Virus record (IMG/VR): IMGVR_UViG_3300010155_000004
Span: 1-37,078 of that record
Strand: one strand, 5' to 3'
Source of the DNA: a virus
Lineage: Duplodnaviria; Caudoviricetes
Length of the DNA stretch: 37,078 nucleotides
Position 1 is the stretch's first letter, and the number at the start of each line of letters is the position of its first letter. The translations under genes were made by a program, and so were the position numbers. Below, piece by piece: positions 1-37,078 of the stretch. Below the pieces are notes generated by a model. It was not told the DNA's origin. It was given only the letters and a program-made list of their open reading frames with translations, and made no database searches.

Positions 1-123
1 AGCATGTGTTCGGGGTATCCAAGAAGTGCCATGTTAGTCCAGTAGTCCTATTCCCATGTTCATTAATTGAAGGCCAGAATTAAATCCGTCCTTATCAAAT
101 TTTGTTCTGGGTGATGTTGTCAT
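1..123. repeat. Terminal direct repeat, left copy (circular-assembly overlap)
   Basis: 1..123 is identical to 36956..37078. The gene order 34..567 then 35401..36987 continues seamlessly across the junction. Confidence 0.97.
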
Positions 124-567
124 CGTCATTCTATTTTGGGCCGGTTCTGATTGCATTTGCTTGTACTGGTGACGGGCACCTGGAGCTTCTGACATATAAC
201 CCCGTCCACCAGGCATTTCTGGCATCCCTTCAGGACCCCCTGAAGACATATATTGGTTCATGTCATACATGTTGGGTTGCATAAAACCCCGTCCACCGGA
301 TGGTGCAAATGGTTGTGCATCTTCAAATGGAATTGATTGACCAATGAATTGTGGATCATCAGCAAATTCTGGTATTGGGGCACCCCCTGGAATATTGCCA
401 TATTCTGATATTGGGATACTGTGCCCTCCAATAGGAGGTGCAGGAATGCTATACCCTCCATCTATTGGAGGTGCAGGAATGCTATATCCTCCCTGCAGGT
501 TAACGTGGGCTGGATCAATGGAGGTGCCTTCTGGGGGCATGAAGTAGTCTAGAAGTCCTTGATACAT
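34..567 (-). CDS. Pro/Gly/Met-rich low-complexity protein, putative internal virion/ejection protein
   Basis: 177 aa, located between two ejection-type genes. Tandem GGYSIPAPPI repeats. Begins MYQGLLD and ends GLLD. Confidence 0.6.
   Translation of the reverse strand: MYQGLLDYFMPPEGTSIDPAHVNLQGGYSIPAPPIDGGYSIPAPPIGGHSIPISEYGNIPGGAPIPEFADDPQFIGQSIPFEDAQPFAPSGGRGFMQPNMYDMNQYMSSGGPEGMPEMPGGRGYMSEAPGARHQYKQMQSEPAQNRMTMTTSPRTKFDKDGFNSGLQLMNMGIGLLD
424..492. repeat. Intragenic ~33-bp tandem repeat (GGYSIPAPPI units)
   Basis: ggaggtgcaggaatgctata occurs twice, 33 nt apart. Confidence 0.85.
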
Positions 568-576
568 GTTGTTCCT

Positions 577-1785
577 TTAGCTGGTCATTCCTTGATACAT
601 CCCATAGGCACCCAGCCCGGCCAACCCAAGTCCTAGATTTTCCTTCATTGGGTTTGTATACATGGGTGTATTTGATGCCGTTGTTGATCCTGAACCTGTT
701 CCACCAGAAAAAGAACCTAGTTTACCGACCATATCTGGGATGAAGTTTTGTTCTGCATCGAATTGGCCCTTGTCGTACAACCTTCTTTGCTGGTTTAATC
801 CATAAGATTTGTCACCCACACCCTCTAATGCACCATATGCATCAGTGTATCCTGACATGTCAGACATTTGGGGTACTGCACTCAAATTGGTTCTTGCACC
901 TTCAAGTCCATAACCAACATTCTGTCCTGATGCCAGGAATTTCCGGTTGATGTCTTGGCCTTTCCTTGCTGCTGCTGCTTCAAATCCTTTGTGTCTTAAT
1001 GCATCACTACGTTGCATATAATCCTGGATTGCTTGGTTTGCCATGCTTCCTTCTGCAATTCCATGTCGATCACCTCCAAATGCACCTGCACCCATTGCTG
1101 CCTGACCCACTGTTTGTCGGCCCATTTTGAGTGCATCATCCAAGTCCTGCTTTCCTGCATCAATGACATTTTGTGTGTACGGATTCATGTACTGGTTAAT
1201 TCCTGGACCCTGAAGAAATGATCCACCCTTAACTGTTCCTGGGTCATAAGTTCCGACATCTTCTGCAACACCATATGCAGTGTCCAATCTTCCATCCTTC
1301 CCTGCATAGGTTGTTGTCATATCCCGGATTCCTTTCATTGCACCAGTTTGATCCTTGTTGAAATCGCCATACATCTGTTTTGATGCAGCCGATGGTGATG
1401 CACCAGGATCATAGGTCTGGTAACCTTGATCGATGTGACCCTTCATCTTATTAAAACCGTAGTCCTTAATGGCTTGAGAAGTGGGGTCCATTTGAGTTGA
1501 TGATGTCGAACCCATATTTTGTTCTTCGGGTCCCATTCCCAACTGTTTCCCTAGTGGGGATTTGCTCAACTGATTTAAAACGATTGGTGCAGCAACAGAT
1601 GCTGCCATTCCAACCCATGCTTCAGGAAGTCCAGTGACTGGATTAATTGATTGGAATCCACCTCTACGTGCTTCCAGTTCTGCCCTTTCCAAAGGGGTTA
1701 CATGCATTAGTTCGGAATCCCCGTACCTTCCTTGGGATCTCATTGCTTCGGCTGCATTAGCCATCGGTATTGAATCTGTAAACAT
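577..1785 (-). CDS. Putative DNA pilot/ejection protein
   Basis: 402 aa, Gly/Ala/Gln-rich. Motifs GRYGD..H..P.E...INPVTGLPE, YMNPY and AGAFGGDRHGIAE, with a hydrophobic Gly-rich C-terminus. Lies downstream of the tail genes. Confidence 0.65.
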   Translation of the reverse strand: MFTDSIPMANAAEAMRSQGRYGDSELMHVTPLERAELEARRGGFQSINPVTGLPEAWVGMAASVAAPIVLNQLSKSPLGKQLGMGPEEQNMGSTSSTQMDPTSQAIKDYGFNKMKGHIDQGYQTYDPGASPSAASKQMYGDFNKDQTGAMKGIRDMTTTYAGKDGRLDTAYGVAEDVGTYDPGTVKGGSFLQGPGINQYMNPYTQNVIDAGKQDLDDALKMGRQTVGQAAMGAGAFGGDRHGIAEGSMANQAIQDYMQRSDALRHKGFEAAAARKGQDINRKFLASGQNVGYGLEGARTNLSAVPQMSDMSGYTDAYGALEGVGDKSYGLNQQRRLYDKGQFDAEQNFIPDMVGKLGSFSGGTGSGSTTASNTPMYTNPMKENLGLGLAGLGAYGMYQGMTS

Positions 1786-1786
1786 A

Positions 1787-2053
1787 TTATGAGTATGGGT
1801 TAGATGATGCTATGACGGGTCTTCCGAATGAATCAATTTGAGTCCCGGTCAATTCTGTTGCTGAAAGATTCCCTGAATTATCGACTGACAAAATAAACCA
1901 TGTGCCATCAGGTGACTGGAGTGATATTGATCCTGAATCTAAAAAATTGTCCTGATCCAGTTTCAGGTTTTGGGTGTCTGCTGATCTGATCTGATTATGT
2001 AGTTCAGTTTGGGTCCCAACCTGATATTGTTCAGGTACCGGTGGTAGATTCAA
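1787..2053 (-). CDS. Small virion-associated protein
   Basis: Probable TTG start overlapping the upstream stop (TTGA). LQSPDGTWFILSVDNSGNL motif, of a kind seen after gp10-like genes. Confidence 0.6.
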   Translation of the reverse strand: MNLPPVPEQYQVGTQTELHNQIRSADTQNLKLDQDNFLDSGSISLQSPDGTWFILSVDNSGNLSATELTGTQIDSFGRPVIASSNPYS

Positions 2054-3933
2054 CGGGCACCCCCTGACACAATCAAAGCACGTATGGTTCCGACTTCCCA
2101 ATCCTGGTCGAATCCTGATTCTAATCGCCAAACAAATTGCCGACCCTGCACCCTGCAATCAGTATACCCGTCTGATGCTACTTCAAGTGAACTGGATTCA
2201 GTTTCAGAACTGTTGGGGTTTGGTCTGGTTTTAAATTTGAATCTCAATCCTGAATCACCACTTGTTTGGTCTGTGATCATTTGTGTTATGTTCGTTATGT
2301 TCTGACCATCTCCAATTTCCATTGCACCGGTTTCTGCAAAACAAAGTCCTGGATCTGATGTTGATCCACCTGTTACTAAGTTTCGGTCAAAGTCACTTAA
2401 TTCTGAAAGTGATGTTGCAATGCTATCTGTTGTTCTGCCTGATGAAGATGCACTTTGTTCATGACTATAAAGGATGTTATCATCTGCAAGTGCAACTGGA
2501 TCAGAATAAACACCGGCATCCTGCCATGCAGTTCTGGTTAGTTTTCCTATACTCCACCAACCTTCCTGGTAATTGTAGGTCACATACCGATCTATTTCAG
2601 ATGCATCTGCACTTGTGTACCACCATGTAACTTCAAAAAAAGCACTGTTTACTGATGCATATATTTTTGAATCCTGTACATGATTGATGTCACTGAAAAC
2701 ATAATCTGAAACAGTGGATGGTAAGGGCTGGACTGATCCTTGATATACAAAGAAACCACCTTTGGACATCCAGAATGCTTTGTCACCAACTGATGCCATT
2801 GCTTTGTTCGATATTGCACCACATGCATCTGCTAGTTTTTGCCGTCCATATACAAATGGGACACCGACATGGTCAATGGCATGGACATCAGTTGAAGTCC
2901 AAACAATGATCCTGGACCCTACTGACTTTGCATTCAGAATTTCACCTTGGGTTTCAAGTGTGAATGATCCGGCCTGGTTCGTTGCTGTTGGTGTCCATGT
3001 TGTTAATGATTCAGAATCGGACCACTGTACTTTTCTTGGATCACCACCTGCACCTAATGCAAACAAATGCCGTTCCTTGGAAACCAGAATTGCAGAATTT
3101 GATGTTGGTGCATTGGTCACAACTGCAGCAGTTGTTCCTGTTGGATCTGTTACTGATGGGTCCCATGAATAGATCTTTCCGTCTGATGTTGATAATGAAA
3201 CAAGGATCTGTCCGAATGTGTCAAACACCCAGTTTGATGCTTCAATTACAAGTGATGTTGTTGATGTGGATTCATTCCCGAATCTACGTGCCCTGCTTAG
3301 TGTGATTGATGCACCGGCTGATTCATCTGCTAGTGTAGATCCACCATATGCAGCAGATCCATTTTCAAGTCCCAGTGTCAGTTCTGTTGATGAAACTGCA
3401 GTGACCCGGTGTGAATCATCATAGGTTTTGTTGTTTGCTGCACCAGAAAATCCTGATGCCTGTATTTCATCACCTACTTCAAAATAATCAGTGAAATCAA
3501 CTGATCCTGCAGTTGTGAATTTGTCACTAGACTGGGTTGCACTGATGTCGGTTTGTGTCAGGGTTTTAACAATTTCAGTTCCATTGAAAACACCAGCACC
3601 AAAACCTGTTCCTGGTTCTGCAGTATCATTTCCTGTGACGAAAGATGATGGTGTTATGTCAGCAGCAGATCCAGAAAGACTTGTGAAGATGTAAAGTTTT
3701 GATGAAGTTCCAATTGCTAACCATTTGTCACCATCATTATCCCTCCATGCCAACATCGCCCGGCTGATACCGGTCAGACCTGATGTTGTTGCTCTAGTCC
3801 ATCCACCAATTGGTTTGAGTCTACCATCCTTCCATCTGACCAAGTTGCAATCGAACCATCTGCCTTTTACCTGATATTGGGTTCCATTTCGATGAACACC
3901 CGGTGGTATTTCAAAAGGGACTATTTTGCCCAT
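2050..3933 (-). CDS. Tail nozzle / packaged-DNA stabilization protein (P22 gp10-like)
   Basis: 627 aa, beta-propeller-like. Motifs GRWFDCNLVRW..G...PIGGW, WSDSE..WTP..TNQAG, EVTWWY and RYVTYNY.EG.W..G.L.RTAW.D. Confidence 0.8.
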   Translation of the reverse strand: MGKIVPFEIPPGVHRNGTQYQVKGRWFDCNLVRWKDGRLKPIGGWTRATTSGLTGISRAMLAWRDNDGDKWLAIGTSSKLYIFTSLSGSAADITPSSFVTGNDTAEPGTGFGAGVFNGTEIVKTLTQTDISATQSSDKFTTAGSVDFTDYFEVGDEIQASGFSGAANNKTYDDSHRVTAVSSTELTLGLENGSAAYGGSTLADESAGASITLSRARRFGNESTSTTSLVIEASNWVFDTFGQILVSLSTSDGKIYSWDPSVTDPTGTTAAVVTNAPTSNSAILVSKERHLFALGAGGDPRKVQWSDSESLTTWTPTATNQAGSFTLETQGEILNAKSVGSRIIVWTSTDVHAIDHVGVPFVYGRQKLADACGAISNKAMASVGDKAFWMSKGGFFVYQGSVQPLPSTVSDYVFSDINHVQDSKIYASVNSAFFEVTWWYTSADASEIDRYVTYNYQEGWWSIGKLTRTAWQDAGVYSDPVALADDNILYSHEQSASSSGRTTDSIATSLSELSDFDRNLVTGGSTSDPGLCFAETGAMEIGDGQNITNITQMITDQTSGDSGLRFKFKTRPNPNSSETESSSLEVASDGYTDCRVQGRQFVWRLESGFDQDWEVGTIRALIVSGGAR

Positions 3934-3936
3934 GGT

Positions 3937-4323
3937 TCAGTAGGTCCAGACCCATGGCCGGGGTCTTTGTTCAGGATTGGATTCCAGGATGTCAATATGG
4001 ATGTATCTGGATTCATGTGGTCCTTTCTGCATTAGCCCAACACCTGCTGCACCATGATCCAATGCTAAAGAAATGAAATCATGTGCATCCTTTCCTGACA
4101 CTGAAAAATCTGCTGCCATGCCGGTCGTATGTGGGCCATTAGGTCCTGAAGTGGAAACTGCTTGGTTGTGGGCACTGCATCTGAATGCTGAAGTCACATG
4201 TAATGGCTTGCCGATGTCATCCCTGATGTTCTGAATCACACTCATGAAATCTTCATCCATGTCGTATCTGCCACATCCGCAACGGCATGACATTTCGGAT
4301 TCTGAAAAGTTTTTTGAAAGCAT
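3937..4323 (-). CDS. Endolysin, peptidase M15A family (Zn D-Ala-D-Ala carboxypeptidase-like)
   Basis: NFS..E..C.CGC, TSAFRC..HN..V, H..G.AAD and YIHID motifs. Confidence 0.9.
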   Translation of the reverse strand: MLSKNFSESEMSCRCGCGRYDMDEDFMSVIQNIRDDIGKPLHVTSAFRCSAHNQAVSTSGPNGPHTTGMAADFSVSGKDAHDFISLALDHGAAGVGLMQKGPHESRYIHIDILESNPEQRPRPWVWTY

Positions 4324-4508
4324 TATATTTTCCCATCTGCTTCAAGTTTCGATCTGATTTCAGTTACTATTTTGTCATCAATGGATGTTGTTGACTTTGC
4401 TGATGCCCATTCTGCAAGCATAAGCAAAACCCTTAACACTACTCTTTCTGACAGCATGGATATCACCATTGTTTTTGCTGCACCGGCTAATAAAGGTACT
4501 ATCATCAT
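4323..4508 (-). CDS. Small hydrophobic lysis-cassette protein
   Basis: 61 aa with a hydrophobic N-half. Start and stop overlap both neighbours. Confidence 0.55.
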   Translation of the reverse strand: MMIVPLLAGAAKTMVISMLSERVVLRVLLMLAEWASAKSTTSIDDKIVTEIRSKLEADGKI

Positions 4509-4831
4509 TATGTTCCCCTGTATCGAATGAATTCTTTCATTGCTTGTGTGTTCTGTTCCAAAGCAATCTTTACATGCAACAATGCATCACTGCTGGATTC
4601 TACCATTTTCAGAATTCGTTCATCATTTTGTTCATCCCGGTTCTGCCACTTTTCACGTTCAAGACTGGCATTTTTTAATAGCCACATGATCAGGTAACCG
4701 GCTGCTGCTAAAGTAATTGCCGGTGTTCCAACACGCTCAATCAAAAGTATTATCAGGTCAGTGTCAGGCATATGTGTTGTTGGATAGAAATATTGTTCAT
4801 CGGCTGGATTCATTTCATCTGTTCTGCTCAA
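4508..4831 (-). CDS. Putative holin (single TM followed by coiled coil)
   Basis: TM segment VGTPAITLAAAGYLIMWLL followed by a charged helix. Upstream of the endolysin. The true start may be at MPDTDL. Confidence 0.55.
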   Translation of the reverse strand: MSRTDEMNPADEQYFYPTTHMPDTDLIILLIERVGTPAITLAAAGYLIMWLLKNASLEREKWQNRDEQNDERILKMVESSSDALLHVKIALEQNTQAMKEFIRYRGT

Positions 4832-4857
4832 AAAGTACGCTTTAAGCGTAGTTGTTA

Positions 4858-5166
4858 TTACTCAGGTTTTGGGTGTGCATCTTTCACTGCTTTTAGCTTA
4901 TCTGACATCTCTTTCGGGAAAACTCCTGCGTGATATAGGGCATCTAATTGATCACCGATAGGAGGGTATTGTCGGTCACGTTGATATTGTTTGGCATCGT
5001 ATTCTGCTTGGAGTCGAATTACTTCAGCATCTATTTCTTCTTTAGAAGGGGGAGTTTGGCCATCCAAGTAAAATACTTTTTCTTGATTTTCACCACTGGT
5101 TTTTAGATTCCCACCAACAAGTGAATGTATTGCTGTATGCCTATCAATTTTTGATGGGTCCCTCAT
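4858..5166 (-). CDS. Tail-fibre-associated (assembly chaperone-like) protein
   Basis: P..EEI.AE..RLQAEYDAKQYQRDR.YP.IGDQLD.LYH...VK..HPKP, typical of genes following marine phage fibres. Confidence 0.7.
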   Translation of the reverse strand: MRDPSKIDRHTAIHSLVGGNLKTSGENQEKVFYLDGQTPPSKEEIDAEVIRLQAEYDAKQYQRDRQYPPIGDQLDALYHAGVFPKEMSDKLKAVKDAHPKPE

Positions 5167-5168
5167 AT

Positions 5169-6161
5169 TTAATACTCCAAAATTTTAATTAATGTCCCAT
5201 CTATACCACCACCCCAAGTTTCACATCTTGTGTAAGTACCATCAGCACCAGAGGTAATACCAAAATAATAGTCAGTGCTTACTGACTCTGAAGTAGTAAA
5301 TGTTCCAGTCAAAGTTAATATTCCATAACCAGCATTAGCATTTGAAGTGGAAGTAGCAGTAGTTCTTCCAGTCCAACCTTTACCCAACGCTGTACCAAAA
5401 CTAGAAGTTGCCCCATCAGAAACACTTGACGTACTATAATACATTCTCCATTTTCCATATCTTAGTGATGATACACCTCCACTTACAGATGTTTGTACAG
5501 GGAATGTCATTTCTATAAATACAGTTGAACTTGCTTTAGTATTTTGCCAATTATAATAATCTGCAACGGCTGTTTCTGTTGTTCCAGTGGTATCACCTGC
5601 CCAAGTTTGTCTTGTGATAGTTAATCTTGGATTGGTACTAGTCATTATAATGCCTGAAGTAACAGTTCCAATATTATTTGCTGTCCCTGCTAGTGTCGTA
5701 TTCGCACCTGAAACAGAAATTGCAGTAGTACCACCACTGCTCTTAATATCACCACCTGTTACTGTTAAATCCCCTGCAATACTAACATTATCAGAAGTGT
5801 CTAAAGTGATCGTAGAACCACCGTCTGATGCCTTGATAATATTAGAGCTTAGTTTGACAGTCGGAACTTCAAGTTCACCTGTCATAGTATCACCACTTGC
5901 TTTAACTGCATCTACAAGTGCAAAACTCTGATAAACGTGTACCTCAACTATGTCAGATACTGTGGCACCACTTCCTAGAGTGACAGTGGAAGTTGTGTAC
6001 GTGTAATCGTCTGTAAATTTAAGTAAGACACCGTTTAAAAACACCTGCAGTTCATCACTAGCATTTGACGCAACTGTGAAGTCAACTTGGGAACCAGTTG
6101 CAGTAAAAACGTGCTTTTTTATTTTACTATTTGCAGTTGCTTGATCTCCAATGAAAGGCAT
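5169..6161 (-). CDS. Tail fibre / receptor-binding protein
   Basis: MPFIG start, VFLNGVLL...DY domain, GDTMTG.L, Ser/Thr/Gly-rich shaft and a C-terminal beta domain ending ILEY. Confidence 0.75.
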   Translation of the reverse strand: MPFIGDQATANSKIKKHVFTATGSQVDFTVASNASDELQVFLNGVLLKFTDDYTYTTSTVTLGSGATVSDIVEVHVYQSFALVDAVKASGDTMTGELEVPTVKLSSNIIKASDGGSTITLDTSDNVSIAGDLTVTGGDIKSSGGTTAISVSGANTTLAGTANNIGTVTSGIIMTSTNPRLTITRQTWAGDTTGTTETAVADYYNWQNTKASSTVFIEMTFPVQTSVSGGVSSLRYGKWRMYYSTSSVSDGATSSFGTALGKGWTGRTTATSTSNANAGYGILTLTGTFTTSESVSTDYYFGITSGADGTYTRCETWGGGIDGTLIKILEY

Positions 6162-6521
6162 TTATACGTCCTGTTCCATATATGATAAGACTATATCCAG
6201 ATTTGCATTATCTGCATAAACTTTTAATAGGTCTGTTGTGTTTAAAATGTATTTCTGTCCACTCATTATTTCTAAAGAATTACGTTTATCTATCACTACA
6301 TCCTTCACAATATAAACATCAGCATTAGTAGCACCTGCACCTGATTGTGCAGTATTAGAACTTAAAATTACAGTAGCCTGAATACTATCCGAATGTTTGT
6401 TTGCCAAAAGAAGGCTAAGAATTACTTCTGTTTTATCAACATCAACATCAAGCAAAGTATCGGGACTACCACTGTCTACACTGACACCTGCTTTTGTGAT
6501 TACTTTGAAGACGTTCGCCAT
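6162..6521 (-). CDS. Tail-fibre adaptor/connector protein
   Basis: MANVFK...LL.N......V....SLE....K.IL...D.L...D..LSY pattern, between two fibre genes. Confidence 0.65.
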   Translation of the reverse strand: MANVFKVITKAGVSVDSGSPDTLLDVDVDKTEVILSLLLANKHSDSIQATVILSSNTAQSGAGATNADVYIVKDVVIDKRNSLEIMSGQKYILNTTDLLKVYADNANLDIVLSYMEQDV

Positions 6522-6522
6522 A

Positions 6523-7326
6523 TCAAGCCAAAGCTATTGCAAGTGCTATAACATCACCTTCTGAAACACCGGCACTGATCGATGCAGTGGATGCAGATGT
6601 GATTCTTCCTTTAGCATCGATTGCTAAAACTGGAACTGCAGATGCAGAACCATAAGATGCTGCACTGACTCCAGAAGATGCTAGTGTTGCACTGATTGAT
6701 GTCGTTCCTGATCCAGTGACATCACCTGAAAGGCTGATGCTTTGGTTTGCGGTCAGATAGGTTCCCGTATCGACATCATATGTTTCAGATCCTGTTCGTT
6801 TCAAAAATCCAGTGTCAGAATCTGGTACATCTGTATGCATCAATGCACCTGCTGCATCTACATTCGTTGCATCGGTTACATCAGCACTTGCTTCAATTCC
6901 GTCCAGTTTAGTTTGATCAGCAGTTAAAAAAGTACCTGTAGTTAATTTCAATGCTGCCAAACCGGCACATTCGCTATCCATTAATGCACCTGCTGCAGTA
7001 ACATTTGTAGCATCAGTAACATCAGCAGATGCTTCAACACCACTTAATTTTGAAAGCAGTGCATCCGTAAATGCATTCGTATCAGATTCTGCTTCATATG
7101 CAGTTTTAATCTGGGCACCGGTTTGATCTGCTGTTGCGCTTGCTTCGACTGCATCCAGTTTTGTTTTATCGGCTGCTGTCATCCTTCCGGTGACAGAAGT
7201 GGATGCATCTGCAAGTGCAGTGTCGATTGCAGTAATTGCAGTGTTTAGTGTTGCACCCCAAGTGCCCCGTGAAGACTCTTCACCAGGATCTGGAAGGGTC
7301 AGACTCAAATTGTCAGTTGTTGCCAT
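6523..7326 (-). CDS. Tail fibre (proximal) protein
   Basis: Start reassigned to the ATG at 7326 (TAATG overlap). Internal repeats KLDG(V/I)EASADVTDATNV.AAGALM. C-terminal IALAIALA. Confidence 0.75.
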   Translation of the reverse strand: MATTDNLSLTLPDPGEESSRGTWGATLNTAITAIDTALADASTSVTGRMTAADKTKLDAVEASATADQTGAQIKTAYEAESDTNAFTDALLSKLSGVEASADVTDATNVTAAGALMDSECAGLAALKLTTGTFLTADQTKLDGIEASADVTDATNVDAAGALMHTDVPDSDTGFLKRTGSETYDVDTGTYLTANQSISLSGDVTGSGTTSISATLASSGVSAASYGSASAVPVLAIDAKGRITSASTASISAGVSEGDVIALAIALA

Positions 7327-8402
7327 TAGGCGTTGTCCATCAAAACGTAGTGCGACCAATTTATTTCTATGGAGGTGCCCCCAGGAGGTGTCACCTCAGT
7401 CCAAGTTTCTGAAGTGTTTGACATATATGCGAAAGCATTACCCTGCCGTCTTGCCGTTCCGAAATATCCTGACCACGCACCATACGCCACATAGGTTTTC
7501 CCTGCCCCTGGTGCTGATGGTGACGGTGTCGGGAGTGATGTATCATCTATGCCTGCCTTGAATTTCACTAAACCTCCTACTACTGTTGTTATGGCAATAT
7601 CCCCAGAACCAGTTACACCCGTAACGGTTCCAGTACAATCACCTGATAATGTTATTGATCTACCAGTTGACCATGCATCAGCTTTTGATGCTTTCAGGTT
7701 TGCAACTGAAGTGGTGCTAGTCACAACCATGGGGGCAGTACCGTCCGTAACTTCAGATGTTATCTGTCCCGTAAAAGTAGTTGCACCATGTTTTGCGTTT
7801 GATGTGACAGTGTCAGTGCTTGCATTCCCTAGAGTGGTATTTCCTTCAACACTTGAATTTCCTTCAACACTTAAATTACCGGAAACAGTACCGTTACTTG
7901 ATGCTGAAATAGTTGTGAATGCACCTGTTGATGCTGAATTTGCACCAATGGGTGTGCCATCAATTTCACCGGCACCAATGTCCGAATAACTGGGTTCAAA
8001 AACCAGTGCAATGTCAACTGAATCACCGGCTGATGCTGTTACAAGCCCAGTGCTTACAGTGATCGAATTTGATGATCCTTTTGATGTGACAGTATGAATG
8101 CTTGGACTTGCATCAGATCCATTTGTTGCTGATGTTGCACCGGTCACTCTGACTTTGTCATTGATTTCAAAATCCTGGAAAAGATCACCTGATGCTGCAC
8201 TGATTGTGCCGGTTGCAGATCCAGTATTTGTGAAGATGATTGCAGTACTTGTGAAACCTTTGACTACATCTTTGTCCAATTTATTGACTAATTGACCATC
8301 AATTTCATTTAGGCTTGTATGAAGGTTTGTCCCCCAATTTTGGTTGTCACCACCTACTTCACTTTTGGTCAGTGAATAGTTAGTTGTGTATGTATTTGCC
8401 AT
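7326..8402 (-). CDS. Tail fibre/needle-like structural protein
   Basis: N-terminal TTNYSLTK.EVG....WG..L...L..ID motif. IDGTPIGANSASTGAFTT and R.ITLSGD.TG fibre motifs. Confidence 0.75.
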   Translation of the reverse strand: MANTYTTNYSLTKSEVGGDNQNWGTNLHTSLNEIDGQLVNKLDKDVVKGFTSTAIIFTNTGSATGTISAASGDLFQDFEINDKVRVTGATSATNGSDASPSIHTVTSKGSSNSITVSTGLVTASAGDSVDIALVFEPSYSDIGAGEIDGTPIGANSASTGAFTTISASSNGTVSGNLSVEGNSSVEGNTTLGNASTDTVTSNAKHGATTFTGQITSEVTDGTAPMVVTSTTSVANLKASKADAWSTGRSITLSGDCTGTVTGVTGSGDIAITTVVGGLVKFKAGIDDTSLPTPSPSAPGAGKTYVAYGAWSGYFGTARRQGNAFAYMSNTSETWTEVTPPGGTSIEINWSHYVLMDNA

Positions 8403-8621
8403 CTATTGCTCTGTCCAAGTTTGTGTCGAATTAGTTTGGCCGGTCCATGTTGTTGCAGCATAAACATCATCACCATAAATACCGGCACCATATAAAGTGT
8501 TCCCTGTTACTGGGTGCAGTGTCCAAGTTGCTGATGTAGTAGATTGCCCGGACCAGGATTGACTTGAATTAGTCTGATCACTCCAGGTTGCTGATGCATT
8601 GGTTTGTTCTGTCCAACTCAT
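8403..8621 (-). CDS. Small Trp-repeat virion protein
   Basis: 72 aa with W(T/S)xQ repeats at a 10-residue period. Overlaps the adaptor stop and abuts the next gene. Confidence 0.7.
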   Translation of the reverse strand: MSWTEQTNASATWSDQTNSSQSWSGQSTTSATWTLHPVTGNTLYGAGIYGDDVYAATTWTGQTNSTQTWTEQ

Positions 8622-9247
8622 GAATATGTTGTGATGGACCTTGCTGTCAATGTTCCACCGGCATATCTGGATGCATCATCTGCATCTACTATTTCTTGAA
8701 GTGCTTTTTCAGATAATGATGCCCATGTCTGTAGTCTTGCATCATTCATCAGGAATGGTTCTGCTGCCATCAGGGTCGAATAAAGGTATGCATCAGGATG
8801 TGATGTCAATAACCAATTTGTGGTTGCACTTGATGTCAATGCAGGAACCTTTGCAAAGTATTGGATCTGTAATGTATAGGATGCATCTGGTGTCTTCAGA
8901 AGTTCCATTGCATCACCGGCAATGGTGTAATATTCTGGGACTCCAGTTGTGTTATCGAATTGTTCCCGGTAATCATCTGCCCTGTCTGGTGTCAGATAAA
9001 CCAGTCTTTTAGGAGGTGTTGTGCTTGTGATATTTACGTTTCTTGCCTGAAGGAAATCTGATGGCAATGCTACGTATTGTGTTGTTGCAGTTGTTGTGGA
9101 ACGGGTCATCTGATCCCGTGTCCTCAACCGTCTATTGAATCCTGCTTCTGCAATGGCAATGAATTCTTCAATCCTTCCTGAAAGGTCAGATCGATTAAGC
9201 CAATTTGATGTTGCAGTCAGTAATTCTGGTTGTGTTGTGATTGACAT
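8618..9247 (-). CDS. Head-tail adaptor protein
   Basis: WLNRSDL...I..FI..AE...NR.LR, LP.DFL, TNWLL..HPD.YLY..L..A.PFL.ND.R motifs. Confidence 0.85.
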   Translation of the reverse strand: MSITTQPELLTATSNWLNRSDLSGRIEEFIAIAEAGFNRRLRTRDQMTRSTTTATTQYVALPSDFLQARNVNITSTTPPKRLVYLTPDRADDYREQFDNTTGVPEYYTIAGDAMELLKTPDASYTLQIQYFAKVPALTSSATTNWLLTSHPDAYLYSTLMAAEPFLMNDARLQTWASLSEKALQEIVDADDASRYAGGTLTARSITTYS

Positions 9248-9553
9248 TTAAGTCAACCTTCCTTCCCAAACCCGGAAAGGTTTATTTTCAGGTTGGTCCA
9301 ACCACTTTGCCAACTTTTTCTTGTTGTTCATTGTTCCATCCCTCATCAGCTTTGCAGCCAATACCAATGGAATTTCTGCAACATGTCTTTGGGGTGCTGA
9401 ACGATCAATTGGGATGTCCCGTATATCCTTCACATGATCCAGGATTGGTTGAACATTCTGCTTTTTATGGATGTGATAGGTGCCATCCCCATCTTCGGTG
9501 TTGACTGTAGTAGTCAAACCGGCATGGGAATCCATGATTGTTGTGCGTAGCAT
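9248..9553 (-). CDS. Conserved hypothetical protein downstream of the major capsid gene
   Basis: Q.V.PIL...K, HVAEIP, KWL..PENK.FR..EG.L pattern. Confidence 0.7.
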   Translation of the reverse strand: MLRTTIMDSHAGLTTTVNTEDGDGTYHIHKKQNVQPILDHVKDIRDIPIDRSAPQRHVAEIPLVLAAKLMRDGTMNNKKKLAKWLDQPENKPFRVWEGRLT

Positions 9554-9563
9554 TTCAAAGGGA

Positions 9564-9607
9564 ATGCCCAGACTTCATCCCACTTTCATGGAATCAAGCC
9601 CGGACAT
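9564..9607 (-). other. Long RNA hairpin downstream of the major capsid gene
   Basis: Minus strand AUGUCCGGGCUU-G-AUUCCAU-GAAA-GUGGGAU-G-AAGUCUGGGCAU: 19 pairs including 5 G-U, GNRA loop, no long U tract. Confidence 0.7.
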
Positions 9608-9630
9608 TTTTAAGGGTTTACTGGATTAGA

Positions 9631-10596
9631 TCATCCACCACAATCAGCAACCAAACCATGGGCTGCTTCGTTGTCGACCTGGAGTCCACCTTCCCAAACC
9701 AAAAATGCTTCAGAAGCATCACCTGTCACCCCTTTTGTTGTCATTTCAAAGGGTCGAAGTTGAGCTAACTTGGCATATTCAGGGTTGATGATCCAAGTGT
9801 CTTTGGCCCTTTGGAAACGATTTGTGTGAACCTTATAGGTCCCGAAATCGCCAAAGTAGACACTGACGGTTGCATGAACTTCATCAGCTTTGCTTTGAGG
9901 AAGTGCAACAACTTGGGTTGATGATGCTCTACCTGAAAATGCTGAAACAAGCTGTTTACCGGCTGCATCGACCATGATCATGCTGGGTTGGTCCCCAGAA
10001 TTGTCATAGCATAACTTCAGTGCTGCCTTCAGAAGTGTTTCTGTAAGTGCCCTTGCAGTTCCATCATTACGTGCATCGGTTCCTACTGCAGTTGTTGGAT
10101 TCGTTCCATCAGATGCTTTGTCGACATTGGTGCTGATCCATGCACCCATTCCTGCAGTTGTTCTTGCAGTTGTTGCATCTGCAGAAGATTCATTCGAAGC
10201 CTGATTCAGAAGAACAAGGGTTTCGACATCCCTCTTCAGTGCCCTGGATGCAATTGCTGCCTGATGAGCCATGGCATCACTGACACCGGCCCGGTTCATT
10301 GCAGCTTGCGTGTTTGTGACAGCAAACGCCCTATACAGGATCTGAGTAATACTTGAAATCCGTGTGGTGTTGTTCGATGCTGATGCACTTATAGCATCTC
10401 CCTCTAATTGTGCAGTGGTGACCACTGAAGGAAGGGTTTCAATACTCCATTCGAATTTTGTATTGGAAACACTACGTTTTCCTATACTTGAAACAAATGG
10501 GGTTTCTTCTGGACTGATCAAAAATATATCATTTGATAAATCCTCACGTTGCCCGATAGCAGTAAACGTATCAAAGGCATTGGTTACTTTGGTCAT
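9631..10596 (-). CDS. Major capsid protein (DUF5309/SU10-like, HK97 fold)
   Basis: GQREDLS..I..ISPEETPF.S.IG, EW..E.L, EG, TQI, LKRDVE, DFG...V..NRF, LRPF and KG.TGD motifs. Follows the scaffold gene. Confidence 0.92.
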   Translation of the reverse strand: MTKVTNAFDTFTAIGQREDLSNDIFLISPEETPFVSSIGKRSVSNTKFEWSIETLPSVVTTAQLEGDAISASASNNTTRISSITQILYRAFAVTNTQAAMNRAGVSDAMAHQAAIASRALKRDVETLVLLNQASNESSADATTARTTAGMGAWISTNVDKASDGTNPTTAVGTDARNDGTARALTETLLKAALKLCYDNSGDQPSMIMVDAAGKQLVSAFSGRASSTQVVALPQSKADEVHATVSVYFGDFGTYKVHTNRFQRAKDTWIINPEYAKLAQLRPFEMTTKGVTGDASEAFLVWEGGLQVDNEAAHGLVADCGG

Positions 10597-10605
10597 TATG
10601 ACCTC

Positions 10606-11526
10606 CTATTTAAACATGTTTTTGAAAAGTGATTCTGCATCCTTCATGGACCCAGATTTAGCCAGTTTCATTCTGGATTTTGCTAATTGGGTATGTTGCC
10701 TTGGCTGCTGTTGTGCAGATCCTGGTGCAACAGGTCTGATCCCTTCTGGAACCTGACGGATTTTGGATTGGCCTTTCGTCATTGCTTGATGGGCTTTCCA
10801 GCCATGTCTTAGTGCAATTACTGCCCTTGCATCACTGATGTTTTGGACTTCTGAATCATGCCATCCCAAACTCTTAGCATATTCCCGTATACCGGCTTTT
10901 TCTTGTTGAGCTACTTGTGGATCTCTCCATTCTGGAATTGCATCAACTAATGCAGCAGACTGTTGCTGAAGATGTGCCTGTTGATTTTGGGCATATTCCT
11001 GCTGTTGTCGGTACTGTAATTGTTGTTGCTCCAGTTGAAGATTCTGCAGTTGGTCTTTCCTGTCCCGGAAATTTTCCTTCTGCTTCATCCATTCCAGTGG
11101 ATCATTCTCATAGAGTTGATTCCAATCTGGTTCTGGCTCATTCTGTTGCTGACTCAAAATCTGATTCAGGTTTTGGGAATAATGTTCCCGTTCCTGTCTC
11201 AATGCCTGTTGCTCTGCTTCAAATGCTTTGCGGTCTTCGGCTAATTTTTGAGTTGAGCGTGTGAAGTGGGATTGTCTTTGGTATCCTTTGAGAGCTTCAT
11301 CAAGGGTGACCTCATGCTGCTCACCATCAATTTGAACTTGATAGTAAGGTACTTCAGGTTCCTGTTCTGCTTCTTGGGTTTCCTCTGAAATTTCCTCTTC
11401 TATTTCCGGTTCTGTATCCTGTTGAAGATCTTCACCGGCATCACTTTCCAGTTCTTGTTGAGTGTCGGGTTCACCGGACAACATTTCCTGAAAACGACCT
11501 TCGACTTGTTGGAGTCCATCAGACAT
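10606..11526 (-). CDS. Capsid scaffolding protein
   Basis: Acidic N-terminus, V.IDGE..EVTLDE..KGYQRQ..FTR.TQ.LAE.RK, coiled coil, PDW..L...DP and IPEW.D motifs. SD AGAAAGGAG. Confidence 0.9.
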   Translation of the reverse strand: MSDGLQQVEGRFQEMLSGEPDTQQELESDAGEDLQQDTEPEIEEEISEETQEAEQEPEVPYYQVQIDGEQHEVTLDEALKGYQRQSHFTRSTQKLAEDRKAFEAEQQALRQEREHYSQNLNQILSQQQNEPEPDWNQLYENDPLEWMKQKENFRDRKDQLQNLQLEQQQLQYRQQQEYAQNQQAHLQQQSAALVDAIPEWRDPQVAQQEKAGIREYAKSLGWHDSEVQNISDARAVIALRHGWKAHQAMTKGQSKIRQVPEGIRPVAPGSAQQQPRQHTQLAKSRMKLAKSGSMKDAESLFKNMFK

Positions 11527-11551
11527 GGTTGCTCCTTTCTAAAATGAAGGT

Positions 11552-11827
11552 TTAAGATTTTTGGCGTTTTTTCACTTTATCCAAATGGTTGCGGTGAAAT
11601 TGGCCACGTTGCAATATAACTGATAAATGTCTTCGAAACTCTGCTGATGCCCAAAGTAGTTGCCACATCGATTCACGGGCATCGACATCTTCTGGGTTTG
11701 TGTCTCTCCATGCTTCGAAATAATTCTTTTCAAGTGTTTCAAAAGTTTCACTGACAAGCGGATCTGCTAGGATTGCTTTGGCATGTTCTGCTTTTTTGAT
11801 TGCTTCTTGGGCTGTTGGTTCTGTCAT
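11552..11827 (-). CDS. Small conserved head-module protein
   Basis: A..IL.DPLV.E.F..LE......W..T...D...RE..W pattern, of the type usually directly downstream of portal. Confidence 0.7.
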   Translation of the reverse strand: MTEPTAQEAIKKAEHAKAILADPLVSETFETLEKNYFEAWRDTNPEDVDARESMWQLLWASAEFRRHLSVILQRGQFHRNHLDKVKKRQKS

Positions 11828-13998
11828 TGGTTTCTTTCATCGTAAAGTAATGGTGCAGCAATGGCCGGTGGGATTAAACCCCAATATGCTAATTGAGATG
11901 GTCCACCTGGAACCTGTCTGGTTGGCCCAAATTTGGGATCAACCTCAACACCTTTTGGTAATCTCTTTTGTGGTTCACCTTTTTTCGCTAATGTTCGTCC
12001 TGGTCCCAAAAACCCATGTTTCTTATATACTTCTCTTACACTCATGAACTGATCTAGATTCATCCTTGGTAAATACTGTAAACCTGGAAACATTGCTTCA
12101 TGGGGTGAAAGCCGGTGTCTCATAGGGTCCCATGCACCCCACTGTTGGTTATACATACCCCTACCCTTACCGGCTATAGATGCAACAGTATCCAGTGCTT
12201 CTTTATAGTTGTCTGGCATTGACTCTACATACTTCGGTTCTTTAATCCATTTGACTTTCTTTAAATAATTTGGAATATCTGGGTTAATCTTCCCGTTTGC
12301 CCGTCTGTAGATCATCCTTTTCTTAGTCTTAGAACCGGGTGCTTGTTTTTTAGCTTGATTCAGGCCGACATTCCCGATGTAACTATATGATCCTGGTTGA
12401 CTTTGGAGATCAACAAAATCTCTAACTGGTTGTGCTGTTTGTATTGGTGGGTTGCCAGATGCAATATCCCGGTTCCATTTATCTACTAGGAATTTCTTTG
12501 ATGCATTTGCACCACTACTGTTTGAATTACGTAACCATAAAACCACAATATGTCTGTCAACTGGTGCAACTTGGGCACCCATTGTGTCCTGCCACACACC
12601 CGAAAAGGATGATGTTTTAAAGCTCAGACCATCAATTTGAGTCGATATTCTTTCAGAATATTCAACCCATGTTTCTTTAGAGCTTTTCCTGAACCATTTA
12701 GGTTTGTCTTTGAACATCTGTGCGAATTCAGCAATCCTTGAATAGTCTTGTGTCCCAACAAATCCAAGTTGGCCTTTACCAATTCCTAATTTTGATCCAG
12801 CCTTTTTACTGTAATATGCTCTTATAGCTTCTTCTTTGTTCTTTTTTATAGGGGTGCCGTCTGCTGATGTCACTAGTTCACCATCAGGACCCCTGATTGT
12901 TGATTCTCTTCCTGGAATTCCTTTATTTGGATTGGGTGCTTGATATGGGGTTCCTGTAAAACCGGCATCATTGAAAACCCTGTCCGCATTAAAATCATCA
13001 TACTTCCATGGAACCATCTCACCAAAATCCTTAATATCTTTCATGGATGTTGCCCTAACCTTGCCCACTGCCATCAGGTTTGGAGTCAATTTATTCTGTG
13101 GTGATGTTAGTCCAAACATAAATTGAGTGAAGATCTGTTGGTCAGTCATCTGCTTTTGGGATGGTTGGACCGATCTCATCATTTTGTCATGAATCTTCCA
13201 GTAGTCTGTTGGTTTTTTAAACATCGACTTGTTACCGGGTGTGAACCATTCAGGACCAATATCAATGCCCTGTGAATTAATGAAATGCATATCGTAGTAT
13301 GTGAACTTTCCATCAATTCCACCGGGTATTTTTAGAGTTGATCCATCCCTCATTTTATATTCGACTATAGAATTCAACCAATCCTTTTGGTTCTTGGGTC
13401 CAAAGTCATCAACACCAAAAGTTTTGCCAAAGTTATGGAAATCTTCACCGGTCCAATTACTAGGTTCTTTACCTTGAAACGTGAGTGGCACATCAGACCC
13501 ATACTTAAAAGATCCGGTTACTTCAGGTGGTCTGTCTAATAAAACACCCGGTGGTTGTTTCATACCGAATGTTTCAGGCATAGGCAGCAGACCTGCTGGG
13601 GTGGTCCTAGTTTTGTTTAATGCATTCTTAGCAAGCCTTGCAACATCAATGGGTGCTGATGCTAACGTGCCTAATGCGCCTAATGCTGGAAGTGCTGCAT
13701 CTGCTGATTCCAGTCCAGACCAAATCGTTGATGCTGCTGCTTCAGGGTATTGTCCTTCCTGGAATTGCTGTTGTGCATTCTCCCATTCCTGTGCCGACCT
13801 AAGTGCTGACCTTCGTTGACCTTCGACTGGGGTCATATCCTTTGCCAAACCAACCAAACCCTGTTGAACTGCAGGACCTGCATCCTGTGGAAGTGTTGTG
13901 TTCCAGGTGTTTGCTCCCATCCAATCTGTGATGTCATCCCAGATGGTTGGGGCACTGCCTTGTGTTAAGACAGATCGATTACGGTCATACGTGGTCAT
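11824..13998 (-). CDS. Large protein with an HhH-GPD DNA glycosylase-like domain, inserted in the head module
   Basis: 724 aa. Motifs GLTSPQN, GLSFKTSSF (HhH), VAPVDRH (catalytic Asp position) and QQWGAW. Low-complexity N-terminal leader. ATGA overlaps at both ends. Confidence 0.6.
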   Translation of the reverse strand: MTTYDRNRSVLTQGSAPTIWDDITDWMGANTWNTTLPQDAGPAVQQGLVGLAKDMTPVEGQRRSALRSAQEWENAQQQFQEGQYPEAAASTIWSGLESADAALPALGALGTLASAPIDVARLAKNALNKTRTTPAGLLPMPETFGMKQPPGVLLDRPPEVTGSFKYGSDVPLTFQGKEPSNWTGEDFHNFGKTFGVDDFGPKNQKDWLNSIVEYKMRDGSTLKIPGGIDGKFTYYDMHFINSQGIDIGPEWFTPGNKSMFKKPTDYWKIHDKMMRSVQPSQKQMTDQQIFTQFMFGLTSPQNKLTPNLMAVGKVRATSMKDIKDFGEMVPWKYDDFNADRVFNDAGFTGTPYQAPNPNKGIPGRESTIRGPDGELVTSADGTPIKKNKEEAIRAYYSKKAGSKLGIGKGQLGFVGTQDYSRIAEFAQMFKDKPKWFRKSSKETWVEYSERISTQIDGLSFKTSSFSGVWQDTMGAQVAPVDRHIVVLWLRNSNSSGANASKKFLVDKWNRDIASGNPPIQTAQPVRDFVDLQSQPGSYSYIGNVGLNQAKKQAPGSKTKKRMIYRRANGKINPDIPNYLKKVKWIKEPKYVESMPDNYKEALDTVASIAGKGRGMYNQQWGAWDPMRHRLSPHEAMFPGLQYLPRMNLDQFMSVREVYKKHGFLGPGRTLAKKGEPQKRLPKGVEVDPKFGPTRQVPGGPSQLAYWGLIPPAIAAPLLYDERNQ

Positions 13999-16160
13999 TG
14001 AGGTGGGCCTTGGGATGGTGTTTGAGGTGGCATTTGAGGTGGACCTTGGGGTTGCATCTGTTGTTGCATCTGCATCTTTGCCATTTCAGTTTGTTGACGG
14101 TTCACTTCCCGGTCCCTTTCCATCATGGCTTTGATGTTGGCCTGATCAATTGTGGTGTTGTGTTTCGACTCCAGTTCTGAAATCTTCAACTGTAATTCTG
14201 CTTCGAATTGATCACGTTTTATGTCTTCCTCCCTAAGCATCTTTTCCCGGTCCAGTTCAAGCTTTGCCTGATCATTGATCATGTCTGATTGAACCTTTGC
14301 CATTTGGGCCTGAACAAACAGTTCATCAGGACTTGGTTTGGGTTCTTCAGGGGGTGGAGGTTTATAGTTTGCCGGATCTGAAAAGAACTGATTCACATCC
14401 TTATATCCACCTAAATTCAACATCTTTCCAAGGGTCTGATAATACTGTCTAAGATTGACTAATGGACCTTCTGGACCCATTTCCTTGATCAGTTGTTCCT
14501 GCTTTTGAAGCATCGTTGAAAGGACTGTCAATTTTTCTGCATCTGTTCCACCACCCAATGGAATGTCAACCATCACATCCATATTTGAATCCCAGTGACG
14601 GGGGTCCATTGGAACCCATTGGTTGCGTAATCGGATTACTTTTGCCCTGTCCTGATATCTGCAAACCAGTCCCAGAACACCCTTATACAGTGGCTTGAGT
14701 GCAGTTTCTGCAAAGATCCTGGCCAGCAATTCCATGTGTGCTTGTGCTGCCTTAAATGTTGCTTCGATGGCAGCCCGGCTTGATGACTGCAGACTTTCTG
14801 CATCCATTCCCTGTGATTGTTTGGTGATGCCTGTACGACTGGATTTGATTTCATCAAGCAGACCCAAAATTGGAAGTGCTTGCTGTCCTACAAATGGCAT
14901 TGAAAGTTGAGTCACTGCTGCAGGATTCCTGGCTCTTATAATTCCACCTGGTTCCGTATTCATGACATCTTCAAGGGAGCATTGTCCCTCTATGGCCAGC
15001 AATCTGGGTGTGACTGCCATGGACAAACTTTCCATGACATTTCTCAAAATATAGGACTTAATTCTTTGTATGTCTGCAACGATGTCTGTGATTGAAGATC
15101 CAACAGCAGCATGTGGTTCAGGATCTGGTGTCATCAGAACAAATGGTTTGTAATCACATGGTTCGTTGATAATTACATGATGCTTGTTTCCAACACAAAT
15201 GAATCTACGTAGTTCAGAAATGCCGTCCTGATCCACATCCAGATTCATGAAACATTCGATATACAGGACCTTCCTGGATGCCGGTTCTACGTTTGTTGGA
15301 CCTCTATTGTGTGCTTCAGTGTGTCTGCTGACCCATTCATTGTTGACATCGAATTCATCATCAGTTCCAGCATATTCTTCAAGTTCTTCAATGTCATGAC
15401 CAAGTGCCTGGAGTTCTGAAAGGGTTTTGAAGGATCGGTGTCCTACAACTGCTGCTTCATCAATGTTCTTTGCTCTACGATCAATGATGAATTCTTCAGG
15501 TGGCAGTGCTTCAACCCGGATTCGGCCAGAATTGGTTCGTCTTTTGATTGTTGCATCATAAAGGGGTTGCCCACCGTCCCCTTCTAGTTGGAATGCGTCC
15601 ACCCCTTCGACACCATCAGCACCGGCCAGATGTTGCAATTGTGCTTCATCCAGCCCGGTATACTTCGATGTTGAAACATCTTCAGATTTTTCGTACCAGT
15701 ATTTCAGGACACCAGTTCTTTTGATCAGTGCATCCTTAAATGCAGCAAAGAAATGACTGAAAGAATTATTGTTTTCTTCAAGGATGATGTGGTTGACATA
15801 GTCAGTGGCTTGTTCTGCCATTGCCACATCTTCAGGTCCCCTTGGCGTAAATTGCATGATCTGCTTTGAACCAAAAAAGGTCCGCATCAGAACAGGCATT
15901 ATTGAATTTACGGTGTCCCTGACATCGTAGCTGACAACGGATGATCGACCATCTTCATCCTGTTTGGGAAGGTCCCCTGAATAGTATTCAGTGGATGTGA
16001 CCCTGTCTTCGGATAACTCATCAACGTAGTCGATTGCATCATCAAGCAGGTGCCCAACATAGGCATCTACTTCGGTTTCATCCATGGGTTCATCACCATC
16101 GAATTCGGCTGGAACCCCGGATTCATAACCTGATTCTTCCGGTATTTCTTCTGCTGACAT
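13995..16160 (-). CDS. Portal protein
   Basis: 721 aa. EYYSG, GRSSVVSYDVRDTV..IMP.LMR.F, AEQATDYVN, FKDALI...G..K, PPEEF and Q.IK...LRN motifs. Gln/Pro-rich C-terminal barrel. Confidence 0.95.
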   Translation of the reverse strand: MSAEEIPEESGYESGVPAEFDGDEPMDETEVDAYVGHLLDDAIDYVDELSEDRVTSTEYYSGDLPKQDEDGRSSVVSYDVRDTVNSIMPVLMRTFFGSKQIMQFTPRGPEDVAMAEQATDYVNHIILEENNNSFSHFFAAFKDALIKRTGVLKYWYEKSEDVSTSKYTGLDEAQLQHLAGADGVEGVDAFQLEGDGGQPLYDATIKRRTNSGRIRVEALPPEEFIIDRRAKNIDEAAVVGHRSFKTLSELQALGHDIEELEEYAGTDDEFDVNNEWVSRHTEAHNRGPTNVEPASRKVLYIECFMNLDVDQDGISELRRFICVGNKHHVIINEPCDYKPFVLMTPDPEPHAAVGSSITDIVADIQRIKSYILRNVMESLSMAVTPRLLAIEGQCSLEDVMNTEPGGIIRARNPAAVTQLSMPFVGQQALPILGLLDEIKSSRTGITKQSQGMDAESLQSSSRAAIEATFKAAQAHMELLARIFAETALKPLYKGVLGLVCRYQDRAKVIRLRNQWVPMDPRHWDSNMDVMVDIPLGGGTDAEKLTVLSTMLQKQEQLIKEMGPEGPLVNLRQYYQTLGKMLNLGGYKDVNQFFSDPANYKPPPPEEPKPSPDELFVQAQMAKVQSDMINDQAKLELDREKMLREEDIKRDQFEAELQLKISELESKHNTTIDQANIKAMMERDREVNRQQTEMAKMQMQQQMQPQGPPQMPPQTPSQGPPQ

Positions 16161-16242
16161 GCGAAAGATTGTAGCAGATTCAAGGGGTTACACCGGTGCT
16201 GTCAAAAAAATTAAAAAAAATGTACTTTCTTCATAAATAGTG

Positions 16243-16271
16243 TTGACATTACCCATTGGGTAATATAATCT
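16243..16271 (+). promoter_or_regulatory. Sigma70-type promoter with a palindromic operator in the spacer
   Basis: TTGACA at 16243-16248. TATAAT at 16264-16269 (15-bp spacer) or TAATCT at 16266-16271 (17 bp). Perfect palindrome ATTACCCA-T-TGGGTAAT at 16248-16264. A-tracts upstream. Confidence 0.85.
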
Positions 16272-16311
16272 ATAAATCCAGTCAACAAAACCCTGAAACG
16301 GAAAGGCAAAT

Positions 16312-16479
16312 ATGTTTAGAGAAAGAAATTGGGATGAGACAGTCGAACAGTATGAAGCTAATCAAGAGCATCAAAATATGATTGAGATGCAGAAAATTGC
16401 GGATCGGATTTATGATGCTGGTTGGGTTGGTGGAGTTCCTGAAGATATTCTGGATGAAGTTTATTATACATCATTTTAA
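16312..16479 (+). CDS. Small acidic protein (55 aa), not in the ORF track
   Basis: MFRERNWDETVEQYEANQEHQNMIEMQKIADRIYDAGWVGGVPEDILDEVYYTSF. Preceded by GAAAGGCAAAT, the same leader as the next ORF. Confidence 0.75.
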   Translation: MFRERNWDETVEQYEANQEHQNMIEMQKIADRIYDAGWVGGVPEDILDEVYYTSF

Positions 16480-16482
16480 TTA

Positions 16483-16546
16483 GCCGAAACACCCCTTCGG
16501 GGGTGTCCATCAGGATTGATCCCCTGATGCTGATGATGGCAGATCC
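16483..16546 (+). ncRNA. Hammerhead ribozyme, type II
   Basis: GCC-GAA-ACACCCC(TTCG)GGGGTGT-C-CATCAGG(ATTGATCC)CCTGATG-CTGATGA-T-GGC. All core nucleotides are present, with a GUC cleavage triplet at 16505-16507 and a GATC/GATC loop-tail pseudoknot. Confidence 0.88.
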
Positions 16547-16570
16547 ATTTAATTATTCAGAAAGGCAAAT

Positions 16571-16804
16571 ATGGACCCCAGAACAAAAGTGATACCAACA
16601 GGTTCACCGGTGTTGATCCACTACAACAACAATCAGGATTCCAGGAAAGTGTTCCTGGATCATCCACATTTCTTTGATCCAAAGGATATGGAATACTCCA
16701 TGCTTTTCAAATCCTGGTCAGTGACCAACATCAGCAAATCGGTCTATTCCTATGAAGTAGATCCTAAATATGTCAAGGACAGGAAATTGATGGAAGTAGC
16801 ATGA
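16571..16804 (+). CDS. Hypothetical protein (77 aa)
   Basis: RBS CAGAAAGGCAAAT. ATGA overlap with the HTH gene. Confidence 0.75.
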   Translation: MDPRTKVIPTGSPVLIHYNNNQDSRKVFLDHPHFFDPKDMEYSMLFKSWSVTNISKSVYSYEVDPKYVKDRKLMEVA

Positions 16805-17130
16805 AACCAATGACTGATCTGAAAAGAATCAGGACTGATCTGGGACTCAACCGGGCTGAAATTGCCCGGAAATGCAGGGTTCCTTATAGAACCTGGATCA
16901 AATGGGAGGATGGGGAAAGAAGGACACCAGAATATGCATGGGTTCTTCTGGCATGGTACATGATGGGTTCAGGTTCAATTCAGTTTGAATTGGAGTACCT
17001 TGAAAAGCTGATGAAGGATCAGAAACTGTTTGATGGACTAACTGCAGTCAAACTGATCCAGGAAAGCATCAAACAATCTGAACATTACGTTTCAAGGCCT
17101 GATTCCATGGTTGAGACATCCCTGAAATAA
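16801..17130 (+). CDS. XRE-family HTH regulator (Aca-like)
   Basis: LKRIRTDLGLNRAEIARKCRVPYRTWIKWEDGERRTP. Last gene of the small operon; converges on and overlaps the terL 3' end. Confidence 0.85.
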   Translation: MKPMTDLKRIRTDLGLNRAEIARKCRVPYRTWIKWEDGERRTPEYAWVLLAWYMMGSGSIQFELEYLEKLMKDQKLFDGLTAVKLIQESIKQSEHYVSRPDSMVETSLK

Positions 17131-18493
17131 TCCCGACTGTATTGCTGAATGTCAGCACAAAACTGTCTGCAAAGTCTGGGCTGCCCCTATGGCCCAGTCT
17201 TTTTTTCATTTCATCCTTTGATTCCAGTTTGATTCTTCCGGTGCTGTCATACGTATAACGTGGACTGCAAAGCTCAAACATCAGTCTGTTGTCCCTTGGA
17301 ATCTTACAGTGCTTCTTTTCAAACCAATCCTTTGCTTCATGCCACAATTCGGCCCTTAGATTCTTATAGAGCCCACTGAGTGATGCAGATTCACCGGTGT
17401 TGATGCCCTGAACCGGCAGCCCTAATTCAAGCCCTCTATCAACGATTGCTGCACCTATTCCAATTACATCACAACAAATGGCTTTAGGTTGTTTCAAGTC
17501 TTCACATGCTTTGTCATATTCCTTTGAAACTGCACCCATTAGCTGCATTGTGTCCAGCTTTGCCCATGATTTGATTGGTTCCATGACAGTGTTTCCCTGT
17601 CTTTTGCAAAGTGCTGAACGGTCTTGGCCAAAGCGTGCAATGTCCAAACCCCATATGATGGGACCTTCTGATGGTTCCACATCCCGGTCGACTGCACTTT
17701 CAATCAATGCATTTGAAATCAAAGTATCATCTGCAGTTTCAGGAAATTCACCAAGAACCCTGATCCTAAAAGTATTGGAATCCCTGCCATACCGGTCTTC
17801 CATTTCCTGGATGTAATCTTTACTGACCCTCAATGAATCTTCACAGGAAACTGTCATTGTGTACCATTTATCTGATAATCGGCCAAATGCATCAAAAAAG
17901 AATCCTTCAGGACGGGTAGGATTTCCCAAACACACCAAGGTTGCATCATCTGCTGATAATGAGCCACCGGCTGCATCTATCACTGAATTGTCAATTGAAG
18001 ATGCTTCATCAATAATTAAAAGAACCCTGTCTGAATGGGTGCCCTGAAGACTTTCTGGGGTTTCCTTTCGACTGGTACGACAACTAATGAATGATCCACT
18101 GGGGTCTGATTTGAGTGTGATCCGGTCTGAATAGGTTTCAAAAAGATTCTTCAAAACCGGTGGCAGCCTTATCATTTGACTCTTCAATTCTGCAAAGAGT
18201 GCATCAAATAATTGGCTGCTGGTAGGTGCTGTTATGACTGTCTTTTGAGGATAAAAACAGATGATGTTATGGATTGCAATCCAGGCTGCACATGTCGATT
18301 TTCCGACACCATGACCTGATTTTGCTGCACATAACCTTCTACCAGATTTCGGATTGAAATCATTTTTGGGCAAGGCTGCTTCCATCAAGGTTGCTTGCCA
18401 CTGGTCAGGGGTCTGCTTTAGTACATCACGTACAAATTCAACAGGTCGATGCCTATATCGACCAATAAAGTCAATAAATGTCTTTTCTGCCAT
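17069..18493 (-). CDS. terL: Terminase large subunit
   Basis: Walker A SGHGVGKS, TAPT..QL, LQG.H, Walker B LIIDEA, GNPTR, and nuclease motifs GLDIARFG.D and SPD.ADS. Confidence 0.97.
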   Translation of the reverse strand: MAEKTFIDFIGRYRHRPVEFVRDVLKQTPDQWQATLMEAALPKNDFNPKSGRRLCAAKSGHGVGKSTCAAWIAIHNIICFYPQKTVITAPTSSQLFDALFAELKSQMIRLPPVLKNLFETYSDRITLKSDPSGSFISCRTSRKETPESLQGTHSDRVLLIIDEASSIDNSVIDAAGGSLSADDATLVCLGNPTRPEGFFFDAFGRLSDKWYTMTVSCEDSLRVSKDYIQEMEDRYGRDSNTFRIRVLGEFPETADDTLISNALIESAVDRDVEPSEGPIIWGLDIARFGQDRSALCKRQGNTVMEPIKSWAKLDTMQLMGAVSKEYDKACEDLKQPKAICCDVIGIGAAIVDRGLELGLPVQGINTGESASLSGLYKNLRAELWHEAKDWFEKKHCKIPRDNRLMFELCSPRYTYDSTGRIKLESKDEMKKRLGHRGSPDFADSFVLTFSNTVGIISGMSQPWNQALKRNVQIV

Positions 18494-18497
18494 TATT

Positions 18498-18681
18498 AAC
18501 TTTTGAACCCCTGAACCTCCCTAAGGAAGTTCAAAAGTTCAAAATTCAATGAAGGTTACTATTTTCTGAAAGTCAGATGGTTATAGACCTACTGTTTTCA
18601 AGGGTTTTGGAATTTGCGCAAAAAAATACGCAAAAAAATCAGGTTCACAAAATGGTTCAAAAAATACATGGATTTTGAACC
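18498..18681. repeat. Cluster of short direct/inverted repeats upstream of terL
   Basis: About seven TGAAC/GTTCA units (AACTTTTGAAC...GTTCAAAAGTT inverted) and tandem CGCAAAAAAAT x2 in a non-coding gap. Confidence 0.65.
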
Positions 18682-18983
18682 TAAACTGGATCAATGATAG
18701 GGGTCTGAACCCCACTGCATTCATAAAGAAGATTCTGAAACAATTCGGTGCGGTTGTCATAGGATCTGAATTCAGTCCACTCCAACCGGGTCCTAGTGGA
18801 GTCCAGAACACAATCACATAAAATCATGTGCTTTCCTGGTGGTGTGATTTTGTCCACAAACACCAATGCCCTGAAACAATGCTGCCACAAAACCCGGATC
18901 TGAATGGTAGGATACGACCCTGTAAAGGGATCTGCAAATACTGTTGTCCCAATCAACACCAAAAACAGTATCAGTTTCTTCAT
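18681..18983 (-). CDS. Hypothetical exported protein
   Basis: Signal-peptide-like MKKLILFLVLIGTTVFA-D. Four Cys, including CDC. Confidence 0.65.
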   Translation of the reverse strand: MKKLILFLVLIGTTVFADPFTGSYPTIQIRVLWQHCFRALVFVDKITPPGKHMILCDCVLDSTRTRLEWTEFRSYDNRTELFQNLLYECSGVQTPIIDPV

Positions 18984-19582
18984 AGCACTAAATTCGTTAT
19001 AGGCTGAAGTTCTGAATCAGGAACCCAATAACACTTTGATGTCTTACCATTGAAATCATGCAGCCATTCAGGATGACTGAATACTTCATCAGATTCGATC
19101 CATCCTTTGATGGCATACACACCGAATTGTCCTACAACCAGAACATAAATAAATCCGGGTTTGTCAGTTGGTTTCAGGAAAAGTTGATGGTCTTCCTTCC
19201 TTCTGGTGCGTACTTCAATATTTTCACCGACATCGGTTGCCCAATGACTTTCCATGCCGGTGTGATACTGATTCAGTGCCTTTGCAACTGCAATTTCACC
19301 TAATGCACCTTCAATGGCATTTCCCCATAATCCATGCCTTCCAGGATCATTATTTTTTGAAATATATTTTTCAAGGATGTGGTTTCCATTCTTCTGGATT
19401 TCCCGGATCTGCCTTTGTATTCCAACTGATGCACCAATCTGAATTTCAGGTGGACTCAACTGAATCTGATGATGTGACAAACCATCGATAGATGTTGACT
19501 TCAGATCCACGTAATTGGATGACACCATATTTGTTTTGAGGTAAACAATTTTTGAGCCAGTTGATGAGTCTTTCTGATGCAT
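18980..19582 (-). CDS. Putative PD-(D/E)XK-type nuclease
   Basis: GA.GEIAVAK.L...TDVG..IEVRT...YVLV....IKGW pattern. Start uncertain (may be MVSSNY). Confidence 0.6.
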   Translation of the reverse strand: MHQKDSSTGSKIVYLKTNMVSSNYVDLKSTSIDGLSHHQIQLSPPEIQIGASVGIQRQIREIQKNGNHILEKYISKNNDPGRHGLWGNAIEGALGEIAVAKALNQYHTGMESHWATDVGENIEVRTRRKEDHQLFLKPTDKPGFIYVLVVGQFGVYAIKGWIESDEVFSHPEWLHDFNGKTSKCYWVPDSELQPITNLVL

Positions 19583-19745
19583 CCGAATCCTTACATTTGG
19601 TTAAAGAACAGCCTTTATTCCTGATCTGATCCTTGATGTCTGAAAGGACAGTATCATCAGGTTTCCAGGGTGACGAACTTAGGGTCATAGGTGAGTGTAT
19701 AAATGAAGTCCGGGTGGTCCATGTCTTCTGCCATGAGGATTCCAT
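19446..19745 (-). CDS. Hypothetical protein (start and reality uncertain)
   Basis: Fills the gap between 19657..19866 and the nuclease, but overlaps both. Confidence 0.35.
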   Translation of the reverse strand: MESSWQKTWTTRTSFIHSPMTLSSSPWKPDDTVLSDIKDQIRNKGCSLTKCKDSDASERLINWLKNCLPQNKYGVIQLRGSEVNIYRWFVTSSDSVEST

Positions 19746-19866
19746 TCTGGGATTCCTTCACTTTTGCTTTGACCCTACGGGTGTGCTGGTTATGCCAGTC
19801 TGCTTCTTCAGTTGATACTTCAAAACTGATCTTTTTACCGATCATGATTCTTTCAAATTCATCCAT
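19657..19866 (-). CDS. Hypothetical protein (69 aa)
   Basis: RBS CAGAAAGGCAAC directly before the ATG. Confidence 0.7.
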   Translation of the reverse strand: MDEFERIMIGKKISFEVSTEEADWHNQHTRRVKAKVKESQNGILMAEDMDHPDFIYTLTYDPKFVTLET

Positions 19867-19893
19867 GTTGCCTTTCTGATGATGGGGTGTGTG

Positions 19894-20325
19894 TTAAAAA
19901 AAACTCAATTGTTTGGGTTCATTAAACCTTTTGACCCAGATATTGATGTCCTTATTTCTTCTTAATCCACCTTGATCCACTTTTTCTATGGTGTACCCTA
20001 ATGCCTTCCAGAAAATATTTGCTTCTAAATTTTCCCGGCACCTTAAATAAACACCGGAATGGTTGCTTAGTGCATGTTCTTCAATTTCTGCTACCAATCT
20101 TTCACCATGATGTTTCCTTCTGACATCGTAATCGATACATGCCTGATAGATGTTTAACAAAGGCCAATTTGATCCATAGATCAGGAATCCACATGGATCA
20201 TCGTTTTCATGGCATAAAAGAATCCGACCTTCTGATTCGTATTCTTCAAGCCTTGAACGGGGGATGAACCCAAGTGATTCAGAATTGTGCCGGTGCAGGT
20301 GTTCGGCATATTTTGCTTTGGACAT
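19894..20325 (-). CDS. GNAT-family acetyltransferase
   Basis: GFL....IYQ.CI..DVRRKHHGERLV (acetyl-CoA loop) and L.C...LEAN.FW.ALGY. Confidence 0.85.
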   Translation of the reverse strand: MSKAKYAEHLHRHNSESLGFIPRSRLEEYESEGRILLCHENDDPCGFLIYGSNWPLLNIYQACIDYDVRRKHHGERLVAEIEEHALSNHSGVYLRCRENLEANIFWKALGYTIEKVDQGGLRRNKDINIWVKRFNEPKQLSFF

Positions 20326-20329
20326 TGTT

Positions 20330-20680
20330 CATTTTTTGTGTGTGTGGGGTGGGCCAATGGGCACCCCCCACTTCCTAATACCGGGGGGGGGTCTGCCAGC
20401 TACGCCAGCATATGGGATTTACCGCATTCCAGCCCATATTTGGAAGACCCCCGGATCATCTATCCGTATGTCAGCCTGATGTGTCCGATCCCTACTCATT
20501 CACATCGGTAGTATTTCCAACGGTTTACAGATGATACCATAATTTATACCGTGAACCTGTACCGTGTTCTGTAGTCGCTAGGGTGTCATGTGACAATTGA
20601 CCGCAATGTACCGCATATATAGTTCGGGCACATGTGTGCGGTTTAGAAAGGTCTGAAGAAATGTCTGACCTTACCCACAT
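20330..20680. other. Non-coding region, candidate packaging (pac/terminus) site
   Basis: G9 run at 20383-20391, GGGGTG...CACCCC inverted repeat, (TG)n tract and several TACCG(T/C) repeats. Lies between terS and terL. Confidence 0.45.
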
Positions 20681-20878
20681 CTACCCATCTAGTTGCCTTA
20701 CATACATATCAGCCCTTTCCAATATATCCATGTCTTCAAAGTCTTCATCACTTTCCTTCATTTGCGCTTCCCATTCTGCAAATCTATCCCATGCTTCCTG
20801 GGTTGCACTCTTCACAGGTGTTTTATCAAAGTGTCCGACCACATACTTTTTAGGTTCCATTATCTGTTTCCTCTCCAA
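20681..20878 (-). CDS. Hypothetical acidic protein
   Basis: 65 aa, co-oriented in the accessory block. Confidence 0.55.
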   Translation of the reverse strand: MERKQIMEPKKYVVGHFDKTPVKSATQEAWDRFAEWEAQMKESDEDFEDMDILERADMYVRQLDG

Positions 20879-20899
20879 AACATGTTCACACTGTCCACA

Positions 20900-21133
20900 T
20901 CACCCCAAATCAAAGTCCATCTTCCCGTCATAACCTTTCCTTTGTTCACGCTGCTTCAATGATTCATTCCGATATGTTGCATCAGGATCATATCCAACCT
21001 CTTGAAGAATGCTTCCACACTTCTTGCACCATTCCATCCATATACCTTTCTCAAAAACATTCCTTGTTTCTTTATGTTCGCAACACCCATTCTTTTTAGA
21101 TTCAATTGCATCCACCCATTCATCGTCTTTCAT
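20900..21133 (-). CDS. Hypothetical protein with a putative Zn-finger
   Basis: CEH...CKKCG. ATGA overlap. Confidence 0.6.
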   Translation of the reverse strand: MKDDEWVDAIESKKNGCCEHKETRNVFEKGIWMEWCKKCGSILQEVGYDPDATYRNESLKQREQRKGYDGKMDFDLG

Positions 21134-21474
21134 TCCTTGCTTGTGTAAAGGTCCACTAGATCGTCATAACTGACATATTTCGTAACACCTTCCACTGTAA
21201 CCCCAATCTTGCCTTTGTTGTGTGCTGGATGCCCTGCATGTGTTCTATGAATATTCCTTCCAGTTTCATTGATCTTCTTCAGTGTTTCTTTTTTGATGCA
21301 TCCACATGACCATGTGCTGTTCTGTGCTTTTGATTCAACAGATCCTTTGAACAACACCTTTTTGTTTCCACATGAACACTGATACAGATTATAGACTTTA
21401 TTGTTTTTGTATCCATTGGGTTTGGTGTAAACTTTGATTCCAATGTGTTTGATGAATGTCAGTCTTGAGTTCAT
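21130..21474 (-). CDS. DNA-binding protein resembling the N-terminus of HNH/AP2 homing endonucleases; no catalytic domain seen
   Basis: RLT.I...YQCSCGN.K...SCGC and a PAHNKGK NUMOD-like motif. Confidence 0.6.
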   Translation of the reverse strand: MNSRLTFIKHIGIKVYTKPNGYKNNKVYNLYQCSCGNKKVLFKGSVESKAQNSTWSCGCIKKETLKKINETGRNIHRTHAGHPAHNKGKIGVTVEGVTKYVSYDDLVDLYTSKE

Positions 21475-21788
21475 AAAATATTCTGACAGTCACTGCATTT
21501 CTGGTTGGCATCATACTGTTGTTTCGGTTCATTCAGGACGATGTCAATGACCCTTGCATAACCGGCTATATCAACTAGATTATCCTTTGTTGGTCGATGC
21601 ATCTGTCTGGCAACTTTGAGTCCAATCATCATCAATCCAACCACTTCAGGTTTGATAGGACCTTGTCCTAGTATGGTCCCCCATATCTCACCAATCCTGG
21701 TGCAATTATCAATTGGATGATCATAAGCCCATTGCCGGTCACCTTTGACTAGTCGTTCTGCTTCCTGGAGTATTGTTTCGTTCATCAC
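21471..21788 (-). CDS. DUF6378-like protein (all-alpha nucleotide pyrophosphohydrolase-related)
   Basis: ILQEA..LV.GDR...Y..P..N..RI...W...V..MM..LKVAR.......DN.VDIAGY. Confidence 0.8.
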   Translation of the reverse strand: MMNETILQEAERLVKGDRQWAYDHPIDNCTRIGEIWGTILGQGPIKPEVVGLMMIGLKVARQMHRPTKDNLVDIAGYARVIDIVLNEPKQQYDANQKCSDCQNIL

Positions 21789-21997
21789 AATCCTTTGATG
21801 TCTGATCCCACTTCTTCACCCACATGTTCTTCCATGATTTTATTTTGTTTAGAATGCACCATAATTTGAATTTCATTGAGGGATTCCAAATCAATTCCAT
21901 GACAATCGTCCGGGCTGAACGTATCCAGAACTTCAAGTAGATCATCAAGTGCATCAATCTGATTGAATGTCAGTTCCAGCCGGTATAGTTTCTCCAT
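21785..21997 (-). CDS. Hypothetical acidic protein
   Basis: 70 aa, coupled to the downstream gene. Confidence 0.55.
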   Translation of the reverse strand: MEKLYRLELTFNQIDALDDLLEVLDTFSPDDCHGIDLESLNEIQIMVHSKQNKIMEEHVGEEVGSDIKGL

Positions 21998-22478
21998 CAG
22001 GCAATTGTTTGGGATCTGGTGTTATATTAATCGCCTTTCTGTTCATCATGTCCTGAAGTGCTTTCAGGTGTTCTGCACCAGTGTCAGTTACCTTCATATC
22101 GATCTGGGTTTTCTGTCCATACACTGAAGGTGCATACTTTTCTGCAAGCCACTGTTTTGTGTTGATGATTGTTCTTCCTGCACTTGGATCAACTTGACCA
22201 GTTTTAAGTTCATCCATGGTTTCATTGATGTCATCAATCTGTTTTTCTGCAAGCATCTGTCTGCAATCATCCCATCGTCTACGTTTATCAGGTTCTGTTC
22301 GGATAACATTCATGAGTGCATGAAATCCAATGTTTGCATCCTTTGCTGCTGTTTGAGCAGCCCTATTCATGTTCCCTTTGCTTAAGTATTCATCAAACAA
22401 TCTGTCCCAGAATTCTGAATCTGCAAAGATCCGATTCTGACGGGCTATCCTTTGTCTTTTGACAGGTCTACCGGGCAT
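21954..22478 (-). CDS. terS: Terminase small subunit (Sf6 gp1-like)
   Basis: MPGRP start, helical core, I...QW.A.K.AP..YG.K...D.....HL.AL motif. Confidence 0.8.
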   Translation of the reverse strand: MPGRPVKRQRIARQNRIFADSEFWDRLFDEYLSKGNMNRAAQTAAKDANIGFHALMNVIRTEPDKRRRWDDCRQMLAEKQIDDINETMDELKTGQVDPSAGRTIINTKQWLAEKYAPSVYGQKTQIDMKVTDTGAEHLKALQDMMNRKAINITPDPKQLPDGETIPAGTDIQSD

Positions 22479-22729
22479 CAGTTTATTCCACCTCCATCCA
22501 GTGTTTCATATTCTGCCATCAGCCATCCTTTGATCTCATCCATCTGACCTATGATCTGCCCAGGCATTGATTCCTGAATTGCAGATTCATGAAGAAATGA
22601 AATCAGATCCACATAAAGACCAACCTTCCATTTGAATGGAAGTTCCCTACGTAATCCTTCAATGGAGTATCCCAGTACTTTGAACAGAACAGACCATTGA
22701 TCTTCTGAAGAATCACTCACAATACTCAT
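22478..22729 (-). CDS. Hypothetical protein
   Basis: 83 aa, overlapping both neighbours in the operon. Confidence 0.6.
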   Translation of the reverse strand: MSIVSDSSEDQWSVLFKVLGYSIEGLRRELPFKWKVGLYVDLISFLHESAIQESMPGQIIGQMDEIKGWLMAEYETLDGGGIN

Positions 22730-23153
22730 GGACCCCCAATACTTTCAGTGATGTTTTATCCAGGTGAAGACCGGCTTTCACTGGTCTCAAATAAACCCTG
22801 ACCAATCCTTCAGGAACTCCACATTCCCTTGTGATCTGTACGTGCCTCAAACAGTTGTCATTCTCATAGACACCTGCTACTTCAAGTGCATCAATCAATA
22901 CTTTAGTAAGATTATCCAGGTCCATGTCAGGACCCTTCTTTTTCGGATAATGGGCACTGATGGCCATAGCCAATTCAGTTCCATTCTGAAAGGGTTTCAA
23001 GCCTAGGCCGGCCCTTGCAGACATCCAGTCCAGGGTAACCTTGGTTATGTAATCCCTTGCCTGTTTGGTTTTGATTAATCGTTTACCAACCGGCATCCAA
23101 TATTGATTGGCGCTAACCGGCCATGGTAGGTCCAGTTTTATTTCCTCTTCCAT
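22713..23153 (-). CDS. rusA: RusA-family Holliday junction resolvase
   Basis: LPWPVSANQYW and DLDNLTKVLIDAL..AGVY.ND. Confidence 0.9.
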   Translation of the reverse strand: MEEEIKLDLPWPVSANQYWMPVGKRLIKTKQARDYITKVTLDWMSARAGLGLKPFQNGTELAMAISAHYPKKKGPDMDLDNLTKVLIDALEVAGVYENDNCLRHVQITRECGVPEGLVRVYLRPVKAGLHLDKTSLKVLGVHEYCE

Positions 23154-23544
23154 GAGTCTTTTTCAATGATTGTTTAGCATCTTCCATGAGCTTATTCAGA
23201 CGAACTTTCTGTTCGTTTGTCATTGGTTTGATCTTCTTTTCACCTTCAACAAGTTCATACATCGGGTCCCATGTGATACCCATTGCTTTGTCCCAGTCAT
23301 CAGCTACTTTTCTTTGACCTAATCCACCACGTACATCTGCAACAGTTGGAAACCATTTTGATGTTTTGATGTGATGATCAAATCCATCCTGGATCTGGAG
23401 TGGTGTAAGATCAGACAATCCTGATTTCCAAAGTGCTATATCGGCCTGATCTAATTTCCCATGTTCCCGTACATGGGCTGCATAATTCTTTTCACATGCC
23501 TTCAGGCACTGAAGAAGTGTTTGTACTGTTATGTTTTGCATCAT
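23113..23544 (-). CDS. Replicative helicase loader/inhibitor (G39P-like)
   Basis: W...L.DL....I......HIKTSKWFPTVADVR. Start reassigned to the ATGA overlap at 23544. Confidence 0.7.
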   Translation of the reverse strand: MMQNITVQTLLQCLKACEKNYAAHVREHGKLDQADIALWKSGLSDLTPLQIQDGFDHHIKTSKWFPTVADVRGGLGQRKVADDWDKAMGITWDPMYELVEGEKKIKPMTNEQKVRLNKLMEDAKQSLKKTHGRGNKTGPTMAG

Positions 23545-23810
23545 TTCAACACCCGGAAAGACTGTTGGAATTTTCCACATCGATCACACATGAAAGACAA
23601 CTTATCCCTGCCATCAAAGTCTTCTTCAATACCTTGAATTTCCACTAAGGTTTCCAGTCTCCATTCATTGCAATCTTGGCAGAATACTAGGATTTCACGT
23701 TTGATGATTTCTTGTTCTTCTTCATAACGTAGTTGTTGCTTACGCTTAATAAGATCCACTACTTTCTTTTTTTGAGCAGCATCTGATCTGACATTAGTAT
23801 CATCCATCAT
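23541..23810 (-). CDS. Zn-ribbon hypothetical protein
   Basis: CQDC...CDRC. Confidence 0.65.
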   Translation of the reverse strand: MMDDTNVRSDAAQKKKVVDLIKRKQQLRYEEEQEIIKREILVFCQDCNEWRLETLVEIQGIEEDFDGRDKLSFMCDRCGKFQQSFRVLK

Positions 23811-23956
23811 GCTATTTCCTCTTCTCTACCACACCACAAACACTTTGGTGTGATTTCAATCTTCACATAATAATTAAGCAGCACCCATATGATGCCGATC
23901 ACAAAACTGGTTAGTATTGCCAGCAGTGTCCATGCTACATATGTCATCCACATCAT
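23807..23956 (-). CDS. Small membrane protein (49 aa)
   Basis: RBS GAGAAAGGCA before ATGATG. One TM helix followed by CLWC. Confidence 0.6.
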   Translation of the reverse strand: MMWMTYVAWTLLAILTSFVIGIIWVLLNYYVKIEITPKCLWCGREEEIA

Positions 23957-24125
23957 TGCCTTTCTCCTGTTCCTGTTCACCGGTGCAGCACTCAAAATTC
24001 GGGCATCCGCAATGAGTGCAATGGTAGTGACCATGACAATAGACTAAGCCAATTCTATGACAGAACCGGCACTGTTCCTGTTGGAGTGTCTTCATTTTCC
24101 ACCTTTTCGATCTTATAGGTGTCAA
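23874..24125 (-). CDS. Cys/His-rich hypothetical protein
   Basis: CRFC...CHGHYHCTHCGCPNFECC. The true start is probably MKTLQQ. Confidence 0.55.
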   Translation of the reverse strand: MTPIRSKRWKMKTLQQEQCRFCHRIGLVYCHGHYHCTHCGCPNFECCTGEQEQEKGNDVDDICSMDTAGNTNQFCDRHHMGAA

Positions 24126-24312
24126 CTGTGATCAGTTGATGCCAATGAATCAGAAAAGTTTCCTGGCATCCTTCACCATTTTCGTTGTCACATTTCAGAA
24201 TATCGGTTCCATATCCTTTATCGATTTCCGTGGATGTGAGTGTTCCTATTTTTGCTTTGCAATATGGGCAATGGATCATTGTGTTATTCCTTTCTTCTGA
24301 AGGTTCATCCAT
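24055..24312 (-). CDS. Zn-ribbon hypothetical protein
   Basis: HCPYC...C...GC..TF. Confidence 0.6.
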   Translation of the reverse strand: MDEPSEERNNTMIHCPYCKAKIGTLTSTEIDKGYGTDILKCDNENGEGCQETFLIHWHQLITVDTYKIEKVENEDTPTGTVPVLS

Positions 24313-24659
24313 TCCAGATCCAATGCAGATGTCATATCCCTGGATCTTTGCTGCTGATTTGGTTTGTCTTCAACGATGTCGAATCTGATACCAATCCATT
24401 GACGGTGCATTGATTCATGGATTACATGCAGTATGTCCCTGCCTTTGATGTACTGGTTTCTGATCATCGATAATGCTCTTTGACCGGCCTTGACTGAATT
24501 CCAGGGTTTCAGATAACCATCCCTGTCTGCTGCTTCTTCTTGTTTGTAGCAGACCCATTCCGACCAAAGTTCTTCAAAGTCTTCAACAGACTTCAATTCA
24601 TCAGGGATGATGCATCCTTCAAGCATCTGTTCTGCAGTTGGTGGTGTTATTTTTGGCAT
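24276..24659 (-). CDS. Replication-initiator C-terminal-domain-like protein
   Basis: IP..L.....W.EW..YK...KP....A....L.......I..S....W.GI pattern. Upstream of the helicase loader. Confidence 0.6.
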   Translation of the reverse strand: MPKITPPTAEQMLEGCIIPDELKSVEDFEELWSEWVCYKQEEAADRDGYLKPWNSVKAGQRALSMIRNQYIKGRDILHVIHESMHRQWIGIRFDIVEDKPNQQQRSRDMTSALDLEWMNLQKKGITQ

Positions 24660-25006
24660 ATATCCTCTTCCATTAGGGGTAGTAATTTTTGCAGGGTCAG
24701 CAATTCCTGGTTGCAGACTGATTGTTGGACTAGATCCCTGAATGCATCAATGAGTGCTTTTTCATTTTCTGACAACTTTTCAGGAAACTCAGGAAACATC
24801 GTCCCATCACCTGTCAGCAGCCAACCCAAATCCAGTTCAGGGTATTGACGATTGATTTTTTTGAGTGCAACACTGCCTGGTTCCATCTGATTCCTTAGAA
24901 TCCGATATGTCTGTGCAGGGTCAATCCCTGTAGTCCCTATGAATTTACTTATCTTCAGTTTCTTTGCATCCAGGAACTGTTGTAATCGATCACCTGTTTT
25001 TTCCAT
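24647..25006 (-). CDS. XRE-type HTH protein
   Basis: GDRL..F.....L....F....GI.....Y.I.....EP....L.KI...YPEL...WLLTG.G.M. Confidence 0.8.
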   Translation of the reverse strand: MEKTGDRLQQFLDAKKLKISKFIGTTGIDPAQTYRILRNQMEPGSVALKKINRQYPELDLGWLLTGDGTMFPEFPEKLSENEKALIDAFRDLVQQSVCNQELLTLQKLLPLMEEDICQK

Positions 25007-25014
25007 TGATAGAT

Positions 25015-25140
25015 ATCACCTAAAAAGTAAGGGGGTTTGGGGGTTTATTTTTTTTTAATAATATTATTTCTTAATAGTTTAGTTTTAATAAACCATAGTA
25101 TATTATTAAAAACAAACCCGTGCGTGCGTAGCAACTGATG
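25015..25140. other. AT-rich non-coding region, candidate replication origin
   Basis: GGGGGTTT x2, a T9 run, ~70 bp almost pure A/T and CGTGCGTGCGT. Adjacent to the replication genes. Confidence 0.45.
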
Positions 25141-25145
25141 TGCCA

Positions 25146-25751
25146 TTATTCAGGTATCAGTTCGATCTTCCTGGATTTGAACAGATCAATGACTACCCTG
25201 TTCTTCCTGGCCCTTTCAGGAAGGGTTTTGAAGAATTCTCCAAGTGCTTCCTTGGTTTTCTGATCCTGGATCTGGTGCTTGATAGATGATAAAGAATTGG
25301 ATGGTGCTTCAGAATGCTCAGATCGGTCGCTATGAACATTTTCTGTTGCCTTAGTACCATCGTCATCCATATCACTTTCTTTGCCTCCTGATAGGCTTAG
25401 AATCGATTCTATGCTATATCTCTTTGCATAGGTGATATTTGATCCGATTGATTGGGGGTCCTGCTTGACTGGATTGAGGGCATATTCGAACTGGATGAAT
25501 TCCCCAGTTTCATGGGCAAGCATAGTGATCAGTTTGTCACCGGTCGGCATTTGAATTAGTAACAGCCCATTTTCTAATAGTGGTCCATTTACTTTCTTCA
25601 GCAGACCTTCCAAAGAAACATATTCGTTTTTGTGGAAAGGATTAGCTGAATCATATTTTACTATTGAACCGATCTGCTTCTTTGCTTTTATTAAACTAGG
25701 CATCAGTTTTGTGATGCATGATTGTGTGTATTTAGATGATATTTCGTTCAT
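25146..25751 (-). CDS. erf: ERF-family single-strand annealing protein
   Basis: NPFHKN.Y..L, T.L.HETGE.I and DPQSIGS.ITYAKRYS......DDDG. Confidence 0.92.
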   Translation of the reverse strand: MNEISSKYTQSCITKLMPSLIKAKKQIGSIVKYDSANPFHKNEYVSLEGLLKKVNGPLLENGLLLIQMPTGDKLITMLAHETGEFIQFEYALNPVKQDPQSIGSNITYAKRYSIESILSLSGGKESDMDDDGTKATENVHSDRSEHSEAPSNSLSSIKHQIQDQKTKEALGEFFKTLPERARKNRVVIDLFKSRKIELIPE

Positions 25752-26598
25752 TTTCTCTTCTCATTGTAAGTGTCAGAATTCCTTCATGATATGACTTTAG
25801 TTTGTTACGGTCCTCATCGGTTGTGCAGTTGCACCATTGATGATATTTATCGATTCCTTTTTTGATGTCTTCCCTTGCGTTTTCCAGCCATTCATCTTCG
25901 ATCCGATAAAGTTGAACATTCCATGGCCATGACTTTTCACAAACCAAAAACATGAAATCACAAACCTGTCCTGTGATGGCATACATACCTTCTATATACC
26001 AAGCAGCCTGTATGTCGAACCGGTACTTGAATATGTCCCTTCTGAAAGATTCAGGACTTCCTGATGCCATGAATTTTGCATCAATAATGATGTCCAAATC
26101 AGGCAAAAACCTGTCTGCTCTTAGACATGCATCCACACCTAATTCATGTCTCCAGAATCCTGAAACTTCATTGTGACCAGTCAACCCATTGGTCATCAAT
26201 TTCTTGGAATAAGGATCATTCAGAATGTTTTCCCTCCACCTAAGTGCCCGTGTGAATTCATCCTGATTCATCAGTTCCTTGCCTTCGGCTGCTGCCTGCT
26301 GTTCGGCCAACCTTTTCATTTCCTTACCCTGCTTTGTGCGGGCATCAACTTTCGGCATACAGATGTACCGGTCATGCACATCATCGAATTCCAGGACTGT
26401 TGTGTGCCCTAAAGTTCCTTCCCTGAATGGTGAAGATTCAGGTCGAAGGTCAGCAGATTCGTTATGGTTGATCGAACCCTGACCTGGAGTATAATTTTTC
26501 AGTTGGCTGTTATGCAGGAATCCAGGCATGTTCAGATAGTCTTCAAACGGAAGATTCTGAATTAATGCTGGTAATGATTTGACAGATTTTATGGTCAT
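25732..26598 (-). CDS. RecE/DUF3799-like PD-(D/E)XK exonuclease
   Basis: GT..H..VLE, EVSGFW, RAD....IIIDAK and Y..DIQAAWY motifs. Paired with ERF. Confidence 0.9.
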   Translation of the reverse strand: MTIKSVKSLPALIQNLPFEDYLNMPGFLHNSQLKNYTPGQGSINHNESADLRPESSPFREGTLGHTTVLEFDDVHDRYICMPKVDARTKQGKEMKRLAEQQAAAEGKELMNQDEFTRALRWRENILNDPYSKKLMTNGLTGHNEVSGFWRHELGVDACLRADRFLPDLDIIIDAKFMASGSPESFRRDIFKYRFDIQAAWYIEGMYAITGQVCDFMFLVCEKSWPWNVQLYRIEDEWLENAREDIKKGIDKYHQWCNCTTDEDRNKLKSYHEGILTLTMRRENERNII

Positions 26599-26606
26599 GT
26601 TATATT
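26579..26606 (+). promoter_or_regulatory. Antisense sigma70-type promoter
   Basis: TTGACA at 26579-26584, 16-bp spacer ending in TGn, TATATT at 26601-26606. Confidence 0.6.
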
Positions 26607-26612
26607 ATCCTT

Positions 26613-26684
26613 CCTATGAAATTTGCCTTTCTGGGAATCTACCCCCGGTCACTGGATTGATCATCTAGTGCCGGGGGTTTTTTT
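26613..26684 (+). ncRNA. Putative antisense small RNA (~70 nt)
   Basis: Bounded by the promoter above and an intrinsic terminator. Opposite strand to all flanking genes. Confidence 0.55.
26641..26684 (+). terminator. Intrinsic terminator on the plus strand
   Basis: ACCCCCGG-T-CACTGGAT-(TGATC)-ATCTAGTG-CCGGGGGT ending in a T7 run. Confidence 0.75.
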
Positions 26685-26797
26685 GTTTGGTGTGGCTTTA
26701 CGGGCATGGAAGATAATAAGTCCGTTGCCACTGGGTCCATGTTACTTGGTTCACTTGGTTGGTCTGGTAGACTCAAAAAAGCTGCTGCCACTCTGGA

Positions 26798-26980
26798 CTA
26801 GGCTGCTTTGGGTTTTCTAACACCAGATCCACCACACACAAAACAAAGCATTGGGTGCCATGTATCTGTTACTTTGGTCCACTGCATTCCTGTTTTTGCA
26901 CAGGCTTTACACTGGGGCCATTGATTGTATTGAGAAGTCGGAATCCGGTTTGGAAACCTCTTTTTGATTGAATCAAACAT
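26798..26980 (-). CDS. Small Zn-finger protein
   Basis: CKAC..TG...CFVCGGSG (DnaJ-like CxxCxGxG). Confidence 0.65.
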   Translation of the reverse strand: MFDSIKKRFPNRIPTSQYNQWPQCKACAKTGMQWTKVTDTWHPMLCFVCGGSGVRKPKAA

Positions 26981-27833
26981 CAGCAGATTCCATCATTGGT
27001 ACACCACCCTTAACAGTGATCTGAACTCTTGGTTTCCCATGAATCCATGCATTCCATGCAACAACCATCATTGCCAAACGGTTGGATTGACTGAAGTGGA
27101 CCCCACTTTTTGATTGTTGGACCACTCTCACAAAAAGTGAGTGTGTTGCAGTTCCGGGTTTGCCGGTGCAGTCTGCAAATTCCTTCAGAAATTCTGTTGC
27201 AAATTCCAGTGTTGTATCACCCAGTTCGTTTGCCTTGAATAGAAAGCAACCGAAAACTGCACTGGGCACAATTCTGAACGATTTCTGAATGGTGGCAGCC
27301 CTTTCAACCAAAGGGTTCACCATTGGATGTTTTGCAGCATACTGAATTGTCTGTTCAATCGTTTCCGACTTTGTCAACCCAGTGGACACATTCTGCATTT
27401 TTGTGTCAGTCGAAACCCTGTTTACAGTTGCCTTAGTCAGTTTGCCATCATTATAAAGGCACACTAACCGGATGGCTGCTGACATGATTTTGGGTTTTTT
27501 GTAACCCAATACTGTTAATGCATCCCTTGAAGATCGACCCCTTCCCAGATCCAGGAATTTGAAATCTTCAACACTACAGTTTTCAACCACCACAAATGCT
27601 TGTGTGGTTCCTGACTGTTTAACTGCAGCCAGACGATGTTGACCATCCTGAAGATTCCCATTTGAATCGATTCGGATCATGCTGGAATTCTGTGCCCAAT
27701 TTCCTTTTGACATGTCTGCTGCATATCGGTTCACAAAGGATTGGGATAAATCCCGGTTGCTGACATTCGTTGCCAGCATTGCTTCGGCCTGATTAGGACC
27801 AATGAATTGTGTACTGATTTTATTTTCTGTCAT
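26973..27833 (-). CDS. ParB/Srx-like domain protein
   Basis: A..ML..N..NR.L....V..YA.DM..G.W......I.....L.DGQHRL.AV. Confidence 0.8.
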   Translation of the reverse strand: MTENKISTQFIGPNQAEAMLATNVSNRDLSQSFVNRYAADMSKGNWAQNSSMIRIDSNGNLQDGQHRLAAVKQSGTTQAFVVVENCSVEDFKFLDLGRGRSSRDALTVLGYKKPKIMSAAIRLVCLYNDGKLTKATVNRVSTDTKMQNVSTGLTKSETIEQTIQYAAKHPMVNPLVERAATIQKSFRIVPSAVFGCFLFKANELGDTTLEFATEFLKEFADCTGKPGTATHSLFVRVVQQSKSGVHFSQSNRLAMMVVAWNAWIHGKPRVQITVKGGVPMMESADV

Positions 27834-27882
27834 TGTTGCCTTTCTGGTATTTGACAGTTAATAGTTTTGATACGCTTAAAGC

Positions 27883-27928
27883 GGAGTATCCGCCTTTCCT
27901 GGTACTGGCGGAAAGTGGCGGAATCCTC
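27883..27928. other. Intergenic GC-rich hairpin
   Basis: TCCGCC-TTTCC...GGAAA-GT-GGCGGA immediately after the DUF3127 stop. A plus-strand TTGACA (27851) and TGnTACGCT (27868-27876) lie just before it. Confidence 0.5.
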
Positions 27929-28262
27929 AAAACGGCATATCATCTTCAACAGGAACGCCATTGGCACCTGCTGGTTCACCGGCTGGATTGATTTTCCAGC
28001 ACTGTAAAGTGTTGAACCACTTATCAACCCCTTGCGGGTCAGTCCATTTACGACCTTTCAGGTTGAATGAAATCTGGACTGGATCATTAACCATGTAATT
28101 ATCCAGGACTGATGTCTTATCCTGGGTGAATTCAAACTTCACATATTCAGGATATTCGGGTGATCCTGTTTCCAGAACGAATTCCCTTTTCTTGAATTTC
28201 TCACTGATTACCTGCTCATCAAATATCTTGATGATCACACCTAGTGCTTGAAGACTCTCCAT
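27927..28262 (-). CDS. DUF3127-family protein (SSB-like OB fold)
   Basis: FKKREFVLET...YP....FEF.QDK...V..SFNL.GR.W....WFN.L..WKI, acidic tail DDMPF. Confidence 0.88.
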   Translation of the reverse strand: MESLQALGVIIKIFDEQVISEKFKKREFVLETGSPEYPEYVKFEFTQDKTSVLDNYMVNDPVQISFNLKGRKWTDPQGVDKWFNTLQCWKINPAGEPAGANGVPVEDDMPF

Positions 28263-28513
28263 GGGTGTATCCTTTCTTTGATTGTCGTAGCTGTTTGTTG
28301 GTTGGTTTTTTGGTGTTGGGCTTGAACCGTTGCCTCCACTTCGTGAAGGATAAGGTTCGGCTCAATCCGTTCCGCCCAGATGTCCATATTAATGTATCCG
28401 TATGCCCGGATTGGGTTAAGTCTTTCAATGTGTCCTCCATTCTGCAGGAATGCTTCCGTAGCTTTTTGAATCATCAATGATTCTTCCTGCTTTGTTTTTG
28501 TTTCCTTCATCAT
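28241..28513 (-). CDS. Hypothetical protein
   Basis: 90 aa, ATGA-coupled to cro. A.EAFL.NGG.I..L motif. Confidence 0.6.
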   Translation of the reverse strand: MMKETKTKQEESLMIQKATEAFLQNGGHIERLNPIRAYGYINMDIWAERIEPNLILHEVEATVQAQHQKTNQQTATTIKERIHPWRVFKH

Positions 28514-28749
28514 GCTTGAAGTTCAGCCAATTGATTCTGAACTGATAGATTCCGTTCTTTGACTAGTCGGATTGCAGTGTCCCTGATTTTTGCATTCAGT
28601 TCTTCATCCAGAACCCGGCAAACATCAGGTTTGCTGCAACCTGAAGCAGCAGCCACATCACCAAGGGTGACACCACTGGATTTAAGAAGTGATTTGATTG
28701 GTGTTTGCATTGTTATTATGATTGTTGTACTATTGTTTGTAACATTCAT
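28510..28749 (-). CDS. Cro-like HTH regulator
   Basis: IKSLLKSSGVTLGDVAAASGCSKPDVCRVL. Divergent from the repressor. The start may be MQTPIK. Confidence 0.75.
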   Translation of the reverse strand: MNVTNNSTTIIITMQTPIKSLLKSSGVTLGDVAAASGCSKPDVCRVLDEELNAKIRDTAIRLVKERNLSVQNQLAELQA

Positions 28750-28804
28750 TGATGATCATGTTATCAACATTGACAGTGATGTCAACAATTTATTTTAAAA
28801 ATGT
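28750..28804. promoter_or_regulatory. Divergent lysis/lysogeny control region
   Basis: Palindrome TTGACA-GTGA-TGTCAA (28770-28785) supplies -35 boxes on both strands. Minus-strand TGnTAACAT -10 at 28766-28758. Confidence 0.7.
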
Positions 28805-29137
28805 TTGAAAAATAATCTAATGGATATCAATGATGCCCAGATTGCCCAAAGGTTTCAGTACCTTGTGCGTGAAAAAAATTTGACCCAGCAGGAAATATCA
28901 AGTGACCTGAACTTCAGCCGGTCCTATATTTCAGCAATTTTGACTGGCAGATCAGAAATGTCTGGCAGGATTTTACGGGCATTGGCCAATGCAGGTTGGG
29001 ACATACATTGGATACTGACTGGAAAGGCAAAAGACTCCACATGCCTAAAATGCGTGGAGCTAGAAACGAAATTGGAACAAACTGAAAGACTGATTCAACT
29101 GATCACTGGAAAGGCAAAAGATGAGAGCAAGGACTAG
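28805..29137 (+). CDS. CI-like XRE repressor (no S24 peptidase domain)
   Basis: NLTQQEISSDLNFSRSYISAILTG...WILTG and a C-terminal coiled coil. Confidence 0.85.
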   Translation: MKNNLMDINDAQIAQRFQYLVREKNLTQQEISSDLNFSRSYISAILTGRSEMSGRILRALANAGWDIHWILTGKAKDSTCLKCVELETKLEQTERLIQLITGKAKDESKD

Positions 29138-30203
29138 GCTGCATGGAATACTGGGGTTGGCCATCCATGGTAACACCTATAAATATAAGGAATACAAACA
29201 GGGCATCAGAACCAGACCGGTTACGCTTTGTGCTGTTGAAGATGCAACCCATACAGCAGCCGGTAGGAAAAGAAGGGAAGATCAGATTGCAGAATATCTT
29301 CAAAGGATGATCGATCAGAAGAAAGATGAACTCCAGAACCCTGTCGTATTTGTTTCAACTGTTGCAGCCAAATGGTTGGCATACATCCATAACACCCGTA
29401 AACAGCAGACCCATGATGAATATCAGACTGCAGTCCGATACTATCTGAATGCGGTTCATGATCATCCTGTTTCAGAAATTTCATTGGATCATTGGGGTCG
29501 GTATCAGAAAGGTATGGAAGGACTATCACCGGCAACCATTGCAAAACACCAGCAAGCATTCAGATCATTCCTGAAATATGTGACGGTCAACCATGTAAAT
29601 CTGAAGTTTGATTTTGGATCTGCAAAGAAGATTTCGGTGCCCTCCAAAAAGATTAAGGATTACAGTCATGATGAACTGAAAAAGATTGAAGACTATGTGA
29701 TGGATCGGAAGATCCAGGACCACATCAGAATTCATATGATGCTGTCTGAAACTGGAATGCGTGCCGGTGAATTGCTGAATCTGAAATTGGAGCATATCGA
29801 CATTCCATCTAGAAAAATTTGGATTGTCAGTGATGATGACTGGACACCGAAAACCGGTGTTGATGACTGGGTTCCTATGTCAGAAAAGTTGGCTGCATTC
29901 CTAGAAGGGGATAACCGGAATCCAGGTGAGGTGTGGTTTCTTGATGATGGTGATGGTGGATGGACTTACTACCATGTCGGTGCCATCGGTAATGTCATCA
30001 GAAGGATCAGCAGAAGGTTGGGTATCACTGGAAGGAAACCCCTTCATGCCTATAGGGCAAGCATGGCTAAAAGGATCTATAAAAGGTTTGGGATTATTGA
30101 AGCTCAAAGAATCCTTAGACACTCAAAACCGATTATGACCTGGAAATACATTGATGAATCAGATTTTGATCTGCATGAAGTGGTCAATGCTGTTTCAGTC
30201 TAG
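29121..30203 (+). CDS. int: Tyrosine recombinase / integrase
   Basis: TGMRAGELLNL, K (PKTG), HAYR, LRH and Y (TWKY) catalytic motifs. Confidence 0.95.
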   Translation: MRARTRLHGILGLAIHGNTYKYKEYKQGIRTRPVTLCAVEDATHTAAGRKRREDQIAEYLQRMIDQKKDELQNPVVFVSTVAAKWLAYIHNTRKQQTHDEYQTAVRYYLNAVHDHPVSEISLDHWGRYQKGMEGLSPATIAKHQQAFRSFLKYVTVNHVNLKFDFGSAKKISVPSKKIKDYSHDELKKIEDYVMDRKIQDHIRIHMMLSETGMRAGELLNLKLEHIDIPSRKIWIVSDDDWTPKTGVDDWVPMSEKLAAFLEGDNRNPGEVWFLDDGDGGWTYYHVGAIGNVIRRISRRLGITGRKPLHAYRASMAKRIYKRFGIIEAQRILRHSKPIMTWKYIDESDFDLHEVVNAVSV

Positions 30204-31748
30204 AAGTGACTTTGGCGGATTGGTGATGTTGATCATGGTTGGATCATCGGTGGGGTAAACTACGTAATTGTAGTCCTTATTCGGTCTTTTACCGGACCTA
30301 CTCATACCATCAAGGAACCGGTGTCCTGGGAATCCTAGATTTCTGAATGCTTTAGAAACTTCAGCACCAGGAAACCATTCCGGTGTTTTGTATCCTTGTT
30401 TATCCCTTGGGCTTTCAATGGATTGAAAACTATGTCCTGGATGATCTACAATTTTAAGCATTGAATTTAATTCTGCTATTTCATCTTCAATTTCCTGGGT
30501 TCTATTCATTTTAGATTTTGGAACATACATTTCTTCAGCCCATTTATATTCATCAGGAAAGGTTGATTGAAAATTCCCTGACCTAACATCTGCAACATGG
30601 TCATCCATTATCTTTTTCTTTTCGTTCTTTAAATCTTGCAGCCTTTTCTTTGCTGCATCGATTCTTTCCATTGCCTTTGGTTGGTCCTTCAATGGTTTAT
30701 GGTAATCCAGGAAATCTTCAGGGTCTGGTTTTAGTTCGATTTCATAGAGGTGTGCTTCATTTTTTTGTCTAAACTTAGGTAATAAATCGGTTTTTAAATA
30801 ATCCTTAAAACTACTGTCGAAAATCTTATGATAATCCAATTTATCCACTAACTCATCATTGTTTTTAGGTATACTAATTTGACCATCAGCAGCACCTTGG
30901 ACAAGATCTTCTAAAGAATTAATAGCCTTTCTTTTCTTATTAAGGAAATCTATTTTAGCTAAATCTTCATCTGGGAAATCAGGTGCTAATTCTTTTGGGC
31001 TTTTACCATAAGCAAGGTTACGTATAAGTTCATTTTTTTGGGACTGCAAGGGCTTATAAAGTGGGCTATACCTATCACTAATTCCTTCATACTTATTTAA
31101 AAATTTTGTTAGTGCCGAATCTGGAAATTCCCTCCTCACATCCCTGACTAAAGTGCCAGGATGCAACCTTTTATGTTCATCAATCATCATATCTAAATTA
31201 ACATCTAATGCTTTTATTTCAGCACGTTCTTTATTTTTAATTACTTTTGTAGATTTTTCGTACACATTGCTCACCAAATCCTCTATTTCATCCGTTATTT
31301 TAGACCAAAAATTACTTAGAGGTTCACCATCTATTGATGATTCAACATTTTCTGAAAATGCATCCTTATAGTATTTGCCTGTCTTTTCACTTCCAGCAAA
31401 GTATCCACCATGACCAAATGCTTGTGCCCCTTCACCGGTGCCCATCTTTTTGAAGTCCCAGTTTTTGAAAAGATGTGGTGATCCATGGAAGACCTTTGTC
31501 ATTCCTGCAACAGATGATGGATCAAGCAATGGCAATTGTTCTGACATAGTCATGAAGGAAGGATCATCAAGTAATGATGCTGATGTTGCATTGGGGTCCC
31601 TTGGTTGGTTCCACCATTCATATACTGGATTGTTTGGATTCAGAAGACCCATGCCAGACTTCAGCCACATGTCCTTACCCCCCTTAAGCATATCGAATAT
31701 GCCCTGCTGGTATTCGGAACCTAGATCACGTTTCTGGTAGGGGTTCAT
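30195..31748 (-). CDS. ADP-ribosyltransferase-like protein of the polyvalent-protein type (ART-2)
   Basis: VFHGSPH.F..WD..KMGTGEGAQAFGHGGYFA, LYEIEL, FLDY.KPL..Q, G.PG.RFLDG.SR and NYVVY, with a large helical insert. Confidence 0.7.
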   Translation of the reverse strand: MNPYQKRDLGSEYQQGIFDMLKGGKDMWLKSGMGLLNPNNPVYEWWNQPRDPNATSASLLDDPSFMTMSEQLPLLDPSSVAGMTKVFHGSPHLFKNWDFKKMGTGEGAQAFGHGGYFAGSEKTGKYYKDAFSENVESSIDGEPLSNFWSKITDEIEDLVSNVYEKSTKVIKNKERAEIKALDVNLDMMIDEHKRLHPGTLVRDVRREFPDSALTKFLNKYEGISDRYSPLYKPLQSQKNELIRNLAYGKSPKELAPDFPDEDLAKIDFLNKKRKAINSLEDLVQGAADGQISIPKNNDELVDKLDYHKIFDSSFKDYLKTDLLPKFRQKNEAHLYEIELKPDPEDFLDYHKPLKDQPKAMERIDAAKKRLQDLKNEKKKIMDDHVADVRSGNFQSTFPDEYKWAEEMYVPKSKMNRTQEIEDEIAELNSMLKIVDHPGHSFQSIESPRDKQGYKTPEWFPGAEVSKAFRNLGFPGHRFLDGMSRSGKRPNKDYNYVVYPTDDPTMINITNPPKSLLD

Positions 31749-31852
31749 CCTAAAGTTTGAGTAAATTTAGACATGTATCCCCATATCCATAATTCAGTGT
31801 CCAACCCATGCTCAATTAAAAGCTGCATGTCTATGTTATCAGTTCCGTACAT
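31745..31852 (-). CDS. 35-aa peptide coupled between the two ART genes (not in the ORF track)
   Basis: MYGTDNIDMQLLIEHGLDTELWIWGYMSKFTQTLG. TAATG overlap at its start and ATGA overlap at its stop. Confidence 0.6.
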   Translation of the reverse strand: MYGTDNIDMQLLIEHGLDTELWIWGYMSKFTQTLG

Positions 31853-32892
31853 TAGCCTATTATCCCTAATTTTGGGGTGGTACTGGAAAGAATATCTGGG
31901 TCATCCCTATTGTATGTCCCCCGGTTAAACAGTGATTTAACTTGCCCAGGATGAAATGGTATTAATTGGTCTGGGATTCCACCCCAATCAATCTGGGCAT
32001 CAATATCTGCATGTCCAATATCCGATTCCGTTTTTATACCGTCATATCCTTGGGCTTTTAGGTTATCAATATATTTTTGAACATCAACATCAGTCATAGC
32101 CTTTAATCTTTTCCCTAATCGGTTTGCTTCTAATGGGTGAAGAATCTTAGGGTTTTTAATGCTAAGATGCACTGGATATAATGCACCACTTATGGGTGGT
32201 GTTGTTTTTGCTTTTTCTCCAGTCCTACGAATTTCCGTAAATCCTTTATAATACTTACCGTCCCTGATTAATTGATGTCTTTTGTTAATATCATCAACAT
32301 CAGGTGTTTCATCATATATTTTTATTCCTTTTATTTTCTTTACTATAGGATCACCGAATTGGTTAGTTTTGTCTTCATGGTAAAACAAATCATATGGTTG
32401 AAGTTGTTTACCATTTTCAGTAAAACTATTATCATCACCTATAACAGCATATATCTTATTGGGTTCCCACCAATCCTCATTAAGTGAACCACCATCTTCG
32501 ATTTCACTTATATTAATATTATGTTTTGATGGGTCATAATCAATTTCCCATGGTTGCCATCCAATGTGACCCTCTTGGTGTCCTGTATAAACACCGGCCT
32601 CCATTGGACTATCTGTAAAAAATGATGGCACATTAAATTTTTTCAGATTGGACCTAGTGCCATGATAGAAGACTTTAGGATTGCCCTCTTCATCAACTGC
32701 TTGTGAACCCTGGAACCAGTTCTGAAAGTTCTGTTGTCGTTGTGGTCCAGTTATTAGACTGGGATCAGGTTGATTTAGAACCGGTGGATTGACTACTTCA
32801 TTCAGCAGCCCAGTCAATGGGTTGACTCTACCGGCTTTTCCGGGGATTGCTTTGAGGTCTAGGGTGTCTAAGAGTCCAGGTAATTGATCCAT
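31852..32892 (-). CDS. ADP-ribosyltransferase-like protein, ART-PolyVal-like (ART-1)
   Basis: NF.NWF.GS..VDE.G.P.VFYHGT...F....FFT, YPVHL.IKNP, LKAQGYDGI and PF.P.QVKS..N.GTY...DPDI. Confidence 0.8.
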   Translation of the reverse strand: MDQLPGLLDTLDLKAIPGKAGRVNPLTGLLNEVVNPPVLNQPDPSLITGPQRQQNFQNWFQGSQAVDEEGNPKVFYHGTRSNLKKFNVPSFFTDSPMEAGVYTGHQEGHIGWQPWEIDYDPSKHNINISEIEDGGSLNEDWWEPNKIYAVIGDDNSFTENGKQLQPYDLFYHEDKTNQFGDPIVKKIKGIKIYDETPDVDDINKRHQLIRDGKYYKGFTEIRRTGEKAKTTPPISGALYPVHLSIKNPKILHPLEANRLGKRLKAMTDVDVQKYIDNLKAQGYDGIKTESDIGHADIDAQIDWGGIPDQLIPFHPGQVKSLFNRGTYNRDDPDILSSTTPKLGIIG

Positions 32893-32979
32893 CTAATGCA
32901 CCATGTAGGCAATCGCCAGCAGACAACACGCAATGAAGCAGATCAATAGGATCTCATTGAAATTGTTGAAGAAATTCAT
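32893..32979 (-). CDS. 28-aa hydrophobic peptide (not in the ORF track)
   Basis: MNFFNNFNEILLICFIACCLLAIAYMVH. Its TAG directly abuts the ART-1 ATG. Confidence 0.4.
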   Translation of the reverse strand: MNFFNNFNEILLICFIACCLLAIAYMVH

Positions 32980-33153
32980 GAAATCAACGGACTGAAAATC
33001 CGTGTGTCGGTGGTTCAATTCCACCTCTGGCCACCAAATTCTGCAATGATTTCAATGCTTTGTCGGCCAATCGTCACCAGACACACTGTTGCAATAATTG
33101 TTGTAAAAGTTGTTACAATGGGTAAAGTTGAAGCACTGAATCGTCACAAGACA
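32911..33153 (+). repeat. Three 15-bp direct repeats flanking the att core (integrase arm-type sites)
   Basis: AATCGCCAGCAGACA at 32911-32925, AATCGTCACCAGACA at 33069-33083 and AATCGTCACAAGACA at 33139-33153. Confidence 0.7.
32985..33036 (+). other. attP: attP core: 3' part of a host tRNA-Phe(GAA) gene
   Basis: ACGGA-CTGAAAA-TCCGT anticodon arm, GGTGG-TTCAATT-CCACC T-arm, and an acceptor strand ending ACCA. The 5' acceptor strand and D-arm are absent. Confidence 0.9.
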
Positions 33154-33160
33154 ACATCAT

Positions 33161-35404
33161 CTAAGGCCAATAAGTATCCGGTGCTATCAACGAACCAACG
33201 GGTGCTACGTACTCATTTCCTAGTAACGGGCTCATGGTTCCAGGTGTCATTGCCGAATATCCTGCCCTTGCTTTCATCATTTCTTCCAATCTTTTACGTT
33301 CTGCAATACCCTGCTGTAGGATTTGCCTGTTCCGATTAACACCTTGGGTATTCATCATCGGACCCAGTGTTCCTAATTTTTCCTGGAATCTTTGGTTGCT
33401 TAGAATGTCATCAGTGGAAGTCATTAATGGGTTCACCCCCCTTGTCTTATTGTATAGATCAATTGCTTGTGTACTTAGTGCAGGACTACCCTTGATCATC
33501 CTTTCTGCTGCTTGCCTGGAATATGTCTGTGAACCGGCTGTTGCTTTTTTGGAAAGTGTGTCCATCTTTGACAGGAAATCGATCTGCTGCAGGAATTCTT
33601 CAGCTTTTTCTTCAGACTTAAATAATGCTCTTATTTTTTCAGGTTCTTCATCAGCAAACATTCCTAGTGTTCTTTTAACATCCATCTGTTTGACTTTGGA
33701 ACCCATTATTTTGTTGTACATCCCAAATGCATATCCTAATCGATAGGACTTCTGTTCTGGTCCAGATTTAAGGTTTCTTAATTCCCTTTGCAAATCTGTT
33801 GATGGGAATGTTGGATCTTTTTGTGCTTTCAATCCTGCATCAAATGCTTCACCCATTCCTTTGTGACCGGCATGATAACGTGCTGCAATTCGATAATCTT
33901 CTGATGCACCTTTTAATGTTTTGTTGATGTCATCGTAAAGCATTTGAAGTGTGGATTCATCAAACTCTTTATAGGGGTCTGATGATCTTTTTTGTTTCTT
34001 GAGTGCATCACCCAGTAAAACCTTTAATGTGTGCCAGTGTGCTATTGTGGCTTGCCCTGATGGTCTTTCACCGAATGTGGCTGCACCAACACTTGGGGGT
34101 CTAATGTTGTTTGCTCTTAAAATGCCTGGAATTCTGACCCTTGCTTGGTTCCATAATTTTTGAAGTGCTGCTGCACCAGGATCATCATCACCGTAGTCCA
34201 GGATTCTGTTAACATGATCATTCAGTGTTCTGGATTGGGTGTCATCTAAAACGACTGGACTTGCTTTGTCATACAATGGTTGTGACTTCCATTTGGATTG
34301 TGCTTCAATCTTTTCCTTCAACCTTTCAGGATTCCACCTTCTTCCAAGATTTTTCTGGATTGCTTTTCTTCCGAATCCTGGCAGGAACCCAGACCTACCT
34401 TTGTAGACTGATTGGCTTGCAGCCTTTGATGGACCTGCTGCTTGGGTTGCAACTTCTGCAAGCATTTGGCCGGTGCCTGATTCTGGGAAAAGATCCGCAA
34501 CAGTAACTTGCTTTGCTAGTTCAGGGTTCTTTCTGGCAATTTCTTCCAGAAGTTCTGCCATATCTTCTAGCTGGACATCATCTAATTCAGCAGCCCTTAC
34601 AAATAGTTGTCTTGCTTCGAATGCAGATCCCCTTGGACTTCCATCACCAGTGATATTACCTTCAGCATCAATGGGTGGTGGTCCTTTGCCACCGGCACCA
34701 CCGGCTTTTTTGGTGATCCATCCACCAAGCATTTCAGATGCTTTGCCAATGGTTGGTCCAGTGATAGCACCAATGACAGTGCCTGTTCTTGCTTGGGGCA
34801 TTGCTTGTTCATATCTTTGGCTTAGATCACCTTCTGCAGTCCCTAGTCCATAAGCGAATCCTTCAGCACCACCAGCAACACCACCAGTACCCATCCTTCT
34901 TAGGGTGTTTAAAAACCATTGACCTTCCTTTGGTCTTGCCACTGGAACCCACTTTGCCAATTTCGAAAGAAACATTCCTGGGACTAAAAATGCTCCACCT
35001 ATTTCTGCAGTTGTTGCCATTCCAGGATTTTCTTTCCGGAATGCTTCTATTTCAGAACGAACATTTTCTATTTCAGTGTCGTAGTCTGTTCCATTCCACT
35101 GGGCACGTATCAATGCTTCTGCTTCATCTGCTGTTCCGAAAGTTGCTCCCTGAAGTGCTTGTTGTGCCACATCCCAAACACCATCCATGACACTCATCTC
35201 ATCAATACGTTCCACCGGTTCAGTGTATGCACCTTCCGTTGCTTCCTGGACAATTTCAGAACCTCCAGGTGCTTCAGGGGTTAGGATCTGTCTAGCATCA
35301 GCCAATGACATTCCTGCATGTTCCTGGAATGCAGCATCGATCTGGGGATCAGTGAGGCCCTTATCCTTCAGCAGATTATAGAATTGAATCAGTTGTTCGT
35401 TCAT
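33161..35404 (-). CDS. Internal virion / DNA-ejection protein
   Basis: 747 aa. QGATFGTADE.EA, ENP.......EI.GA, Gly/Ala-rich hydrophobic helices, PLY..A and GS.T..R motifs. Confidence 0.75.
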   Translation of the reverse strand: MNEQLIQFYNLLKDKGLTDPQIDAAFQEHAGMSLADARQILTPEAPGGSEIVQEATEGAYTEPVERIDEMSVMDGVWDVAQQALQGATFGTADEAEALIRAQWNGTDYDTEIENVRSEIEAFRKENPGMATTAEIGGAFLVPGMFLSKLAKWVPVARPKEGQWFLNTLRRMGTGGVAGGAEGFAYGLGTAEGDLSQRYEQAMPQARTGTVIGAITGPTIGKASEMLGGWITKKAGGAGGKGPPPIDAEGNITGDGSPRGSAFEARQLFVRAAELDDVQLEDMAELLEEIARKNPELAKQVTVADLFPESGTGQMLAEVATQAAGPSKAASQSVYKGRSGFLPGFGRKAIQKNLGRRWNPERLKEKIEAQSKWKSQPLYDKASPVVLDDTQSRTLNDHVNRILDYGDDDPGAAALQKLWNQARVRIPGILRANNIRPPSVGAATFGERPSGQATIAHWHTLKVLLGDALKKQKRSSDPYKEFDESTLQMLYDDINKTLKGASEDYRIAARYHAGHKGMGEAFDAGLKAQKDPTFPSTDLQRELRNLKSGPEQKSYRLGYAFGMYNKIMGSKVKQMDVKRTLGMFADEEPEKIRALFKSEEKAEEFLQQIDFLSKMDTLSKKATAGSQTYSRQAAERMIKGSPALSTQAIDLYNKTRGVNPLMTSTDDILSNQRFQEKLGTLGPMMNTQGVNRNRQILQQGIAERKRLEEMMKARAGYSAMTPGTMSPLLGNEYVAPVGSLIAPDTYWP

Positions 35405-36987
35405 GGTTGACGAATCGATTTTGGAATGATTAGATGTCCACCGGATTTTATTAGATCTCTATTTTTGTTGAACCGGCTTTTATTCGCCTTTATCAGTGCT
35501 TTGATATTGTCTTCACTGTATTTAATTCCTGCTGCCTGAAGGATTGTTGATGCACCATCACCATCAAGAACCGACACCTGATGTACCCTGCCAGCATTAT
35601 TTCTTAAAATTTTACGTTTAACCTTTGGTTCAGGTTTGTTGCTTACTAAATTAAGACTGGCAGCAATTTCGGCTGCTGTCTTAGCTGCTTCATCATCAGA
35701 ACTTTGTGGTAGTTCAGGTTTAGGTGGTGGTGTTGTTGTTTCTTCCCTTAAAGATGAATATGGATCTCTAAATAGCACTGATAAATCTTCAGAATCAGGA
35801 CTTATTTTCATTAATTGTGCCGACCTTTCAATGTAATTTTTCCTGATGTTATCCATATGGCCTGATTTAGCCAGTAAAGCATCTTTGGCAACCCTCAAGA
35901 TTTCATCTCTTGTTTCATCTAAAAGGATGTCACCTTCTTTAGCACTAAAATATCCACGCACTAATTTTTCAGGTAATCCTATACCAACCCCTGCTGCTGT
36001 TTTATATTCAGATTCCCGTACCACTGATGTCGGGTCTAAAGTTTTCATGAATCCAAATATAATGGCCATGTCTGCAACACCCATTTTACCGGGTTGACTA
36101 GGGTCTGTATTGCCTAATTTTTCAAGTGCTAAGTAACTTGTTATAGCTTTATCCGTTTCTTTTACTACTGCATGATTATCATATTTTTCTAGTAGTCTTT
36201 CGCCAAACTTCAATTGAAATTCATTTGTTCCACCAATATTTCCTTTGATGTATTTGTGACCTTTGTATGATCCATCAGGATTCCTTTGAACTACTAAGTT
36301 TGATGATGGTCCATCTAACTTAAATTTAGGGTCTTTGCTTGTCATGAATTCAACAGCATCATCACCGGATAAATTAGTTCCATAATTTTTTGTTGCTGCA
36401 GTAGAAAATTGCCCCTTAAATTCACCGGTTGTCTGATCTATAAAATATCCAACATTTGTATCTGGAATCATTACATGCTGGACATCATGCTTTTGTGGAA
36501 GTTTCTGACCTATAATGTTTACTGCTGCCTGATATGCTTTTTCAGGGGCACCAGCTTTTGCCATTGCCTGGATTGATGCAATCTGTTGATCAATTCCAGG
36601 AATAGGCAAAGTCCTGATCTGTTCCAGAAGATTCGGAAGTTCTGAAACCATCTGCTGTCTACGTGCCTGTATTCTTTTTGCTTCTCCCATTTCCAGACCA
36701 AACCTTTTCTTTGCCATTTCCTGGTTCTGGGCTTGCATCAGGCTTTGATTGTAGTCCTTCCTTTGCTGTTGGATTTGGGCTAATCGTTGTTGGTACGCTT
36801 GAAGACCCTGCATTGCACCTGACCCAATACCAGACATATCACCTGGAAGTCTGGAATGTGATGGTGATGAAAGCATTCCAAGTCCTGCTGAAAGCAGACC
36901 CATCGATGCCGGTGATGGTCCGGTCACCCCCGGTTTAGGGTTGCCTTGCTCATCAAGCATGTGTTCGGGGTATCCAAGAAGTGCCAT
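35401..36987 (-). CDS. Internal virion / ejection protein with a C-terminal LysM-like domain
   Basis: MGLL.AGLGML N-terminus, Gln-rich coil, D.AIIF.FMK.LDP.SVVRE.EY motif, and C-terminal V..GD....I...G......L..AN......DLI..G..L.IP. Confidence 0.75.
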   Translation of the reverse strand: MALLGYPEHMLDEQGNPKPGVTGPSPASMGLLSAGLGMLSSPSHSRLPGDMSGIGSGAMQGLQAYQQRLAQIQQQRKDYNQSLMQAQNQEMAKKRFGLEMGEAKRIQARRQQMVSELPNLLEQIRTLPIPGIDQQIASIQAMAKAGAPEKAYQAAVNIIGQKLPQKHDVQHVMIPDTNVGYFIDQTTGEFKGQFSTAATKNYGTNLSGDDAVEFMTSKDPKFKLDGPSSNLVVQRNPDGSYKGHKYIKGNIGGTNEFQLKFGERLLEKYDNHAVVKETDKAITSYLALEKLGNTDPSQPGKMGVADMAIIFGFMKTLDPTSVVRESEYKTAAGVGIGLPEKLVRGYFSAKEGDILLDETRDEILRVAKDALLAKSGHMDNIRKNYIERSAQLMKISPDSEDLSVLFRDPYSSLREETTTPPPKPELPQSSDDEAAKTAAEIAASLNLVSNKPEPKVKRKILRNNAGRVHQVSVLDGDGASTILQAAGIKYSEDNIKALIKANKSRFNKNRDLIKSGGHLIIPKSIRQP

Positions 36988-37078
36988 GTTAGTCCAGTAG
37001 TCCTATTCCCATGTTCATTAATTGAAGGCCAGAATTAAATCCGTCCTTATCAAATTTTGTTCTGGGTGATGTTGTCAT
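36956..37078. repeat. Terminal direct repeat, right copy
   Basis: Identical to 1..123. Confidence 0.97.

What the first reader, a model, noticed from the sequence alone, without database searches (positions are those of the whole stretch)
16483..16546. Type II hammerhead ribozyme inside a small early operon
Seen: stem III ACACCCC/GGGGTGT with a UUCG loop, GUC at 16505-16507, stem I CATCAGG/CCTGATG, core CUGAUGA plus one extra U, stem II GGC/GCC before GAAA, and a 4-bp GATC/GATC pseudoknot between loop I and the 3' tail. It starts 4 nt after the stop of the 55-aa ORF and ends just before the next RBS. Known: this is the hammerhead consensus, and hammerheads do occur in phage intergenic regions, mostly with unknown function. 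Inference: self-cleavage after C16507 splits the mRNA. The first cistron is left with a 3' hairpin, and the downstream ORF+HTH message gets a 5'-OH end. This could uncouple effector levels from repressor levels.
Basis: partly seen in the sequence, partly recalled or inferred. Interest (0 to 1): 0.8.

Follow-up and report, generated by a model that had tools for sequence, protein, structure and literature searches.

The report
Portable hammerhead ribozyme in phage cassette
A hammerhead-ribozyme sequence of a known phage type sits between two small genes of a gene-swapping phage operon, where it is predicted to cut the message into two hairpin-capped pieces that likely decay separately; it is an ordinary member of a common family.

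Summary
16482-16548 matches Rfam Hammerhead_II (51.9 bits, cut-off 37, E 5e-8). Close relatives keep core, stems II/III and pseudoknot unchanged while stem I changes compensatorily. The extra U is not odd: about 1,500 IMG/VR stretches carry this subtype, and an extra U there is reported to speed cleavage. The operon is not shown to be early. It is an inverted cassette with its own predicted promoter, palindrome and terminator, between terL and portal of a temperate phage. Of 8 related layouts, 6 carry one hammerhead, next to 5 unrelated upstream gene families; 2 lack it, one in a phage whose portal is 98.7% identical over the part held. Best reading: a portable, constitutive mRNA-processing site, not a switch tied to particular genes. 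Cutting is not predicted to open the ribosome site. The window's copy has a competing misfold. No cleavage or expression data exist. The scan has reported this kind of element on other DNA hundreds of times. New member of a known kind; low interest.

The parts
16483..16545 (+). Type II hammerhead ribozyme, extra-U subtype with loop I/3'-tail pseudoknot
   Evidence: Rfam RF02276 51.9 bits; covariation in stem I
16483..16485 (+). Stem II 5' strand (pairs with 16538-16540; 3 bp, open-ended)
   Evidence: sequence; invariant in 5 of 5 aligned rows
16489..16506 (+). Stem III hairpin, 7 bp with UUCG loop; becomes the 3' end of the upstream product
16505..16507 (+). GUC triplet; predicted cut 3' of C16507
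   Evidence: hammerhead consensus; not shown by experiment
16508..16529 (+). Stem I hairpin, 7 bp with 8-nt loop; becomes the 5' end of the downstream product
   Evidence: 3 pairs changed on both sides in relatives; 3' product fold
16530..16537 (+). Core CUGAUGA plus one extra U between A9 and G10.1
   Evidence: subtype frequency; activity precedent
16542..16545 (+). Pseudoknot strand pairing with loop I 16518-16521 (4 bp)
   Evidence: invariant in close relatives; loop-tail match 96 of 114 versus 22% when partners are shuffled in the subtype
16243..16271 (+). Predicted sigma-70 promoter: -35 at 16243-48, 17-nt spacer, -10 at 16266-71
   Evidence: read by eye; key positions invariant in 8 of 8 aligned leaders; the consensus scan did not call it
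16248..16264 (.). 17-bp palindrome (8-bp arms) in the promoter spacer; predicted operator
   Evidence: single copy in the window; core kept in 8 of 8 leaders (most loci were found with this motif)
16301..16314 (+). RBS block, copy 1 (14-nt direct repeat)
16312..16479 (+). ORF55, first cistron, no known family
16560..16573 (+). RBS block, copy 2
16571..16804 (+). ORF77, family present in all 8 layouts, no known family
16801..17130 (+). Xre-type HTH protein (109 aa), last gene, overlapping the end of terL by 62 nt; predicted autorepressor
17176..17197 (+). Intrinsic-terminator-like hairpin closing the cassette
17069..18493 (-). Terminase large subunit (flank)
13995..16160 (-). SU10-type portal protein (flank)

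Best explanation
This is a type II hammerhead motif that is predicted to cut the cassette mRNA after C16507 as it is made, and it likely works as a portable, always-on processing site that gives each piece its own protected end. The upstream piece would end in the stem III UUCG hairpin with a 2',3'-cyclic phosphate. The downstream piece would begin with a 5'-OH directly in the stem I hairpin, 52 nt ahead of a standard RBS block. Only a 3-bp stem II and a 4-bp pseudoknot join the halves, so the cut is likely irreversible. The effect would resemble the engineered RiboJ insulator: whatever gene is swapped in upstream, the downstream genes, including the HTH gene, get the same stabilised leader. 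Shown: sequence, family match, covariation, gene swapping, presence/absence. Inferred: cleavage, transcription unit, stabilisation, HTH autoregulation.
For: Rfam match. 109 of 109 cells paired and 3 stem I pairs changed on both sides among 5 rows with 4 distinct ribozymes; slid controls 31-48% paired. All 13 core positions of the Perreault filter are met, and 14 of 18 consensus hammerheads tested there were active. Extra U raised trans-cleavage 3-4-fold in a viroid hammerhead (review PMC3705267). Both products fold with terminal hairpins in 6 of 6 layouts. The ribozyme-plus-RBS block is kept next to 5 unrelated upstream and 4 downstream gene families. Same stop-ribozyme-SD layout across the subtype: 61 of 72 start within 5 nt of a stop, 87 of 114 have an SD-like site within 25 nt. 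RiboJ raised mRNA about 2-fold and protein 2-10-fold in E. coli (PMC6206723). Phage hammerheads between genes cleave in vitro and in E. coli.
Against: No cleavage or transcript data: the one RNA run gave a single 151-nt contig away from the ribozyme. 2 of 8 layouts lack it, so it is dispensable. In the window's copy the 5' strand of stem I can slip onto the core: -23.5 versus -23.4 kcal/mol, probability 0.05-0.68 at 37 C depending on flanks; stem II probability falls to 0.01-0.06 with 40-100 nt flanks (pseudoknot and tertiary energy not modelled). Protection by 5'-OH is recalled for RNase E/RppH hosts and was not found in the library; the host is unknown.
Confidence: 0.55

Rival explanations
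1. Translation-gated cutting: a ribosome ending on the upstream stop codon covers the first bases of the ribozyme (stem II 5' strand and GAAA), so the cut rate depends on how busy the first cistron is.
For: The ribozyme starts -1 to 3 nt from the stop in all 6 layouts. In the subtype 61 of 72 start within 5 nt and 43 of 72 at -1 or 0, against 3.2% of random positions. In the window, the stop region can also pair with the core.
Against: Tight gene packing explains the spacing equally well; the control used random, mostly coding, positions; many of the 72 are related phages. The stop-region/core pairing is not kept in relatives. Ribosome dwell at a stop is short (own knowledge).
Confidence: 0.12
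2. The cut shortens the life of one piece: the downstream message with the HTH gene decays faster, keeping the predicted repressor low relative to the first gene product.
For: The HTH gene is last and downstream of the cut wherever both are on the locus. Promoter palindrome plus terminal HTH is the acr-aca layout. Processing into transcripts of different stability has been proposed (PMC6765202). glmS-type decay of a 5'-OH product by RNase J is recalled.
Against: The 3' product starts inside a 7-9 bp hairpin with no free 5' base, which usually protects. The gene set upstream of the cut is not constant, and two layouts do without the ribozyme.
Confidence: 0.13
3. Mostly a passenger and recombination joint: the ribozyme-plus-RBS block spreads because its conserved DNA serves as homology for swapping small genes; cutting is tolerated but matters little.
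For: Upstream genes change exactly at the ribozyme's first base; L214 and L223 share the downstream genes but not the upstream one; L222 lacks the block between the two RBS repeats. The phage encodes an Erf-like annealing protein and an exonuclease.
Against: Homology alone would favour unchanged sequence, yet stem I varies compensatorily while the core stays fixed, which points to selection on the RNA fold.
Confidence: 0.15
4. The window's copy is inactive or a chance look-alike.
For: Competing slipped stem I unique to this copy.
Against: E 5e-8; native stem I is complete before the core is transcribed and is the predicted fold at that stage; the copy differs from relatives by paired changes and a paired one-base-pair deletion.
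Confidence: 0.05

Closest known systems
Type II hammerhead ribozymes with loop I/3'-tail pseudoknot, Rfam RF02276 (Perreault et al. 2011, PMC3088659; parts 1-6 of 8 of the text read)
   Same: Topology (stem II open, I and III closed), full core, short stem II, pseudoknot of at least 4 bp, position between small phage genes.
   Different: One extra U between A9 and G10.1 and a 3-bp stem II, which Rfam's model treats as a 2-nt insertion; a single copy per operon rather than a cluster.
Hammerheads with an extra base between A9 and G10.1 (CChMVd plus strand; De la Pena and Flores 2001, seen only as cited in passages of PMC3705267)
   Same: Same insertion site; U there was reported to raise trans-cleavage 3-4-fold.
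   Different: Viroid RNA, natural extra base is A, role is genome processing.
acr-aca operons, e.g. acrIC7-acrIC6-aca10 (PMC9410881; passages read)
   Same: Small genes followed by a small HTH gene, with an odd-centred palindrome over the promoter; both palindromes have a CA-N-TG centre; Aca10 is the top sequence hit of the single protein (E 0.017).
   Different: No Acr identified; HTH likeness is not significant (profile E 0.08, Foldseek E 0.36; 434 repressor scores as well); binding untested; no ribozyme described in such operons in the one search made.
RiboJ insulator (engineered; PMC6206723, passages read)
   Same: Self-cleavage leaves a fixed hairpin-bearing 5' end ahead of an RBS regardless of upstream sequence.
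   Different: Synthetic, placed after a promoter; here natural, between cistrons, and the upstream piece is itself an mRNA.

Membership tests
Hammerhead ribozyme type II (RF02276) | Score above the family's gathering threshold | tested here: met
   51.9 bits versus 37
Hammerhead ribozyme type II (RF02276) | Core C3 U4 G5 A6 N7 G8 A9, G12 A13 A14, A15.1-U16.1, H17 | tested here: met
   read against the filter
Hammerhead ribozyme type II (RF02276) | Stems I and III closed by loops, stem II open; pairs next to the core intact | tested here: met
   G10.1-C11.1 forms if U16537 is unpaired
Hammerhead ribozyme type II (RF02276) | Structure conserved with compensatory change | tested here: met
   3 pairs of stem I changed on both sides; stems II, III and pseudoknot never vary in the close set
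Hammerhead ribozyme type II (RF02276) | Loop I/3'-tail pseudoknot | tested here: met
   4 bp possible here; covaries across the subtype, 96 of 114 versus at most 34% in 1000 partner shuffles
Hammerhead ribozyme type II (RF02276) | Mg-dependent self-cleavage after H17 | not testable with these tools
   no raw RNA reads
acr-aca operon | Terminal small HTH gene | tested here: met
acr-aca operon | HTH belongs to a named Aca family | tested here: inconclusive
   Aca10/Aca2 rank high but E 0.017-0.49
acr-aca operon | Inverted repeat over the promoter bound by the HTH | tested here: inconclusive
   palindrome present and conserved; binding not testable
acr-aca operon | Upstream genes encode anti-CRISPR proteins | tested here: inconclusive
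   no informative Pfam or PHROGs hit for the non-HTH cassette proteins; not filed as acr-aca
Moron (self-contained accessory unit in a temperate phage; definition recalled) | Own promoter and terminator, inserted between conserved morphogenesis genes, absent from relatives | tested here: met
   absent from the 7 terL-portal intervals printed for relatives at 64-68% terL identity; integrase and repressor
Moron (self-contained accessory unit in a temperate phage; definition recalled) | Expressed from the repressed prophage | not testable with these tools
   no host or lysogen found

The most novel reading that the evidence does not exclude
The ribozyme is a natural insulator part in a shuffled, HTH-autoregulated anti-defence cassette, and its cutting is gated by the ribosome that terminates on the abutting stop codon, so translation of the first gene sets how much stable repressor-bearing message is released.
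Probability: 0.08. Interest if true: 0.65.

Novelty: new member of a known kind. Interest (0 to 1): 0.27.

Why it matters
The purpose of phage intergenic hammerheads is still open (PMC6765202). This element adds no new chemistry, but the locus is a tidy natural experiment: one ribozyme per short operon, near-identical phages with and without it, and unrelated genes swapped around it. That makes the question 'does the cut stabilise, destabilise or insulate?' easy to test with a small reporter. The lack of a known host limits it.

Tried and rejected
Extra U as a rare or crippling variant: rejected (about 1,500 stretches; faster cleavage reported). Searches of Perreault's supplements for this subtype found nothing, but the alignment file is a cut, gapped PDF and one .doc file was unreadable, so whether the 2011 dataset holds it is open. 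Cleavage-gated RBS opening: rejected; opening cost changed by -0.4, +1.3, 0.0, -1.7, -0.1 and -1.0 kcal/mol in the six layouts. Ribozyme always after cistron 1: rejected by L220. Pairing of the stop region with the core as a conserved switch: not kept in relatives. Expression: run X1 held 0.06 of the words and gave one 151-nt contig at 16731-16881; no evidence either way. Host: promoter motif absent from GTDB genomes; the 25 terL relatives there are at most 48% identical. Function of ORF55/ORF77: no Pfam, PHROGs, NCBIfam or PADLOC hit, no Atlas hit for ORF77, 5 unnamed homologues for ORF55. The promoter scan missed the promoter. L210 matched the promoter motif but has no similarity to the five query proteins and was dropped. 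A search for the moron definition gave one paper, seen only as a listing.

Full report
Observation. Rfam gives one gathering-level hit in the window: Hammerhead_II, 16482-16548, + strand, 51.9 bits against 37, E 5.1e-8. A loose core pattern matches once, against 0.01 by chance. The predicted cut is 3' of C16507. Three bases separate the ORF55 stop from the ribozyme, and 14 separate the pseudoknot from the RBS block.

Setting. The window is a temperate tailed phage: integrase, repressor, Erf-like annealing protein, exonuclease, head and tail genes. Nearly all genes are on the minus strand. A three-gene unit on the plus strand (ORF55, ORF77, Xre-type HTH) lies between terL and the portal gene. 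It has a predicted promoter read by eye (-35 at 16243-48, -10 at 16266-71; the scan tool did not call it), a 17-bp palindrome in the spacer that occurs once in the window, two identical 14-nt RBS blocks and a terminator-like hairpin at 17176-97. The 7 terL-portal intervals I printed for relatives at 64-68% terL identity have no such unit (7 of 18 such loci). A generic hammerhead scan of 105 terL loci hit only the window's duplicate L001 and L039. So the unit is an accessory cassette. 'Early' is not shown; expression from the prophage is as plausible.

Relatives. Searches with the HTH protein, the ribozyme pattern and the promoter motif gave the same cassette in other phages. One search examined the window and 15 loci. 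Four were duplicates, L210 was unrelated, and L211, L218 and L221 repeat other layouts. That leaves 8 layouts. Six carry exactly one hammerhead (window/L221, L209, L214, L215, L220, L223) and two carry none (L213, L222), confirmed by Rfam. L209 and L223 end before the HTH gene; L209's contig continues in L082. It follows cistron 1 in 5 of 6 and cistron 2 in L220. The gene just upstream belongs to 5 families with no blastp similarity at E 0.01, and the gene just downstream to 4. L222, whose portal is 98.7% identical to the window's over the 319 residues held, goes from the first RBS block straight into the ORF77 family. The -35 element, palindrome core and -10 key positions are invariant in 8 of 8 leaders. 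Most of these loci were found with that motif, but four of the contigs were first found with the HTH or the ribozyme.

Covariation. In 5 aligned rows (4 distinct ribozymes) all 109 cells pair; three stem I pairs change on both sides, one on one side, and the window lacks one pair on both strands. Slid controls pair at 31-48%. Stems II, III and the pseudoknot never vary here, so this set says nothing about them. The wider subtype does: the pattern with the extra U matches about 1,500 IMG/VR stretches (estimate from 6 of 64 parts; 123 loci returned). Of 116 distinct rows (114 from the scan, plus the window and L084), 111 form stems I and III of at least 4 bp. A loop-tail match of at least 4 bp is present in 96 of 114, against a mean of 22% and a maximum of 34% when loops and tails are re-paired at random. 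These sequences are related in groups, so the counts are not independent events. The extra U is therefore a common feature. A review reports that U at this position raised trans-cleavage of a viroid hammerhead 3-4-fold (PMC3705267, passages; the original paper was not read).

Mechanism. By known chemistry the cut leaves a 2',3'-cyclic phosphate and a 5'-OH. The type II permutation means each product keeps a hairpin: stem III at the 3' end of the first-cistron message, stem I at the very 5' end of the downstream message. Folding shows this in 6 of 6 layouts. The RBS block starts 19 nt after stem II in all six, and cutting changes its opening cost by -1.7 to +1.3 kcal/mol with no steady direction, so it is not an RBS switch. 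With the gene swapping, this fits a portable constitutive processing site that standardises and probably stabilises the downstream leader, as the engineered RiboJ does (about 2-fold mRNA, 2-10-fold protein; PMC6206723, passages). That a 5'-OH blocks RppH/RNase E decay is my own knowledge; two searches did not find it in the library. Perreault et al. already proposed that such ribozymes cut phage transcripts into gene-sized pieces and showed cleavage in vitro and in E. coli; 14 of 18 consensus examples were active.

Results against. The element is dispensable in 2 of 8 layouts. In the window's copy the 3' strand of stem I repeats the first six bases of the core, so the 5' strand can slip onto the core at nearly equal energy (-23.5 versus -23.4 kcal/mol; probability 0.05-0.68 at 37 C and 0.02-0.96 at 15 C depending on flanks). 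In the relatives the isolated ribozyme's best fold is the native one, though with some flanks their stem I also drops (to 0.02 in L214). With long flanks stem II is rarely formed in any copy. These models omit the pseudoknot and core contacts, and the native stem I is finished first during transcription. Cleavage may be partial. There are no usable transcript data and no host.

The repressor idea. The HTH protein has an N-terminal Xre fold (pLDDT about 90 over residues 11-50). Aca10 is its best PDB sequence hit (E 0.017) and second in Foldseek (E 0.36), with Aca2 next, but 434 repressor scores as well with a profile. The palindrome shares its CA-N-TG centre with the Aca10 site. Autorepression is likely but untested, and none of the small genes has a known function. 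I do not file the cassette as acr-aca.

Stop-codon spacing. Of 72 subtype members with enough flank, 61 begin within 5 nt of an upstream stop and 43 at -1 or 0, against 3.2% of random positions. A terminating ribosome would cover the start of the ribozyme. Compact gene packing explains this as well, so I keep ribosome gating as a minor rival and as the novel case.

Prior sightings. The scan holds 615 findings on hammerheads in phage operons, including type II copies with one extra core base between a stop and an SD. None was on this genome or a look-alike stretch. These notes are unchecked and are not counted as support.

Verdict. A genuine, conserved type II hammerhead; probability about 0.9 that it cleaves to some extent, 0.55 for the stabilising-insulator role. 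New member of a known kind. Interest 0.27.

Noticed in passing
window 16243-17197 and L209, L213, L214, L215, L220, L222, L223: The whole cassette is a gene-shuffling array: fixed promoter with palindrome, repeated RBS block, many unrelated 54-107 aa ORFs without known family, a constant ORF77/69 family and a terminal HTH; layout recalls acr-aca or anti-defence operons.
   Followed up: partly
L209, L214, L215, L223 (before a later RBS block): A second recurring spacer part: a 6-bp GC-rich hairpin with a UUCG loop just before the RBS, present in 4 of 8 layouts; perhaps a stabiliser or nuclease site.
   Followed up: no
window 16523-16536: The 3' strand of stem I duplicates the first six core bases, allowing a slipped inactive fold unique to this copy.
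   Followed up: yes
L039 reverse strand 7203, 7601, 8131: A relative at 48% terL identity has three canonical type II hammerhead motifs, each just after a stop and before an SD, in an inverted small-gene block upstream of terL; one passes the Rfam cut-off.
   Followed up: partly
L220 3316-3504: A second small HTH-like gene (63 aa) sits just before the conserved HTH gene in one layout.
   Followed up: no
window 17069-17197: The HTH gene overlaps the 3' end of terL by 62 nt on the opposite strand and the cassette's terminator lies inside terL; late transcription would run antisense through the cassette.
   Followed up: no
window 23951-23964 and 27831-27844 (minus strand): Two more near-copies of the cassette's RBS block precede genes in the recombination region.
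   Followed up: no
window 11824-13998 (minus strand): A 724-aa ORF with no family hit lies between portal and scaffolding genes; relatives also carry 500-770 aa variable ORFs between terL and portal.
   Followed up: no
Rfam RF02276 alignment: The model's printed stem II pairs a consensus G with a G, one column off the canonical C11.1-G10.1 pair; the family's structure line may be offset.
   Followed up: no
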